64,000 bases of DNA from a virus. The notes below the pieces were generated by a model that saw only the letters and a list, made by a program, of their open reading frames with translations, ran no database searches and was not told the origin of the DNA. Location of the stretch: IMG/VR virus record IMGVR_UViG_3300034691_000037, positions 22,682-86,681 of that record, one strand, 5' to 3'. Positions 1-64,000 of the stretch are shown here, in pieces. The position numbers were made by a program, and so were the translations under genes. How positions within the stretch are numbered: the stretch's first letter is position 1; the number at the start of each line of letters is the position of its first letter.

Positions 1-37
1 GGAACTGTTACCTAAACAAAAAAAGAACATAAGAAAC

Positions 38-66
38 CAGCCAGGGAATTACCCCTGGCTGTATGC
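38..66. terminator. GC-rich hairpin after the gene at 70-936
   Basis: CAGCCAGGG/CCCTGGCTG stem, followed by TATGC on + and by a T-rich tract on -. Confidence 0.7.
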
Positions 67-69
67 CAT

Positions 70-936
70 TTACTTGATTTTATAATGTTTGTTGAGCTTA
101 CCGGTAGACCCGGCATTAACGACATGCGCCTGAACCCAAACTTTCAGACCTGACTGATAACGACGAATATGTCCACGCCGTAGGTGCTCACGTCGTTTAC
201 TAATGCCTTCGTCACTCGGGTCGTTTAGGTTAACGGATTTAGCCCCGCTTACATGCACCACTAACTCATGATAATCATCGTAAGGTAACTCCCCAGGTCT
301 GCGGCCTTTTAGTCGTTTCGGGTTAGGTTTAAGTTCAGCGACCACGTTAGAGCAGGCTAGGGCTTCAAGGAGTTCCGCAACCGCTTTAAAAGCCGGCTTT
401 AAGAACAGACCACCAATGGCCATAGTCGCACCTTCAGAACCGCCTATCACCTTACCCCACTCTAAGGCGGCTTTGTGCGTTGGTGTGATCTTGGCATCCA
501 CACCTTTATTAATCAAGGTCCAGGGGAAGGTCATCTTAAATGGCGCTGTGTTCCATTGACCATGCATGTCTTCGTAATGAGTGAACTTTGAAGCCAGTTG
601 AATTTCAAGTTCGCCAGCGTCGGTTTCTCTAGCAAACACAATGTGTCTATCGTACACGTTGCTGATAAACGACATGTTCTCTAACTGGTCGGTGATGTTG
701 ATATCCTTATCCGGACTGATGTCGGATTCGAATTCCAATACGATCATCGGAAAAGGTAAGCGCAGATCAGCTTCTAGTGCATCGCCACCATTATCAAGAA
801 TGATAGCATTTTTCGGCAGGATAAACCGTTGAGCATCTTTATAGGTATCGGTTACGGTTTTAGCAGTTTGTCCTAACTTAGTCTTATCCTTCAAACTAAA
901 CTTTACCAAATCGCGGAACAGATTGAACTCAGCCAT
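70..936 (-). CDS. Conserved phage protein with C-terminal HxRRGHxR...WV..H motif, function unknown
   Basis: 288-aa ORF with AAGGA SD; C-terminal REHLRRGHIRRYQSGLKVWVQAH motif is typical of a widespread phage family. Confidence 0.75.
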   Translation of the reverse strand: MAEFNLFRDLVKFSLKDKTKLGQTAKTVTDTYKDAQRFILPKNAIILDNGGDALEADLRLPFPMIVLEFESDISPDKDINITDQLENMSFISNVYDRHIVFARETDAGELEIQLASKFTHYEDMHGQWNTAPFKMTFPWTLINKGVDAKITPTHKAALEWGKVIGGSEGATMAIGGLFLKPAFKAVAELLEALACSNVVAELKPNPKRLKGRRPGELPYDDYHELVVHVSGAKSVNLNDPSDEGISKRREHLRRGHIRRYQSGLKVWVQAHVVNAGSTGKLNKHYKIK

Positions 937-974
937 GACACATTCCTTAATATCAAATAAAAAGATACAGCATA

Positions 975-1150
975 AATAAGAAGAAATACCCTTCCCTGTC
1001 CACCGCCCCAGTACGGAACTCAGCTAACCCGTCAAGGCCGCTGGAACTCACCTGGTCAATGGAATTTACGTCGGGAAGGGGTAGAGCCTGCAACGTGTAT
1101 GCGCACGTTGCAGTATGCACCGATATTGATCAGTGCCTTTCTGGTGAGCG
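975..1150 (-). ncRNA. Candidate structured ncRNA or leader: two hairpins plus a ~100-nt rod
   Basis: Intergenic stems GCACTGAT/ATCGGTGC, CTGCAACGTG/CACGTTGCAG, TACCC(C)TTCCC/GGGAAGGGTA, TCCATTG/CGGTGGA, CCAG/CTGG and CAGC/GCTG; G-U pairs favour the minus strand. Confidence 0.5.
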
Positions 1151-1151
1151 G

Positions 1152-1451
1152 TTATCCCGACTCAGGCATTGCAATATGTTTTAGCGGCCGTGATGGATAC
1201 ACTGCCCAATGCAGTGCCCGTACGGTAGCTTTACCGAGCTTGATTTCCGAAGGTCTATTCCAGGTGTTCAGTAAAATGGAAATCATCCCGTGCAGGCCCC
1301 AGAAGCCTACCGTGGAGATAACCACTGGTTTCATGCGGAAGTGAATGGCGGGCTGTACAAAGACGCCCGGCAAACTACCCCGAATGATCCATGACCACAG
1401 GGTTAATGAACAGACCAACAGAGGGATAATCCACCAGAGAAGAATCTCCAT
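1152..1451 (-). CDS. Hypothetical membrane protein
   Basis: 99 aa, two hydrophobic segments, AAGGA SD. Confidence 0.6.
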   Translation of the reverse strand: MEILLWWIIPLLVCSLTLWSWIIRGSLPGVFVQPAIHFRMKPVVISTVGFWGLHGMISILLNTWNRPSEIKLGKATVRALHWAVYPSRPLKHIAMPESG

Positions 1452-1517
1452 GCAGTTTCCTTACTGTAGGCCAAGTGTGGGTTTTGCATATTAGGGATCT
1501 TGCGGGTATATTGTTAC

Positions 1518-1937
1518 TTACGTTTCAGGGTTGTAGAGGCGAAGTGTTGCGCAGCCTTTGTAGACTTGCGAACCCACCTTGCTCAGGATGTGTGCGTCAT
1601 GGCTGTGACCGGGTTCGATACGCCGCCCTTCGATGAATTGAATGGTTACGTCGTTTGTGGTGAACTTCACGCCGTACGCACGCTCCAACTCCACTAGCGC
1701 TGCCTTTGTGTCGAACTGACCCTTGACTTCAACGATGGGTGAGATGTTCCGAAACAAGGCCGGTAGGCTAACCATCCGGTAAGGTTTGCAAATACTACCA
1801 TCTTCGGTCTGAAAAATAGCATCGTAACCTTGTAACCATTCTTCATGATTGGTGACAGGGGTAACACTAGTCTTACTCAGGTCGACGCCGCACAGATCGG
1901 CGAGCACTTGGAGCTGTTCATCTTTACTGACTAGCAT
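1518..1937 (-). CDS. Hypothetical protein resembling the beta-domain repeated in phiKZ-like structural proteins
   Basis: LERAYGVKFTTNDV...GSQVYKG pattern; co-oriented tight packing. Confidence 0.45.
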   Translation of the reverse strand: MLVSKDEQLQVLADLCGVDLSKTSVTPVTNHEEWLQGYDAIFQTEDGSICKPYRMVSLPALFRNISPIVEVKGQFDTKAALVELERAYGVKFTTNDVTIQFIEGRRIEPGHSHDAHILSKVGSQVYKGCATLRLYNPET

Positions 1938-1939
1938 GT

Positions 1940-2212
1940 TTATCGTCTCCAGACGTATACGTAATGATCGGGGTCGTTATGGACGAAGTGTTTCATGTAG
2001 CTGATTTCGTGAGGGAGTACTGCAAACGTCTTGCCATCAGTACGACCTTCATGACTTACCGAATAGGCAAACTTTCCATCAAGGCTCGACTCCTTGCGGA
2101 CAATCAACTTATCCGCAAAGTTACAAAGTCTTCCGCCCGGACTATCCCCACTTGCAGGCTCGTCAATCTTCCGGACGGCGTACACGACATCATCAGGTTG
2201 ATATTTTGGCAT
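1940..2212 (-). CDS. Hypothetical protein (possible SH3-like barrel)
   Basis: 90-aa ORF in operon, AAGGA SD. Confidence 0.6.
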   Translation of the reverse strand: MPKYQPDDVVYAVRKIDEPASGDSPGGRLCNFADKLIVRKESSLDGKFAYSVSHEGRTDGKTFAVLPHEISYMKHFVHNDPDHYVYVWRR

Positions 2213-2244
2213 GTGCCGTCCTTAAGATTTTAATCGCATCGGCT

Positions 2245-2526
2245 TTAGGATCTCCACTTGGCCACAAGTTCGTCCATCAGCATGCAGAATGCCATGCAAA
2301 TAACCGAACCTACAAAGTAAATGATCAAACCAACAATAGCAAAAGGCCAAAAGCCCATGACTAGATATTGCTGTGTTTTAGACAGGCTGATCATCCCCTC
2401 AGTACGGCGATGCTCTAGCCATGGTTCTTTCCAGTGCCTGTATATGTCACTTATCAACAAAGCTGCTGAAGAGGGTATCCAAACAATCAGAAACAGATAG
2501 AGCCAAAACATACCTACCGCTCCCAT
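2245..2526 (-). CDS. Hypothetical membrane protein
   Basis: Two predicted TM segments. Confidence 0.6.
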   Translation of the reverse strand: MGAVGMFWLYLFLIVWIPSSAALLISDIYRHWKEPWLEHRRTEGMISLSKTQQYLVMGFWPFAIVGLIIYFVGSVICMAFCMLMDELVAKWRS

Positions 2527-2678
2527 GGTTTCAGACGCCTGCCTGAACGATTGGTTGTGGGCCGTGCATTGATTTTGGCTACGGTTGAATCCCGCTTAGC
2601 CTGAATACGCACCAACCACGCCTTTATATCGGCAATAAAACGCCGGAAATAAAAACCAACATCTTCTTTAGGTTTCAT
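2514..2678 (-). CDS. Small basic hypothetical protein (start revised to MKPKED)
   Basis: ATGA overlap with the stop of 2675-3250. Confidence 0.5.
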   Translation of the reverse strand: MKPKEDVGFYFRRFIADIKAWLVRIQAKRDSTVAKINARPTTNRSGRRLKPWER

Positions 2679-3250
2679 GCATTCCCCTTGTCTTGGTATG
2701 TCAAGGAGAAGCCGAGACGTACGAGCTGCGCCGACAAATGATCGATGAGGACATCTGGTTCCGTACCCCTCGCCGTAGATAGCGTATAGCACACGGATTC
2801 TTTTCGGGACGGATGCTTCAGGTTCATGATCACACCAATCGACTCGGCACCGATGACGTCATGGAGCTCGCCTGCGATCTCTACAGACCCGAGTGTGTGG
2901 ATCTTTATACTTGGATCAGGCTTAACGACAGGGAGGCTCAGATCAAACATGAAACCATCAGGTTTTATAACACTTTCATCAGGATGTCTGACATGCGCCG
3001 GATACACCAGCTTGTAGAACGGCGTTGGCGTGTTGAGCTGGAACAGGAAGTTATCCACCAAATAATCGGCATACGCAACGTTAGGTGGGATGGTGTGAGC
3101 AATCCTGGTATTGCGGTCAACCAGCGCATAGTCGAGCTTATCACGCTTCTTTGGTACGTGGATGATCACCCGCATGTGATCAGTCATCCCACGATGATTA
3201 ACGAAATTGGCCAGGTGGACGAGGATAGTCGGGTTAGTGCTGGAAAGCAT
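2675..3250 (-). CDS. Hypothetical protein
   Basis: 191 aa, GAGGA SD, operon packing. Confidence 0.65.
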   Translation of the reverse strand: MLSSTNPTILVHLANFVNHRGMTDHMRVIIHVPKKRDKLDYALVDRNTRIAHTIPPNVAYADYLVDNFLFQLNTPTPFYKLVYPAHVRHPDESVIKPDGFMFDLSLPVVKPDPSIKIHTLGSVEIAGELHDVIGAESIGVIMNLKHPSRKESVCYTLSTARGTEPDVLIDHLSAQLVRLGFSLTYQDKGNA

Positions 3251-3261
3251 GTTTAGGTTCC

Positions 3262-3822
3262 TCAGTGGGTAAGTGCGGAGAGGAAATTCGAACTCGATTT
3301 CCAGCGCAGGTAAGTGACCTCACGTTCACGAGCACGTTCTTTAACGCGGCTCTTCGTTTTGCGCTCTGCCTTGCCGTCATCGTAATACGCCCACTCTTCA
3401 GACTCAGGAGTGGTATAACGATAGTCCATTAACTTCGGCAAACCGTTGTCTGCGGTAATCGACAAAGTTCGACTACCGGTGAAGGTGGACGTCGAACTTG
3501 GCTTGAAGAGAAGGTAGCCAGATCCGTTAATCGTAGCTGATGAAATATCCACTTCGGACAAAGGGATGTTCGCCATGGCCGTTTGGTTAACCAGATCGAG
3601 TAACCGCTTTGGTTCAATTTCGTTAAAGCCAAGCGCTGGTTGTCGAGGGATGGAATAATTCGACAATACCTCGAACAGATGTCCAATCAGTGAAAGGTTC
3701 CCACGTCCCAACTTCTTGATCAGCAGAGGTTCGATGGATCGCAAGTTGCCATCAAGGAGCCCCTTGACCAGATAACCGGTATGGATGCCGACTTGGCTAA
3801 GGTAGATCTTTTTCTTACGCAT
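3262..3822 (-). CDS. Hypothetical protein
   Basis: 186 aa; LLDLVNQ...SSTSTFTGS segment resembles the same beta-domain as 1518-1937. Confidence 0.55.
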   Translation of the reverse strand: MRKKKIYLSQVGIHTGYLVKGLLDGNLRSIEPLLIKKLGRGNLSLIGHLFEVLSNYSIPRQPALGFNEIEPKRLLDLVNQTAMANIPLSEVDISSATINGSGYLLFKPSSTSTFTGSRTLSITADNGLPKLMDYRYTTPESEEWAYYDDGKAERKTKSRVKERAREREVTYLRWKSSSNFLSALTH

Positions 3823-3824
3823 GA

Positions 3825-4547
3825 TTAGATTCCTTCGATACCAAAGACTTTGGCGATGTTGAGATAGGGAAGCGATGGGCCATTTTCCATAGCCGGGTAT
3901 CGTTCAAGAATACGCCAGCCTTGCTCCGCCGTGATTCTCTGAGCATGTCGCCAACCTCGCGTCCCATAATCGCCGATTATGAGATACCCTGCTTTAGCGT
4001 ATACATCTGTAACGTATCCAACACACCAAGGATCGCCAGGGTTAGCATCGCTATGACGACTAGCGAATACGTATTCGCCCGGCTTTATATCGTCAGTAAC
4101 TGCCGGAATTGCGATAAGTTGGTGAGCGTAATCTTCACCCGCCATGATTTGTTTCAACAGGAGTGTAAACGGTCTGAAGTGAGGTGTTGGAACTTGGAAC
4201 AATCGTCTCCAATCCCACACACTGCATTTGTCAGGCTCCATTAGTTTGGGTACTGCATCATCGGCAACAGTAGCCTTGACCCATAGCGTGATCCACTGAG
4301 TACCGTCAACAATGTCATCGGTACATGCGAATGGATGGGACACCGACAATAGCTCAAGGCCGGTCTCTTCGAGTACTTCTCGCCGAGCACAGGCTTCTAC
4401 GCTCTCACCATATTCCAACCCACCGCCTGGCGGGCACCATGTATTTGCACCATGACTGCCTTGCCGGATACCTGCTAAGATAGTGTCGTCATCGCACGAT
4501 TCACGACGGATGAGAATAGCGACACCTACTTTAATCTGCCCTGTCAT
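3825..4547 (-). CDS. Nudix hydrolase (MutT/NUDT15-like) fused to a C-terminal phage domain
   Basis: Nudix box GGGLEYGESVEACARREVLEETGL; VGVAIL and EPDKCSVWDW motifs. Confidence 0.9.
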   Translation of the reverse strand: MTGQIKVGVAILIRRESCDDDTILAGIRQGSHGANTWCPPGGGLEYGESVEACARREVLEETGLELLSVSHPFACTDDIVDGTQWITLWVKATVADDAVPKLMEPDKCSVWDWRRLFQVPTPHFRPFTLLLKQIMAGEDYAHQLIAIPAVTDDIKPGEYVFASRHSDANPGDPWCVGYVTDVYAKAGYLIIGDYGTRGWRHAQRITAEQGWRILERYPAMENGPSLPYLNIAKVFGIEGI

Positions 4548-4853
4548 CTAAACCTCTTCTTTACCAATCGGTGGTTTCCAGCCGCACTGGGCCTGGACTA
4601 ATTCCCATACGCCAGAACCCTGGTTATACTTAACGCGTGGTTTTGTAGCTTTTAGCTCTTCATTCAAACGCGCGATCTCGAAGTTGAGATGGTCGATCTC
4701 TTGTTCAAGGTTATGGATAGCCAGATCCACGATTGGTTTTACCCGACTGTAATACTGGTTTCCCGTTAAGTCTTCATGGGAGGGACCACCGCAAAAGCGA
4801 TCCATGGCGGACAACTCGTAAAGGGTTGATGGCCAGTTGATTTTAGTTCTCAT
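4548..4853 (-). CDS. Hypothetical protein with a coiled-coil segment
   Basis: 101 aa, ATGA coupling. Confidence 0.6.
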   Translation of the reverse strand: MRTKINWPSTLYELSAMDRFCGGPSHEDLTGNQYYSRVKPIVDLAIHNLEQEIDHLNFEIARLNEELKATKPRVKYNQGSGVWELVQAQCGWKPPIGKEEV

Positions 4854-5251
4854 TCGAGTACCATTAATAGAAGAACTTGGGGTGTAGAGATAAACAGAGA
4901 TGTGGGCGACGAGGATGGTCTGATAAACAGTGGCTTTACTCCAGCCACATCTTCAACCATCTTCATCAGTTCCGAAAGCGCTCTCAGCGAATAACCGGCC
5001 GGTAACATTTCGGACATTTCATGAATGGCCTCATCGTAAGACAAGTAAGTGTCAGGGAACGCGGATGCTGCGTCTTCCTTAAGGAAATGATCCGGTACTT
5101 GTACAGGGACCATAAGGTTGATGGAAGTACCCGCATCCTCTTTCTTTTCTTTAATAAGGACATGTTGAGCTTCGCTGGTAGTGTTAAGGTCGTCCAGCTG
5201 TTTGCGAAAGCGCTCAATCAGGGCAATCTCGTTAGCATTGAAGTTGTTCAT
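4850..5251 (-). CDS. Hypothetical protein (start revised to MNNFN)
   Basis: ATG at 5251, just downstream of the hairpin and T tract. Confidence 0.6.
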   Translation of the reverse strand: MNNFNANEIALIERFRKQLDDLNTTSEAQHVLIKEKKEDAGTSINLMVPVQVPDHFLKEDAASAFPDTYLSYDEAIHEMSEMLPAGYSLRALSELMKMVEDVAGVKPLFIRPSSSPTSLFISTPQVLLLMVLE

Positions 5252-5280
5252 AAATAAACCTAGTTGTGTAAAAAAAGAAA

Positions 5281-5312
5281 GCATATAGCCGGGGCACTGC
5301 CCCGGCTATATG
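5281..5312. terminator. CATA...TATG-closed hairpin terminator
   Basis: CATATAGCCGGGGCA-C-TGCCCCGGCTATATG palindrome followed by a T-rich tract on -. Confidence 0.8.
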
Positions 5313-5320
5313 TCGCACAG

Positions 5321-6217
5321 TTACTTCACCGCTGCTGCTTGACGCACGTTACGCACGATGGCCTTGTCGACGACGGTCTGAAGAAGCTCAGCGTCGTTTT
5401 CGTCCATGCCTTCGAAGAACGCATTGTTGTACACGAACTGAGCACGCAGGCAATAGGTGTCCGGCCTCAGTGTGGTGGAGGTTTCGATACCGTTGGTCGA
5501 AAGAACTTCACAGGTCACGTACAGCGGATTGGAATTCGAGTCCTTGACTTTCTTGAAAGCACTGACATCGATCTCGCCGATGCGCAGGTCTTCTTTGAAC
5601 TCACCGGTAATTTCACCAGAGATCTTGCCTTGACGGCCGACGTAGATCAAACCAGCGATAGGGATGTCAATACCGCCTTTACGGATCTTGCCTTCAGCAG
5701 CAGCCTTGGCGGCCCAGCGCCAGTTCTTGAACCCGACGATGTTCAGATCTTTGTAGTCTTTGTCGATATTGCCGAAGTTACGCAGGGTGACTTCAGCGCC
5801 GGAGCCGTCAACAATGGCAACGCCCATGTTCTTGTAGTCGCTATCAGACAGGTCGGCAAAGTCTTTGACCTTGCTATTCTTGCCATGAATCCAGTAGATC
5901 GCTTCCTGGTGGGCATCGGTAGTGGAGATGTCGGTCGGCATCGGACGCGAGGTTACCGCATCGTTTTGCAGGATCGCGATATCACATTCGCCGGACTTCA
6001 GGCGGGTAGCGGAATCGACGGAACCTTTGGTGTTGACGAACTTGACAACTACCAGACTTTTGGAGTTGGACTGGATCTCGGTACCAACAACCTGGCCGAT
6101 CTGGCTGTAATAGCCTTCAGCAGCGCCGGTGCAGAACTTCAGCTCTTTGGGTTCAGAGGCAAGTGCCCCGAACGAGATGGCCATCAAGGCCAGGACAGCG
6201 TAGAACATTTTCTTCAT
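5321..6217 (-). CDS. TAXI-family TRAP solute-binding protein-like, with signal peptide
   Basis: Signal peptide MKKMFYAVLALMAISFGALA; TGAAEGYYSQIG, TKGSVDS, GECDIAILQND and GSGAEVT motifs. Confidence 0.8.
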   Translation of the reverse strand: MKKMFYAVLALMAISFGALASEPKELKFCTGAAEGYYSQIGQVVGTEIQSNSKSLVVVKFVNTKGSVDSATRLKSGECDIAILQNDAVTSRPMPTDISTTDAHQEAIYWIHGKNSKVKDFADLSDSDYKNMGVAIVDGSGAEVTLRNFGNIDKDYKDLNIVGFKNWRWAAKAAAEGKIRKGGIDIPIAGLIYVGRQGKISGEITGEFKEDLRIGEIDVSAFKKVKDSNSNPLYVTCEVLSTNGIETSTTLRPDTYCLRAQFVYNNAFFEGMDENDAELLQTVVDKAIVRNVRQAAAVK

Positions 6218-6245
6218 CGTCTTACTTCCTAGTGGGTATTGCGGG

Positions 6246-6482
6246 TTATTGTTTAATGGTTACAGGTACGCCAAGCATTACAAGACCTTCCAGCAATGAC
6301 TGCGGTTGTTGGTCTTTTGGCAATGCCCGCACTTCGGCAATACGATTTTCCAACTCAACTGCTGCGACGTTGTAGGCAGAGTAGTTGGGAACCGGTTCAG
6401 GTTTAAGCCAAGCAACGCCGGCCGCTTGAGCCCGCATTCGTTTATAGAGCGCCATTGCGTCAAGCTGAAAACTACTGGACAT
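6246..6482 (-). CDS. Hypothetical protein
   Basis: 78 aa, GGGGG SD. Confidence 0.55.
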   Translation of the reverse strand: MSSSFQLDAMALYKRMRAQAAGVAWLKPEPVPNYSAYNVAAVELENRIAEVRALPKDQQPQSLLEGLVMLGVPVTIKQ

Positions 6483-6490
6483 CTAACCCC

Positions 6491-6817
6491 CTATTGGGCA
6501 CCAGGGGTTTTACACATGGTGATGATAAGCTGTTCGATCAACTCATCCGCCTTATGTAAATCCTCTGTAAATATTGTTTCAACAAAGCCATCGCTATCAA
6601 GGGTACCGGCAACCGCCTTCGCGCCAATCAGTGCAGCGTACAGACTAAACTCCCAAGAGGAATTGCCGAATGGTCGCTTGCTGTCAAAGTTTGACTTAGC
6701 TTGCCACAGAGTAAACAACAAGCTTTGAAGGTAATTGCGGATAGACGATTTAGGACCACCCTTTTCAAACTGCCATTCGAGATCAAGCAGTTCATCATGA
6801 GTTATCTCGGTTGCCAT
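6491..6817 (-). CDS. Conserved phage protein, paralog of 6802-7194
   Basis: IRNYLQSLLFTLW...FDSKRPFGNSSW motif. Confidence 0.75.
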   Translation of the reverse strand: MATEITHDELLDLEWQFEKGGPKSSIRNYLQSLLFTLWQAKSNFDSKRPFGNSSWEFSLYAALIGAKAVAGTLDSDGFVETIFTEDLHKADELIEQLIITMCKTPGAQ

Positions 6818-7194
6818 GATTCCGCCAAGGTTTTAGCACAGTCGGGAGTCGAGCACATGGCTGTGATCAGACCCATTGTGATATCGGAAGCCTTCTTGAC
6901 ATTACCGTCACCACGTTCCCAGCCGAACATGGTTTCGTCAATATCACCTTCAATGGCTTTAGCGGCTACGAGAGCTTCGTAGAAGTCAAGCTGCCAACCA
7001 CTATTACCCCACGGCCATTTAGAATCAAAACTCTCACCCCTTTCCCAAAGGGTCAGCAACAGATGCTTAAGGAAGTCACGGATACGGACTTTACCTACAT
7101 CACGGAAATCCCACTCGAAATCGAGCAACTCCGGATTCTCGCAAACAAGCGGTGCTGGTACGAACCGCACGCCATTGATCAGAACTTCAGTCAT
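6802..7194 (-). CDS. Conserved phage protein, paralog of 6491-6817
   Basis: IRDFLKHLLLTLW...FDSKWPWGNSGW motif. Confidence 0.75.
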   Translation of the reverse strand: MTEVLINGVRFVPAPLVCENPELLDFEWDFRDVGKVRIRDFLKHLLLTLWERGESFDSKWPWGNSGWQLDFYEALVAAKAIEGDIDETMFGWERGDGNVKKASDITMGLITAMCSTPDCAKTLAESWQPR

Positions 7195-7771
7195 TGTCTT
7201 TCACCCGTGACTGGTGAACGATGTCGTCCTGGATAACATCGTAGTAAATCTGTATATCCAGGAGGTACTTACGATCCTGAGTATAAGCCTGGACCGCGTA
7301 GTGGTTCTGTTCAGGCTCACCGTCGAGACAGGTCACGAGATGATAAGCCTTGAATGCGTTTACTGCACCACGCACCAGAGCCGCAGCTGCACCAGTATCG
7401 TTCTGGTTGATGTCCTCAATCATGAAGAGGAACTCATCCATCGTACCAGCATCTACAAATTCCTGATGGAGCTGAGGAACGTCACGACGGGTAGCCTGGA
7501 CTGAAAGGAACGGTTCAGGTTCTCCACGGACCTGACTGTTCCAGAGCACCGCGACGGAGTCATCCGTCTTGACGCAAGTGGCGACATAGTCAGGATGCTG
7601 CAGTCGGTAGTCTGCTTTTGCAAACTCTTCTTGAAGCGATATCACCAGCGACCAAATGGGAAACTCGGCATGCATGCCGGCCAGGTCGTTGAGTACGTGC
7701 ATCTGGCTGAGTTGGAACTTAGTAGCCAAGTCCAGCAGTCGTTTTTCTTCAAACTTATTAACGGTGCTCAT
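7187..7771 (-). CDS. Hypothetical protein
   Basis: 194 aa, TAATG coupling. Confidence 0.65.
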   Translation of the reverse strand: MSTVNKFEEKRLLDLATKFQLSQMHVLNDLAGMHAEFPIWSLVISLQEEFAKADYRLQHPDYVATCVKTDDSVAVLWNSQVRGEPEPFLSVQATRRDVPQLHQEFVDAGTMDEFLFMIEDINQNDTGAAAALVRGAVNAFKAYHLVTCLDGEPEQNHYAVQAYTQDRKYLLDIQIYYDVIQDDIVHQSRVKDND

Positions 7772-8523
7772 TAATCGTCCGCCACTTTAGGACCCTGAGT
7801 AACGCTGACAACGCCACTGGCGATCAGCGCGCTCAAAGGCACAGGTTGCTTGTAGTTCATGGTTTCGTTCTGACGGGCTTCTGCTTCACGGTACTTAGGT
7901 ACCCAATGCGGGAAGTCCAGACCGGTCAGCATTTCAAGGTCAGCGTGGATATAGCCCACTACAAACCACTCGTAGCCTTCATCGAGCTCAGCTACCAGGG
8001 TAATGTATGGTTTACCTGTCTTCGGATCGGTCTCAAACCCGCTGGCCGCAAACTGGTGAAACCCAGGACGGTCGGAGAAACGGTGAACAAAGCTGAAATC
8101 AAGCAAATCGTCTTTCGACGTAGCGATGACGTTTTGGCAATCAGCATCAACGTAAGCCGGAAGGTGCTGAACCAGACGGAACGTCTTACCTTCTTGCCGG
8201 GCCTTTTCTTCGGCCATTTGTTCAGGGTTGGCAATGACCAGGACTTTACCTTGCTCCGGCAATGAAATAGTCGTACCGTCGAGAAGCATACGTGCATGCA
8301 TCAGCTTGGTCACTATTTTGACCATGCTTTCCATGACCGCAGTGTGGACATCATTATGTTGAATATGAGCGGTGTGCCATTGATGCACAGCGCCGATGGA
8401 GATGGTGGTCGCTAAGATTGCGACCGTATGCCGCTCATTATCCCGGCCGTTGAACTTGTGTTCGACCGAGGTGATCCAAGCCAGCAGATCTTCCCACTTA
8501 TAAATGCAGATTTTTTCGAGCAT
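7771..8523 (-). CDS. Hypothetical protein
   Basis: 250 aa, AAGGGG SD. Confidence 0.65.
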   Translation of the reverse strand: MLEKICIYKWEDLLAWITSVEHKFNGRDNERHTVAILATTISIGAVHQWHTAHIQHNDVHTAVMESMVKIVTKLMHARMLLDGTTISLPEQGKVLVIANPEQMAEEKARQEGKTFRLVQHLPAYVDADCQNVIATSKDDLLDFSFVHRFSDRPGFHQFAASGFETDPKTGKPYITLVAELDEGYEWFVVGYIHADLEMLTGLDFPHWVPKYREAEARQNETMNYKQPVPLSALIASGVVSVTQGPKVADD

Positions 8524-8534
8524 GGTTAAACCCC

Positions 8535-9041
8535 TTACGATGTCAGGATGTATTTCATATTGTCTTCTGTGAGCATCTTTTGGATCTCAAGAAGTTTTGT
8601 CGGGACTGAAAACTTATCGCCTAGTTGATCGCGGATTACTGTCAGGGCAATGGCATCTTCAATCCGAATAGCCTTAACCTCTGTAGCCGCACAGGTCTTT
8701 GCAACAACATGAGTGTCTCGCTGCGTCAGAAGGGTTACGTGCTCTGCCAGATAAGGGCCAAGCTGAGCCCAGTTCCGCGTAGGTTCCCAGCGACCGTTGA
8801 TCCTTGAGTCAGGACCCTCATGCCATAGCTTCCATTCAAGATCTACGATCACGGCCGGTTTCTCCATGCAGTGGAGCAACTTAGCATTGTTACCAGGATA
8901 AGTGCCATCGTGCATGTTGAAGATAGGCGTGTCCTTAGTGGCAGCAGCAAGCGCCCAATCGAGTACCACGCCGGTCAGTAGCGGATCGTTGTAACGAAGA
9001 ACCGTCAGATCAAGATCTGGATCATCTTCAGAGTACTTCAT
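8535..9041 (-). CDS. NinX/DUF2591-like phage protein
   Basis: LTGVVLDWALAAA...WEPTRNWAQLGP...LGDKFSVP motifs; start revised to MKYSED. Confidence 0.7.
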   Translation of the reverse strand: MKYSEDDPDLDLTVLRYNDPLLTGVVLDWALAAATKDTPIFNMHDGTYPGNNAKLLHCMEKPAVIVDLEWKLWHEGPDSRINGRWEPTRNWAQLGPYLAEHVTLLTQRDTHVVAKTCAATEVKAIRIEDAIALTVIRDQLGDKFSVPTKLLEIQKMLTEDNMKYILTS

Positions 9042-9054
9042 GCATTGCCCCTTA

Positions 9055-9723
9055 TCAGTAAAGGTATTTGCCGTGCGTGGTGTAGATGCTGAAAACATCC
9101 AGATATTCCTTGATCTCAGCAGCTCGCTGTTTCGACCAGGCCCACGCAGGTAAGGTACTGTGACAAGTAACTACCGTATTTTCATGCATGTCCAACTCGA
9201 CATTAAGAGCCTGTGCGGATTTACCATGACATACATGTTGGCACATTGCGTCAAATTGTGCCTTTGTCAGAGGCTTGCTGCCGTATTCCTGATCGATCGG
9301 AACACTAGCAGTAATCGCTTTACCGTAAGGACTTGGCTGATCATCCTGCATCCTCATCTTGGCCATGAGGTTCAGTTCCCACGCGGCCGGCTTTACAGTG
9401 TGAGCAGTCAGCAACTTACCAGCGCCCATAGCGTGCGCTGTAGTGATCGCAATTGCTTTGGCCACCTCATGCGTCACGTCATGACACAGAAAGCGCTGAT
9501 CAAAATCACCGGCGCTTACAGGCGCATAGGCGTTGAGGAACTCGCGCAGAGCATAGTTGTTGATACGGTGAGTGCGCTTGGCGAAGTCGTTCATATACGC
9601 AATCATGGACGACACGTCATACGCGGACGGGGTCAGTGTGGTGAGTACCAGATGAAACAGACCCGTAGCGCGATGAGTTAGCACTACCACGCAATAAGGT
9701 TTATCTTTGTGGATGATACTCAT
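9055..9723 (-). CDS. Hypothetical protein
   Basis: 222 aa, ATGA coupling. Confidence 0.65.
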   Translation of the reverse strand: MSIIHKDKPYCVVVLTHRATGLFHLVLTTLTPSAYDVSSMIAYMNDFAKRTHRINNYALREFLNAYAPVSAGDFDQRFLCHDVTHEVAKAIAITTAHAMGAGKLLTAHTVKPAAWELNLMAKMRMQDDQPSPYGKAITASVPIDQEYGSKPLTKAQFDAMCQHVCHGKSAQALNVELDMHENTVVTCHSTLPAWAWSKQRAAEIKEYLDVFSIYTTHGKYLY

Positions 9724-10130
9724 TTCTTACCCTCAAAGAACGCTTTGAAGACATCGCTGACTGGCTCCTTACTGCCCGGCGCAAGGTCGTGGAAATGCAC
9801 TTCATTGATGACAGTGATGTGTGGTTTTCGGTCTGTCAAAGAACCCCGCTCGGCGCGACTGATGGTTTGAAACTTAGGTAAGTCGATCACCTGAGCTACG
9901 CCGTAAGTCGCACGACGGTTGTAGAGATCGATGTACTCTTCCAGCTTCGGAAGATTACGTTCTGCACGTAGACGCGCAGGATCATCAGGAGGGGAGTGTT
10001 TGATCAAGTCGCGCATCTCTTCCAGTTCTTCTTTGGCTTCGATACCGCTAGTGCCAGCGTAGACATGGCTGATCAGTTTCATTTCTTGTTCCAGCGTTAA
10101 AGCCAGTGATTCTTCAGCGTCGTTGCTCAT
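9720..10130 (-). CDS. Hypothetical protein (start revised to MSNDAE)
   Basis: ATGA overlap with the stop at 10127. Confidence 0.6.
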   Translation of the reverse strand: MSNDAEESLALTLEQEMKLISHVYAGTSGIEAKEELEEMRDLIKHSPPDDPARLRAERNLPKLEEYIDLYNRRATYGVAQVIDLPKFQTISRAERGSLTDRKPHITVINEVHFHDLAPGSKEPVSDVFKAFFEGKK

Positions 10131-10708
10131 ACACGATCCCCTTGAATGTAGCATGATTGTCCAGGTTTGTGAATAGCATCGCCTTTAACGCGCTGCACAC
10201 CCAGATCGGCAATAGTGCCAGAGAAGCCTTTGTTTTCAAACAGCTGTACTTTGAAGTACAGCAGATCGAGGCCGAGCACGTTCATTACCGAATGACCTGC
10301 CGATCGCTGCAATTCGTATTCGCTATTTAGCGCCCAGAATCGGTCCTGTTTGATTTCTTCACCAGCCTTCTCAGCGGTGAGGCCTTCGTACATCAGCATC
10401 CGCTGCTTTGAGTTCATCAGCGTGATCTGCACGGGATAAGCTTCATCACCCACTACGACCATAGCGGGATGACCATCTTCGGCAAACTTCTCACCCAGGA
10501 CTTTAAACTGAGCGTAGAGGGATTCGAGGTATTCGAAGTGCTCGTTGTAGTCTTCGGCATCCAGGATGGGTTTGATGATATCATCACGGACTTGGTTACA
10601 GCAGAACTTACGGAACCGTGTGATGACCTTCTTGAGTTCTTTACGGTCAGTGTGGAATGCAAAAATTAACGCGAGGCGTTCCATTGCGGAAGTGGCATTA
10701 TACATCAT
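10127..10708 (-). CDS. Hypothetical protein
   Basis: 193 aa, typical codon bias. Confidence 0.65.
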   Translation of the reverse strand: MMYNATSAMERLALIFAFHTDRKELKKVITRFRKFCCNQVRDDIIKPILDAEDYNEHFEYLESLYAQFKVLGEKFAEDGHPAMVVVGDEAYPVQITLMNSKQRMLMYEGLTAEKAGEEIKQDRFWALNSEYELQRSAGHSVMNVLGLDLLYFKVQLFENKGFSGTIADLGVQRVKGDAIHKPGQSCYIQGDRV

Positions 10709-10767
10709 GACTTACTCAAAAATACAAAAGGTAAAACGCTCACGGCTTGTCCGTGAGCGCTATGTTG

Positions 10768-11055
10768 TTACTTCTCGAATGGTGCGTAGATACCGAGGTT
10801 AGCACCACCTTCGATATCAATCAGTACTGCCATTCGGCGCTCACCACTGACGTAGGTTTCCTTTACAAGCGACACCTCGCAGTTCTTCAGCGTCTCGCCG
10901 CTCTGGTCGGCGATCAACATCATCTCAAGACCATCTGCCAGATACTCGTAAGCAGGGCAAGGGTTTTCTAGCAGATAGAGATTTAGTTGATGACAGCCAA
11001 GCTCACCCACTACTGTCGTGAACGTTTCACGATCAAACGAAACTTTAACTGACAT
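10768..11055 (-). CDS. Hypothetical protein
   Basis: 95 aa, GAGG SD. Confidence 0.6.
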   Translation of the reverse strand: MSVKVSFDRETFTTVVGELGCHQLNLYLLENPCPAYEYLADGLEMMLIADQSGETLKNCEVSLVKETYVSGERRMAVLIDIEGGANLGIYAPFEK

Positions 11056-11066
11056 GGGAGTAGCCT

Positions 11067-11354
11067 CTATTTACTGCGGATTGATTTGATGGTGATAGTT
11101 TCATCAGAATCTGGGAAGTTGATGTCTAATACATACCGCCAAAGGCCGTCTGGGGATGTTGACTTCATCAACAGGTAAGTCACATCCCGAGGATTTTCCT
11201 CATCAGGGCCGAAGGTGTGGACGATCGAGAACCAGCGAGCAACCGAGGCGCTTTGTTCGGTTCCTTCGTTAGTCAAATCTTCAAGTAACCCATGAAGAAA
11301 TGTTAAACCTCTACCGGAACGAACCGTTTCAGCCCCTGGCGTAACTTCCATCAT
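11067..11354 (-). CDS. Hypothetical protein
   Basis: 95 aa, coupled to neighbours; the C-terminal LDI motif weakly resembles 10768-11055. Confidence 0.6.
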   Translation of the reverse strand: MMEVTPGAETVRSGRGLTFLHGLLEDLTNEGTEQSASVARWFSIVHTFGPDEENPRDVTYLLMKSTSPDGLWRYVLDINFPDSDETITIKSIRSK

Positions 11355-11650
11355 TTAAGCACCTCCTCATCAGGCAGGGCAATGGTGTCATCCACATCGC
11401 TGGCCGCACTGGCCATGTGCTGAGCGATAAACTGCGCTGGCGCAAACTCAGCCTTGCTGGAGGCGAAGCTGTAGAGCGCCAGCGTTACCATCCAGTCAGG
11501 TTCATTGCCGACGTTCATCAGCAAGTCGGCAATGCGGTTAAGCAAAGCCTCTTCACCGATTTCGAAGACGTTGACCTTTTGAGCTTTCAAGGCGTTGTGC
11601 TTGGCCAGCATTGCTTTGTTGAAGATTTTGAGCTGTTTGCTGAGAGACAT
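11351..11650 (-). CDS. Hypothetical protein
   Basis: 99 aa, TAATG coupling. Confidence 0.65.
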   Translation of the reverse strand: MSLSKQLKIFNKAMLAKHNALKAQKVNVFEIGEEALLNRIADLLMNVGNEPDWMVTLALYSFASSKAEFAPAQFIAQHMASAASDVDDTIALPDEEVLK

Positions 11651-11985
11651 TACTTACCATCCTTAAATTTGCGGTCCCAGTTGATCTCTTTAGACCATTC
11701 TGGCTTATTGGTTACAGGGCGTTCTTGCTTGCGGTAGTAGTCGCCGATAGGGACCCTGTGCAAGACCACACCTTCATTCATGAGGATCACCTCATCACGA
11801 AACAGATCACCTGGATGCTGCACGGTGCCGTGATGGAGTTGGATCACATCGCTTTTGTTCTCGCCCATCTTTTCGATGAACTCTGCCACATGGGCACGCG
11901 TCAGGTAGTCGTTCTGGCGGAAGTTTTCTAAAGCCTTTCTTACCAACTCTTCGCCATTGGCGACGGTAACAGAAAGAGTAGCCAT
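11650..11985 (-). CDS. Hypothetical protein
   Basis: 111 aa, GAGGT SD. Confidence 0.65.
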   Translation of the reverse strand: MATLSVTVANGEELVRKALENFRQNDYLTRAHVAEFIEKMGENKSDVIQLHHGTVQHPGDLFRDEVILMNEGVVLHRVPIGDYYRKQERPVTNKPEWSKEINWDRKFKDGK

Positions 11986-11992
11986 GATAACC

Positions 11993-12541
11993 TCACTTAC
12001 ATAAAGCCGCGTGAGAAATAGCCGCAGCCTTCTTGTTGATGATGAAGGTGTACGAATCAGCAGGCTTCAGCGCCGCAGTCCCTCGTTCACCTTCCGAAAC
12101 AATGGTGACAACGGGTTGCTCGCTACCCTTACTGCTGACGATAACCATGCCGGTACCCCTCACGTCGATCAGGGTCTTTTCAGAAATACTGGACTTGTCG
12201 ATACTGCGCCACCCCAGCACATCCATGAACGGATAGCTGTAGGTACGAGTACCTGTGATGCTGTATCCGCCGACATCCATCTCACAGGTACGGAAGTCGT
12301 TCAGATAGCCTTTCGTGGAGGTGCTGTAAGCGTAGTAGCCTCCAGCACCGATTACGACGATTGCGAGAACCAGCGCTACAGCAATCGTTCGATAAAGAAT
12401 ACGTTTTGCCGCCTTAGCACCAGCGCGGACAGTCATTAAACTACGGGCACGCAAACCAGCATCCAATTTTTCAGGATGGGCTTCTGCCGCTTGTTCAAGA
12501 GTCAAAGAATTGCTATTACCAGTTTCAACGAGGGTTGTCAT
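11993..12541 (-). CDS. Single-pass membrane protein
   Basis: TM segment TIAVALVLAIVVIGAGGYYAY; GGAG SD before the ATG at 12541. Confidence 0.7.
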   Translation of the reverse strand: MTTLVETGNSNSLTLEQAAEAHPEKLDAGLRARSLMTVRAGAKAAKRILYRTIAVALVLAIVVIGAGGYYAYSTSTKGYLNDFRTCEMDVGGYSITGTRTYSYPFMDVLGWRSIDKSSISEKTLIDVRGTGMVIVSSKGSEQPVVTIVSEGERGTAALKPADSYTFIINKKAAAISHAALCK

Positions 12542-12580
12542 TGCGACTAACTCCAAAAGTTTAAAAGTGTGCTGCTCGGT

Positions 12581-12907
12581 TTAACGACTAGGGGTTAAGC
12601 TGGTTACCAACTTCTCAAGAAGAGTTTTCTTGACAGTGATTGGTTTGTTCTCATCCAAGATGCGGATGACGGTATTGCGGCAACGCTGGTCACGTAAATC
12701 AATACGTGATAGTCGGCGCCGCGCATGTGCGATATCGCCATCGGCAGAAATGACAGTAATGTCTTTAAAGCCCGCGTGCTCCAGAGTTTCTTGAATCAGC
12801 GCGGCGATCACCGTTTTACCTGCACGATTAGTACCACGCAGTTCGATCTCGATCTCAAGTCCATCTACTGGTTCATTCTTAACGACCGTAACTTTGCGAA
12901 TGGTCAT
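12581..12907 (-). CDS. Small P-loop-containing protein (truncated kinase-like)
   Basis: IELRGTNRAGKTVIAALI Walker A motif in only 108 aa. Confidence 0.6.
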   Translation of the reverse strand: MTIRKVTVVKNEPVDGLEIEIELRGTNRAGKTVIAALIQETLEHAGFKDITVISADGDIAHARRRLSRIDLRDQRCRNTVIRILDENKPITVKKTLLEKLVTSLTPSR

Positions 12908-12918
12908 CTGTGATTCCT

Positions 12919-13446
12919 TTAAGCAGCTAGCTCGATTAAGTCCTTACAGGACACGCCGTTCTCGACATGCAGTTCCAACAGGGTCAGCAACATGTCTTTA
13001 CTGAAAGCACTGAGCTGCGGCAGTACAGACTCATCGTCACCCGCGAGTAACGCGATGATAGTACCTTTAACAATACCGGCGCCAATGAACATACCGGCCG
13101 CCATTGCAATGACAGCAGGACTACCTTCAGAGAAGTCCAGAAGGTTTTTCGAAATGTGATTAATGTTATCAGTCGACATGGAAAGATGACGGACGTGGTT
13201 AGCGATATGCGCGGTCTTAACGAGCATGACCATTGCCTCTTCGGTACCTTCGAAGATCGTGATGTCAATACAGCCCATGACCTCAGTCTGTACAACAACG
13301 CGCGTTGGCGTGACTTCCATCAACTGTCCGCCGAAGCCCAGCTCGCAGCTAATGAGTACGTTAAGCGACTTACTTAACGTCCAGTCATGAATGCTGTTGT
13401 AAACGTCACCACCACCTTTGTTGCGGTTTTGAGTTACTGTGATCAT
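12919..13446 (-). CDS. Hypothetical protein
   Basis: 175 aa, ATGA coupling. Confidence 0.65.
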   Translation of the reverse strand: MITVTQNRNKGGGDVYNSIHDWTLSKSLNVLISCELGFGGQLMEVTPTRVVVQTEVMGCIDITIFEGTEEAMVMLVKTAHIANHVRHLSMSTDNINHISKNLLDFSEGSPAVIAMAAGMFIGAGIVKGTIIALLAGDDESVLPQLSAFSKDMLLTLLELHVENGVSCKDLIELAA

Positions 13447-14033
13447 TCTTTAGCATCCTTTTTCGTTACTGTTTCGTGAAGCCACTCACTTTCTTCAGCG
13501 ATTACCGCGTAATCGAGGACAACTGTAACAAGCTTCAACTTGCAGGGACTCAAGAGCTGAGTGACCAGCTTGCGACTTTCTGGGTCGAAATTATAAACGG
13601 GGGCGACCCAGCCCTTTCCCAACAACCACTTGACGCCCGTCCACCAGATCCGCGCCATTGGCTGCCTGTTAATAAAAGGCTGTGCGGCGACTTCTTCATC
13701 AACCTTTCTGATGGCGGCTTCCGTAAACGGTTGTATAAGGTGAGGTACCGCCAGACTGGAATACCGATACTCTACTACTTTCTTCGGGTCATCGCAGGTA
13801 ACAAGGATGCTGTAGATCGAACAACAAACTTCAGTTGTACCATCCCCGATTTCAAGAACCGTATTGGTCAGCCATGCGCCATGGACGTGGTTACGATAAT
13901 CTTCCAGGGCGTAAGCAACAGCCTCCCAAAACTCTGACGGCTTTTCTACCAACTGTTGTTTAATCACATTGACGATAACATCAAAGCGCGCGGATGCCTC
14001 TTTAATGTAACGCCGTGACTCAAGACTTAACAT
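13443..14033 (-). CDS. Hypothetical protein
   Basis: 196 aa, GGGAGG SD, preceded by the early-promoter motif. Confidence 0.7.
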   Translation of the reverse strand: MLSLESRRYIKEASARFDVIVNVIKQQLVEKPSEFWEAVAYALEDYRNHVHGAWLTNTVLEIGDGTTEVCCSIYSILVTCDDPKKVVEYRYSSLAVPHLIQPFTEAAIRKVDEEVAAQPFINRQPMARIWWTGVKWLLGKGWVAPVYNFDPESRKLVTQLLSPCKLKLVTVVLDYAVIAEESEWLHETVTKKDAKE

Positions 14034-14067
14034 TTTCTACCTCCCTTAATGAGCATGTGTCAAGTTA

Positions 14068-14082
14068 GTAATGTAGGACTAG
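14068..14082 (-). promoter_or_regulatory. Putative early (virion RNAP) promoter
   Basis: CTAGTCCTACATTAC; one of six similar intergenic motifs resembling the phiKZ early TATATTAC element. Confidence 0.55.
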
Positions 14083-14104
14083 CCGCTGTTTACTTCTGCC
14101 AACC

Positions 14105-14569
14105 TTAACGTTGCCAGTGTTTAGCAGGCTTACCTTGGCGGTTGACACCCGTTGGACTTACCGGCGGTGGGCGGCGCGGTTCGAGGGGGCGTACTTTCCG
14201 AACATTTCGGAACTGAGTAGGTTCACCACCTGTAAGGAAATGGTTAGCGTAAAGGTTATAGTTAGCACCACCCACTAGGATGATTTCTTTCTGCCGAACC
14301 TTTTCCTCGTGCAGAATCACGCCAAAGCCCATCTTCTTCAGAACCGCATGATACTTATCGATATCTTTAGAGAAAATGACCGGCGTGTCCTTATAGAGGT
14401 CCTGCATTTCTTTCAGGATCTGCTCCTTTGGAACGCTATCAGGATCTGAATAAAACATGATCACTACTTCCGCACCGCCGGTGGCCGTAGCCACAGTCAG
14501 TACATCACGCTCATTATCCACCCAATAGTCAATGAGTGGATCAAACCCATGGTGCTTAACAAATCCCAT
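14105..14569 (-). CDS. Hypothetical protein
   Basis: 154 aa, AAGGAG SD. Confidence 0.65.
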   Translation of the reverse strand: MGFVKHHGFDPLIDYWVDNERDVLTVATATGGAEVVIMFYSDPDSVPKEQILKEMQDLYKDTPVIFSKDIDKYHAVLKKMGFGVILHEEKVRQKEIILVGGANYNLYANHFLTGGEPTQFRNVRKVRPLEPRRPPPVSPTGVNRQGKPAKHWQR

Positions 14570-14579
14570 GTTGCTCTCC

Positions 14580-15083
14580 TTAAAGCAATTCAGCGTCAGC
14601 CAAGACGCCTATGATCTCACCGAAGCCCGGCATTGCCATCAGGCTACGCGTAGGGTTGATGGATACGTCACACGCCTGAGCAAGGTTGATAGGCAGCTGT
14701 GTGAGACCACCGTACAGGTTCTTGTAGACCAACTTCATGTTACTGCAGAACACTACGAAGTGGTCATCACCCAATGCAGGAACCGGTAATACGATCATCT
14801 CACAGATCTGTTCTTGGGTTAGTTTAAACCCCAGGAGGTTAGGGCGATCAAACGGATTGATGCTCATGATACTACTTGTTTTCTCACTGACGCTTCCAGG
14901 CCGTAGGTCCAGTTCGAGCGGTGGGTAGAACGGACGGAACTCAAGATCGCGGTTCAAGGCATCTGTGAGTGTGTCGCCTTCGACCAAACAAAACAGATCG
15001 GTGGATGAATCAAACTTGATGCAGGTGTACAGATAAGGCACGCCCAAAGACTGTTCAACAAGCGCTACTTTAAACTGTTGCAT
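14580..15083 (-). CDS. Hypothetical protein (start revised to MQQFK)
   Basis: AGGAG SD before 15083; the upstream extension runs through a terminator. Confidence 0.65.
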   Translation of the reverse strand: MQQFKVALVEQSLGVPYLYTCIKFDSSTDLFCLVEGDTLTDALNRDLEFRPFYPPLELDLRPGSVSEKTSSIMSINPFDRPNLLGFKLTQEQICEMIVLPVPALGDDHFVVFCSNMKLVYKNLYGGLTQLPINLAQACDVSINPTRSLMAMPGFGEIIGVLADAELL

Positions 15084-15113
15084 TTCAATACTCCTAAAAA
15101 AAGAATTAGAAAA

Positions 15114-15147
15114 GACCCGCAGAGGCCGAAGCCCCCGCGGATGGGTC
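15114..15147 (-). terminator. Intrinsic terminator
   Basis: GACCC..CGCGG-GG-GCTTCGGC-CT-CTGCG-GGTC hairpin with a UUCG loop followed by TTTTCT. Confidence 0.65.
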
Positions 15148-15478
15148 AAAGCTGGCGAGGTATTTGAGTACCCACTTTCTGCATGCAGCTGCGCCAGAAC
15201 TCGTCCGTATTAGACATGTTCTCAAAGAATACCTTTTTCAGATAGTCCTTAGTCATGGGGAGCATGTCGGTAAGGCCATCCATCTTTTTGTATTCAGGTC
15301 TGCCTAACACTGCGATTACAGTTTCGTAATCAATCTCGCCACGGGCATCGATAGCCCCTTGGATAACCTCTTCACTTTTCACACAATCGTCTTCAGTGAC
15401 AGTGTGCATGTTAGAAGGCAACGATGCATGCGACATAACTGACACAAGCATCATTAAAATAAACAGCACTGGTTTCAT
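15146..15478 (-). CDS. Secreted/periplasmic hypothetical protein
   Basis: Signal peptide ...SVMSHA; two Cys residues. Confidence 0.65.
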   Translation of the reverse strand: MKPVLFILMMLVSVMSHASLPSNMHTVTEDDCVKSEEVIQGAIDARGEIDYETVIAVLGRPEYKKMDGLTDMLPMTKDYLKKVFFENMSNTDEFWRSCMQKVGTQIPRQL

Positions 15479-15837
15479 TTTCCGGCAGCCTTCTTCAGCT
15501 TATTAACCTGGGCGGTGAACTTCTTGAGTTCTTTAACGACGGCTTCGCGCTGCTCACGCGAACCGGCAACTGGATCGATACCGTCCAAATACGCTTTGAA
15601 CAGTTCTTTCATTTTGCCGATTTCTTCCTGGACGGATTCCAAGATAGTCGGCGACTCCTGCAGCAGCTCTTCGAACTGATCGTGCAACTCACGATAGCTT
15701 TCAGTCTGCAGATGATGGAATGCCACCGCCGAAGCGATAGGTTCTTCCGACTTGGCAACAGCCTTGCCCATGTAGTAACCGACCGCATAGATAGCGGTAG
15801 CAGCACCTACATTAGCGACGAAGCGATAAAAGGACAT
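15475..15837 (-). CDS. Membrane-anchored coiled-coil hypothetical protein
   Basis: N-terminal hydrophobic helix followed by an acidic helical region. Confidence 0.65.
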   Translation of the reverse strand: MSFYRFVANVGAATAIYAVGYYMGKAVAKSEEPIASAVAFHHLQTESYRELHDQFEELLQESPTILESVQEEIGKMKELFKAYLDGIDPVAGSREQREAVVKELKKFTAQVNKLKKAAGK

Positions 15838-15908
15838 GGGGTGGTTCTCCCAATGGGTGAGTGAAACGGCATACAGCCAGCGAGTAAAACCCGCTGGCCG
15901 CGCTGCAG

Positions 15909-16217
15909 TTAGTCGTCTTGAGCTTGCAGCTCTTCGGACAGGACGATGACGGTGTCTTCGAACTGCATGCCGTCTTGTTCACGGATGCGTACGATGGCTT
16001 CGTCAAGCGCCATGACAACGTTGGCGTTCATGTGGTGAACGTGGTCGGTGACCGGCTTGTTGAGCATGGTGGTGATCACGGACTCCGGACCTTCCTCAAC
16101 GAAGAAGGTTACGCGGGTTTTCAGGCCGGTTTGCAGGCCTTCGTTGAAGAAGTCATGCTTGATGCTGTCGACGAATTGCAGGAGATCGGTAGGTTTCTGG
16201 ATGGTAACAGTCGTCAT
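15909..16217 (-). CDS. Acidic hypothetical early protein
   Basis: Strong codon bias; flanked by the promoter motif and a hairpin. Confidence 0.7.
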   Translation of the reverse strand: MTTVTIQKPTDLLQFVDSIKHDFFNEGLQTGLKTRVTFFVEEGPESVITTMLNKPVTDHVHHMNANVVMALDEAIVRIREQDGMQFEDTVIVLSEELQAQDD

Positions 16218-16254
16218 GGTAACTCCAAAGTAGGACGGGGTGGTTATCGAAGCA

Positions 16255-16269
16255 ATGATGTATTACTGC
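16255..16269 (-). promoter_or_regulatory. Putative early promoter
   Basis: GCAGTAATACATCAT with an upstream A-tract. Confidence 0.55.
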
Positions 16270-16280
16270 TTCTTTTTTGA

Positions 16281-17414
16281 TTAGAATTGCTTGACCGACT
16301 GCTGATAAGGTTGATTCTTATATTCGACATCATCCTCCATGTGGCCGAATTGATGTTTGTTCACACCTGTGACGTCACGCGAACGTACTTTAAATACGTG
16401 CTCGGTAACATCGCGTTCGACGCCGATCTTCAGACCTTCGTCAATTTTCAGTTGTCAGATAGCGCCACGTCTAACTTTGCTGACGGTGGCCCACACCAGC
16501 GGTTGGCTGTAGACCACAGCGCCTGTTTTGTTTTCGGTAAGCTCCAAGGTCAGCAGGCCTTCTTCGCTCTGATCTAACCAGCCTCGGTAATCAGTGGTAC
16601 TGTTGTTGTACGTCACGTCCTTAACGGTGTAACGAATGTTGACCTTGGCGGGCAGGTTGTAGAATTCGATTTTGTTGATGAAGTCCACAGGTGTCACGCA
16701 CTTGGACAGCAGCTTCTTCATCAGAAGCAGCATATCGAAACTGATAGCGTGGTACTGCGAATACATACGCAGGTACTCAACCAGCTCAGGGCTGTGCTTA
16801 GGGTTGGCTAGCGCGGCAATGATGGTGGCTTCTTTGATACCGTCGTAGTTGATACGGTATTTGAAACGACCGGGGCGGTTCAGCATGGCGTCAACGAATT
16901 CGCGTTCGCTGTTGGCCGTGACGATGAAGAGGATGTTGCGCTTTTCGCTATCGCTGAACAGAGTCAGGACAGAGTTACGTTCTTCGCTCTTGTCGTACAC
17001 CTTGCCAAACTCATCGAACAACACGGCACAAGGGCCGAGCAGGTTGATGATGGTAGAGATGAGACTACCCGGCAATGGCGTAGTGATGTTCAGCACAGGC
17101 CGGCCTGAGTCAAGGACCATATTGCAAAGGTCTTCGGAAAGCATGGTTTTACCCGAGCCCTTCAGACCAACCAGGATCACGCCGACTGGCGAAGTGGTGC
17201 TGTTGTAATCGCTGATGATCAGATCACGGATAGTGTTGTGGTCACCGAGGGGGTCTTTCGGGATTTCGAACTGGGTACGGCCTTTGTACAGGCGAGGGCC
17301 TTCTTCCGACATCATCAGGTTGTAAACTGCGGCTGGCAGCTTATCGACCTTACGGGCCAGGTTAATATCCTGGACCAAATAGTTACTGTCTTGATCGGTA
17401 GTAATCAGGGGCAT
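16281..17414 (-). CDS. AAA+ ATPase with an in-frame TGA at 16455-16457 (readthrough or nonsense mutation)
   Basis: GLKGSGKT Walker A, LFDEF Walker B, TAN sensor and NRPGR arginine finger; the frame stays open 57 codons beyond the TGA to a TAA at 16281. Confidence 0.85.
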
Positions 17415-17427
17415 TGCAATACTCCGG

Positions 17428-18072
17428 TTAGTTGACTTCCAATGTGATCATTATGCAGCGCTTCTCGCTATACGGGAGCGCGGCAACGTAATAGCCATTA
17501 GCCATTTTAGCAAAGCCATCATTTTCACTGGCTAGCTGATTGATGTTGTTGATAAGGGTCTCTATCTTTGGGTAAGGTAGTTTCTTAGATTTGAAAAACT
17601 CAGCGGGTAGATCTTCAACAGCGGTTATCTCTGACCTTAAGGTCGTGTTTTTAGATTCTTCGACCAGGTTGAAATAGTAAACGGTAATCTTACACGCCTT
17701 AACGTTTGAACTGTCACCTGATTTAGCGGCAGCCTGCATGTCTTTTAACAACATGATTGTAGCGCTAATCAGATAGCAGTCTTTATCGACCTCGTTAGTC
17801 TCCACCCTAACGCCGATAGTTTCATCGAGCCTTAGAACCACGCCCATCAGTACACGTTCAAGGACGCTGACCAGACGGTAAACTAGAATGCCTGACACGT
17901 CCTGCTTGCCACGTTGATGCCAGCACTTTGTTTTTAGCCGGTCAAGTTGCATCCCGTGATCCATCAAAAGAAAATCTTCGCCTACGACTTCGTAACCATC
18001 GACTGCGATGTATTTATCTGCATCCGGCTCAGAGCTTAATGGTTTACGGAATTCAAATACGTTATTCATCAT
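17428..18072 (-). CDS. Hypothetical protein
   Basis: ~214 aa; GGGG SD before the ATG at 18072. Confidence 0.65.
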   Translation of the reverse strand: MMNNVFEFRKPLSSEPDADKYIAVDGYEVVGEDFLLMDHGMQLDRLKTKCWHQRGKQDVSGILVYRLVSVLERVLMGVVLRLDETIGVRVETNEVDKDCYLISATIMLLKDMQAAAKSGDSSNVKACKITVYYFNLVEESKNTTLRSEITAVEDLPAEFFKSKKLPYPKIETLINNINQLASENDGFAKMANGYYVAALPYSEKRCIMITLEVN

Positions 18073-18128
18073 AGCCCCCAAGGCGGTAAACATACTTGAT
18101 AGGGTTTTGGTATCAAGTCACTATTGCG

Positions 18129-18164
18129 ACATACAGGCAGGGCTTAACTGCCCTGCCTGTATGC
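18129..18164. terminator. CATA...TATG-closed hairpin
   Basis: CATACAGGCAGGGC-TTAACT-GCCCTGCCTGTATG. Confidence 0.75.
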
Positions 18165-18172
18165 TAGAAGTG

Positions 18173-18643
18173 TTACTTACGGGCAATCAAATCGAAGGTG
18201 TACAGATGCTTAACCGACAAGACGTCAGTGATCTCCGGATCGGGTAATTGACATGCAGCACGAATGCTGAAATGGTTGTGCGCTTGGTCAGCGCCTGTAA
18301 TGGTATCGCGCATCACTACGCCGAATGGGCCGTGGGGTCTGATGTCACCGATGATTACCGCCAACCCTGGTGATTGACGGCTTTCGATCAGGCGAATGTT
18401 ACTGGCTTCGCCACAGACACGTTCATTGTTTACAGTGCTGGCCCAGTCAGGGCGTGACAGACCACCGTTCTTTGGAACGCCCATCTCCATGTACATCTTC
18501 TTACCCTGGAGCGCTCTGACAGCCTTACGCAAGCTGTCGTTGAGTAAGTATGTCCGTCCAGTAATGCCGGTAGGTACGCCGACCTCCAGCAAGATTGATG
18601 TCTCTTGGATGGGAGCACCTGTTTGGTTATTGATAAATGACAT
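18173..18643 (-). CDS. Degenerate paralog of the S80-type prohead protease (phiKZ gp175-like), probably inactive
   Basis: GRTY...EMGVP...VNNERVC...IRPHGPFG...FSIRA...TFDL; the expected catalytic His (GHP) and Ser (SIRS) are replaced. Confidence 0.65.
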   Translation of the reverse strand: MSFINNQTGAPIQETSILLEVGVPTGITGRTYLLNDSLRKAVRALQGKKMYMEMGVPKNGGLSRPDWASTVNNERVCGEASNIRLIESRQSPGLAVIIGDIRPHGPFGVVMRDTITGADQAHNHFSIRAACQLPDPEITDVLSVKHLYTFDLIARK

Positions 18644-18909
18644 TAGTTCTGCCCTTGTGGTTCCGCTTCGGCGATAACCGAATAACGCAACCGCGTGTTT
18701 GTAAAACGACCGATCTCGACGATGGTTGACATAGACAGCTTATTCATGTCACCCAAGTAGAGGATTGAGATTTGAGTAAGTGCAATACCGCTCAGTTTAG
18801 ACACCTGACCAAGCGTGTCGCCTGTAGCCCCAAGCTGTACACACTTGGCTTCAAGCAGACCAGTCAGTAATTTACGAAGCATTTCCAGTTCTGGAGTTGT
18901 CATAAACAC
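18643..18909 (-). CDS. XRE-like helix-turn-helix protein
   Basis: TLGQVSKLSGIALTQISILYLGDMNKLSMSTI. Confidence 0.6.
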   Translation of the reverse strand: MFMTTPELEMLRKLLTGLLEAKCVQLGATGDTLGQVSKLSGIALTQISILYLGDMNKLSMSTIVEIGRFTNTRLRYSVIAEAEPQGQN

Positions 18910-18950
18910 CTCAAATAATAGGGCGGGACTACCCCGCCCTGTATGTATCG

Positions 18951-20057
18951 TTACTGAGAAAAGCCAACGCCGGTACGTTTGACGATACGGTCTTGGTGCA
19001 TTTCGTGATAGTTCAAAGCTTTCGCCAGGGTCATGGTTTTGTCATCCATATCCACCGATTCCAGTTCCATCATGTCACGCACAGCGTAGGCCTGTTCCTT
19101 CGACAGAAGTTCGAAACGAAGCACGTCGAAGCAACGACCTGGGCGTGTCAGTGCGTCGTCGGTGCCAGAGAGCGACTCCAGGTTGGTGGAGAAGATAATC
19201 TTCACATCACGACTTACAATGCCTTCAGCGGCGTTCAGGACAGCCGACATGTTGTCGTTACCCAGATCGCGAGACATCAGCAGACGGTCAGCGTCCTCAC
19301 AGATTACAACAGACCCTGCTGGACAGCCACGGATGTAGTCGGACAACCCTGGGTTCAGCAGAACATCCTGACGGTCGATCATGCTGATCTTGTCATCCCA
19401 GCCGCGTGCGTCCATCATCTGCAAGATGAAGTTAGACTTACCGGTACCCGGAGGACCAATCAGAACGAGGACGTTAGCCCTGGACTTCGCGAAAGCTGCC
19501 CAGACCTCAGCAGGCGTACGGCCAAAGTACGGGTAGAACAGAGTTTGGTTTTTGATCACGCCGATGGGTGGGATCGTTTCGATCGTCGTCGCAATCGCTT
19601 TGTCGTTCAGTGTCAGACGGCGCAGATGCGGTGTAACGCCTGTATCGATCAGCTCTTTGAATGTATCGCGGAAGTAGTTGACGAATGCATCGGTGCCGAT
19701 GACATCGTACTTGGCCTGAGTGGCGCTGGTGCTTGGATTGACGAAGGCACCGATGATTTCATCCTCGTTGATGATGAGCCGACCCATCAGGGTGCGCATG
19801 AAGCGCAGACCTTGAGGTTTGAGGATACCGTCCAGAACGACCTTGTGAATATGCCGGTCGTTCTCGCCGCCAGTTTTGCCATGGGCGATGTCGGCGGTGA
19901 GGTGCGCTTGCTGAGCATCCCAGCCTTTGCTGGAGAAGAACAGGCGGGAGATGTCGTAGATGTTATCGCCACGTAGCAATGGAAGCTGGTCGTTCCAATG
20001 CTTGATGTTATCGAGGAGGTTTTGACTTACAGGTTCTGGAATGAAATTGAGACGCAT
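18951..20057 (-). CDS. AAA+ ATPase (BCS1-like single AAA module)
   Basis: GPPGTGKS, ICEDAD, FSTN, LTRPGR; C-terminal VGF motif. Confidence 0.9.
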   Translation of the reverse strand: MRLNFIPEPVSQNLLDNIKHWNDQLPLLRGDNIYDISRLFFSSKGWDAQQAHLTADIAHGKTGGENDRHIHKVVLDGILKPQGLRFMRTLMGRLIINEDEIIGAFVNPSTSATQAKYDVIGTDAFVNYFRDTFKELIDTGVTPHLRRLTLNDKAIATTIETIPPIGVIKNQTLFYPYFGRTPAEVWAAFAKSRANVLVLIGPPGTGKSNFILQMMDARGWDDKISMIDRQDVLLNPGLSDYIRGCPAGSVVICEDADRLLMSRDLGNDNMSAVLNAAEGIVSRDVKIIFSTNLESLSGTDDALTRPGRCFDVLRFELLSKEQAYAVRDMMELESVDMDDKTMTLAKALNYHEMHQDRIVKRTGVGFSQ

Positions 20058-20104
20058 GTTAACTCCAACAGGGTTTGTTTAAATTCGATAAATAAGGTTA
20101 GGTA

Positions 20105-20311
20105 TTACGACTTTGTAAAATCTTTGCAACCACCTATGTGTACAGCAAGCATGACCTTATGAAACCTACATTGATCGCCATCAACGAAGTGACCTTCTGT
20201 CCGGAATGGCCGCGACGGACACACGGCATTATCATTGTCGATTGCGCCACTGCCGCCGTCTGGCGATGAAACCCGCGGATCGGCAAATTTCTTACGGGTT
20301 ATGTCCAACAT
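20105..20311 (-). CDS. RKK-family microprotein 7
   Basis: MLDITRKK...DGG...DFTKS; GGAG SD. Confidence 0.7.
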   Translation of the reverse strand: MLDITRKKFADPRVSSPDGGSGAIDNDNAVCPSRPFRTEGHFVDGDQCRFHKVMLAVHIGGCKDFTKS

Positions 20312-20322
20312 ATTCAACTCCG

Positions 20323-20571
20323 CTAAGGCCGGGTGTAATCACAAGAATCACCATGTCCTGAAGCTCTGTTAGCTTGGTCCTTCCTATCGATTTCGGCATC
20401 GAAGATCCAGCCGGCCTTAAATAAATCTGGGTCTGTTCTATCAGCCGGGTGACCTGGCGATAACCACCACGGATCGTTATACCCAATGCCGTCAGGTATT
20501 GTGCCATAACCGCCCTCATCGCCAGGCTTTCGTCCCCGCATGGCTTTCTTACGATGCTGATCAATCGACAT
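20323..20571 (-). CDS. RKK-family microprotein 6
   Basis: MSIDQHRKK...DEGG...DPDL...DYTRP; start revised to the ATG at 20571. Confidence 0.7.
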   Translation of the reverse strand: MSIDQHRKKAMRGRKPGDEGGYGTIPDGIGYNDPWWLSPGHPADRTDPDLFKAGWIFDAEIDRKDQANRASGHGDSCDYTRP

Positions 20572-20794
20572 GTTCTTTATCCACAGGTCTAAAATCACCA
20601 CCGCGAAAGCGCCTAGTATCTCTATCAATTGAATTGATGAGATTTTCGGGGTCTGTCGCGAAACAACCAAGGCGCCGATTACCGTCATCTGAGAAGTGGG
20701 TGGTTACTCTTTTATTCCTAACTCCGCCCTCATCTTTACTGATCATCAGATGATCGCGAGAGAGAACTTTTTTACGGTATACGTCAGCTGCCAT
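20561..20794 (-). CDS. RKK-family microprotein 5
   Basis: MAADVYRKK...DEGG...DGNR...DPE...DFRP. Confidence 0.7.
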   Translation of the reverse strand: MAADVYRKKVLSRDHLMISKDEGGVRNKRVTTHFSDDGNRRLGCFATDPENLINSIDRDTRRFRGGDFRPVDKEHVD

Positions 20795-21011
20795 GATGAG
20801 CCCTCTTAAACGGCGCGACGCCGCACACTCTGAACGGATCGAGCTCTCTGGCGGGGGTTAAGACATCCGGATCAAGTTGACCATTGCCTTCTGTGCGATT
20901 ACCGTCGTTGTAGTAATAGTCCCTCATTGTGTCAAGGGGTCTCCCACCATCGGATGATCTGCAGACCCACTCACCCGGCATTGCTTTCTTTCTGTGGTTG
21001 TCGTGACGCAT
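20784..21011 (-). CDS. RKK-family microprotein 4
   Basis: MRHDNHRKK...DGG...TMRD...DGNR...DPDV. Confidence 0.7.
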   Translation of the reverse strand: MRHDNHRKKAMPGEWVCRSSDGGRPLDTMRDYYYNDGNRTEGNGQLDPDVLTPARELDPFRVCGVAPFKRAHHGS

Positions 21012-21016
21012 GGGAG

Positions 21017-21271
21017 TTACTCCCGAGTGTAATTGGACAAATCTATTTTTTCTCTAGCCGCTTCAGCATCTTCTAGGCGAATAATGTCAAGATCAGGTTC
21101 GGTGGTGTAGTTTCCTTCGACAACGTGCCACTGCCTCATTACAAATTTCGCCTGATTAAAGTCACCGGAACGGTGAGTATCGTCAGTCATGGTTTCCCGA
21201 CCCGTGGATTCAGAAAACCAATGACAACGAGGTATATGCATCCATTTCTTTCTATCGTTACCTATGTCCAT
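21017..21271 (-). CDS. RKK-family microprotein 3
   Basis: MDIGNDRKK...GRETMTDD...PDLD...NYTRE. Confidence 0.7.
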   Translation of the reverse strand: MDIGNDRKKWMHIPRCHWFSESTGRETMTDDTHRSGDFNQAKFVMRQWHVVEGNYTTEPDLDIIRLEDAEAAREKIDLSNYTRE

Positions 21272-21276
21272 CCACA

Positions 21277-21516
21277 CTACTCCCGAGTGTAGTTCAATAA
21301 AGTGTGACGCTGGTTTACAAACTCAGCGTCCTCCTTACGAAATAGATCAAGATCGGGCTTATCGGTATACACGCCGTCGATGATGTAACCCTCTTTCATG
21401 TCAGAATAACTATAGTCACCCATGAAGTTACTGTGGTCATCAACCGTTTCCTGCCCTAACTCCATAACCAAATAAAAGCGGGATGCAGGCTCTTTCTTTC
21501 TGTCCATATCGTGCAT
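21277..21516 (-). CDS. RKK-family microprotein 2
   Basis: MHDMDRKK...GQETVDD...PDLD...NYTRE. Confidence 0.7.
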   Translation of the reverse strand: MHDMDRKKEPASRFYLVMELGQETVDDHSNFMGDYSYSDMKEGYIIDGVYTDKPDLDLFRKEDAEFVNQRHTLLNYTRE

Positions 21517-21532
21517 AATGAATTTTATCTCA

Positions 21533-21724
21533 TTAAGACTTCATGTCACAAAAACTACTGAACATGTATACGGGAGTGAACCCACTCAGGAAGCCACCGC
21601 CATCCCTATCCGTAGGAACTCGCTGATAGGGCTGCTTGTAGTCCATTATTGTCGACCTTCCACCACCATCTTCATTAAGGCTTGGCATTTCTTCTTTCTT
21701 ACGTTCTATATTTAACCTGTCCAT
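21533..21724 (-). CDS. RKK-family microprotein 1
   Basis: MDRLNIERKK...EDGGG.STIMD; GGAGGT SD at the revised start 21724. Confidence 0.65.
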   Translation of the reverse strand: MDRLNIERKKEEMPSLNEDGGGRSTIMDYKQPYQRVPTDRDGGGFLSGFTPVYMFSSFCDMKS

Positions 21725-21752
21725 AGACACCTCCAGGACGTTCTCTATTACC

Positions 21753-21767
21753 ATGATGTATTGCCGT
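21753..21767 (-). promoter_or_regulatory. Putative early promoter heading the RKK microprotein operon
   Basis: ACGGCAATACATCAT, between a hairpin and the first array gene. Confidence 0.5.
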
Positions 21768-21795
21768 AGACTTTTACAGCGATCTAACCCATACG

Positions 21796-21829
21796 GCATA
21801 TAGGCAGGGCGTACGCCCTGCCTATATGC
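21796..21829. terminator. CATA...TATG-closed perfect palindrome
   Basis: GCATATAGGCAGGGCGTACGCCCTGCCTATATGC. Confidence 0.8.
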
Positions 21830-21830
21830 T

Positions 21831-22091
21831 TTACGCAAGGTCCATTTCATTCATCAAGACCACTAAGGGTATTGTTGTAAGCTCCTTTAAGGGACTGTCC
21901 TTCTCGCTACCAATGACCACTCCCGACTCCAGGTGCATGTAGCCGTACCAACCATGTTTAATACGCCTAATTAGCAGTCCAGAATCGGGATGGCTACCCT
22001 GCACCTCGTAGAGTAACCGATCACTGTCGTTGGGTATGACGAACCTATCCCCAACTAATAGACGATGTCGATTGACCCGTATGGTTTCCAT
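21831..22091 (-). CDS. Hypothetical protein
   Basis: 86 aa, GAGG SD. Confidence 0.55.
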   Translation of the reverse strand: METIRVNRHRLLVGDRFVIPNDSDRLLYEVQGSHPDSGLLIRRIKHGWYGYMHLESGVVIGSEKDSPLKELTTIPLVVLMNEMDLA

Positions 22092-22191
22092 CCCGCAATA
22101 CCTCTGGAAGGCTCATGTCATTAACACAAAAATAAAAATAAAGCATAAAGTCAGCCTTTCGGCCGACCTATGCTTTATTGATCACCTGCAG

Positions 22192-22680
22192 TTATTCAGG
22201 CTGTGTGGCCACAAATACTTCAGCCGGTACGGTGAGATCGACCGCGGTGAGTCCCCGACCGTGGACCGCACCATCCGCCAAGTCAGACCGGGCTTTCATG
22301 AAGCCGATGGTGTCGTGTTGGTGGTCGTGTAGTTCATGACCACCAACTGTCTTATCGGCAGGGGTGCGTGCCGATACAACGGCGAACTCGCCACGGCGCA
22401 ACCCGCCATCATCAACTGGCACCAATCCCAGATCTTCAGCCGTCTGAACGTATTTGGTCCGACCGCGCTGTAAACCCAGGTCTTCGGCAGTCTGGGCGTC
22501 CAGCATGTCCGACACTGGCTCGGATGTACCCGGAGTGCGACCATACGTCACGTTATCAGGCAACAGCGATGGGAGCAGCATGCGGTTCTTGGCATTCAGC
22601 TCTTCCAGTTGCCGATGCATTTCGTACTGTGCGTTGTGACGTTCAACTGCTTGTTGCTTGCGGACTTTATTACGACTCAT
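22192..22680 (-). CDS. Hypothetical protein with an internal QTAEDLGL duplication and a degenerate DnaB-like P-loop
   Basis: QTAEDLGL twice; GGLRRGEFAVVSARTPADKT. Confidence 0.6.
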   Translation of the reverse strand: MSRNKVRKQQAVERHNAQYEMHRQLEELNAKNRMLLPSLLPDNVTYGRTPGTSEPVSDMLDAQTAEDLGLQRGRTKYVQTAEDLGLVPVDDGGLRRGEFAVVSARTPADKTVGGHELHDHQHDTIGFMKARSDLADGAVHGRGLTAVDLTVPAEVFVATQPE

Positions 22681-22695
22681 GACAATATACCTTTA

Positions 22696-23007
22696 TTAAC
22701 GTTCGAGATGAACCGTGTGGGGCAGGTAGCCGAAACACGTTCCGATAGAGTTCTTATCCAGCTTGATATATTCCTCCCAAGCCAGTTCGATGCGCGCATT
22801 ACTCAGATACACTATCTGAACGTGGTCAGGTGAGATATGGCTGATCCCATACACCACGTACCCATGCTGACAAATGAGTTTAGTAAATGAACCCGCTACA
22901 GCGTGCGCAGGGACCTGAACAACACCATGCTCGTTCGTGACCGAGTGGTGGTCAACAATCACGGGTTCGTACGCGATTGGAAGATCCGACCGTCTGAAGT
23001 TGATCAT
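22696..23007 (-). CDS. Hypothetical protein
   Basis: 103 aa, ATGA coupling. Confidence 0.6.
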   Translation of the reverse strand: MINFRRSDLPIAYEPVIVDHHSVTNEHGVVQVPAHAVAGSFTKLICQHGYVVYGISHISPDHVQIVYLSNARIELAWEEYIKLDKNSIGTCFGYLPHTVHLER

Positions 23008-23483
23008 TGCACCACCTTCCGTCGTTCGGCTTCTTCTTTCTCAAACTTCTTGCGGTTGTAATCGTTGAAGTCATCAATCGACATGAAGCAGCTTGGGATG
23101 GCGTGGACACACCGATGTCCCGCATCCTGAATTATCTGCGCACAGATCCCGCGTTTAACTTGCCGGGATGGGCCAACGACCAATACCACATAGGCCTTTG
23201 TGATTTCGTACAGGTTTCGGATAACGAAGACTACTCGTTTACCTTCCCACTCATCAAGAAATGCCCGGACGGCTCGCTTTTCTTCCTTGATATCCACGGC
23301 CTCAGACAGGAGTTCCTGCTCTCGCTGTATGCGACGCCAGTAGTTAAACTTACGGACGTGTCGGTCAATCTTTGCAACCTCCTTGGCTGGAAGTGCGTGC
23401 AGCTTACCGCGAGCAGCGTTGATCAACGATTCGTAATGCTCGGTCGACATTACAACCTGGTGGTGGTCTTTATTCTCTTTCAT
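23004..23483 (-). CDS. Hypothetical protein
   Basis: 159 aa, ATGA coupling. Confidence 0.65.
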   Translation of the reverse strand: MKENKDHHQVVMSTEHYESLINAARGKLHALPAKEVAKIDRHVRKFNYWRRIQREQELLSEAVDIKEEKRAVRAFLDEWEGKRVVFVIRNLYEITKAYVVLVVGPSRQVKRGICAQIIQDAGHRCVHAIPSCFMSIDDFNDYNRKKFEKEEAERRKVVQ

Positions 23484-23854
23484 GCTGCGGCGTCCTCTTC
23501 ATCATCCTCTTTAACCTCTGCGTCACGAATACCAACGCCGACGTCTTTGGTGAGGAAGCTCTGCAGATCCTGGGAGATACGAGATGCCAGGATTTCAGGT
23601 TCACGCTTATCCGCGAAATAGATCATGAGATCAGTCTTCAGGTACTTGCGCTTCTTGTTGTAAACTGCAATCAGCTTAAGATCAATGCCGATGCGTTCAA
23701 GCATCGAGATCCTTTCAGCCATCGGCAGACGACCTGCAACCGTTTCTTTCTTGCTGAAGAACCAGGTGTACAGGGCGAGGATGGCCGCAGCGTAATCCTT
23801 GTTTACCAGTTCGGCTTGGGCTTTTTCAAACATAGCTGTGTCACTTTTGCGCAT
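23480..23854 (-). CDS. Hypothetical protein with an acidic tail
   Basis: 124 aa, GGAG SD. Confidence 0.65.
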   Translation of the reverse strand: MRKSDTAMFEKAQAELVNKDYAAAILALYTWFFSKKETVAGRLPMAERISMLERIGIDLKLIAVYNKKRKYLKTDLMIYFADKREPEILASRISQDLQSFLTKDVGVGIRDAEVKEDDEEDAAA

Positions 23855-23875
23855 GATAAATCTCCAGGGCGTGTG

Positions 23876-24100
23876 TTATTTAGAGGCGTCTGACTTAGCA
23901 CGCATCCAGCAAAGTCGGTAGGTGGAATCGAGGTGGTCTTGACCATGACCTTTAGCGCGTTCGAACTCAACACACTTATCCATGCTGGCCACAACCGTAT
24001 TGCCGACATCCCGCTGATGAATCCAGTGGGGCGTCACGATTGTTACGAATACAACAAAGAGGATGAGTAAGATAACTGATCCCCATGCACGAGCTGACAT
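23876..24100 (-). CDS. Small membrane protein
   Basis: N-terminal TM helix and two Cys residues. Confidence 0.6.
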   Translation of the reverse strand: MSARAWGSVILLILFVVFVTIVTPHWIHQRDVGNTVVASMDKCVEFERAKGHGQDHLDSTYRLCWMRAKSDASK

Positions 24101-24537
24101 TACTTCTCCTTTACTTGAACCAGTTTTGTCTTTACTCGGTCTAGCTGGGCGATGAGCAATTGACGGAAGACCAGCACGTTATAACCGACCATGTCAGTCC
24201 TTAGATCACCATGGGGTTTAAGCGTATACCCCAGATGCTCAACCATGAACTTTGCTACTGCTGCGGAACGGCTGATACCTGCTTCGCAGTGAATGACGAT
24301 ATCCTTATCACCTTGATCTTCGAGCCACACCAGCACCTTCAGCGCCTTCAGATAGTCGAACATGACGTAAGAGTTATCAATCAGCTCTTCGACATCATCA
24401 ATCTCCAAGCGATGCCGACCTGGGTGGCTTTTTGCAAACTCGTCTTCCTGATTGGGATCGCCAATGCTGAGCAGGGAATACTCACCAGTGAGCTGACCAA
24501 CAAACACACGAGGGATATACGTTACAGACGGCATCAT
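24100..24537 (-). CDS. Dual-specificity/tyrosine protein phosphatase family
   Basis: IVIHCEAGISRSAAVA (HCx5R signature). Confidence 0.9.
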   Translation of the reverse strand: MMPSVTYIPRVFVGQLTGEYSLLSIGDPNQEDEFAKSHPGRHRLEIDDVEELIDNSYVMFDYLKALKVLVWLEDQGDKDIVIHCEAGISRSAAVAKFMVEHLGYTLKPHGDLRTDMVGYNVLVFRQLLIAQLDRVKTKLVQVKEK

Positions 24538-24542
24538 GCCTC

Positions 24543-24872
24543 CTAGAAATTAGAAATCGCATCAACCTTAGCGGTCAGCTCTTTAATGTACTGTGCTAAA
24601 GTTATCCACGAGGATGAGGGTTCGTGGGTGGTTCCAACAGCGCCATAGAAAGTCACAATGGCTGGGTAGATGCGTTTAGCTTCACCATCAATACCCCGCC
24701 AGTCTTCCTCATCCAATCTATTGATACAGCCGTTGTTCGTAAACGCCTGTTCTGCCGCGGCTTTAAAACTTGCTTCGTTTGCCACCAGATACATGCGGCG
24801 TTCGAGGTGTCGAAACTTTACTTCCAAGGTCAAGTCCCTTCTTACGGCGGTTGGTATTAGACATGCGTGCAT
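24543..24872 (-). CDS. Hypothetical protein (true start probably downstream, e.g. MYLVAN)
   Basis: ORF in operon; overlaps the upstream gene. Confidence 0.5.
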   Translation of the reverse strand: MHACLIPTAVRRDLTLEVKFRHLERRMYLVANEASFKAAAEQAFTNNGCINRLDEEDWRGIDGEAKRIYPAIVTFYGAVGTTHEPSSSWITLAQYIKELTAKVDAISNF

Positions 24873-25164
24873 GAGGCATGTAACCGGCTACTTGAAAATA
24901 TTTGTTCTTCAAATAACCCAAGGGTTTTAGTCCCTCGCTGGCCATGATCAGAGTACCGGCTTTTGTATTAAGCGTGCCCATCAGAGTACCAGCCGCAAAC
25001 TTGTTATCGACAGTAACGAGCAGAAGTTTCTCAGACCCTTCGCCAGTGGTCGTTGTTTTGATACCGCTGTTAATGATTCGAATACTGCGGGCGATCTTTT
25101 TACCGCCTTTCAGCTGCTTGTAGCGAACGAAGACAATTGATTCAATGGAAACTGCAGTATCCAT
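24763..25164 (-). CDS. Hypothetical protein
   Basis: 133 aa, GAGGA SD. Confidence 0.6.
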   Translation of the reverse strand: MDTAVSIESIVFVRYKQLKGGKKIARSIRIINSGIKTTTTGEGSEKLLLVTVDNKFAAGTLMGTLNTKAGTLIMASEGLKPLGYLKNKYFQVAGYMPHARMSNTNRRKKGLDLGSKVSTPRTPHVSGGKRSKF

Positions 25165-25166
25165 GA

Positions 25167-25589
25167 CTATTCCTCAATCATTTCAGGGTCTAGGCAATGC
25201 AGCGTACCGCGACCAATGTGGTCCAGGCAATGCGTCTCGATGGTTACGAAATAGCAGGACTCCTGTCCGATCTTGATCTTACCTGTGGCCTTGTTACGAG
25301 ACATCTTGACGGCAGCATTAATGCTTGCTGTCATTGAACCTTCGAAGTGCTCGGGCTTTTCGCACTCTACATCGATGAAGATCTGCTTGACGCCCTCTTC
25401 CTGAACAATGCCATAGTTCAGGATCGTGCCGACACGTTTAGGATGGGTTTCCATCGAGTGTTCTTGTTCAGCAATGAACGCATAGATACCCACCCAGCCT
25501 GTAGCGCGAAGCTTTGACACAATCTCTTCAACCGGACGGGCTGTGGGAACATCGCCTTTGATGTGAGGACTGAGTAGAAAACGCTTCAT
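25167..25589 (-). CDS. Hypothetical protein
   Basis: 140 aa, GAGGA SD. Confidence 0.6.
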   Translation of the reverse strand: MKRFLLSPHIKGDVPTARPVEEIVSKLRATGWVGIYAFIAEQEHSMETHPKRVGTILNYGIVQEEGVKQIFIDVECEKPEHFEGSMTASINAAVKMSRNKATGKIKIGQESCYFVTIETHCLDHIGRGTLHCLDPEMIEE

Positions 25590-25600
25590 GAAGATTTCCT

Positions 25601-25972
25601 CTATCGTTTAAGAATAAGTTTCAGACCCAAGTCGGTAACAAACCCGATATTGTCATGAACGATAGGAAGATCCTTTTCGTAGAACAGAACCCCTCCGCAG
25701 TTGGCCTCAAGCAGACGGTGGAAATCGGTTGTCTTTTCCCACTTATCTTTAATCTGCTCATTGATATCGGTATCTACACCGTGACCCCAAACGGTTCCTT
25801 GAGCGTTCCGGCCATTTCGAGCCCTGAGGTTACTAAGGATATACTCTGGGATGGTATTCCCGCCTGGTACGCGAGAACACTGCATTGACCGACCGTTTAT
25901 GTACTTCTCGACCGACTCCATGTTGCTTTCGCAATCGCCCTGAGTGGTCCACCAGATATAAAGCTTGGGCAT
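25601..25972 (-). CDS. Hypothetical protein
   Basis: 123 aa, AAGGA SD. Confidence 0.6.
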   Translation of the reverse strand: MPKLYIWWTTQGDCESNMESVEKYINGRSMQCSRVPGGNTIPEYILSNLRARNGRNAQGTVWGHGVDTDINEQIKDKWEKTTDFHRLLEANCGGVLFYEKDLPIVHDNIGFVTDLGLKLILKR

Positions 25973-26016
25973 ACATCTTTCCTTAATAGGGGGCCTCGTC
26001 CTTGAGGCACTGATCG

Positions 26017-28239
26017 TTAACGGGCGATTGGCATCACCTTTGTGTTCGGTACAGGATCATAACCCGTAATAGCAAAGTCATCGATCGTGAAGTCATCGAT
26101 GCTGGACACTTTGCGGGTAATGTGCAGTTGTGGATTATCATTTTGATAGTCGGTGTAGATAACCTCGTCGACCAGGGCGGTTTGTGAATTGTAGATGTGG
26201 GAGTCGACCCCCATGATGAACATCTCACGGGCCTCCATACCGACCACTTCAGCCACCATGCGGGTCAGCACAGCGTACTGAGGCGTGTTGAAAACGCCGC
26301 CAGCTGGCACATCCCAGCTGCGTAGTACCACAGCAATGCTGAGCCAACGTGTAGGAACGCCTTTGATGACAGCAAACTCTTGAGCCCACTTCAGGTAAAG
26401 CGCATCATTAGAGTCTTCCTCGGACGTCGCTAAAGCGACGTCTTTGAAGTGCCCGATGTACTCGCCAGTCAGATCGAGCTTGGCAAAGTCTTCCTCAAAG
26501 TCGCGAAGGTCTTTCTCGTGGCTGATGAACTGGAAGTACAGGTGGCACGGCTCAAGTGCTGCTTGCCAGTTTGTGCCTGGGTTGCAGGAGGTCACGTAGA
26601 TCCGCCGGCTATCAGGATCTTTCTTAAGCATGTCGATAGCGTTCTGCAGCTGATCGATTTCTCGATGTACTACAATGGAGCCACAGTGAGCATTCACCAT
26701 GTACTCGTTGTCAGGACTACCTGGAGATACATCAGTTACGTGAACGTAACCCTGCTTTTCAAACTGCGGCCATTCGTCCCGATGAATCAGTTGCGTATCT
26801 TGGTAACGTCGCCATTGCGGGCCGTAAGCACCCTTACCAATATCTGCGTCAATCAACTTGTACTGACTGATACCCAGCTCTGTCAGCGTGATACCCAGGC
26901 AGGCTGCTACGATGCTGCGGATATCGACCTTCTGGAACTTATCGTCTTTGAAGATCTCAATCTTGACAAGTTCCCCCGCTTCCAGGATAGACTTACCTGT
27001 AGCGTTCTCCGCAAGGTTTTCCCACGGTTCATCGATCACTGCGTTGATCTTGTCCCACTTTTCTTTGTCGTTCTTGGAGACACGGTTCAGACGAGTCTGG
27101 AGAGATACGGGCTTCACCGCAGGGTGTGTGATTTCAGAAGGAACGTTGTGCTTTGTCAGCCAGTCACTGATCTGGTCAACTTCGGATTGGAACAAGTCCC
27201 AAGGTCCGGTAATTGACGGACAGAGTTCCACGTTCAACTCAGCATAAGTGTTACTGGCCGTATCGCGAACCAAACCTTCTTTAAAATCGCAGAACTCGTA
27301 CAGCTTCCGTTCCAGACCTTGTGCATGGGCCTTTTTGATACGGTCAAGGAAGCCGATAATCGTTGGTTTCGGCACTTCAGTTGTAGGTATGCCGATAGTG
27401 GTTAGTACTTTACCGATACCTACTTCTTTAGTACCAGAAATAGCTACGGTTTCAATCTGGCCGTTTTGAACAACTTTGATTAACGTAGGTTCATCACCTG
27501 TGTTAACTTTGTTGTACAAGACCGAAAACGCAATCCCGTTAACTAAACCCCAATGTTCAACATTGTCTTTAGGGATAAGGTCCAAACGTTCTTGTAAGGT
27601 GAGGGTTCTTCCGCCGGCCTTTTGGTTGATATAGCCACAGCCCAGATCTTTGATAATCCAGCAACCAAGCAGCAGTGCTTGGAAGCGAGTCATGGTGACC
27701 TTCAATGAGCCGTTCTTTACATTGATGTTGACATCCTGAGGGTCAACCGGATAGTCTTTACCGGAGAACTCTAAATCAATGATCGGTTGCCATTCGCACT
27801 TTGGAATCCCCGAAAGGATAAGGGCGCTTTGCAGCTCATCGAAAGAAGGCCTGGCCGGAATGGATTGAAACAGCGTTGTGAACGGCAAGACACCATGGGC
27901 ATCGACGTACATGTCGGCCAGTTCATCGATGTTGTACGGTACAGGTTCTTCGTACTTGTCAGTGCCCGGAATGAACCAGCTGTCCCAGATGCCGACGTTG
28001 TTATCTTTCAGGTACTTGATGCTGGAACTGCCCGACACGAACCAGAGCATCTCGTGGATGAACTTCTCTGGGCGGATAACGCGCAGCGATGTGATCGGCA
28101 GACGGTTATTGCGCAGGTCATGACGCATCCAACCCGCCAGCGCTGAGAGGGTACCCACGCCGGTACGATCGCCTTTGTCCAGGCCGTGTTGGTTAATGAA
28201 GCGATAAATGTCTTTGTACTGACTATCAATTGCTCGCAT
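26017..28239 (-). CDS. thyA: Thymidylate synthase with very large insertions (~740 aa)
   Basis: DRTGVGT, EMLWFVSG, IWDSW, YGPQWR, DQL, PDSRR, PCH (catalytic Cys), RSWD, FN, DSHIY; start revised to MRAIDSQY with AAGGA SD. Confidence 0.95.
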   Translation of the reverse strand: MRAIDSQYKDIYRFINQHGLDKGDRTGVGTLSALAGWMRHDLRNNRLPITSLRVIRPEKFIHEMLWFVSGSSSIKYLKDNNVGIWDSWFIPGTDKYEEPVPYNIDELADMYVDAHGVLPFTTLFQSIPARPSFDELQSALILSGIPKCEWQPIIDLEFSGKDYPVDPQDVNINVKNGSLKVTMTRFQALLLGCWIIKDLGCGYINQKAGGRTLTLQERLDLIPKDNVEHWGLVNGIAFSVLYNKVNTGDEPTLIKVVQNGQIETVAISGTKEVGIGKVLTTIGIPTTEVPKPTIIGFLDRIKKAHAQGLERKLYEFCDFKEGLVRDTASNTYAELNVELCPSITGPWDLFQSEVDQISDWLTKHNVPSEITHPAVKPVSLQTRLNRVSKNDKEKWDKINAVIDEPWENLAENATGKSILEAGELVKIEIFKDDKFQKVDIRSIVAACLGITLTELGISQYKLIDADIGKGAYGPQWRRYQDTQLIHRDEWPQFEKQGYVHVTDVSPGSPDNEYMVNAHCGSIVVHREIDQLQNAIDMLKKDPDSRRIYVTSCNPGTNWQAALEPCHLYFQFISHEKDLRDFEEDFAKLDLTGEYIGHFKDVALATSEEDSNDALYLKWAQEFAVIKGVPTRWLSIAVVLRSWDVPAGGVFNTPQYAVLTRMVAEVVGMEAREMFIMGVDSHIYNSQTALVDEVIYTDYQNDNPQLHITRKVSSIDDFTIDDFAITGYDPVPNTKVMPIAR

Positions 28240-28471
28240 TTCTACGTTCCTTAAATTTGCGCCAAGGGGCTGCGTTGAAGAGTCGGCGTACGCCGTATGT
28301 CCGAACCATGCCAACGGCGGCAAAGATCACTACCATGGAAAGGTTATCGTGAAACTGGACGTTTATGCCGTACCAAGGAAATATCACGAGTTGTGTAAGG
28401 ACGCCTACAGCAAGACCAATCACGGTACCGGCTACCGTTTCTATTAATGACGCAACTTTAGTCTGTTGCAT
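28226..28471 (-). CDS. Small two-TM conserved phage membrane protein (Q.K..SL.E...R.Y..RR.FN family)
   Basis: MQQTKVASLIET...IFPWYG...RTYGVRRLFN. Confidence 0.75.
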   Translation of the reverse strand: MQQTKVASLIETVAGTVIGLAVGVLTQLVIFPWYGINVQFHDNLSMVVIFAAVGMVRTYGVRRLFNAAPWRKFKERRNASN

Positions 28472-28521
28472 ATCTATCCTCTAAAGGGCAAAAAGCACGA
28501 GCCGAAGCCCGTGCCTTATTG

Positions 28522-29211
28522 TTAAACCTGGGCGGAGATAGCACCGCTACGAAGGTCAGCCGTTGTCAACCCGGCGAGGATGATAGCCGACCAGCTTTCG
28601 AAGTTATAACCGGTGTCGGAGATGGCATCGACATCAACCCAATGAGGATTGAGGATTTGATTTTCGTTCGATGTGGCTGTGCACTCGGCACTAACGAACA
28701 AGATGCCGAACAGGCCGAGATGGTAACGACCTACATCGTTACTTGGATCATAAATCAACCCAAGGAAGCGAAGCTGTGAAGGGGTTTCAGAAAGAGTTAC
28801 TTCTTCACTGTTCTCGCGTTTCGCGCCAGCAACGGCGGTCGCGTATAAGTTCAATGAGTCATTGCTGTTGTAAACCACATCAGCGCGATCTGGATGACCG
28901 CCGATGCCGATGGAATGGTTTTCGGACAGGCGGGACTCTCCATTACCCTTTTTAGGTCGCTGATAAACGAGGAACTCAAACCGCTTGGCTTCGCCGCCGA
29001 TGTGCGTTACGCGAACAACCGCGTTGTAGTTGATTGGATGCAACTTGGTACGGTCGTTTTCCAGCAACTCACGCTCCTGGACCGAACCGAACCGAGATAC
29101 GTCTTTAAGAAACTGACGCACATCCATTTCGATCAGACCTTCGGCGTTAGCAGGCAGTCGATAGAACACTTCGGCTTTGTCGATTGCGATTGTAACTTCA
29201 GGCTTTGCCAT
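28522..29211 (-). CDS. Nudix-superfamily phosphoesterase (COG4112/YmaB-like)
   Basis: YQR...GESRL...SIGIGGH...RENSEEV...GLIYD..NDVGRYHLG. Confidence 0.8.
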   Translation of the reverse strand: MAKPEVTIAIDKAEVFYRLPANAEGLIEMDVRQFLKDVSRFGSVQERELLENDRTKLHPINYNAVVRVTHIGGEAKRFEFLVYQRPKKGNGESRLSENHSIGIGGHPDRADVVYNSNDSLNLYATAVAGAKRENSEEVTLSETPSQLRFLGLIYDPSNDVGRYHLGLFGILFVSAECTATSNENQILNPHWVDVDAISDTGYNFESWSAIILAGLTTADLRSGAISAQV

Positions 29212-29245
29212 TAAAGGACTCCGGGATGTTTATTAAGTAAGTTGA

Positions 29246-29914
29246 TTAATTGAGAACCAGTGGTTTGATCAAAGGCCCGTGTTTACGATCCCACGCTCTT
29301 GCCACTTCTTCACAGATCTTTTCATTGATGACGTCGATTGACTGATCGGCATCGATGATGACGTAAGTGGTCGGAGAGTTAGGTTGATGTGCCAGTTTCA
29401 CGAAGTGTTGCTGAGCGGCAATGTAGTAATCACGCCCCTTTCCTTCCATCCGGCAGCTTTCACCACGTTCACCAGCCCGAGCAAACGCCTTATCGATGTC
29501 CATTACAAACACAAACGTCAAATCAGGTTCGGTATCACCAACCACGGTTTTACGAAGTGTTTGAAGAAACGCCTGATCCAATTTACCGCCGGCCATCTGG
29601 TAAGCTTCTGTGGAGTCAGCGAAACGGTCACAGAGAACAATCTTATTCTCAGCCAAATGGGGACGGATAACGTTTGTCAGATGAAGTTCACGGGCCGTGT
29701 AAAACAACATAGCTTCAGCCACCGTGGAGATGGTTTCATCTTTGTGGTACTTTATAATGTCACGCAACTGCATTGCCAGCTGAGTACCACCTGGTTCAAA
29801 GGTACGAGTAACTTCAAGAGTTCCCTTCTCGTAGCGATCGGCGGTCATCTCCCGCTGAGTAGTCTTGCCGGTGCCGTCAATACCCTCGAATGCTACAAAC
29901 AGACCTTTATGCAT
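29246..29914 (-). CDS. tmk: Thymidylate kinase
   Basis: FEGIDGTGKTT, EPGGT, LCDRF.DST.AYQ, PDLTF. Confidence 0.95.
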   Translation of the reverse strand: MHKGLFVAFEGIDGTGKTTQREMTADRYEKGTLEVTRTFEPGGTQLAMQLRDIIKYHKDETISTVAEAMLFYTARELHLTNVIRPHLAENKIVLCDRFADSTEAYQMAGGKLDQAFLQTLRKTVVGDTEPDLTFVFVMDIDKAFARAGERGESCRMEGKGRDYYIAAQQHFVKLAHQPNSPTTYVIIDADQSIDVINEKICEEVARAWDRKHGPLIKPLVLN

Positions 29915-29975
29915 GCTACGTACCCCTGCCGATAGATTTTGTTATACGATCGGCAGCGTTATTAACAAGTTACCA

Positions 29976-30383
29976 TTACGTGCAAACGAAAGGCTGGAGA
30001 TGGCTAATTGGGGCGCTGGGTTTATTGCCATCGAGCAGATCCAAGTCTACCCAAATGGTACCATCATCAGCCTGATCGAAGTCAAGGATAACACCCACCT
30101 TCTTAATATCGAGACGGTAGCAGACCAGCATGCCAGTGCGTGGCGTCCAGGCGTCGACCACCGGCATTGACTGACCGGACTCTACGTCAATATTGATCGC
30201 TGGGTTGTTTTTCTTTTGATCTTCCATGATGCTTGCTTCAAGCCGCGCAATCATTTCAGAGTTCATGCTACGGTGACTCCCGCGCGCGCATTCAGCAAGT
30301 ACCTCACGCATACCGTCTGGCAGACGCAATACAAACTTATCAGCGGTGCGGGAAGAATAGATAACTTTATGATTCGGACGCAT
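29976..30383 (-). CDS. amrZ: AmrZ/AlgZ-like ribbon-helix-helix regulator with an extra C-terminal beta domain
   Basis: MRP...[19 protein letters not shown]...[13 protein letters not shown], close to the recalled Pseudomonas AmrZ N-terminus; start revised to 30383. Confidence 0.85.
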
Positions 30384-30419
30384 TGTAGAGTTCCTTGTGA
30401 TGTGATATAAGTCAGTTGG

Positions 30420-30434
30420 ATAATGTATTACTGT
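30420..30434 (-). promoter_or_regulatory. Putative early promoter of the amrZ homolog
   Basis: ACAGTAATACATTAT. Confidence 0.55.
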
Positions 30435-30447
30435 ACAACACTTGACA

Positions 30448-30484
30448 GCATAGAGCCAGCTCCATTGCGGAGCTGGCTCTATGT
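30448..30484. terminator. CATA...TATG-closed hairpin
   Basis: CATAGAGCCAGCTCC-ATTGC-GGAGCTGGCTCTATG. Confidence 0.75.
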
Positions 30485-30486
30485 GT

Positions 30487-30762
30487 TTATTTGACTTCAG
30501 GCAGCTGCGAGACCATCGCTTTAGACACAACGACAGCAGGTATAGTTTTATCCCCAGCTTGAATTGCCTTCACAACTCTGTGAAACCCGTCCATTGTGAC
30601 AAACTTACCCGGCTCGTATTCTGTAACAACAACCGGGATAGATTTATCGGAGCGATCCACGCGCGCCTGGTCTATCTTTTCATCCTTTAACATCCACTTG
30701 AGTTTTGATAATTCAAATGGGTGCGATTTAGCTCTAGCTGTCATGTACAAAAGGTCGTCCAC
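30487..30762 (-). CDS. ParB/Srx-like domain; frame open upstream to ~30861, possibly reached by -1 frameshift
   Basis: PVVV...[10 protein letters not shown] motif. Confidence 0.7.
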
Positions 30763-30842
30763 TCTATAGACCTTTCCCTGATGCCTGAACGTACTATCAC
30801 TTCCTTCTTTGTAGGGTCCTTTACTTTCCTTAGCGTAGGACC

Positions 30843-31838
30843 CTACATCTTTACCGATTTGTTAATCAGTTCTTCGCAACCATTACGGATCTTGGCTACG
30901 ATGCCATTGAGCTCATCTTCGTATTCGTATTCGTAGAAGTCGCCGGCGCATGGGAAGAGGTTCAGCATATCTCCCCAGATGTGATCATCATCCGGGTACT
31001 TGTTCGACCACCATTTGGTTTCATCCGTGTCGTCTAACGTCCACAACAAATCGTTATCTTCATCATCTGTAAAAGTATCGCTATCCACGCGAAACAGATG
31101 AGGGAGTAATGAAAGGACTTTTTTAACTTGGCCTTTAGTAAGCGCATTCATGTAATGCGGGCTTTGACCTAAGCCATCGACTGCAAACTTATACCCATGT
31201 TCGAGTTTGGTCGTGCCGATAGCCAAGATGAATTTAGGTGGTGAGATTGCATCCAGTTTACGCTTAGCCGTGGCTGTAGCTTTGACCGCATAGTCGAGCG
31301 CGGCCTTTGGCTCCAGTGTTTCGCATTTCTTGTAGATCGTGTGCATTTCACCCGCGTAACTCGCGCGTGCTTTAAAGAACTGTTGCGCGTAGTTGGTGAT
31401 TTGTGAAACACCGTTTTCAAGATCGCTCAACCAAGTGCGTTCATTAAAATGACGCAGCAGCAAATGGTTGTTAATGTTCGGAGTATCGATCTTACCTTCC
31501 TTTAATACGATCTCATCCAGAAGGTGTGCATCCTTAAACAGCTTCTTGACGTAGTTGAGTTCGACTTGCTGTGGCGTGCCTTTGATTGACGCATCAGACC
31601 CAAAGAACTTACCGAAGAAAGAGCTCAGGCTTTCCATGGATTCAGTGTGTTCTTTCTTTTTCTTTTCAAATTTATCAGGCAGGTGGTAAAACCACTTCGG
31701 GTCTTCCTTCTTCTTTTTCTCGTCAGCTTCGTGCCATTCTTTAGCAACCTTCTGATCGATCCCCTTCTTCTTTGCAAAGTCCGCATTCATAGCGGCAAAC
31801 ATCATGAGCTTATATTGCTTAATGCTGGAACTGGGCAT
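30843..31838 (-). CDS. Probable head-packaged virion protein with an SME cleavage site
   Basis: N-terminal MPSSSIKQ...FAKKKGIDQKVAKEW domain, then ESMES-LSSFF; start revised to 31838. Confidence 0.6.
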   Translation of the reverse strand: MPSSSIKQYKLMMFAAMNADFAKKKGIDQKVAKEWHEADEKKKKEDPKWFYHLPDKFEKKKKEHTESMESLSSFFGKFFGSDASIKGTPQQVELNYVKKLFKDAHLLDEIVLKEGKIDTPNINNHLLLRHFNERTWLSDLENGVSQITNYAQQFFKARASYAGEMHTIYKKCETLEPKAALDYAVKATATAKRKLDAISPPKFILAIGTTKLEHGYKFAVDGLGQSPHYMNALTKGQVKKVLSLLPHLFRVDSDTFTDDEDNDLLWTLDDTDETKWWSNKYPDDDHIWGDMLNLFPCAGDFYEYEYEDELNGIVAKIRNGCEELINKSVKM

Positions 31839-31905
31839 ATCGCTGTCCTTAAACAAAAAAAAGAAGGGGAGATGTGTGGGGACCCGGAGGTCCCCGTGCA
31901 TCTTA

Positions 31906-32289
31906 TTACTTGGAAAAGTATTGCATGGCTGTGAAGCCGAAGTATTTGTAGTTTTTGTACTCCGTACCGTTACCGAAATGCACAGCCAGTTGTACGACCC
32001 AGCTGATGACCCAGGTGACGAAGAACAGAGCGGTGTAGCCAGGTACTGTGAAGATCCAGGCGAACAGGATCAGACTCAGAATGACGAACACATTCCAGAG
32101 CGCGGTTTCGCGGTTCAGGCCGCCGACAGTGAAAGTCAGGGAAGCGCAAACTTCCATGATGGCGTCGGTTGGCTTCATGCCTTTCTTAACGAAGTAGTAC
32201 GCGCTGACGATGAACAGGGCGTACATGGCAAGGGACATTGCAACGAGGATGGTATCGAAAGTAGTCATTTGTGTGTCCTCCTGGGACAT
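31906..32289 (-). CDS. Multi-pass membrane protein
   Basis: Three to four hydrophobic segments. Confidence 0.65.
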   Translation of the reverse strand: MSQEDTQMTTFDTILVAMSLAMYALFIVSAYYFVKKGMKPTDAIMEVCASLTFTVGGLNRETALWNVFVILSLILFAWIFTVPGYTALFFVTWVISWVVQLAVHFGNGTEYKNYKYFGFTAMQYFSK

Positions 32290-32328
32290 GTATACATTAG
32301 ATCAAAAGGGTTGGGGTATTGCGGGGTG

Positions 32329-32451
32329 TTACTTCGTCAGCTTCTCGATGCCTTTATTCACCAAGTCGCGTTCACGAACCTGATCGAGGATGATGAAGGT
32401 TACAACGAGCACGGTGACGGATACTGCGATACGGCCAATTACGTTCAACAT
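32329..32451 (-). CDS. 40-aa single-TM microprotein (not in the ORF track)
   Basis: MLNVIGRIAVSVTVLVVTFIILDQVRERDLVNKGIEKLTK; AGGAG SD; directly after the early-promoter motif. Confidence 0.7.
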   Translation of the reverse strand: MLNVIGRIAVSVTVLVVTFIILDQVRERDLVNKGIEKLTK

Positions 32452-32496
32452 GGTAATGCTCCTAGGTAAACCAAAAGATGGATCACATCTACGTTC

Positions 32497-32511
32497 GTAA
32501 TGTATCAGTGA
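32497..32511 (-). promoter_or_regulatory. Putative early promoter
   Basis: TCACTGATACATTAC with an upstream A-tract. Confidence 0.6.
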
Positions 32512-32532
32512 AACTTATTTCAATCGTTTTTT

Positions 32533-32661
32533 TTACCGCTGAGCGAATGCTGCATGTGCAGCTTGTGCCTGACCTGCTTCGTCAAACACACCGCTGCCAA
32601 TACCGACCGCGCCAACAACGCCCATTACCAAACCGAATGCCAGCATTTTGAATTGTTTCAT
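32533..32661 (-). CDS. 42-aa single-TM microprotein (not in the ORF track)
   Basis: MKQFKMLAFGLVMGVVGAVGIGSGVFDEAGQAQAAHAAFAQR; AAGGAG SD. Confidence 0.7.
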   Translation of the reverse strand: MKQFKMLAFGLVMGVVGAVGIGSGVFDEAGQAQAAHAAFAQR

Positions 32662-32672
32662 GTGTATCTCCT

Positions 32673-33155
32673 TTATGCCATTTTACGGCTGTTAAGAAAA
32701 CCCAGGCGCTCAAGCGACTTGGCTAATGCGTTGATGTTGCGTTCGGAGTTGTTGACGCCGTTGTCGACTTCACAACGGAGCGTGTAGGTGTAAACAAGTT
32801 CACCTTCTTCGTAGTGGTTACGGAGTCGGCTTATTTCTAAGGTCGTGGTGTGATGGATATCTACCATGCCTTCGTTCGTGAGTACCTGTGAACCCAAGAA
32901 CTTACACCACCACTCGTAGATAGTGGCGATAGTGCGTTCAGCGGCTTCTGTGCTAGCATGCAAGGAGACGTACATCACGTCCCTTCCCGACTCAGTAGTA
33001 TCGACATGCCCAGCGCAGCAGTTCGAAGTAGCCAGGTCCGGAACGGAGTTGATGGCCCTACACAGTTGCCACATGCCTTTATCAAAAAGCGCTGGGTCCA
33101 GCTTTGTAAACTCAGCCTTAAGCTTAGCAACGTACTTCGTACTTACTGTGAACAT
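32673..33155 (-). CDS. Protein with a TYW3-like N-terminal motif
   Basis: DKGMWQLCRAINSVPDLATSNCCAGH matches the D..I..L...IN......T..SC.GH pattern. Confidence 0.55.
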   Translation of the reverse strand: MFTVSTKYVAKLKAEFTKLDPALFDKGMWQLCRAINSVPDLATSNCCAGHVDTTESGRDVMYVSLHASTEAAERTIATIYEWWCKFLGSQVLTNEGMVDIHHTTTLEISRLRNHYEEGELVYTYTLRCEVDNGVNNSERNINALAKSLERLGFLNSRKMA

Positions 33156-33205
33156 GACGATACTCCCTGTGGGTGTGAGGGGCTAATGCCCCTCATTGGT
33201 ATTGA

Positions 33206-33328
33206 TTAAGAGGCCGGGGTCCTGGGTTCGAGCTTGGCAGTATGCAGAGCCAGGTTAGTCTCGTTCTTGAGGCGGGAGATATACATCCCGAGACAGAGGC
33301 CGAGGGCGAGGAACATTAAGTTTCTCAT
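33206..33328 (-). CDS. 40-aa single-TM microprotein (not in the ORF track)
   Basis: MRNLMFLALGLCLGMYISRLKNETNLALHTAKLEPRTPAS; GGAGG SD. Confidence 0.65.
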   Translation of the reverse strand: MRNLMFLALGLCLGMYISRLKNETNLALHTAKLEPRTPAS

Positions 33329-33354
33329 GGGTTTATCCTCCTACGGATAGAGTG

Positions 33355-33735
33355 TTACAGGGCGAAGGTTTCGTGTTCCAGGATGTAGTCAGCAACCAGG
33401 ATCGCAGGGAAGAGGATGTTGGAGCTGATCAGCCCGCGCTTATCTTCCATTTCACGCAGACCTTCTTCAAAGGCTTCTTGCGGAGCTGGCATCAGATGCC
33501 AGTCTTCGATCGTGGTGCCGTGAGCCAGGAACTCAGGCTTGAAGAACTGCAGGATGTCGTGCATGAGGGTCAGGTCAGCTTCGGTGAGATTGTTCTCATC
33601 GTAGCCAGACATTTCCATGAGCTTGTCACGCATGGCCTTGATTTGTTTCAAGGCATCAGTGTGAACGACGATGTCGTCCGCACCTTTGGTCAGGTTTTCA
33701 GCCAGCATGGTTTTCAGGTTAGTGATAGTGATCAT
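33355..33735 (-). CDS. Acidic hypothetical early protein
   Basis: AAGGAGG SD, strong codon bias, first gene after the promoter motif. Confidence 0.7.
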   Translation of the reverse strand: MITITNLKTMLAENLTKGADDIVVHTDALKQIKAMRDKLMEMSGYDENNLTEADLTLMHDILQFFKPEFLAHGTTIEDWHLMPAPQEAFEEGLREMEDKRGLISSNILFPAILVADYILEHETFAL

Positions 33736-33777
33736 GTTACAGTCCTCCTTAGGACATTAGTGGTGGTGTTCAAGTAC

Positions 33778-33792
33778 GCAATGTGTGACTGT
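33778..33792 (-). promoter_or_regulatory. Putative early promoter
   Basis: ACAGTCACACATTGC with upstream TTTAAAAAA. Confidence 0.5.
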
Positions 33793-33832
33793 AGATTTTT
33801 TAAATCGAATTTATACGGCATAACACCAGCCA

Positions 33833-34225
33833 TTACGGCTGGTGGTATTGAGATATGCTACAAGGAACGCATTTGATCAGTAACTTGCGACTATGGTTAA
33901 TGTCTAGAGGTGAATCGCATTGTGGGCATCGGGTAGGAATGATCACAGGCGATGCAGTAGTGGGTCTGTAAATAAGGTTTAGGTTATCGTCAACAACATC
34001 GCCTAACAGTAGGTTCTTTTTAAACAGCACGTCTGTGTTTGCAAGATAAATGACGCGACATGGATCTGGATCATTCGTTTCATTATAAAGGATGCATAAG
34101 GGTTGAAGGTTTCCGTATTCAGTTACAGCAAAACCAATATCGTCTAGAATGTAACTATCTGAGACAAACGATAAATTGCTCAAAGGGATGTCGTACACCA
34201 AATTAGCGAGCGATGCATCTGACAT
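33833..34225 (-). CDS. Stand-alone OB-fold plus Zn-finger fragment resembling NAD-dependent DNA ligase
   Basis: LDDIGFAVTEYGNLQP...YLAN...LLLGDVV...PTRCPQCDS parallels the LigA OB and C4 motifs; no adenylation domain. Confidence 0.6.
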   Translation of the reverse strand: MSDASLANLVYDIPLSNLSFVSDSYILDDIGFAVTEYGNLQPLCILYNETNDPDPCRVIYLANTDVLFKKNLLLGDVVDDNLNLIYRPTTASPVIIPTRCPQCDSPLDINHSRKLLIKCVPCSISQYHQP

Positions 34226-34346
34226 GGTGGCTGTATCCTTCGATCTTATGTGGTGGTCATACAGCTAGTTGTCTTGGTGATTAATGACTACGTACTATTA
34301 AACGAATAACGACCGAACATATCTCAACCGCTCTAGGGGAACTTGC

Positions 34347-35642
34347 ATGACCACTCTTACCGCCCAACTTGGCCGTCGCTCGGCTAACCATAACAAGGCC
34401 GCAGTAGCAGCATCGGCTCTGAGCCTGGAAAGTGACATCGTCGATCTGGTTGATGAAAGCAACACCGCTATCGACGAAGTGTCCGACGTATCCACCCAGA
34501 TCACCACAGCCTCCGATGACATCGTCGCCAGCAGCACTGGCGTTGATAGCCTGTCGGATCTGGTCGATAACACCGTAGATATCTATGGCGAAACTGGCAT
34601 TCCTGAGGATGCCGCTAAACAACTGGAGGTATCGGTTGAAGCCATCCTGCGCGTGATGGGCCACCCTGGTGGTTTCTCCACCATCCTTCCATCGATGGAA
34701 GCCTGCGCCACTCCGGTCCAGTATTCGACGGAAGCCGAAGAGAAAAAGAACGGCGTGGTTGGTCGTATCTGGGAATGGATTCAAAAGATCTTCGGCCAGT
34801 TGGTTGATTTCGTTGGCGGTCTGGTCGATAAGATGCGCAACTCCACCGAATCGCTGTCCAAGCTTACCGGCAAGCTGAAAGAAAAAGTATCAGCTCTGGA
34901 AGGCGAAGAAGCCACGGGTGAAGTTTCCCTCGGCGGCTATGGTAAGTTCTGCAGCGCAACCTCGCCTGGCGCAACCCTCAGCAATACCGGCACTAGCTTC
35001 AAGGCATTCGTCAACAAATGGGAAGGCTACTTCGGTGCCCTGTTTACCAATGAATTGTCTAAAAAATCACTGAAGGACCCTGAAACCGCTGGCGCTACTT
35101 TCGCCGCCATGATGGAAGCGGAAGCTAAAAAACTACCCGAATGGAAAAGCGTTAAAGTTACTTCTTTCCATTCTTTGGAAATCGCACCGGGTTCGAATGC
35201 CGAAAATCCACTGATCGGGGCTAAAGCTTCCGTCAAGATCGATGGTGAAAACAAGCAAAGCAAATGCCCCGCGCTGACCAAAGCAAACATGATGGAGGTG
35301 CTGAATGCCACCGCCGCATTGCTGGAGGAAGTAGCCGCAACTGCGAAAGACTTCGACAAATACAAAACTAATCTGAGTCACCTTAAGAGCACCGGGCTCT
35401 TAACGCGTGTTAATAGCGCTGCCGTCGGGATCAATCCCAACAATGGCCCGCTGGTACGCCAGATGGCGAAAAAGATGGGTGTTACGGGTCAGGTCTTCCA
35501 AAGCCTCGCGCGCATCGGCATCGACGGCCTGGGGCAGTCGGTCCCTGCCGTATTGGATATCGTCCGCGCCAACCTGACCTACGTCAACAAGTCAGCTGCT
35601 GCGCACGGTAAGGCCAAACCTGCTGAAAAAGCAACCGCCTAA
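34347..35642 (+). CDS. phiKZ-like internal head (inner-body family) protein
   Basis: Acidic propeptide with SLE/SVE/SME/STE sites; YSTEAEEKK followed by amphipathic IWEWIQK. Confidence 0.85.
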   Translation: MTTLTAQLGRRSANHNKAAVAASALSLESDIVDLVDESNTAIDEVSDVSTQITTASDDIVASSTGVDSLSDLVDNTVDIYGETGIPEDAAKQLEVSVEAILRVMGHPGGFSTILPSMEACATPVQYSTEAEEKKNGVVGRIWEWIQKIFGQLVDFVGGLVDKMRNSTESLSKLTGKLKEKVSALEGEEATGEVSLGGYGKFCSATSPGATLSNTGTSFKAFVNKWEGYFGALFTNELSKKSLKDPETAGATFAAMMEAEAKKLPEWKSVKVTSFHSLEIAPGSNAENPLIGAKASVKIDGENKQSKCPALTKANMMEVLNATAALLEEVAATAKDFDKYKTNLSHLKSTGLLTRVNSAAVGINPNNGPLVRQMAKKMGVTGQVFQSLARIGIDGLGQSVPAVLDIVRANLTYVNKSAAAHGKAKPAEKATA

Positions 35643-35691
35643 TTACAGCCGCAGGGGGTCTTCGGACCTCCTGCCTCTTTGAGGTATTCAC

Positions 35692-37029
35692 ATGACTACT
35701 GTTTCTGCAATGCTGGGTCGTCGGACCATCGACAACTACGGCATCCAAATCCAACGCGCTGCTGCTCAGCGAGAAGCCAGTTTCGAAAGCGATATGGCGG
35801 AGCTGGGGAGCGACCTCGACGCACAAATCGCCGAGCATGATGAAGCAGTTGGTAATGTTTCTGCCGCATCTGACGACATCGTTAAAAGTACCAATGGCGC
35901 TGAAGGGCTATCCGGTCTGATCGACAATACTGTCGCTATCTACGGCGAGGCTGGTATTCCAGAAGACGCTGTCGGCGTGTTGGAGGTTTCGGTTGAGTGC
36001 GTATTGCGCTCGATGGGGATGAAAATTCCTACTAGCACAGTGCTGCCTTCCATGGAAGGTAAATCCCGTTCCCAGTATTCGACGGAAGCCGAAGAAAAGA
36101 AAGAAGGCATTATAGCCCGCATCTGGGAAATGATCAAAAAAGCCTTTGCTGGTTTCGGTGAGTTCATCACCAGCATGCTGGCGAAGCTGCGTAACAACAT
36201 CAATGCGGTCCAAGCATACAGCAAACGTGTGCGTGAACGTGTTGACGCTACTCAAGGCGCCACTCCATCGGGTGACGTAAAACTGGGCGGTGACGGCAAC
36301 CTGACTAAGTCGGGTGAAGCCTCGCAGATCGTGAACACCACCCACACGGACTATAAGAAGTTCGTACAGGATTGGGCAGCGCATTGGGACAGTCTGATCT
36401 CCCAGGCTAACGTTGACGCGCTGGCATCGGGTGGGTCCGAACGTCTGAAACCGATGATCACTGGCAACACGGCCAAGCTGCCGAGCTCGTTGAAGTGGCC
36501 AGTTACCCCATTCCACACCCTGGAAATCACGCCTGGTTCTGATGCTGAAAACGCATTGGCTGGCGCTAAGGCCAAAGTGGTGTCCAATGAAGCCACTGCA
36601 AAAGAAACCTCGTTCACACATCTCTCCATCGAACAGATGAAACAGACGCTGGATTCGGTTGATGCGGTTCTGCTCGACCTGACCACTGTGGAGAAAGATG
36701 TTGCCAAGTGGAACGATACGCTGAGTAAAATGCGTAACGTCGGCCGTGTGGGTAACGTTGCTGGTGCCATCAGTGAGAAGTTGAAATCGCAAGGTGAGGG
36801 CGAAGCGGCAACTCTACGTAAAGCCAGCCAGGCCTTGTCCGGTGGTAGCCGTGTGGCATTGGACGGTTTCAGCAACACTTCCGGACCTGTCATGAAGGTG
36901 CTCCGCGCCAACCTGGTTTATGTGGCGAAGTCTGCCAGCGGCTATGGTAAAACAGCAGCGGCCGAGAAGCCGGCTGAGAAACCTGAAGAAAAACCAGCTG
37001 AGAAGCCAGCTGATAAAACCGGGGAATAA
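35692..37029 (+). CDS. phiKZ-like internal head protein paralog
   Basis: SFE/SVE/SME/STE sites; KPAE/KPEE tail repeats. Confidence 0.85.
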   Translation: MTTVSAMLGRRTIDNYGIQIQRAAAQREASFESDMAELGSDLDAQIAEHDEAVGNVSAASDDIVKSTNGAEGLSGLIDNTVAIYGEAGIPEDAVGVLEVSVECVLRSMGMKIPTSTVLPSMEGKSRSQYSTEAEEKKEGIIARIWEMIKKAFAGFGEFITSMLAKLRNNINAVQAYSKRVRERVDATQGATPSGDVKLGGDGNLTKSGEASQIVNTTHTDYKKFVQDWAAHWDSLISQANVDALASGGSERLKPMITGNTAKLPSSLKWPVTPFHTLEITPGSDAENALAGAKAKVVSNEATAKETSFTHLSIEQMKQTLDSVDAVLLDLTTVEKDVAKWNDTLSKMRNVGRVGNVAGAISEKLKSQGEGEAATLRKASQALSGGSRVALDGFSNTSGPVMKVLRANLVYVAKSASGYGKTAAAEKPAEKPEEKPAEKPADKTGE

Positions 37030-37031
37030 TC

Positions 37032-38213
37032 ATGGATAGCGTATTGCAAAGGTTAGCAATTCGCGGTGTCGTTCGTCGCAGTGAACAGAGCCTGGAAAGT
37101 GACATCGTTGATGCCGCTGATTACTGTGATGCGCAGCTTACTTGTTTAAGCGAACTTTCGCTAAGTTCGTGTGTAGAAGCAGATGGGATTGTAGACGTTA
37201 TCGAAGGCCAGGATGGTCTCGACAACATCATGCAGCAGTTTGCCGACAATCACGTCAACACGGACGTTACAGAGGCTTTTGCACAACAACTGGCTGTCTC
37301 AGTTGAGTCTTACCTCAGAGCCGCTGGTATCAATGTAGGTATCCGTAAATGGACGCCTTCATTTGAATCATCGACTCAATACAGCGCTGAACTAAAGGAT
37401 ACACGTAAAACCGCAGCAGCTGGAATTGGTAAGTGGTTAGCCGATGCGCTGCGTAAGGTCATGGACATGATCAAACGATGGTGGGGTCAGTTGACGGGCT
37501 CTGTTACGGCTGTGCGGACGTATGTCGATAAAGTATCGGCTAAGGTCAAAACCCTAAAGGGTGAAGCGACCAATAACGACCCTGTTAAGTTGGGGGCTTC
37601 TGCCAACTACCTTACCGACCGCCACGGTGCCATTGCAAAGCCCGATAAGCAGCTTGCAGAGTCCGATTCATTGTTCTCCGACTTCCTTCAGGAATGGTAC
37701 GGTCTGTTTGATAAAGAGACCCACATTCTTAAAAACCTTCCTCCTCTTAAATCAATCAAAATCGATTTCGCGGTAGGGCAGGCGCTGGAAGTGAAGCCAG
37801 GCAGTGGAGCGGGTAACCTCACAGGCGCTAAGGTCAATGTCGTCAAGACGCTGAAGGCCGCTAAGTCCGAAGGTCCTCTTCTTTCGCTGACTGACATGGA
37901 ACACGGCATCAACGCGGCTAAAGATGCATTGGTCTCGTTCGCTAAACTGGATCAGGAAATTGATCGCCTTGACGCGCTGTCTAAAAGCTCCGCTAAGGAA
38001 GCTAGTGCTCAAGCCGACCACTACACTGACAGTGAAGCCGGACGTGCCTTCAGCAAGCGCTCACGAGATCTGGTAAAGGCCTTTCAGCTCTGCAGTAACG
38101 GTCTGACGCATGTGAGTCCGTTTTACTTGAAAACCATTCGGGCGTGTGTTGAATATGTCGCCATCTGCACACGTCGCTACGCTACATCAGCACAGGATAA
38201 AACCCCATCATGA
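37032..38213 (+). CDS. phiKZ-like internal head protein paralog
   Basis: SLESDIVD, SVE, SFE; aligns by eye with its neighbours (LEVKPGS..LTGAK). Confidence 0.8.
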   Translation: MDSVLQRLAIRGVVRRSEQSLESDIVDAADYCDAQLTCLSELSLSSCVEADGIVDVIEGQDGLDNIMQQFADNHVNTDVTEAFAQQLAVSVESYLRAAGINVGIRKWTPSFESSTQYSAELKDTRKTAAAGIGKWLADALRKVMDMIKRWWGQLTGSVTAVRTYVDKVSAKVKTLKGEATNNDPVKLGASANYLTDRHGAIAKPDKQLAESDSLFSDFLQEWYGLFDKETHILKNLPPLKSIKIDFAVGQALEVKPGSGAGNLTGAKVNVVKTLKAAKSEGPLLSLTDMEHGINAAKDALVSFAKLDQEIDRLDALSKSSAKEASAQADHYTDSEAGRAFSKRSRDLVKAFQLCSNGLTHVSPFYLKTIRACVEYVAICTRRYATSAQDKTPS

Positions 38214-39451
38214 GCATCGTTCATCAAAACGCCCTGGAGATCGCGGCGGCGCAAGCGGTCTTGGAAGATAGTCCTACCGAAGTGGTGATGGACGATATTG
38301 TCGATTCCACTACCGCCATTCAGCAAGCCGCTGACCAAGTTGGTGAGATCAGCCGTAACGTTGAGGAGATGAGTAACGTCGCCTCTTCGGTCGAGAACTA
38401 CACCACCCGCTTTCTGGAACAAGTCAGTGCTGAAAGCTGGACTCCTCGCCTGGCCCATCAGTACCAGGTTGGTATGGATGCCATCCTGCGTACCTGCGGT
38501 GTGTCTGTTCCGGCCGGTGTGTATGCTGCATCATTCGAAGCTGCAGGTGTCACGCAGACCAACGAAGAGAACCGTAAGGAAACCAAAGGTAAGTCTGAGG
38601 GCGTGATCAAGCGTCTGTGGACGTCCTTCCTTGAGATGATCACTCGTCTGTGGGATGGTATCCAGAACTTCATTGCCTTCTTGGGCGCGTCTACCGGTAA
38701 GCTTAACAAGCTGGCCGATAACATCAAAGCGCGCGTTACCAAAGCCCGCGGTGAAAGACTGACAACGACATCGCACAGCATGCATCCTGGCCCGTGGTCC
38801 GTGTACCTGACCGAAGGTATTGGTGGCCGCGGTGTAAAGATTTACAGCGACCCTGTCAAGGCTATTCATGCGATGACGGCCAAATCCATTGGGTTTACTG
38901 AGGAATGGTACAAGAACTACCTCGACTCTGTGAAGGCGATGGCTGGTGCTAACTTTGCTTCATTAGCGGACATGGATGACTCCAGCTTTGACGATGAAGT
39001 GAAACGTCTGCTGAACCCTAAGTTGGCCAGCTTTAACGGTGATTGGCCGTGTGGCCACAGCGTATCCGTAGACCGCGACGGAAGCCATCCAGACAAGTTC
39101 ATTCTGGAAGTGAAGTCGGGTAAACACGACCTGACCGAGGTTCCGTTGCTGACCTTTGATCAAATGGAGTCTGTGGCTCACGAAATCAAAGAGACCGCTA
39201 AGTACATCACTCATGAAGTTAGTCGATTCCAGAGCGGTAAGGCTGAGATCAACACCATGAAGAAGATGATGGAAAGCGCCATCAAAAATGGTGAGAAGCC
39301 CATCAACTCCAAAGTGGTATCTCTGGCGGGTTCTTTGATGGACGGCATGATGGAAGGTCCTCGCAAGATCCTGCCGCTGCTTGGCACCTGCTGCGTGAAT
39401 GCGGCTAAGCACGTTACCGAGTCGTTGACTATGTACTCTGCAGCGAAGTAA
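38210..39451 (+). CDS. phiKZ-like internal head protein paralog
   Basis: ALE/SAE/SFE sites; same domain layout. Confidence 0.75.
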   Translation: MSIVHQNALEIAAAQAVLEDSPTEVVMDDIVDSTTAIQQAADQVGEISRNVEEMSNVASSVENYTTRFLEQVSAESWTPRLAHQYQVGMDAILRTCGVSVPAGVYAASFEAAGVTQTNEENRKETKGKSEGVIKRLWTSFLEMITRLWDGIQNFIAFLGASTGKLNKLADNIKARVTKARGERLTTTSHSMHPGPWSVYLTEGIGGRGVKIYSDPVKAIHAMTAKSIGFTEEWYKNYLDSVKAMAGANFASLADMDDSSFDDEVKRLLNPKLASFNGDWPCGHSVSVDRDGSHPDKFILEVKSGKHDLTEVPLLTFDQMESVAHEIKETAKYITHEVSRFQSGKAEINTMKKMMESAIKNGEKPINSKVVSLAGSLMDGMMEGPRKILPLLGTCCVNAAKHVTESLTMYSAAK

Positions 39452-39464
39452 CAAAAAAAAGACA

Positions 39465-39499
39465 GCATACACCTGCTCCCATCGGGAGCAGGTGTATGT
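39465..39499. terminator. Bidirectional CATA...TATG hairpin between convergent genes
   Basis: CATACACCTGCTCCC-ATC-GGGAGCAGGTGTATG. Confidence 0.8.
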
Positions 39500-39504
39500 C
39501 GCAA

Positions 39505-39957
39505 TTATGCCGCATGTTTAGATGCGTAGGACAGATTCGTTGATCTACCAAGGTCTGCGTAGTGGTACCTGAACGACCCATCGTTCGGATGCAGCACTCG
39601 CATTTTCACCTTACCTTCGTGGATTCCCCACCCAACGAAAGTTTCGGCTACGGTTGATACGACGTCACGTACATCGTAATCAGGCTTCTCATCGCAGCTA
39701 CCAATGATCTCGTACTCGTATTTGCCGCGCCAGACAAATCCAAGTCGAAACTCTGTTTGAGTAAATGCGTGTTCATTCAGCACGATATCAAGTGCTGACT
39801 CGGACTGCGCTAATGGTGCCAGTAGAGATTTCTGTACGGCCAAGCTACTGCTGTCCATAAGCGTCTCAGCGCATGCTTGCACAGAACGAGTGTCCTGCGT
39901 CAGTAATGCACAAATCGCTAGTGTGGTTGTTACATCGAGTCTTTCACGAGTTTGCAT
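39505..39957 (-). CDS. Hypothetical protein
   Basis: 150 aa, GAGG SD. Confidence 0.6.
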   Translation of the reverse strand: MQTRERLDVTTTLAICALLTQDTRSVQACAETLMDSSSLAVQKSLLAPLAQSESALDIVLNEHAFTQTEFRLGFVWRGKYEYEIIGSCDEKPDYDVRDVVSTVAETFVGWGIHEGKVKMRVLHPNDGSFRYHYADLGRSTNLSYASKHAA

Positions 39958-39999
39958 GTTGCCGTGCCTCTTTTCGAGTAGTTTGAATCCCCAGTTGTG

Positions 40000-40656
40000 T
40001 TATTGGCGTATTAGCAATGCTTCTTTGGCACTGGCTAACTCTGACTTTCTTATTCTGACAGTTACGGTAACTTCCGCTTCAGGCCATTTAAGTACAAGAT
40101 CTTGCATGACGGCTAGTTGAATTTCTTCAGCCAACGTATCTGGATAATCGGCATCAGGTGGTCCTGTAAGATCAAGCGTTGTGTAAGAGATTAGCTCATT
40201 TGGAAATTCGAGGATTATCTGCACATGTGCAAGTGTTTCGCCGGTTTCCAATTTCAGCAGTTGTAATTCGCCCTCCTCGGACATGAACGTGTAATAGCTT
40301 TTGTCGATCTGCTCGATCATTGCAAGCAGTGTAGAGGAATCGGCATTCAGTGAATGCTTGTAATAACTCTGTAAGGCTGTAGAAGGACGCCCAAGATCCC
40401 CAAGGTCTAAGGTGTACGAATCAACGGGTTTAACGATACCGCGGTTTAGAAGTATCTCAGAGAGCTTTATAAGCACCTCTTCGGACTTAACGATACCTTC
40501 GTTTCGAATGCTACCCAAGATTTGTTGGTGGTCGAACTCCTTGAGTACTAAAAATTGCCTTCGGCGTAATCCTCCCTCAGCGCCATAGACAATCAAGTTG
40601 ATCAACGCGCCGGGCTTAACCGGACGGTTTGCTGGAGATAGTGCTTTGTTCATCAT
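40000..40656 (-). CDS. Hypothetical protein
   Basis: 218 aa. Confidence 0.6.
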   Translation of the reverse strand: MMNKALSPANRPVKPGALINLIVYGAEGGLRRRQFLVLKEFDHQQILGSIRNEGIVKSEEVLIKLSEILLNRGIVKPVDSYTLDLGDLGRPSTALQSYYKHSLNADSSTLLAMIEQIDKSYYTFMSEEGELQLLKLETGETLAHVQIILEFPNELISYTTLDLTGPPDADYPDTLAEEIQLAVMQDLVLKWPEAEVTVTVRIRKSELASAKEALLIRQ

Positions 40657-40809
40657 AGTGTTGCCTTTTGCGGTGAAACATTATCATCGGCTGTTCCCTG
40701 ATGGGCTGAACAGGTTATAGTGGTTTTACAGTATCGTAATGTGTTGCTAAGAATAGTTTCGATAGCATAATGGCATACCTGGCTAAAGAGCCAGGTATGC
40801 CACCAGTGA

Positions 40810-42219
40810 TCAGATTGCGCCCATCTCTGGTGCCGGGGATAACGTACCCCCATTTTTCAAGTACATCAAATAAGCAGGGTCGAGGCGGTCAACTGCAAGC
40901 AGCAATGACGTCTTAGCACGATGCCGTGAAGCAATCATGCCGCGCCCTTCCAACTCGTAGCTGTGATACGCTTCTAGCAACACCCCATTCATCGTTTGGA
41001 CATCACCCGCGTATTCGAAGATGATCTCGGTAGGCATCCCTGGAACGATGAGATCCGGATTGCTCCTGATCCAAGGTACCAATACGTAGACCACGGATCT
41101 AGCTGCCAATTTACTGGCTTCCAGATAAACGTTAGTGGTTGGGTCCGACCCCCTAGCCGTGTTCTGACCATTACCTACAACTGTGGTAATGAACTCATTC
41201 ACGTTCTGACTACGGGACATGGTGAACTTGTTATCCTTTACAGTACCATTGTCGCCAATGATCTTACTAGCGTCCATAAACCGAACGCCGTTACCTTGGA
41301 TATTCAGCTTACCTGCCGTGTCATCGATGACTTTTGAAATACCTGCTGACAAGATCATCAGCTTACGGCCTTTTACCAGCCAGGTTCTGTCAATCATCAT
41401 CGAATGACGACTAGGTGCCAAGATTACAGTTAGCAGTTTCTTCGCTGTCTGAGTTCTTGAAGTGTCGTACATCGGCCAGGTGTAAATGCAACGACCTTGG
41501 ATATAGAAGCCAAGCCCTGTTGAATAAATACCCCCCGCTTTGTTCTGAATGTAATCGGCCAGTTCAAGGATAGGGGTATTATCGGGGATGACCACATGAT
41601 CCCTTGGGTTGTTGTTGTTAGCCGAAACCAGATCAAACTGATTAATGGTTTCCTCTAACCCAAGTTTTAACGTCTTGATCGCACTGGATACGAAACCTTC
41701 CAATATCGTCCAAGGTGGTCTGGCCCGGCCAATAAATCCGATACTCTGGCTGCGCAATTGCTGCACCGCCACTTCCTCCAACACGAACTGAGTGTGGATG
41801 ATGGAGAACCGATCGGCGGTATCAGTGTCCTGCATAGCCGCATTGGAACCAGACTCAGCAGTACTGTCGGTGTTGTCACCCATGTACGCCTTATAGGTCC
41901 TTACCGAAACAGGCATCGAACTGATCATTACACCATCTTCAGACGCCGGAGCTTTGCTGATAGTGATCCGAAGATCATCAGAAAAGGGCACGATGCTGTT
42001 CATCATCGTACCGGCACCAAACGTCAAGACGATAGAATGGTCATCCATGTAAGCCGTCCGGTAAACCCGCGCAACGTCGATCCTGATGATCTGGTGCGGG
42101 GTGTATTCCTTACCACCTGCGTGAACCACCACACTGATGACGAAGTAAGGACTGCCATCAGCTGCAAGTATCGGACCGACGTCTTCCATTAACGCCGATG
42201 ATTGCAGTTCAGTTGCCAT
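40810..42219 (-). CDS. Virion structural protein, probable baseplate hub (phiKZ gp101-like by order and size)
   Basis: 469 aa; YIQ...GGIYSTGLG.Y and NPDLIVPGMP motifs; position in the structural block. Confidence 0.55.
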   Translation of the reverse strand: MATELQSSALMEDVGPILAADGSPYFVISVVVHAGGKEYTPHQIIRIDVARVYRTAYMDDHSIVLTFGAGTMMNSIVPFSDDLRITISKAPASEDGVMISSMPVSVRTYKAYMGDNTDSTAESGSNAAMQDTDTADRFSIIHTQFVLEEVAVQQLRSQSIGFIGRARPPWTILEGFVSSAIKTLKLGLEETINQFDLVSANNNNPRDHVVIPDNTPILELADYIQNKAGGIYSTGLGFYIQGRCIYTWPMYDTSRTQTAKKLLTVILAPSRHSMMIDRTWLVKGRKLMILSAGISKVIDDTAGKLNIQGNGVRFMDASKIIGDNGTVKDNKFTMSRSQNVNEFITTVVGNGQNTARGSDPTTNVYLEASKLAARSVVYVLVPWIRSNPDLIVPGMPTEIIFEYAGDVQTMNGVLLEAYHSYELEGRGMIASRHRAKTSLLLAVDRLDPAYLMYLKNGGTLSPAPEMGAI

Positions 42220-42829
42220 TAGTGAGCTCCATGAATCGCTCGATAGCGTCCAACGTAGCTACCGATTTAGGAATCACATTTTTCTTCTCAGCAGTGCGGC
42301 CATCATTGATCCTGAACACAGGGCGGGAAGTAAACCAATTGCCCAGATTGTTACCTGGGGTTTTCTTCTCAAGGTCTGGATCGAACGCCATGGCCGTACC
42401 GCGGATTCGGGTAGCGAACTCAGCCATCTGTCTGAAGTCTTCTAGCTCTGGAGCATCGTACCGAAGGTTAGTACGCATCTCCGCCAAGTGGTTTTCCAAA
42501 TGCGCCAGGATGCGCTTATAGATCTTCACCGGAATCTGCGGGTCGGGGAATGTGATGTCAGCCCCTTCAATGAACTGCGTGATGATCGTCCAGATGGTAC
42601 CACCTGTTGAGATCATCTCCGCAGCCGCGGCTTCAACGTCTTGAGCGTTCGAAGCGCCAATAACCGACTCGCCCATCCGGTTATTCATTGCTCGGAAGTG
42701 AGCGCCATCCAAGGAGTACAGATGCACTTCAGCTTTGTCGAAGATGTAATACGCTGTGGTTTTTGGAACGTGTCTGTTTTCCAGACGTCTGAACCCATTC
42801 CCTAATCCTTCAAGCGTCATTGTTCTCAT
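42209..42829 (-). CDS. Conserved jumbo-phage protein (gp100-like position)
   Basis: 206 aa, coupled between structural genes. Confidence 0.55.
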   Translation of the reverse strand: MRTMTLEGLGNGFRRLENRHVPKTTAYYIFDKAEVHLYSLDGAHFRAMNNRMGESVIGASNAQDVEAAAAEMISTGGTIWTIITQFIEGADITFPDPQIPVKIYKRILAHLENHLAEMRTNLRYDAPELEDFRQMAEFATRIRGTAMAFDPDLEKKTPGNNLGNWFTSRPVFRINDGRTAEKKNVIPKSVATLDAIERFMELTNGN

Positions 42830-42830
42830 G

Positions 42831-44183
42831 TTACAGCACTCCAGGCGCCAATTTAATCAGTGTTAGGATAATCGGAGTGTAATAGAAACGCTCCAGGTTA
42901 TCGAACCGGGTTGAATATTCAGCAAGGTCCGCCAAATCGGTTAGGTCGATAGCCTCACCTTTCATCCGATGCTGGACCATGCGCTCAAGCATGGAGACTT
43001 CACCATCACCCTCGTAGAACTCTTTAGAGAAGACGTAATAGTCATCGCACAGAATCCGCTTGATGTACTTGCCGTAAGTGGGCGCTGGCTCAGTACCACC
43101 TTTTAACAGCTGCGGAAGAATAGCCCGCATGTGCGGATTCTCAACGCCAGCTTTGAGCAATGGCATTACCGCGCCGACTATACCGATTGGGTGGCTGACA
43201 GAGAAGCTAATGTCAGACGCCGACATGACTTCACGAATCCCTGAGTAGAACACAGAGTGCAGTTTAGGGATTGTGCGGTACATGTCAACAGACCGCAGGT
43301 TAAAATGCCGTGAGCAGCTGTACAGGAGCTCGTAGTCACGTTTAGCGATCATGTCGTAGAGGGACAGTTGATCACTGGTCAGATCCGCACTGCAATCGAG
43401 CTCAATCACCCGGTGCATGTCTTTGTGCATGTCGGTGCTGATGGTGCGACGCAAGAACCGAACCAAGTTAGGGTCATACGTCGAATCATTATTCATCGGC
43501 AATGTAAAGGTGGAGAACCGAGGATTGAAGAAGCTCTTGAAATACAGGTTGATCAAACGACGGTACGAATTATTCAGGCGCTTGATGCTGTTAACTTCGG
43601 CACGGGTCAGCAACGGCTTTAAGTTGTTACGCATGTTCTCACGGTCAAAGTAAACCGTTTCGACTGTGCGCTCCTCCAAGGCTGCCATGGTTTCGGCATC
43701 AAGGAACTTAATTGCCTTCCACTCAACCTTGTGCGGGGATTCCTCGTAGATACCGAGCTTTACAGGGTTGTACATGGCAAACAGTACGTTACGCCCATTA
43801 CCCATGTCAGCAATGAACAGCGTACCGTTGTTAGGTACGACGCACGGATAGACGGTACCACCGCCCGTTGAATCAAATCCGTTAGCCTCGCCTACAACCT
43901 GGGTGTTGGTAATGGTCGAATCAACAACCAGTTCAAACCCTTTCACCAACCTGTAGTTGCCGTAAGTGGCCAATGTGTCAGCACTGAACGAACCTACAGT
44001 GGAATCACGACCTGTGGTTTCCAGCAGCAGATCGACGGCCCACTTCTCGCCCTGATAGAACGTGGAGAGTGCGCTGTACTGCTGCTTGCGCGTATCAACG
44101 ACCGGGCCTTTGAAATCTTCTTTGGCGATCGTTAACGAAGGCACTTCTTTGGCGACTTCGTTTTCATCATCAATATACGGCAT
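42831..44183 (-). CDS. Virion structural protein (gp99-like position)
   Basis: 450 aa; LERFYYTPI C-terminus; synteny. Confidence 0.55.
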   Translation of the reverse strand: MPYIDDENEVAKEVPSLTIAKEDFKGPVVDTRKQQYSALSTFYQGEKWAVDLLLETTGRDSTVGSFSADTLATYGNYRLVKGFELVVDSTITNTQVVGEANGFDSTGGGTVYPCVVPNNGTLFIADMGNGRNVLFAMYNPVKLGIYEESPHKVEWKAIKFLDAETMAALEERTVETVYFDRENMRNNLKPLLTRAEVNSIKRLNNSYRRLINLYFKSFFNPRFSTFTLPMNNDSTYDPNLVRFLRRTISTDMHKDMHRVIELDCSADLTSDQLSLYDMIAKRDYELLYSCSRHFNLRSVDMYRTIPKLHSVFYSGIREVMSASDISFSVSHPIGIVGAVMPLLKAGVENPHMRAILPQLLKGGTEPAPTYGKYIKRILCDDYYVFSKEFYEGDGEVSMLERMVQHRMKGEAIDLTDLADLAEYSTRFDNLERFYYTPIILTLIKLAPGVL

Positions 44184-44185
44184 GC

Positions 44186-45916
44186 TTAATCCTCTGCCTT
44201 AGTTCCGCGTTTAGTCATCACCGCCAACCATTGAACCCAGCGGCCGCCAACCCAGTGATACGTCCCACCGCCACCACCAGGGCCACTGCCTGGCACACCA
44301 CCGCCTGGGAACGAACCATCGCCGCCGTTGCCGCCGATGCCACCTGTCCCAGGGATTGAACCACCGGGAAGGTTATCGTTACCAGGTCCTGGACGTGTGG
44401 TATTTGAACCACCTGTTCCATCGTTTGCTGGATTGCCATCGCTACCACGACCGTGGTCGTACAGATACCCATAAAACCATTTAACGTAATCGCGCGATAG
44501 CCAACCTTCAGACACGTACTTTTCCCTAGCCTTCTCCACATCCAACGCATAGACCATGGATTGAAAGATCTGGAACGTAGCTTCAGGATGTTCCGATATT
44601 CCGATCAGCGCCTCTGGTGTAAAATCGGAATAGAGAGTAGGGAAGTTCAAACGCAAGTGATACTGCTTACGCAAGTCCAATGGGACAACAGTCCGCACAT
44701 TCAGATCTTTGTCGATGGTAAGCAACCGCTCACTCATGGGAACTGAGTCTGAGTACAGTGTAAAAAGTAAACTCGCCCCGCCTTTTCGCCCCAATGTTGC
44801 AAAGGTCGATTTCATGTACGTCAATTGCTCTAACGTAAACCGCACATTAGGGATCTGCTCAAGGTTGATGATATCTTGAGTGTCCTTAGGGTCCAGTGAA
44901 ATCATCCAGGTTGCAGCAGGAACGGTACGTGCTACAACCTTTCGATACCCAGGCATCCATTCGTCCCAATGTGGGAAGCGCATACCTGTAGTAGCTTCGA
45001 GCGGCGGCATTTCATTGCGCTTCAACACTTGGTGCAGAGCCGCGAGGCCAATGCTGCCATTCATTTCCATATCTTCTAATCCGAACCTTCTTTCCTTTGA
45101 GAAATACTGGTTAGAGATCAGAGACTGATGGACCATGAGCGGATACGCAAGATACAGGTGGGTGCATCGGTTGTAACGGATGTTGTACGTGAACTCGATC
45201 TCCCAAGCCGACGACTGGTCTTTCTTCGTCTCTTGAGGGATCTCATCAAATTCAAACCAGCCTGAGATTTCATCCTGCTTAAACGGCACCACCGTTGTGA
45301 GCTTTTCAACATCACCGTCCGGCGCGCCATCTGCCGAGAATTCCATTTTGGCGATCGAGTTAAAGTACTCCGGGAACGATTCCCCGTAGCCTGCGATCTT
45401 TTCCCTTAACGAATGGATCTCTGCTACCAGCGCCAGCACGCCATCATGGATGGGTACGTTGTAATTGATCTCGTGGTGCATCGCTTGGCGATACTCAGCC
45501 TTACGAACGGCTTGCTCATCACGCCATGCCTGCGCTTCACGCCGAGAGGAAGCTCGGTACTTGAAGGTAAGCTGAAGGTTCGATACCAGCATGACAGGGC
45601 GGACACTAAACCCAAGGCGACGATCTTCCAGATACGGAGGTTGGTCGTTAGTGCGAACCGTCTGGTTAGTAATGGATTCGTTCTGTAAGGTATCCTTAGC
45701 CGTAACGATCAGCTGAGACGAACTGTTGAAGTTAATCTCTGTTTCAGCATTAGGTCCACTACCACGTTGCTTGATGCTATCGAATTCATCCATCATGTAC
45801 AATGGCGTGTTTTCGTTAATACCACACACCTTCATGACATCACGAGCGATTTGCGTAGCGACGGGTAGTTGGATGTTTTGATAGTTGACAGCAAGTGGTG
45901 TTGTGATGCGAGGCAT
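44186..45916 (-). CDS. Virion structural protein (gp98-like position) with a Gly/Pro-rich C-terminal insert
   Basis: 576 aa; GGSIPGTGGIGGNGGDG...GGGGG tract. Confidence 0.55.
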   Translation of the reverse strand: MPRITTPLAVNYQNIQLPVATQIARDVMKVCGINENTPLYMMDEFDSIKQRGSGPNAETEINFNSSSQLIVTAKDTLQNESITNQTVRTNDQPPYLEDRRLGFSVRPVMLVSNLQLTFKYRASSRREAQAWRDEQAVRKAEYRQAMHHEINYNVPIHDGVLALVAEIHSLREKIAGYGESFPEYFNSIAKMEFSADGAPDGDVEKLTTVVPFKQDEISGWFEFDEIPQETKKDQSSAWEIEFTYNIRYNRCTHLYLAYPLMVHQSLISNQYFSKERRFGLEDMEMNGSIGLAALHQVLKRNEMPPLEATTGMRFPHWDEWMPGYRKVVARTVPAATWMISLDPKDTQDIINLEQIPNVRFTLEQLTYMKSTFATLGRKGGASLLFTLYSDSVPMSERLLTIDKDLNVRTVVPLDLRKQYHLRLNFPTLYSDFTPEALIGISEHPEATFQIFQSMVYALDVEKAREKYVSEGWLSRDYVKWFYGYLYDHGRGSDGNPANDGTGGSNTTRPGPGNDNLPGGSIPGTGGIGGNGGDGSFPGGGVPGSGPGGGGGTYHWVGGRWVQWLAVMTKRGTKAED

Positions 45917-45931
45917 ACATACTCCTAAACG

Positions 45932-45967
45932 TCATAGAGGGAGGGTCAGCTGACCCTCCCTCTATGG
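45932..45967. terminator. CATA...TATG-closed perfect palindrome
   Basis: CATAGAGGGAGGGTCAGCTGACCCTCCCTCTATG. Confidence 0.8.
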
Positions 45968-45974
45968 TCAGTGG

Positions 45975-47273
45975 TTAGTCCTGGAACACCGACTCTTCTG
46001 CAAGGGTCAGCACCGCATCGATGCGGACGATCAGATCAGTCTGGTGGCGAGTCATCGCCTTGGCGATATCGCCAAGCTCATCAACCAGAGTGTTCTCAAG
46101 ACGAATCAGGCGATGGATGTTGGCATCATGACCATGAACCATCTCCTCGCCCTTCTCATCGAACTTCTGCTCTGTCATCGAATTGATCACACCGCGTAAC
46201 TGTTTAAACGAGTTGTCGGTGGATTTGATGATCTGCTGAAGTTGCGTGGTTTGATGAGTAACCACTTCAGCAATCTGACTCAGCAGGTGTGCGACATCGG
46301 CAGGAGACAAGGATACCGGAGCATCCAAATGTTTCACGATGTCGGCAGCCGTTGGTGGCGATTCGACCAGCACGCAGTTGAGGATACGGGACTTGTGACG
46401 TTCCTCCCTCATCTCGTACTTGGCCTTACCCAGCATATCCGACCCTTGAGCTTTGAGAAGACTTGCAATCTTTGTCGCGTATTCAGAACTGTCAATGACG
46501 GTCTCGCCACGATCAAAGTTATTGATCAGAGCACCCATCAGCTCATTCTTTGCAGCACTGTCGACTTCGAGCATGTATTTCTCAAGCTCGTTGACAATGC
46601 CCAGCGCCACAGTCGAAAACTTCTTCAACTCCTCACCGCCGTTGTGAGCTGTGACGAAAGCATTACCCTCGATCAGCAATTCGCGGACACCCTTGCCGAG
46701 AGACAGAGGTTTACCACCATCACCTTTACGGTTTTTCATTTTGCCCTGAATGCGAGCAATACGATTGTGGAAACCCTGGGAAGTAGTGTTCATCCGAGCA
46801 AAGCCCGTAGCGACTCGCTCAAAGAACTTACCAGCTGCGTTCCACAGGCTTTTAGTGGCCGAGGCTACCCAACTTGCCACACCTTCCATCGATTCGCCTG
46901 TGATGCCATTACCAGCCTCTTGCAGGCGAGGAATGGTGGTGTCAAGCACCTTCTCCGCTTGATCAGCGCCGATGTTGGACAGGCCGATGTAAGTCTGAGC
47001 GTTACCAGGCGTCAGCTTATCGGCATTCTCAAGCGGGGTGGACACTGTACGAATAGCGCTGGTCACATCGTTGATGGTACCCGAATCAACTTTGAGGGCT
47101 TTGAGGTCCTCGACGACATCGATCACTGCGGCGCGGTGTTCACGTACGCTGTCGATATCTTCCTGAGTTACAGCACCTTCGTGAACAGGTTCTGTTGGCA
47201 CTGCAGGTACTTCTGCCGATTCAAGGCTGGCTCCGCTAAGACTGCGTTTGAAGTCACTGATAAATCGAGTCAC
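45975..47273 (-). CDS. phiKZ-like internal head protein paralog
   Basis: SLE and SME sites followed by an amphipathic helix. Confidence 0.75.
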   Translation of the reverse strand: MTRFISDFKRSLSGASLESAEVPAVPTEPVHEGAVTQEDIDSVREHRAAVIDVVEDLKALKVDSGTINDVTSAIRTVSTPLENADKLTPGNAQTYIGLSNIGADQAEKVLDTTIPRLQEAGNGITGESMEGVASWVASATKSLWNAAGKFFERVATGFARMNTTSQGFHNRIARIQGKMKNRKGDGGKPLSLGKGVRELLIEGNAFVTAHNGGEELKKFSTVALGIVNELEKYMLEVDSAAKNELMGALINNFDRGETVIDSSEYATKIASLLKAQGSDMLGKAKYEMREERHKSRILNCVLVESPPTAADIVKHLDAPVSLSPADVAHLLSQIAEVVTHQTTQLQQIIKSTDNSFKQLRGVINSMTEQKFDEKGEEMVHGHDANIHRLIRLENTLVDELGDIAKAMTRHQTDLIVRIDAVLTLAEESVFQD

Positions 47274-47281
47274 ACTGTCAC

Positions 47282-48448
47282 CTATTTGTAAGTTTTGATG
47301 GAATCTTCGCAGTAAGCAATACTAGCCCTGACTACGGACATTGAGTTGGAATATAACATACGGGAAGGGTTACCCATCCAATAGGTTAATGCTGAAACTG
47401 TACGACGTACCAGGCTGACATCATGCTCAGTACCTTCCATGTTGTTGGTCAGGTTATTGAGCGACGACTTAGCGTGATTGATGGCGGTACGCACAGGCAG
47501 GTTAGATGCAGACGAAAGACTGCCCAGCACCGATTTAAGGATTTCTGGAATGTGACCAATTTGGTTAGGTCGTAGGACGTCGAAATCAACATGGCTATCG
47601 ATCTTGAGTTCGCTACTTGTAGTCTTCTCATACATCAAGCCGTGAAAAGTAAAACCTGACACACCTTTCTTAAGTAGGTCGGACTGAAGATAAAAAATGC
47701 TGTGGCCACCAAGCAGCGGCTTACTTACCCGAACGTTCGCACGATTGAAACGTTCCTGCGGTGCGGACTGCATGTCAAGATCTTCGGCCACTTTATCAAA
47801 CTTGATCTTCTCGATCAGTTCAACCATTGCGAGCTCTAACATATCCCCTGACTTACCACGTACAGCACCAGGCATGTGAGTGGCTGTTTCGAGCAGGGAG
47901 TGTGTGTAAGTACCCGAGATTACATCAATGGTTTTTTGCAGGTACCTGAGTTCTTGTTCCAACCGGTTGGCTTCGCGGATGTACTTAGCACCCACTCGTA
48001 GGAACTTAGCCTGACGACCCATCGTGATCGTGGAGACGGTCGCTTGCATCCCGCTGGTGGTCGGAACCGCTTTAGCCAATACCGACACCTTACGACCCAG
48101 CCAGATTGCAGCCAGATCTAAAGAGGTAAGGAAATCAAGCACAGCTTTGAAGAACTCAGCAATAGCGCGACCAATGGCTTTAAGCACACCCATCGCGCTG
48201 ACACTCATGGCTTCTTGGCTGTAAGTGAACCCTTCAAGATCCATCGTGGTACCGGCGGTCAAAGCTGACATGACAGGACCTACAGCAGCCCTGAAGTTCT
48301 CAGGGGAAAGTTCCTGAAGCTGACCTAACGCATCGGCCGATTGGATTGAGCGCTGCATGGCTTCAAAAGAACTCTGAAGTGCGCGGTCACATTCCATTAA
48401 ATCAAGCAGTGGACTTTCATCCACTAGACTTGCAAAATTGATCACCAT
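47282..48448 (-). CDS. phiKZ-like internal head protein paralog
   Basis: SFE and SQE sites; C-terminal SIKTYK. Confidence 0.75.
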   Translation of the reverse strand: MVINFASLVDESPLLDLMECDRALQSSFEAMQRSIQSADALGQLQELSPENFRAAVGPVMSALTAGTTMDLEGFTYSQEAMSVSAMGVLKAIGRAIAEFFKAVLDFLTSLDLAAIWLGRKVSVLAKAVPTTSGMQATVSTITMGRQAKFLRVGAKYIREANRLEQELRYLQKTIDVISGTYTHSLLETATHMPGAVRGKSGDMLELAMVELIEKIKFDKVAEDLDMQSAPQERFNRANVRVSKPLLGGHSIFYLQSDLLKKGVSGFTFHGLMYEKTTSSELKIDSHVDFDVLRPNQIGHIPEILKSVLGSLSSASNLPVRTAINHAKSSLNNLTNNMEGTEHDVSLVRRTVSALTYWMGNPSRMLYSNSMSVVRASIAYCEDSIKTYK

Positions 48449-48546
48449 GGTTGGTGTCCTATTGGTGGGTTATACCATAGAGTACAGCATAAAGCGGAGC
48501 CGAAGCCCCGCTTTATGTTAGTCACGATAAGCCGTGTCGCTATGGC

Positions 48547-49881
48547 TTATTCTGCAGCAGCCGCATCAGGCTTTTTCTCTTCGACTTTCTTGCCGTAGGC
48601 GCCCAGGGACGCCTTGCCGAAGTTGTAACCTTGCTTACCGACTTTCGACGCGAAGTCGAGGTAGGTAGGGATGATGGTCTTGCCGGCGTTCAGCGCCTTG
48701 GTCACTTCGGCAACGATGGCACGAGCTTTCTTCGCGCCTTCTTTGTCGTCGCCCTTGATGGCGCTCAGTTTTTTGTCGACCGAGTCCAGCAGATCTTTCT
48801 GAGCCTTCAGAGCAACAGCGCCGGAGTTTTTGGACTCCAACAGGCGAGCACCCAGGCCTTCCAGAGCAGAACCCAGCGCTTCCAGTTCGGCTTTGGTCAG
48901 CGGAGCGGATTTCTCAGGACCGGCTTTCTTTTCAGGACCGGTGATGGTGAACTTGGTGCCAGCCAGAGCCGCAACGCCTTCACCAGCGCCAGGCTTCAGG
49001 GAAGCGGTGTGGCCACCAGGCAGGGCGTGTTCGGAAGACTTGATCGCGCCAGGAGCGGTCAGGCTGACGCTCTTAACGGTCGGAGTCAGCGAAACGCTGT
49101 TGACCCAACGCTGAACCACACCCGACAGTTGAACGAAGCTTTCCAGAGCCGCAGGCTTGTAGCCTTCGTCCACAGCTTTCACGGCGCCGGCAGGGTTGAA
49201 CGAACCACCGACGTTGAGCAGGTTGTAGCCCGACGTTTTCAGTTCTTCTTTCTTCACTTCGCCCTGAAGCTTGGCGGCCAGACGCTTGATCTGGGTGCCG
49301 CCATTCTTGATGGCCAGGCCGGAACGACCGATGGTGGTGAAGAATTCGGTGATGTAGGTCCACACCGCTTTGGCTGCAGCCTTCAGCATGTTCATCAGCT
49401 TGCCGATCAGACCTTCGGTCTTTTCTTCAGCTTCGGTGGTGTAGTCTTCGAAGCGATTGCTTTCGAAGGACTGTTGGATTTCCATCACGGCGCTTTCGTA
49501 GATGCCGGCCGGGATTTGGCGGGCTTCCATCGAGGAGGCGATCAGCTGGTTCAGCAGGGGTACTGCGAAACCGGCCAGAGGGCGGCCAGCGGCGGCTTCG
49601 GTGCTCAGTTGAACCTGGATAGCTTCCAGGCAGTCAACGGCTTCGACGATCTTTTCAGCGGCGGTGTCGTTTTCCAGCATCCGCTCAACTTTTTCAGCGG
49701 TGTCAGCAACGGCTTCTTCCAGCTCGGTTTGGGTTTCGTCGGTTACAACGACGAATTCTTCGGCGCCGACACCGCTGTGATCGTAGTCTTCTTCCGGCTT
49801 CGGGATCTCGCCGGATTCGATCGAGATATGCATCATCGCTTGCATGAAAGCTGTGGACATGTTGTTGACTCCATTAGACAT
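48547..49881 (-). CDS. Abundant internal head protein (gp93-like)
   Basis: Very strong codon bias; SIE/STE/SME/SFE sites; YTTEAEEK. Confidence 0.85.
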   Translation of the reverse strand: MSNGVNNMSTAFMQAMMHISIESGEIPKPEEDYDHSGVGAEEFVVVTDETQTELEEAVADTAEKVERMLENDTAAEKIVEAVDCLEAIQVQLSTEAAAGRPLAGFAVPLLNQLIASSMEARQIPAGIYESAVMEIQQSFESNRFEDYTTEAEEKTEGLIGKLMNMLKAAAKAVWTYITEFFTTIGRSGLAIKNGGTQIKRLAAKLQGEVKKEELKTSGYNLLNVGGSFNPAGAVKAVDEGYKPAALESFVQLSGVVQRWVNSVSLTPTVKSVSLTAPGAIKSSEHALPGGHTASLKPGAGEGVAALAGTKFTITGPEKKAGPEKSAPLTKAELEALGSALEGLGARLLESKNSGAVALKAQKDLLDSVDKKLSAIKGDDKEGAKKARAIVAEVTKALNAGKTIIPTYLDFASKVGKQGYNFGKASLGAYGKKVEEKKPDAAAAE

Positions 49882-49914
49882 TAAGTGTCGGTTGCATACC
49901 GACTGCGTATACGC

Positions 49915-50430
49915 TTATTGCAGAGCTGAGGCCCGAGAACGGTCGCCTACATATAACTGTAGGGTACTGGACAAGTCATCGACACCTACACGGGTGATCC
50001 AAAGCTGAATCAATGCCTCTGGCTCAATGTTAGCCAGCTCGGTAATGGCCATCAATTCAGACTGGGTGAAAGATGGAGCACGGGCCGTAGTGGCGGCGTC
50101 TTCTCTGATCAGCAATCCGCGATCTTGAAACGACACACGCCGCCGTGTGATGCGGCCCGTCAGGTACATCGCGGTCTCCGCGATGAAGGACTGGACAGAC
50201 CCGCCAATGCGGGTAGCCGGGTCCAGCGCGGCAACGAAGAAGCCGCGAGTGATCGACCATTCCCTGGTCATACTAGCTACCTGATCCAACTCCACTGCAA
50301 AGTTCGGACGGATAGGTGCAATGCGTGCTCGGTAAATATCGCTGACTTCTGGCGACTCGTAAACCGAATCAATTTGCCCGGAGATCGCCAGATACACCGG
50401 GAATCCGCGGTGCGTATAGACGACTGTCAT
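49915..50430 (-). CDS. Conserved jumbo-phage protein in the head operon
   Basis: 171 aa, ATGA coupling. Confidence 0.6.
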   Translation of the reverse strand: MTVVYTHRGFPVYLAISGQIDSVYESPEVSDIYRARIAPIRPNFAVELDQVASMTREWSITRGFFVAALDPATRIGGSVQSFIAETAMYLTGRITRRRVSFQDRGLLIREDAATTARAPSFTQSELMAITELANIEPEALIQLWITRVGVDDLSSTLQLYVGDRSRASALQ

Positions 50431-51329
50431 CGGGCACGCTCCTCATAGTCAGAGATCTTCTGACGCAGTACAAACAGCTCACGGTCGTAACCGTCGATGA
50501 CGGCTTCAATCGCGGCGTCTGGGTTACCGTTGCGTCGGTTGCGCAAAGCTTCCAGCCGCATTTCGATGACGCGCTTGTCTTTCAGAGCCCGGTCATAACG
50601 ATCGAGCTCGTAGTTAACCAGCGTGATGCCGATACGGTGAAAGATGCTTGATACGACTGGAATGATACCCAGCTGCAATGGATCGCCCTGAGCACCGGCC
50701 AATGTTGGCGAGTTGCTACCGTCCACATCACCCAGAGTGATTTCAGGCAGGTCGTCCAGCATCGCCATGATGATCTTGCCGTCTTTTGCAAGCAGCAACA
50801 TCACCTTGAAATAATCAGCACGGTGGCGTTGCAAGTACTTCAGTTCAGAAGGCGTCGAAGGGTTGATGTCCGGCTTATCAAAAGCCTCGATCTCACTTTC
50901 AGATGCCGCAATGAAGTTGAAGTTACGCATGCTGTAGTCGGCGAAGAAGTCGAGAAGTTCAACCAGTCTCAAGACGGAGCCCGTCTGATAGGTCACACCT
51001 TCGATATGGATCGTCGATGGTACGTTCTTATCGACGTACTGCTCAATGAGCTCCAGCAGCTTCTGACCGTTACCAATAGCTGTCATGAAGACCAACTTGT
51101 AAGGACCAGCCGCATTACGCACAGCCGATGTCGATTCGGACAACAGCTCCCGGATGAACGTCTTGAAGAAGGTCGATTTAGCTTTACGCTCATCGAGATC
51201 TTCAAAGACGGATTCAGCGGTAGGGCGAAGGATCTCCGAAAACTTACTGGAGATTGTGCGCAGCTTTTCCCGCAGGTCCTTTTTAGTGAACGAGGGGAGG
51301 ATGTTTTTCAGAAACGCTAAGATGTCCAT
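50427..51329 (-). CDS. Virion (inner-body) protein, gp90-like by order
   Basis: 300 aa, C-terminal coiled coil; synteny. Confidence 0.55.
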   Translation of the reverse strand: MDILAFLKNILPSFTKKDLREKLRTISSKFSEILRPTAESVFEDLDERKAKSTFFKTFIRELLSESTSAVRNAAGPYKLVFMTAIGNGQKLLELIEQYVDKNVPSTIHIEGVTYQTGSVLRLVELLDFFADYSMRNFNFIAASESEIEAFDKPDINPSTPSELKYLQRHRADYFKVMLLLAKDGKIIMAMLDDLPEITLGDVDGSNSPTLAGAQGDPLQLGIIPVVSSIFHRIGITLVNYELDRYDRALKDKRVIEMRLEALRNRRNGNPDAAIEAVIDGYDRELFVLRQKISDYEERAR

Positions 51330-51355
51330 GGATGCGGAGTCTCTTTAAAGATGGG

Positions 51356-52621
51356 TTACAGACGACCTGGGATACGGCCTTCCAGATACGAGCGCATGAT
51401 GTCAGTGATATCAGACTTCGCTTCGCCGCTCGACGACTTGACGTCACGGATGGCATAGGTCGCGCTGTTGTCGATGTCACGAGTGTAGATAGTCACGGTT
51501 TCGTGATCAGCGTCCACCACAAAGAGCAGGAGCATCAGACCCTGGTCGAAGATGGATTGACGAGTAGCGAAATCGGACAGGCGGCCGTTCATCAACTCTT
51601 CAGCTTCACGCGCGGTTTCTTTGGAAATCACGGCGATAGAAGAAGCGGCACCTACGGACGGTTCGCCAGTCAGCGCAGTAGCCATCAAAGCCTTGTTATC
51701 ACGCGCTACTGCTTTACGCAGATAGCCGGACTTATCAGCAACTGCCGCACGGCGATAGCGATCAACACGATCTGTTTGGAAGACCAGGTTACGCCAGCCA
51801 GCCAGATCACCCACACGCATCCGCATCCAACGCGCATCCAGGCTGTTATCTTCACCACCCAATGCCAACAGTTCAGCCAACGACACCGGTTCCATGCCGA
51901 TGGTTCTCAGACGGATCTGAATTGGCAGGACCATGCTCTGGCTACCATTGGTAACGTTCACATCGATGACCTGACCGATCGACAGGTCGGATACGTCCTG
52001 GATAGCCTTGGCGGTATTGGTAGCGAATGCCACCGATTGCTTTTTGATTTCTTCTTTAGCCTTTGGATCTTTCGGATCGGAAAGTTTACCGGGCATGGCA
52101 GCTTCGCTGCTGTAGCTTCCAAAGCGTTCCAGACCTTCTCGCTCGTTCGGAAACGGCAAGCCGAATTGATATGACTCAGTTGAAAGCCAGTTCTTACCGC
52201 CGCGGCCTTGCAGGAAGTCAGCAGTCGCTGCTTGCAGGTTGCGGTCCGGAGAGAACTTGTCGATACGGGAAGAAACTTTGATGCCGTCGATGGTGTTGTC
52301 GCTAGCCTGGGCCATCAGGTACAGACAGCTGAAATGACGCTGTGCGATGTTGAGCACATCTTTCGTGTACGGCAAACGAAGCAGACGGCTGTCGATCAGG
52401 GTGTAGGGTTCGACACGCAGAGACGAACCATAGCTGGCCAGGCTCTGACCGGCACCGCGACTCCACGCATTGATGATTGCATCAATGGCTTTGCTGACGG
52501 AGGTGTCAACCAATTTGTCTGCAAGCTTCTCACTTGCCCGGTATGCTAAGTGACCGCCCAGTGCGATACCGCCGATTTTAGCAACAGAACCTGCTGCTGA
52601 AAGAATACTAGAGATACTCAT
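51356..52621 (-). CDS. Virion (inner-body) protein, gp89-like by order
   Basis: RVEP motif, STE/SSE sites; start revised to MSISSIL with GAGGAG SD. Confidence 0.6.
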   Translation of the reverse strand: MSISSILSAAGSVAKIGGIALGGHLAYRASEKLADKLVDTSVSKAIDAIINAWSRGAGQSLASYGSSLRVEPYTLIDSRLLRLPYTKDVLNIAQRHFSCLYLMAQASDNTIDGIKVSSRIDKFSPDRNLQAATADFLQGRGGKNWLSTESYQFGLPFPNEREGLERFGSYSSEAAMPGKLSDPKDPKAKEEIKKQSVAFATNTAKAIQDVSDLSIGQVIDVNVTNGSQSMVLPIQIRLRTIGMEPVSLAELLALGGEDNSLDARWMRMRVGDLAGWRNLVFQTDRVDRYRRAAVADKSGYLRKAVARDNKALMATALTGEPSVGAASSIAVISKETAREAEELMNGRLSDFATRQSIFDQGLMLLLFVVDADHETVTIYTRDIDNSATYAIRDVKSSSGEAKSDITDIMRSYLEGRIPGRL

Positions 52622-52652
52622 CGATGTCTCCTCTAACCCCAATTTGTGTTCA

Positions 52653-52668
52653 AAATTACGCGTAATTT
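52653..52668. promoter_or_regulatory. 16-bp palindrome between divergent genes
   Basis: AAATTACGCGTAATTT. Confidence 0.5.
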
Positions 52669-52682
52669 AGTGAGGCTGGTTT

Positions 52683-53777
52683 ATGGGCGCTGAAACTGAT
52701 TTTTATTACTCGAAGCTAATGCAGTACGTGGCAGACCAACAAGGCCTGTCCGATCAATATGCGGTCATGGATAACATCTCCCGCAGCATGGGTGGGGGTA
52801 GTGAGTACGGCCGTTATGCAGATGTGTTCTACGGTGTTAACCGCTTATCTAACTTAGCGCCACTGCCACTGCATCGTGAGGATCAGGGCCTCGTATTGTT
52901 TACAAGGCCCAATCTCAATTTATCATACGATAACATTGCCACAGTGCGGGATCTGGCAGCGTTATACGTACAAGACCCAACCAGCTATCAATATGCTGTT
53001 CGGATGATGCTTGATACGACGACGTATGGCAGTACACCAAAAGGCAATGACAAGAAGCCAGCCAAGTCTCCTTTGGTCGATCCGCAGATGCCGTATTTGA
53101 ATCTATTCACCAACCTGATTCAAACCATGAGCTCACCGCCCGACATCCAGCTCAACGCCTACCGCTCACCTGAGGGTATGGCAAAAGAAGTCTGGTTGAT
53201 GAACGACAGCATTTCACAGTATAACGGCTACTTCGATTTGACCTGCACCTTTAACAACATTAAAGGTAACGTCATGGGGTTGGCGCTCCACTCGTGGATC
53301 AACTATATCGGTTATCTTCGTACAGGGCCAATCATTCCCCACCCTGAGAGTCGACGTCAGGACAAGATGGATTACTTCACCCGGATCGAGCGATACAAGT
53401 TCGACATCACTGGGCGGAAGATTGAACAATGGTTTCACACCGGTGCCTCGTTCCCAACCAACCTTTCATTAGGTGCGGGGATGGCGTACAACCGTGAAGA
53501 GGGGTACGAGTTTGAAAACAAATCTTACTCTGTTCAGTTTGCCTGTGTAGGGGCTTGCTACAACGACCCTATCCAGCTGTACGAATTCAACCTGCGTATC
53601 TCTCGTGCCAATCCAAACATGGCCGATGATAAACGCAAACAAGTCTACACCAAAGTGGACCGTCAATACATTGCGGCTACTAACTATCATGGTTACCCGT
53701 GGATCAATCTACAAACCATGGAGTTTGAATGGTGGGTGGCCAACGACGATTACGCAAAACTGATTAAAGGGCTCTGA
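52683..53777 (+). CDS. Virion structural protein (tail/baseplate, gp88-like by order)
   Basis: 364 aa; GLVLFTRPNLNL motif. Confidence 0.6.
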   Translation: MGAETDFYYSKLMQYVADQQGLSDQYAVMDNISRSMGGGSEYGRYADVFYGVNRLSNLAPLPLHREDQGLVLFTRPNLNLSYDNIATVRDLAALYVQDPTSYQYAVRMMLDTTTYGSTPKGNDKKPAKSPLVDPQMPYLNLFTNLIQTMSSPPDIQLNAYRSPEGMAKEVWLMNDSISQYNGYFDLTCTFNNIKGNVMGLALHSWINYIGYLRTGPIIPHPESRRQDKMDYFTRIERYKFDITGRKIEQWFHTGASFPTNLSLGAGMAYNREEGYEFENKSYSVQFACVGACYNDPIQLYEFNLRISRANPNMADDKRKQVYTKVDRQYIAATNYHGYPWINLQTMEFEWWVANDDYAKLIKGL

Positions 53778-53780
53778 TAA

Positions 53781-56729
53781 ATGACGATCACCAGCAGTGA
53801 AATTTTAGCCGACATGGCGGCGATTCGTTACGAGCCCACTCGGTTGGCGACGTTGGTCAACGGGTATCTTAACCGAATGTTCGACGGTGAGGAGATGGTG
53901 CTCGACCCTTCGATGCCTTTTCCTTATCTGGAAGAGGTCTCGTTGCTGACGGCATATGCGGCTATCTCTGAAGACCAGAACTTGGACCGACGTCAGTACC
54001 CAGAGACGGCGCAAACTGAACAAGACGTTTACATGCACGCCTCAGATGTGGACTATGAGGGTAACTTCAGCAGCCCAGCCGGCGTGTGGTTTGACATCTA
54101 CGTGGATGAGGCTGAAATCATCAAGTACGCTGTGCAGGTGGGTGATACTGCAACGCGTCGCTTGGTCATGCCTCGGTATACACAGATCACCGTCAACAAC
54201 ATGACGTTTACGTTCCAGTACCCGATCACCTTTATCGTCAAACCTCACGGCGCGATCGATGTGGTGTACGACGGTAGTCAACCATCCCCTCTTCAGACAC
54301 TTGAAGGGAACAAGGTGGATTGGGAATTGGTAACGGTCAACATCACTGAAAACAACAAAGGTCTTGTGCGGCTGATCCGTGTCCGTACCTTTGTTAAGCA
54401 GATGTTGCTGACCACCTACAAGTACAGCCTGGTTGGGTCTAAGGTACTGTTGACCACAGTCCCACTGACTGATTCGTTTTACTACGCTCGTGCGTTTGTG
54501 AATGACAATCAGAATCAGTGGAAAGCCATTAAGACCACCCACAGCCAGCAGGTATTTGACGCTACTGATCCAACCGTGCTTCTGACTGTACTCAATGGTC
54601 AGCTAACCATTGAATTACCCTACGTGTATTACGCGACGGGGTTGGTGACGCACGATATCCGTGTGGACGTTTACACCACTAAAGGTCCTTTGAACGTTAC
54701 TTTGAACGGAATGACTGATAACTCATTCGTCGCAAACTGGCGTGACCTAGATCAAGACGACAACAGCATCTATAGCGCTCCGTTGTCGCAGATGAGCACG
54801 ATCACTGTCATGAGTACAGATACTGTCTCTGGCGGCGCTGCGGCTCCAACCTTTGCAGTACGTCGTCAGCGTATCCAGACCAACGCCACTGGCGCTCAAG
54901 TTGTTCCTATCAGCAATGCTCAAGTAGGGACGACACTCGCCCATCTTGGGTTTGAAGCGTCGATGAACATCGACGATATCAGCCACAGGACCTATCTGGC
55001 AACTCGCGCTATGCCAGATAACACCAAAGGTCAGGTGACCACTGGGATCGACACCGCTGTCGTGACTTACAAGTCGAGCATTACTGACTTGCTGAGCCAT
55101 GCCACCGTGATCGACAATGGGGAGCGGTTCACGGTTACGCCTAAGACGCTCTATCGTTACATTGACGGCGTTTTGACTATCGTCTCTGATGCTGACTTGG
55201 CTAAGCTGTTAGCGCTCTCTGGCGACGCTCTGGTTAACGCTGTAAGTGATGGGACGTATCTGTACACACCTTTGCATTACGTGTTGGATACCGCAGCCAA
55301 TACCTTTAAAGCTCGGCCGTACTTCTTATCGGCACCTGAGATCACATTGGGATCTTACGTCGCCAGTAACGACACGCTCGGTCTCACCATCAGTGCAAGC
55401 ACTACGCGGTCCATCACCCGCACTGAAGAAGGTTACGTGATTCACATTCAGTCGATTTCTAACGACGTGTGGAAAGCGCTGCGGGATGACCAGGTTCATG
55501 TGCAGATGGCGTACATGCCGCCAGGTGAGAAGGACTTGGCCTACATCAACGGTAAACAAATCCTAGTAAGCGGTGAGCGTGTTTTTGAGTTCATCATTAA
55601 GTCTAACTGGGACATTGAGGTGGTCAACGTCAACGATCACCGCCTGATCACCACCAACTTCAATATGTTTGAGCCTATCGAACGGCCATATCCGACCCCG
55701 CTGCTGAATGATTTCTCAATTCTGTGGGCGGTGTCGGATTACGCAGTGGATGGGCTTGAGACGACGGAAGTTGACCGCAAGTTGGGCAAGTTCTTATTGC
55801 CCGATGGTGTGATTGGGGTGTACTACGAAACGCTTCGACTTCACTTGGGTGATGAGCTGACTGGTCTGTGGGCGATGAGCCGAAGCATGATTGGTTTGCG
55901 TAAGTTCATGAAGTACGACGCTGACGTGTACGCCACATGGGAAGCAAACTACTACAAACGTGATGCGTCCGGCAAGTACCCTGTGCTTGAGGAAGATGCT
56001 GAAGGTAATAAAGGTTTGGTCATCGAGTTTGCAAAAGGTGACATCAAACTTAACGCTGACGGTAGCAAGGTTGTGAAGCACGAGAAAGGTTCGGCCATCC
56101 TTGATGAGTTTGGTAACCCAATCATGGAGTCGGAACGTAACATCGAACGCTGGTGGGATATCGTCTTGTTTGACGGCGTCTATCGCTTCGCCACCGATGT
56201 CAACGACATGGAATACAAACGTGATGTTCCTCAGATCCTGGTCGAATGGATCAACGATACATTGGGACCTGTTCGTAAAACCACGTTGGATGAAACCGAC
56301 CTGTTCTTCCAGCCCCGCAACACGCTCAAGTTTGTGGAGTGTTTGGCTAACGATAGCAAACGCATTACTCTGCACACAGCTCAGTTCCTGACGCTGGATC
56401 TGTACGTCAGCAAAATAGTCTACGCGGACAATGACCTTCGTGCAGCTATGCAGACCGCTGCTGTCGCTCAGATTGTAGCGGGTCTGACAGAGGTGTCTGT
56501 AGCGCGGGATGGTCTGGAGACGGCGGTGCGCAATGCATTGGGTGCCGATCTGATCAGTGCCAACTTGAGTGGACTGGGCGGCACTGAGAACAATTTCAGT
56601 ATCGTCACGCTGCTTGATGAAACCGCTCGGTTGTGCTTGGCTAAGTCCATGACCTATCAGGCGGATGGTACCTACGCTGTAATTGATGGCATTGAGGTTA
56701 ACTTCAAGCGCCACACTTCCGGCGAGTAA
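53781..56729 (+). CDS. Large virion structural protein, probable baseplate wedge (gp87-like)
   Basis: 982 aa; YP.TAQ...Y.H and VSGGA...RR motifs reminiscent of wedge/baseplate-J-like proteins. Confidence 0.6.
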   Translation: MTITSSEILADMAAIRYEPTRLATLVNGYLNRMFDGEEMVLDPSMPFPYLEEVSLLTAYAAISEDQNLDRRQYPETAQTEQDVYMHASDVDYEGNFSSPAGVWFDIYVDEAEIIKYAVQVGDTATRRLVMPRYTQITVNNMTFTFQYPITFIVKPHGAIDVVYDGSQPSPLQTLEGNKVDWELVTVNITENNKGLVRLIRVRTFVKQMLLTTYKYSLVGSKVLLTTVPLTDSFYYARAFVNDNQNQWKAIKTTHSQQVFDATDPTVLLTVLNGQLTIELPYVYYATGLVTHDIRVDVYTTKGPLNVTLNGMTDNSFVANWRDLDQDDNSIYSAPLSQMSTITVMSTDTVSGGAAAPTFAVRRQRIQTNATGAQVVPISNAQVGTTLAHLGFEASMNIDDISHRTYLATRAMPDNTKGQVTTGIDTAVVTYKSSITDLLSHATVIDNGERFTVTPKTLYRYIDGVLTIVSDADLAKLLALSGDALVNAVSDGTYLYTPLHYVLDTAANTFKARPYFLSAPEITLGSYVASNDTLGLTISASTTRSITRTEEGYVIHIQSISNDVWKALRDDQVHVQMAYMPPGEKDLAYINGKQILVSGERVFEFIIKSNWDIEVVNVNDHRLITTNFNMFEPIERPYPTPLLNDFSILWAVSDYAVDGLETTEVDRKLGKFLLPDGVIGVYYETLRLHLGDELTGLWAMSRSMIGLRKFMKYDADVYATWEANYYKRDASGKYPVLEEDAEGNKGLVIEFAKGDIKLNADGSKVVKHEKGSAILDEFGNPIMESERNIERWWDIVLFDGVYRFATDVNDMEYKRDVPQILVEWINDTLGPVRKTTLDETDLFFQPRNTLKFVECLANDSKRITLHTAQFLTLDLYVSKIVYADNDLRAAMQTAAVAQIVAGLTEVSVARDGLETAVRNALGADLISANLSGLGGTENNFSIVTLLDETARLCLAKSMTYQADGTYAVIDGIEVNFKRHTSGE

Positions 56730-56732
56730 ACA

Positions 56733-56767
56733 GCATACAGCCCGGCCGCAATGGCCGGGCTGTATGT
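56733..56767. terminator. Bidirectional CATA...TATG hairpin between convergent genes
   Basis: CATACAGCCCGGCC-GCAAT-GGCCGGGCTGTATG. Confidence 0.8.
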
Positions 56768-56775
56768 CGCTTCAG

Positions 56776-57114
56776 TTACTTCCAGCTAAGATCATCGTTG
56801 TAGATAGGTTGCCCACCTCGCCAAAACAGGGGATGGTCATCCTCATGCTCTTCAGAAGGTTTACAGTACCGGCAGCGCTTTTGGTCATTGAACATCAGTA
56901 CGCTAGGATGTCGGCCGCGACACGTCCATTCAAACGGTTTACGAACCTGATCACTTTGGTCCTTGATGGAACCGGCCAACACCCGGAAGAATTCATGTTT
57001 AAACGGATTGTCCGTATCCGAAGCCCGTCTGATTTCTTCCCTCAGCCATTCGTCGTCACCGCCCAGTTTTTGTTTAAAGATACCGCCACTTGCCCAGTAG
57101 TCATGGTCCGCCAT
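56776..57114 (-). CDS. Hypothetical protein with a CxxxH...CxxC motif
   Basis: 112 aa, directly coupled to the polymerase stop. Confidence 0.55.
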   Translation of the reverse strand: MADHDYWASGGIFKQKLGGDDEWLREEIRRASDTDNPFKHEFFRVLAGSIKDQSDQVRKPFEWTCRGRHPSVLMFNDQKRCRYCKPSEEHEDDHPLFWRGGQPIYNDDLSWK

Positions 57115-58935
57115 TTACGCCACCTCTTTACACAGGTCTTTACGGGCTTCTTCTACCCACACATCCATCGGAAGCATCTTACACGCCATCTGCATGATCT
57201 CAACAGCGTTGACACGACCACCCGACATGTTTACGGCAATCAGTTTGAGATTAGCCTGAGACACGCCATGGATGCGACAAGGTTCGGCCAGTGTTGTTTC
57301 CTTCGCCACGTTCTGGATGATCCCTGCGATAGGGTACGTGGTCTCCACGTCAGCATCCGCGTTGAACATGTGAAGCATGGATTGAACTTCTGGCATGTCT
57401 TCAAACAAGAAGACCCCGGACGCTTCAACGTTGTGTGATGGGAATGCAATAATCCAACCTTCACGACCAGGCAACTTAAGGTCAAGTTGAGTTTTCATCT
57501 CATCGGAGGTTGAGCAGATGATGCGCTTACTTTTCTTCATTACGGAGAAAAGCATGTCCGTGCTGTTGATCCGGGGCTGCGAGTTAAAGTTCGAGTAATC
57601 AAGAGAACCTGCCAGTGTACTGATCTGGCTACTCAAGTCATCGTTCTTTTTGTTCAACACCCATACGCCAATGGAGTCGACGGCGTTATAAGAACCATAG
57701 CGGACTTTGTACTTGTGCTGCATTTCCATGTGCCAGTGAAGCGTCCCTTCAGGGATACCGCTGTCCTCTGTCTCATGGGAAAGCTTACCGATCTTCAATT
57801 GACGGTCAAGAACCGCCCCCAGGTTGTACCCACCCGTTTCTTTACCCTTGGCCTTACGCAACTGCCAATAGATCTGCATCGAGTCCAGGATGCGAAATGA
57901 GGAGGTCGATAGCATAACGTGCCATTGTTCCTGCGGTTCCATTCGAAACGATTTACCCGAGGAAGATTCACGGGTTTCCTTACCTTCGCGAGCTACTACT
58001 TTCCGATACCACGGCGGTACCCGAGGATCTGAGAATGCGTCAGTGACGCTACGACCCGCATATTCAATCGATTCAACCGCACGTTTAAAGTCGAAGAATA
58101 CGTTCCAGCCGGTTACGATGTCAGGTTGCGATAAGTGAAGGTGTTTCAACATCCCGTTGGTAATATCGAAATGCGTTGGCAACATAACGACTTTGAATTC
58201 CAAGTCCAAGATATCGTCTACCCACTGAGGGTATTCGCCTTTCTTGTCTTTGATACCATCCCGTAGTTTCCCGACCCACTGAGGAATGATCTCAGCATAG
58301 TCTTTGCGTAACAGTTCTTCGTAGTTTGGGATGTCTTTCGTCCACTGCTCGTTAGCATAGACGATGACTTCACGATCGTTGACTTCTGACCAAAGGATGG
58401 GGAGTTGTTTGGTCTGATCGATCACCCCATTCACATCGGTCTCAACGTCGATGATCGTTACTTCGTTCGGCTGGAAGGCGTTAGGCCATCTGTCTGTGTA
58501 GGCTTGCTTTAAAAATACTTCAGGACCTGGGTCTGTGCCGTAAAGATAATTACTACGCGCAATCTGACGTAAAGGAAGGCTCGGAGTACCAAAACCAAGT
58601 TTGCTGCAGATCTCTCGACGAAGATTACGCTGCGTGGACTTAAACATGTCAACGCGATCAAGGAATTCAAACTGAATCTTTTCAGGCTGGTTCTTACGAA
58701 AGGCTGGCTTTGTTACCCAGTAAGGTCGTTTGTAGTTCTCTGGAACGATCAGTGTTGGATAACGTTCGCCAGTGTCAAGAGTCACCCACATCTTGGCAAC
58801 AATGGCGTCGTCGTAATTCCCTTCATCTGCGTGTGTGGTGTAAGTGCCATGTTTGATCTCTTTAGAAACAATCCTTTCTTTCGGGATCGTTTTTAAATAA
58901 GCATCAATTTCTTGAGGGGTTTGAAACTTCTTCAT
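57115..58935 (-). CDS. Family-B DNA polymerase, 3'-5' exonuclease-containing half of a split enzyme (phiKZ gp82-like)
   Basis: ExoI IIDVETD, ExoII TGWNVFFD, ExoIII YNAVD, region II DADVETTYP; no YGDTDS region. Confidence 0.8.
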   Translation of the reverse strand: MKKFQTPQEIDAYLKTIPKERIVSKEIKHGTYTTHADEGNYDDAIVAKMWVTLDTGERYPTLIVPENYKRPYWVTKPAFRKNQPEKIQFEFLDRVDMFKSTQRNLRREICSKLGFGTPSLPLRQIARSNYLYGTDPGPEVFLKQAYTDRWPNAFQPNEVTIIDVETDVNGVIDQTKQLPILWSEVNDREVIVYANEQWTKDIPNYEELLRKDYAEIIPQWVGKLRDGIKDKKGEYPQWVDDILDLEFKVVMLPTHFDITNGMLKHLHLSQPDIVTGWNVFFDFKRAVESIEYAGRSVTDAFSDPRVPPWYRKVVAREGKETRESSSGKSFRMEPQEQWHVMLSTSSFRILDSMQIYWQLRKAKGKETGGYNLGAVLDRQLKIGKLSHETEDSGIPEGTLHWHMEMQHKYKVRYGSYNAVDSIGVWVLNKKNDDLSSQISTLAGSLDYSNFNSQPRINSTDMLFSVMKKSKRIICSTSDEMKTQLDLKLPGREGWIIAFPSHNVEASGVFLFEDMPEVQSMLHMFNADADVETTYPIAGIIQNVAKETTLAEPCRIHGVSQANLKLIAVNMSGGRVNAVEIMQMACKMLPMDVWVEEARKDLCKEVA

Positions 58936-59011
58936 GAATGACTCTCGCTCCAGTACCTATTAAATCATAGGCAGATTATGTAGATAACTACCCACTCACT
59001 GGAGTCAGGTC

Positions 59012-60310
59012 ATGGGTCAATATAACGAGTCGATGGAAGCAATTGCGTTCCAAATAAACGCTGACCTTCCAAAGGCCATCACCAACATCTTTCAGAAAAT
59101 TCTTGACATAAAAGCGGCCCGACCTGAGACCGATCAACTGCTGGAAGAACTGGGTGCTATCACTAAACAGGCCACAGGTCTGTACATCCTTCCACGATTG
59201 ATGGACGGCCCCCATCACAAAGCCTTTAACATGTTTGTCTTAGACCCGAACTTCAACGCCTTCTCACCCATCAACGAAAAGGCATCGGCGCTGATCGCTA
59301 AGTACGATCTGCAAAACGTTATTAAGCTCGATATCCTTAAAGGGACCATCGATCGCAAGAATGGTCGGGTAACGGGTTTCTACGGCACCATCCCGTTTGG
59401 ATCTGGTGTTAGCCTAGCTATGTTTAATGGCAGCTTCACCGCTAGCGAACTGGCCAGCATGTACGGGCACGAGACAGGTCATGCCTGGGTCATCTGTGAG
59501 TTCTTGGGCCAGACGCTACTGACTAACATGATTCTTGCTGAGCTAGTCGGCCGGATGGATGTACAGACAAGTGACGCTCGTAAATTTGCATTGGCTCGGT
59601 GCGCTCTGCAGCTGGCGGACGCCGATCAGAAGATCCCTGAGAACGTAACCAGCAGTGAAATCACCGCTCTGGTACTTGAAGGTCAGGTCAAGCGGATGCA
59701 GAAAGCCTACAACACCCGCTGGTACGACCAACGTCTTGCGGAGGCTATGTCCGATCAGTTTGCTGCGCGATGGGGCATGGGTAAAGATCTGGTGGTTGCG
59801 CTGGGTAAGTTGGAGCGCGCTAAAGGGTTTAGCGCCGAAGGCGGTTACGACAACATGTGGTTGGGGATCTTGGGTAACTTGCTCAACTTCGTATTGCTTC
59901 CTTACGGTGTTACATTGGCCGCAGGCGGCTCAGCCGCTGTTCTGCAAGTCATCCGCCGGCTGGCTGTTAGCTTTTCGGTGAGCTTCTTCCTAGGTGGTAC
60001 TACCTACGGTCTTAAAGAAGACACCTACCCTCCAATGCGTGCACGGATTCAAGGCATTCGCAATGAGATCGTTCATCTATTAAAGGATCAGCATCTGCCT
60101 AAAGAGGTGCGTGAACGCGCACTGGAAGATCTGAAGGTTATTGATGCTGAAGCAGGGAACGTTCACCCCTTTTCTAACGTTATGACACAGCTCTCTGCGT
60201 ATGTGTTAGATGTGGTATCTGGTAAGCATCACGTCATCGGTGCGAATCAGATGAAAGAAAACCTCGCTAATAATCGCTTTTTTGAATTCTCAGCCACCCA
60301 TCAAAGGTAA
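59012..60310 (+). CDS. Virion protein with an M48-like zinc metallopeptidase signature
   Basis: N-terminal SME site, HETGH, EAMSDQFA, TYP...RI, hydrophobic helices. Confidence 0.65.
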   Translation: MGQYNESMEAIAFQINADLPKAITNIFQKILDIKAARPETDQLLEELGAITKQATGLYILPRLMDGPHHKAFNMFVLDPNFNAFSPINEKASALIAKYDLQNVIKLDILKGTIDRKNGRVTGFYGTIPFGSGVSLAMFNGSFTASELASMYGHETGHAWVICEFLGQTLLTNMILAELVGRMDVQTSDARKFALARCALQLADADQKIPENVTSSEITALVLEGQVKRMQKAYNTRWYDQRLAEAMSDQFAARWGMGKDLVVALGKLERAKGFSAEGGYDNMWLGILGNLLNFVLLPYGVTLAAGGSAAVLQVIRRLAVSFSVSFFLGGTTYGLKEDTYPPMRARIQGIRNEIVHLLKDQHLPKEVRERALEDLKVIDAEAGNVHPFSNVMTQLSAYVLDVVSGKHHVIGANQMKENLANNRFFEFSATHQR

Positions 60311-60315
60311 GTCTC

Positions 60316-60759
60316 ATGCTTAACCCGATTGCTGTTCACGGTCACTTCAACAACCTCCCAAGCGGTTTCGATCAGACTTGCCTGCGTCAGCACGTTACCG
60401 TTGTCATTGCCATGGCAGTGGGCAGTGTGGTGCATCTGCCGGGTAACGAAGTCCCGCTCTCTAGCCTGCAGGGTTACTTCTTCGATAACATCGAACAGTA
60501 CCAATCTTGCATGTACGAGATCAACGAGATCATCCCATTCGAGATCGATCGCGCATTGCAGCTGGCGTACAAGATCTATCAGCGCCGTTACGAGATTGCC
60601 TACGACTGTTCGCCGATGGATTTGCTGCATGGCGATAAGTTGTTCGGCTCGGTCTTCAGCAGCCTGGTGCCTGAATTCGACAAGCTGTGTCTCGATGCAG
60701 GCAAGATCACCGAAACGATCAATCTGCTGAAAAGTCAGATTGTAAAAGAAGCGGCTTAA
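60316..60759 (+). CDS. Conserved jumbo-phage protein
   Basis: 147 aa in the structural operon. Confidence 0.6.
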   Translation: MLNPIAVHGHFNNLPSGFDQTCLRQHVTVVIAMAVGSVVHLPGNEVPLSSLQGYFFDNIEQYQSCMYEINEIIPFEIDRALQLAYKIYQRRYEIAYDCSPMDLLHGDKLFGSVFSSLVPEFDKLCLDAGKITETINLLKSQIVKEAA

Positions 60760-60794
60760 GGCAGCCTTCTCACGCTAATTAAGAAGGACGAGAA

Positions 60795-62120
60795 ATGACT
60801 ACGGTACCCTTTGAAGACCTCTCGATGGAATCCAGCGAAACCGTCGCTGACGCTGAGTTGTTTGAAAACACCCGTGTAGTGCCTGACAACCCCTTGTATA
60901 CGCAAGATTACAACGACATGGATCTTGTCTTCGCCACCCTCAATGCGGTTGAAGACCGTGGTGTGGTTTGCCGGGATGACATCGAGCGCGTTAAGCACTT
61001 GGCTGAGGTGTACCCAAACCTTAAGAAGATGCTGGCTAAGCATCCCGTAGGTAGTTTCACTCAAGACCCAAGCAACATCAACTACGATGTGTCGACGGAA
61101 GGGTTTATCAAAACCGCCTACAACGCTGTCGTTAAAGTGTTGCGCGATATCCTGAACTTCATCGTTCGTTCATTTACCCGCCTGTGGGAATTCCTCAACG
61201 GTAATGAGCGGCGCACTATTGCAATCGACAACCTGTCTGATCGCGTGCTGGCGGTTCAAGATTACCTGATCCAAGTCGATCGCGCCGTAACGGACCTGCC
61301 CATCACCGATGAGTACCGCAAGCTTCGTCAAGGCGCTATCGAAAATACCCGCCACAACCTGAACAAGACCTGGCGTGAAATCCACAGCTTCTTCATTGAA
61401 CGTCCCGAAGATCGCAATGCTGCATTGAGTGCACTTACGGGTGCGCTTAAAGTTGCCATCCCGCCGTTCATTGAGTCGGTCGATACCTTCATGGATGAGT
61501 TGGTCAAGGCCGAGACCGAAGAGGATGTGAAAGCCGCTATTGCCCAACTGCAAGCTGCTCGCATCACTAACGGTGGTTTGACAAACCTGGCTCAGAGCTA
61601 TGGTTATTCACAAGCCAATGTGCGCCTGGATCAGCGCATGACTCAGTTCCAGTCGGTATCCAACTTCATCCGTGGTTACATGAAGACGTTGGCCAGCCGT
61701 CACAGTCAGTTGAGTAAGGAAGCTTACACTGAACTGATGCTGAAAATGACAATCGAGGATTGGTCTAAAGAGATCATTGAAACGATTAAATGGTCGAGTG
61801 CTAAAACAGGTCCTGTGTTGAATAAGCTGGCTAACTTCAGTGAGACTTCACTGAAACCTGGCCTTGAAGACAGCTACGCCCGTCACCTGACTGCGTTCTT
61901 TGCCAACATCACCTCTACTGTCTCTGCGTTCACTGAACTTGAGCAGGCGCTGGGGATGATGGTTCAAGCCCGTAACGATGCGACGTTGAAGATAGCCGAA
62001 GGTGGACTTGCTACTGCTAAAGTAGTGGACAAGTTCCTGACCGCTAATAAGAGCGGCATCAACGTATCGGGTAACGTTCACATTTCCAAGTACCGTGAAA
62101 ATCTGCGTAAGTTGTTCTGA
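60795..62120 (+). CDS. Head protein with a cleavable propeptide (internal head family-like)
   Basis: SME and VSTE-GFIK sites followed by an amphipathic helix. Confidence 0.7.
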   Translation: MTTVPFEDLSMESSETVADAELFENTRVVPDNPLYTQDYNDMDLVFATLNAVEDRGVVCRDDIERVKHLAEVYPNLKKMLAKHPVGSFTQDPSNINYDVSTEGFIKTAYNAVVKVLRDILNFIVRSFTRLWEFLNGNERRTIAIDNLSDRVLAVQDYLIQVDRAVTDLPITDEYRKLRQGAIENTRHNLNKTWREIHSFFIERPEDRNAALSALTGALKVAIPPFIESVDTFMDELVKAETEEDVKAAIAQLQAARITNGGLTNLAQSYGYSQANVRLDQRMTQFQSVSNFIRGYMKTLASRHSQLSKEAYTELMLKMTIEDWSKEIIETIKWSSAKTGPVLNKLANFSETSLKPGLEDSYARHLTAFFANITSTVSAFTELEQALGMMVQARNDATLKIAEGGLATAKVVDKFLTANKSGINVSGNVHISKYRENLRKLF

Positions 62121-62125
62121 TGCCG

Positions 62126-62160
62126 ACATACACCCCCGGCACTGAGCCGGGGGTGTATGC
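62126..62160. terminator. Bidirectional CATA...TATG hairpin between convergent genes
   Basis: CATACACCCCCGGC-ACTGA-GCCGGGGGTGTATG. Confidence 0.8.
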
Positions 62161-62163
62161 TGT

Positions 62164-62655
62164 TCATGTGCCTTTACTCAACTCCGCCTCAAGTTTCGCC
62201 GTTACCCCCGCGTTGTGCTTCTGAGCTTTACGACCCTCTACTAAATACTCCTCAAGGATATCCAAAGGATACTCAAGTAGCTTAGACAGAGGTTCGTTAG
62301 TCATCTCAGGAATACGACACGCCACCAACTCCCTCATCAAACCACGCAGACGGTTACCTGTCGCCATATCCTCGGCTGGGTGCATACGCATGATTGCCAT
62401 CTGGTTTTCAGGCTTGAAGCCCTCATTCACATGGTCAAACAAGCCGAAGGTCTGGTCGTAAGCTTCCAGAAGAATCAGCCGCTTAGTGCGGTCGTCATCT
62501 GTCTGTGTGTTAAGGATGATGTCGTAGGTGTGCGTGCCCGGCTTATACGGCGAGATACCTTCGCCAAAATCCATCGCTACTACGTGATTGATTTTGGCGA
62601 GACCGGTATGTTTATCTACGGTCTGTGTCTTGCTATGCTGCGGCGGAGTAGGGTA
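62164..62655 (-). CDS. Downstream (-1 frame) part of a tail/baseplate chaperone-like pair
   Basis: The frame of ORF 62164-62574 is open back to the T9 run at 62655-62663. Confidence 0.65.
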   Translation of the reverse strand, partial: YPTPPQHSKTQTVDKHTGLAKINHVVAMDFGEGISPYKPGTHTYDIILNTQTDDDRTKRLILLEAYDQTFGLFDHVNEGFKPENQMAIMRMHPAEDMATGNRLRGLMRELVACRIPEMTNEPLSKLLEYPLDILEEYLVEGRKAQKHNAGVTAKLEAELSKGT

Positions 62656-64000
62656 AAAAAAAACTCAGACGGGTTGATCGTTACCAATGCTGGGTGATCC
62701 AACTTGATACCTTCGTCTTTGTCGATTGGCTGCTTACACTTCGGACAGTGCACTTTTGGAATGCAAACTGTCGTCAGGGTCATGGCCGCGATGAATTTCT
62801 CCAAAGCGTCGGTGAACTTCTTGGTCAGTTCAGGGTCAGAAGCGAAGTCACGCAGGAAGTCATCGATTTCCCTGTCCGCTTCGAACTGCTGATCAGGCGT
62901 AGAACCTTCTGGTAACAGACGGGTCTGAATCACCTCAGGTTCGGCTTCCAGCTCATCGCCTTGACGCACCACCGCCTCAACCCAGCAGGCATAGGCCATC
63001 ACAGTGGATATCTGCTGAGCCCGCAGCAGATAGTTCTGACGATCTTCTTCACGAGCATTACTGGAGATCAGCTGCTTGGATTCAGCAGTCATGTTATCGA
63101 GCCACGCTGTAGATGTCGACTCGTACTGCGCCAATGTAGGCACACGCAGTTTCAGCCGAACGCCATTACCCAGGTCAATGTAACGGCTAACTTCAGGCCG
63201 CATCTTGGCTTGGTAATTCAGGATGGTCTTGATATCGTGTTGACCGCTACGCTTGGACATGAACCGTTTCTGGTGTTCGTCCAAACGACTATCGAGTACG
63301 ATGACCATGCGGTTGATGTTCAGCAAGTCCGTGATCTCGCCATCGCAGTTAAGTGCAGAGTTAGTGCAATAACGAGTGACAGGGAAACCTTTTGGAAACA
63401 GGCTGAACGCCATGCTGGTGATCATCTGATCGAAGTCAAGCAGGGTGATGATGCTTTTCAGGGTTTTGGGATCAACCGTACCCGCGGTGGTGTTCAAGAA
63501 ATGCTTGATGGCAAAGTCTGCCAACTCACGGTTCAGGAACACTGCCGGTGCTGCAAGCGAATAGCCTGCAGATTCCATGGCCTCCCGTACCTTTTCCTGA
63601 CCGAGCTGCGTATCCAGACCCAATTGAGCCAACGCCCCCGGTGCAATCATTCGTACATGCAGGCCCGAACCCCACATTGGGAACGCAACGCGCTGAGACA
63701 GACCCAGTGCGTCACGCACGGCCATCATGCCGTTACCGTTCTTGGCCGGCTGTACCAAACCCATCATGATGGGGATGTCATCGACCAGTGGACGGTTGGT
63801 GGCAGCTTCACCTTCTTCGATGATATCGCCGATGTGGTTGAATGACACCTGACGAAGGTGTTGCGCAACCTGATTCATGGCCTGCTGTTCAGGTTCGGTG
63901 ATATAGATCTTACCCACCCCATCCAAATCGAGCTGGATGAACTGGTCACGCGGAAGACCCTGGTTGATTTTCGAATAGCGGTCGCGCTGAGCAGCGAAGA
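62616..64000 (-). CDS. Tail/baseplate assembly chaperone-like protein with Cys pairs (5' end outside the window)
   Basis: CTNSALNC and CPKC; LKLRVPT; ends EFFF on a T9 run; the frame is open to the window edge. Confidence 0.6.
   Translation of the reverse strand, partial: FAAQRDRYSKINQGLPRDQFIQLDLDGVGKIYITEPEQQAMNQVAQHLRQVSFNHIGDIIEEGEAATNRPLVDDIPIMMGLVQPAKNGNGMMAVRDALGLSQRVAFPMWGSGLHVRMIAPGALAQLGLDTQLGQEKVREAMESAGYSLAAPAVFLNRELADFAIKHFLNTTAGTVDPKTLKSIITLLDFDQMITSMAFSLFPKGFPVTRYCTNSALNCDGEITDLLNINRMVIVLDSRLDEHQKRFMSKRSGQHDIKTILNYQAKMRPEVSRYIDLGNGVRLKLRVPTLAQYESTSTAWLDNMTAESKQLISSNAREEDRQNYLLRAQQISTVMAYACWVEAVVRQGDELEAEPEVIQTRLLPEGSTPDQQFEADREIDDFLRDFASDPELTKKFTDALEKFIAAMTLTTVCIPKVHCPKCKQPIDKDEGIKLDHPALVTINPSEFFFTLLRRSIARHRP

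Follow-up and report, generated by a model that had tools for sequence, protein, structure and literature searches.

What role might a row of seven small, similarly tagged proteins play beside a phage AAA ATPase? The question is raised by a 64,000-nucleotide stretch of viral DNA (the window) from an uncultured phage known from peat and landfill metagenomes. Positions 18951-21829 are best read as a single transcription unit from a jumbo phage related to phiKZ, in which seven paralogous microproteins are followed by a Bcs1-like AAA ATPase.

The RKK array and its flanking signals

Seven minus-strand ORFs of 63-84 aa lie tightly packed, separated by 5-16 nt or overlapping by 11 nt. As the preliminary description had proposed, RKK is present at residues 6-10 in all seven, and it sets them apart: when ORFs of 50-110 aa that begin with ATG are counted over both strands of the 64-kb window, there are 361, and RKK falls at residues 4-12 in exactly these seven. 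The common layout consists of an N-terminal [DN]-x-x-R-K-K, short anchors, a divergent hydrophilic middle, and, often, a C-terminal [DN][YF]T[RK]. The further motifs named at the outset are also there, specifically, the DGG/G.ET anchors, DPD/PDL in five copies, and the C-terminal motifs NYTRE (twice), DYTRP, DFTKS, and DFRP.

The first unit, m1 (21533-21724, minus strand, 63 aa), is preceded by a GGAGG Shine-Dalgarno sequence and displays the RKK tag and DGGG/T.MD anchors as in the family. Only its residues 1-30 match the family profile; its C-terminal half is unique and has no C-terminal motif. The idea that m1 is a frameshifted family copy was rejected: the remaining two frames are closed and give no match of any kind. 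Units m2 (21277-21516, minus strand, 79 aa; homologs P0003, P0006, and P0015) and m3 (21017-21271, minus strand, 84 aa from its ATG; P0001, with the relative P0017) both end in NYTRE and are paralogs with 41% identity. Units m4 (20784-21011, minus strand, 75 aa) and m5 (20561-20794, minus strand, 77 aa) are 31% identical. Of the earlier suggestion that these two pairs reflect serial duplication, the paralogy stands. m5 overlaps both m4 and m6 by 11 nt, and alleles closer to it than that of the sister phage G001 exist (P0008 and P0011). m6 (20323-20571, minus strand, 82 aa, ending in DYTRP) belongs to the best-populated subfamily (P0007, P0009, P0016, P0019, P0020, and P0022). The final unit before the ATPase, m7 (20105-20311, minus strand, 68 aa from its ATG; P0012), ends in DFTKS.

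Upstream of the array is a conserved 86-aa gene that lies outside the family (21831-22091, minus strand; 99% identical in G001, 83% in G002). Directly after its stop comes a palindromic hairpin (21796-21829) that was noted earlier, that proves to be a perfect 17+17 palindrome, and that is a probable terminator. The pairing is kept across three phages, with compensatory changes in L003 and L005, and the window contains at least 10 similar intergenic hairpins with the common lower stem GCATAnAG...CTnTATGC. The TATG that follows the hairpins was considered as a phiKZ-type late promoter and dropped; TATGC is the lower stem of the palindromes. Approximately 29 nt upstream of m1 lies the promoter-like motif AATACATCAT (21753-21762, minus strand), a putative early promoter in the preliminary description. 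Against 0.22 expected, the window has three copies (at 16255, 21753, and 30420), each of them lying on the minus strand ahead of a gene. The motif is conserved in L003 and has one change in L005. A sigma-70 consensus scan stayed at chance level, k-mer over-representation yielded no strong motif, and Rfam returned nothing above chance level for 17000-24000.

At the other end, a 47-nt gap with no terminator-like site separates m7 from the ATPase, and a terminator-like GC-rich hairpin with a T-rich tail (18920-18940, minus strand) follows the ATPase and closes the unit, both in agreement with the preliminary description. Because a promoter-like motif lies upstream, the genes are tight or overlapping, no terminator intervenes, and a hairpin closes the stretch, we read the array and the ATPase as one expression unit. 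A peat metatranscriptome contains contigs 100% identical to the ATPase and to parts of m1-m4 and m6; for these contigs, DNA carry-over is possible and array parts without cover carry no meaning.

Are the units related to one another and to anything known? In a leave-one-out HMM test, six units scored higher than any of 500 shuffles; for m5, 11 of the 500 reached its score. All seven were without a match in Pfam, PHROGs, or PADLOC, the family profile had none among PDB sequences, and an ESM Atlas search with the units returned none. A set of 50,697 phage records likewise gave no match, either to the whole stretch by megablast or to m2 by tblastn, and a profile search of 1.84 billion proteins recovered close kin only. 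These results support the existence of a real family of small proteins with constant ends that, as first supposed, is undescribed in the databases searched. AlphaFold2 models of m6 (31-row alignment; pLDDT 53, pTM 0.16) and m2 (19-row alignment; pLDDT 47, pTM 0.18) are of low confidence, which, combined with composition, suggests that the units may be intrinsically disordered.

Some RiPP loci pair a constant leader with a variable core and place several precursors in tandem, and the array resembles such loci. The corresponding notion, raised in the preliminary description, is that the RKK end would be a leader and the variable part a core, with processing aided by the ATPase. We regard it as extremely improbable. 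Searches of the unit and its neighbors turned up no family of modifying enzymes; the neighbors match only AAA, a weak HTH, Peptidase_S80, and TPR. Moreover, the family units are long (63-116 aa), hydrophilic, and Cys-poor, and they possess conserved motifs at both ends.

Selection on the tag and on the units

Conservation of the tag far exceeds that of the remaining unit sequence. Across 25 units, the tag Arg is encoded by CGT (11), AGA (10), CGC (2), CGG (1), and CGA (1). Thus, five codons drawn from both Arg codon families specify the same residue, and selection therefore acts at the peptide level rather than on a DNA motif. Three positions ahead of the tag Arg, an acidic or amide residue is also kept.

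Selection was measured as dN/dS against orthologs in sister phage G001, which carries a six-copy array. Values are 0.42 for m2, 0.21 for m4, 0.20 for m6, 0.04 for m7 (97% identical to its ortholog), and 0.15 for m5, whose G001 allele is only 49% identical, with saturated dS. For m3, identity to the ortholog is 38% and dS is likewise saturated. The units are real coding genes under selection. Given that ortholog identity ranges from 38% to 97% and dN/dS is below 1 wherever measurable, the original label "hypervariable" was too strong. Nor do the paralogs form a freely diversified library, as had been imagined: they fall into separate subfamilies of orthologs, on which selection is purifying and in which alleles are replaced in a mosaic manner. 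The large strain-to-strain differences are deep allele replacements, with saturated dS. Copy number changes between strains as well: the body of m1 is absent from the six-copy relatives, with a 202-nt segment (21503-21704) missing in G001 and in the landfill contig.

The target of a diversity-generating retroelement (DGR) would come with a near-identical template repeat and adenine-specific changes. The array does not read as one: no near-identical repeat pair exists in 17900-22400, and the sites at which the landfill relative differs show ordinary transitions (A>G 61, G>A 64, C>T 47, T>C 41).

We also weighed whether the tag could be an element of RNA or translation, with A-rich early codons boosting initiation or coupling and the proteins being unconstrained ORFans. 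In line with this idea, the tag KK is mostly written AAG AAA, the genes are tightly coupled or overlapping, and the NYTRE codons partly double as the next gene's Shine-Dalgarno sequence. Working against it are the alternation of AGA and CGN codons for Arg, the acidic or amide residue before the tag, the dN/dS values well below 1 along whole genes, and the internal motifs that the orthologous subfamilies retain. We judge it very improbable.

The ATPase and its linkage to the array

The ATPase (18951-20057, minus strand, 368 aa) matches PF00004 (E 7.8e-6) and phrog_14322 (E 1e-100). It is the ortholog of phiKZ gp208 (38% identity) and Phabio gp308 (47% identity), a type of ATPase conserved across phiKZ-like phages, and its dN/dS versus G001 is 0.03. 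Its translation contains a Walker A motif, GPPGTGKS, an ED-type Walker B motif, ICEDAD, and the RPGR arginines in TRPGRCF. All five of its PDB matches are to BCS1 (best E 3.6e-9), so its closest solved relative is mitochondrial Bcs1. What it shares with classical AAA unfoldases and translocases is the AAA module. In contrast to Bcs1, the phage protein has no Pfam Bcs1 N-terminal domain: none appeared among 13 Pfam families at E up to 1, and residues 1-190 are unmatched. By sequence, then, the ATPase is Bcs1-like in its AAA module only. A metagenome scan with the ATPase alignment returned distant AAA proteins only, and a viral scan with P0030 found nothing.

The tie between the array and the ATPase is stronger than the preliminary description claimed. 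Five diverged lineages have such an array abutting this ATPase. Arrays of 6-8 RKK units occupy the position just upstream of it in the window, G001, G002/L005, L027, and L064, and between lineages the ATPases are 46-63% identical. In a tree, array-linked ATPases cluster together, apart from those of Phabio, L007, and the phiKZ type. No copies occur elsewhere in the genomes searched; family profile searches revealed no copies outside the array in G000, G001, or G002. On the upstream side, the neighbor varies. Three phages have the 86-aa gene there. It is absent upstream of the L027 and L064 arrays, where its place is taken by a helicase (L027) or by a phosphoesterase together with a membrane protein (L064). 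Thus, the downstream ATPase stays constant while upstream neighbors turn over.

In phiKZ, Phabio, and L007, the ATPase is present without RKK units, including upstream of gp208 and gp308, so the units are not obligatory for the core function of the ATPase. Phabio and L007 do have small-ORF arrays in the same slot. These arrays are unrelated: they were considered as relatives and set aside when profile-profile comparison showed no similarity, and we treat them as positional analogues only.

In two lineages, the reading frame of the last unit continues into that of the ATPase. Such in-frame fusions of an RKK unit (70-82 aa) to the ATPase are found in the diverged proteins P0023, P0024, and P0025, of 451 aa each, and in P0031 (437 aa, from L027). 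The fused extension is 40-55% identical, versus 81-85% for the ATPase body. It contains conserved motifs, its indels keep the frame, and its length is maintained in the four diverged sequences. In L005, the ATPase has an internal ATG with a strong Shine-Dalgarno sequence ahead of it, and the fused form may therefore be a minor product.

One could hold that all of this is incidental. The units would be ordinary lineage-specific accessory genes, devoted to host take-over or anti-defence, their adjacency to the ATPase would be inherited, and the fusions would be inconsequential losses of a stop codon. The unrelated arrays of Phabio and L007 fit this explanation, since the slot may simply tolerate small genes. 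So does the knock-down of phiKZ gp208 in a screen that used antisense oligomers to look for essential phage proteins; the effect was only weak, and no function is assigned (PMC12571901). However, the array-ATPase junction has been kept across ATPases of 46-63% identity despite the upstream turnover, the fused extension preserves frame, length, and motifs, and the tag is conserved far beyond other sequence. We consider this explanation unlikely.

Tandem paralog arrays of restricted distribution are themselves familiar in jumbo phages. Like the RKK array, they are tight, fast-diverging, confined to one phage group, and subject to copy-number changes between strains. Two features distinguish the present array from them: an N-terminal tag of three residues persists where all other similarity has gone, and a partner gene stays fixed across 46-63% ATPase identity and is joined by in-frame fusions.

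Candidate roles for the tagged units

AAA machines are usually steered by small partners with short terminal recognition motifs. We tentatively favor, at somewhat less than an even chance, the reading that the units are tag-bearing accessory modules (adaptors or regulators) or clients of the Bcs1-like ATPase. The units would meet the ATPase through their constant ends, and the variable middles would face different targets. They may act on the ATPase as adaptors or be acted on as clients. In sister clades, the last unit would have become, or stayed, a covalent N-terminal extension of the ATPase. The comparison with G001 limits how contact could occur: the window and G001 have ATPases with 98% identity, whereas m3 and m5 have been swapped for deep alleles, so any contact between unit and ATPase could be made only via the constant ends. 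Several points count against this reading, among them the ATPases without RKK units (phiKZ, Phabio, and L007) and the possibly minor fused form in L005. Related phages may also keep genes adjacent through synteny alone, a tag on the units and on some ATPases equally fits a common localisation signal, and m1 is without the family's C-terminal half.

The accessory-module or client reading matters for two reasons. First, tagged microproteins linked or fused to a gp208-type ATPase provide a concrete handle on a protein with no assigned function in the literature searched. Second, if the units are clients or adaptors, they would show a way for a phage to broaden what a single ATP-driven machine is specific for: a module with a short tag is duplicated, and its alleles are exchanged between strains. 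No tandem family of 6-8 diversified partners for such an ATPase is described in the databases and literature searched.

A bolder version makes the RKK tag the signal by which a Bcs1-like AAA translocase of phiKZ-related phages recognises a diversified, strain-specific set of small disordered effectors. Such effectors would be moved or remodelled, for example, across the phage nuclear shell or the early infection vesicle, or into the capsid, and in some clades the ATPase would bear one unit as its own N-terminal module. We speculate here, and think this version quite doubtful. If true, it would reveal that jumbo phages have a new system in which a tag directs protein handling, and it would provide a first function for the gp208-type ATPase.

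The main competitor to the accessory-module or client reading takes the RKK tag to be a localisation or packaging signal. The units would then be independent, fast-evolving effectors, for example, anti-defence proteins that enter along with the DNA or are directed to a single compartment, and the ATPase would be a mere neighbor that is tagged in some clades. The precedent is the internal proteins of T4, which are small, very diverse, encoded side by side, variable between related phages, and marked by a short conserved N-terminal tag (PMC3012670); a constant N-terminal tag on very diverse tandem small proteins is what we see here. The tagging of the ATPase itself in two clades fits co-localisation, and the mosaic alleles and strain copy-number changes are as in an arms race. 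A protein encoded two genes downstream also gives a partial match to Peptidase_S80, the phiKZ prohead protease family. Should the tag serve as an address label, phages would have a second example of a minimal sorting signal after the T4 capsid targeting sequence.

The resemblance to the T-even internal proteins (IPI, IPII, and IPIII, with their capsid targeting sequence) is, however, one of design only. The RKK units show no sequence similarity to known internal proteins, and a putative protease site follows the tag in only some of them. In addition, their predicted state is disordered, and they are linked, sometimes by fusion, to an AAA ATPase, whereas the T4 proteins have no such link. A general address tag should be found on more cargo, yet in two complete genomes N-terminal RKK outside the array occurs at about the estimated chance level. 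Strict adjacency to one ATPase in five lineages is also left unexplained. On balance, we find a localisation signal rather unlikely. The motif of the phiKZ protease is S/A/G-x-E. By inspection, and with the caveat that this motif may not be that of the present phage, it is not near the tag in m1, m4, m5, or m7, and it follows the tag in m2, m3, and m6.

The array genes, their tag and their alleles

The seven microprotein genes, m1 to m7 in order of transcription, lie on the minus strand. Specifically, m1 occupies positions 21533-21724, m2 21277-21516, m3 21017-21271, m4 20784-21011, m5 20561-20794, m6 20323-20571, and m7 20105-20311. All seven packed ORFs claimed in the preliminary description are present once three starts are shifted to internal ATGs. 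The ORFs are separated by gaps of 5-16 nt or share an 11-nt overlap, and a GGAG-type ribosome-binding site precedes most of them. As had been stated, RKK falls within the first ten residues, at residues 6-10 in seven of seven. Of the window's 361 ORFs that start with ATG and encode 50-110 aa, counting both strands, m1-m7 and no others carry RKK at residues 4-12. In a leave-one-out test of the family profile, six of the seven units outscore all 500 composition-matched shuffles. The exception, m5, has a score reached by 11 of 500 shuffles, and the match of m1 to the profile is limited to its first 30 residues. The proposed pairing of m2 with m3 and of m4 with m5 is clear. Because the arginine of the tag is written with five different codons in 25 units from four genomes (CGT 11, AGA 10, CGC 2, CGG 1, CGA 1), the RKK tag is selected at the peptide level. 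A role of the A-rich codons at the RNA level, one of the less likely readings of the array, is in our estimate very improbable.

The RKK ORFs are genuine genes. The dN/dS comparison proposed earlier was made for five units against the sister phage G001 (locus L003) and gives values of 0.04-0.42: m2, 0.42; m4, 0.21; m5, 0.15; m6, 0.20; m7, 0.04. Contigs from a peat metatranscriptome, 100% identical and of low depth, cover the ATPase gene and parts of m1-m4 and m6; they weakly suggest that the RKK unit is transcribed, since carried-over DNA is possible in such data. We note a 90-aa ORF in another frame (20292-20564, minus strand) that overlaps m6 and is open in the window and in G001. Because that frame is less conserved against G001 than the m6 frame (76% versus 88%), the ORF is probably non-coding.

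The word “hypervariable” proved too strong. Identity of the units to their G001 orthologs runs from 97% (m7) down to 38% (m3). Synonymous sites of m3 and m5 are saturated relative to G001, amid flanks with a dS of 0.2-0.3; these two units are deep alleles acquired by recombination, not products of fast local mutation. Changes relative to a landfill relative follow an ordinary transition spectrum. Alleles from further metagenomes sort into the same subfamilies (m2-like, m3-like, m5-like, and m6-like), so every paralog is an orthologous lineage, with conserved positions peculiar to it. Divergence from G001 is not confined to the array: two minus-strand genes just upstream of the array unit, 22192-22680 (55% identity) and 22696-23007 (46%), equal the most divergent microproteins in this respect; the former differs by 45 aa in length from its G001 counterpart. 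Copy number of the units varies at the tag: 202 nt (21503-21704) are absent from G001 and from a landfill contig, so that the beginning of m1 and the body of m2 are joined precisely at the codons for RKK.

Linkage and fusion to the ATPase

The array is tied to the gp208-type AAA ATPase gene in five diverged lineages, in each of which ORFs with the same tag stand directly upstream. Beyond the window phage and G001, orthologous ATPases are preceded by seven units plus one more in G002, by six units plus one more in L027 (a 307-kb genome), and by seven units of 73-116 aa in L064 (a 243-kb genome). Apart from the tag and the position, the bodies of the ORFs in these three arrays are barely or not recognizable. 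The five array-linked ATPases share 46-63% identity between lineages and group together in the ATPase tree, apart from those of Phabio, L007, and a phiKZ-type phage, in which no RKK units occur. In G000, G001, and G002, every copy that matches the family profile is part of the array, and N-terminal RKK outside the array is at about the estimated chance level in two complete genomes. Comparative genomics supports a putative partnership of the units with the ATPase. Plain synteny without function is a less likely reading of the arrangement, and we regard it as doubtful; the upstream neighbor changes: three phages have a conserved 86-aa gene there, L027 has a gp203-like helicase on the opposite strand, and L064 has a phosphoesterase-like gene with a membrane protein.

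No stop codon ends the final RKK unit of G002 or L027, and its reading frame continues into the ATPase. Among the homologs that an ATPase search retrieved, three diverged forms of 451 aa and one of 437 aa bear an RKK extension. The extension is 40-55% identical versus 81-85% for the ATPase body. Since several motifs are kept and indels preserve the frame in these diverged forms, the extension is translated sequence, not the accident of a single assembly. In locus L005 of G002, a strong Shine-Dalgarno sequence also stands ahead of the internal ATPase ATG, so the ATPase may be produced in a long and a short version. Duplication of an ATPase N-terminal extension may have given rise to the family, or the ATPase may have captured one unit; the fused forms fit either course.

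The ATPase itself has a classical AAA module (GPPGTGKS, ICEDAD, TRPGRCF). Its only match among solved structures is mitochondrial Bcs1, and Pfam finds no Bcs1 N-terminal domain in it. When essential phage proteins were screened for with antisense oligomers, knock-down of phiKZ gp208 left one read-out unchanged and affected the other weakly (PMC12571901). Other arrangements were seen around its homologs. In Phabio (L001, 2025-3360), five paralogs with an EAR.EN motif and then an RNA ligase precede the same ATPase. In L007, a 325-kb phage, four D/R/G-rich ORFs do so (4904-5923), two of which begin M-R-x-x-E-P-x-N-x-x-R-K. Neither array has profile similarity to the RKK family. Distant homologs of about 387 aa on small viral contigs (L010, L014-L020, L022, and L026) carry a basic patch, ..GRRKKRVLKRF.., some 30 residues from their own N-termini.

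Properties of the units and their possible roles

The RKK family is undescribed and the feature is real. The claim that no described family is involved holds: m1-m7 have no match in Pfam, PHROGs, PADLOC, PDB, or the ESM Atlas. A family profile search of 1.84 billion representative proteins returned 14 matches, 12 of them from the same narrow phage group. Two candidates were judged spurious as members: P0013, a 5033-aa protein without a matched stretch, and P0021, an unrelated repeat protein matching only profile positions 3-17. In the latter (648 aa), a 70-aa unit with HDIHRKKELD is present nine times; only the tag region of the profile is matched, apparently through chance or low complexity. 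RiPP precursors are likewise among the less likely readings of the units, and the least probable that we consider. With a GRAVY of about -1 and a content of 12.7% D, 8.9% R, and 8.1% G, the units are very hydrophilic, and their composition bears no sign of a membrane segment, in keeping with the earlier remark on TM helices. AlphaFold2 models of two units from family alignments have pLDDT values of 53 and 47, and we read the units as intrinsically disordered or folded only upon a partner.

Our leading reading, held tentatively, is that the units are tagged accessory modules of the ATPase, whether adaptors, regulators, or clients. The window ATPase is 98% identical to that of G001. Given that the ATPase is nearly invariant across strains with very different m3 and m5 alleles, contact with it would have to run via the constant ends of the units, and the variable middles would be free to face other targets. 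The main rival holds that the tag is an address label and the units independent effectors, the T4 capsid targeting sequence (PMC3012670) being the comparison for such a short label; by analogy this could be so, though we think it rather unlikely. The units resemble tagged small phage proteins, and the array resembles jumbo-phage paralog arrays, both of known kinds. There is a modest chance that the RKK array is a new tag-directed protein-handling system.

Flanking signals and the phage

The hairpin reported ahead of the array (21796-21829) is a perfect palindrome, and in three phages compensatory changes preserve its pairing. Similar hairpins recur between genes, forming with it a family in which the lower stem and flank are conserved and the GC-rich upper stems vary (..CATAnAG, stem-loop, CTnTATGCYGT). 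Window examples lie at 15876, 18136, 21803, 30455, 39472, 45939, 48494, and 56740 on the minus strand and at 59, 56760, and 62153 on the plus strand; the family probably provides the phage with its terminators. Also as described, nothing terminator-like lies in the 47-nt gap between array and ATPase gene, and the ATPase gene is followed by a GC hairpin that has a T-rich tail. The candidate early-promoter motif pointed out earlier, AATACATCAT (21753-21762, minus strand), occurs three times in the window versus 0.22 expected, each copy lying on the minus strand and preceding a gene, and is kept in relatives. Promoters of the vRNAP in phiKZ-like phages are extended AT-rich elements (PMC5312081).

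Two nearby genes merit mention. A second classical AAA ATPase (PF00004; 16455-17414, minus strand) has 319 aa, and its G001 ortholog has 377 aa (L003, 8645-9778). Because the ortholog is longer, the stop at 16455-16457 is peculiar to the window phage, in line with either a recent nonsense change or readthrough. Two genes after the array-linked ATPase, a 156-aa protein (18173-18643, minus strand) partially matches Peptidase_S80, the phiKZ prohead-protease family (E 3e-8); the match spans positions 56-174 of the 229-position profile, and the protein is not long enough for a full protease.

The 86.7-kb IMG/VR record holding the 64-kb window is judged 35% complete. Comparison drew on the whole sequences of two relatives that are complete or nearly so, G001 (237 kb) and G002 (248.6 kb). 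Among 50,697 phage records, the ATPase is matched best by gp308 of Pseudomonas phage Phabio (47% identity) and gp208 of phiKZ (38%). Both G001 and G002 encode homologs of phiKZ gp50 (DNA polymerase), gp55 (RNA polymerase subunit), gp68, and gp69. Adjoining the gp55 homolog, in syntenic position, are ChmA-like ORFs (G001 94026-95981, 651 aa; G002 68830-70791, 653 aa) whose similarity to ChmA of phiKZ is weak (in a small candidate set, E 1.7e-8 and 3.9e-5) and which may be a very divergent nuclear-shell protein. The L027 genome has a clear ChmA homolog (46% identity). From these phiKZ-type homologs and ChmA matches in relatives, we infer that the window phage is phiKZ-related and probably nucleus-forming. 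Its DNA is present in peat, and a close relative occurs in landfill metagenomes.
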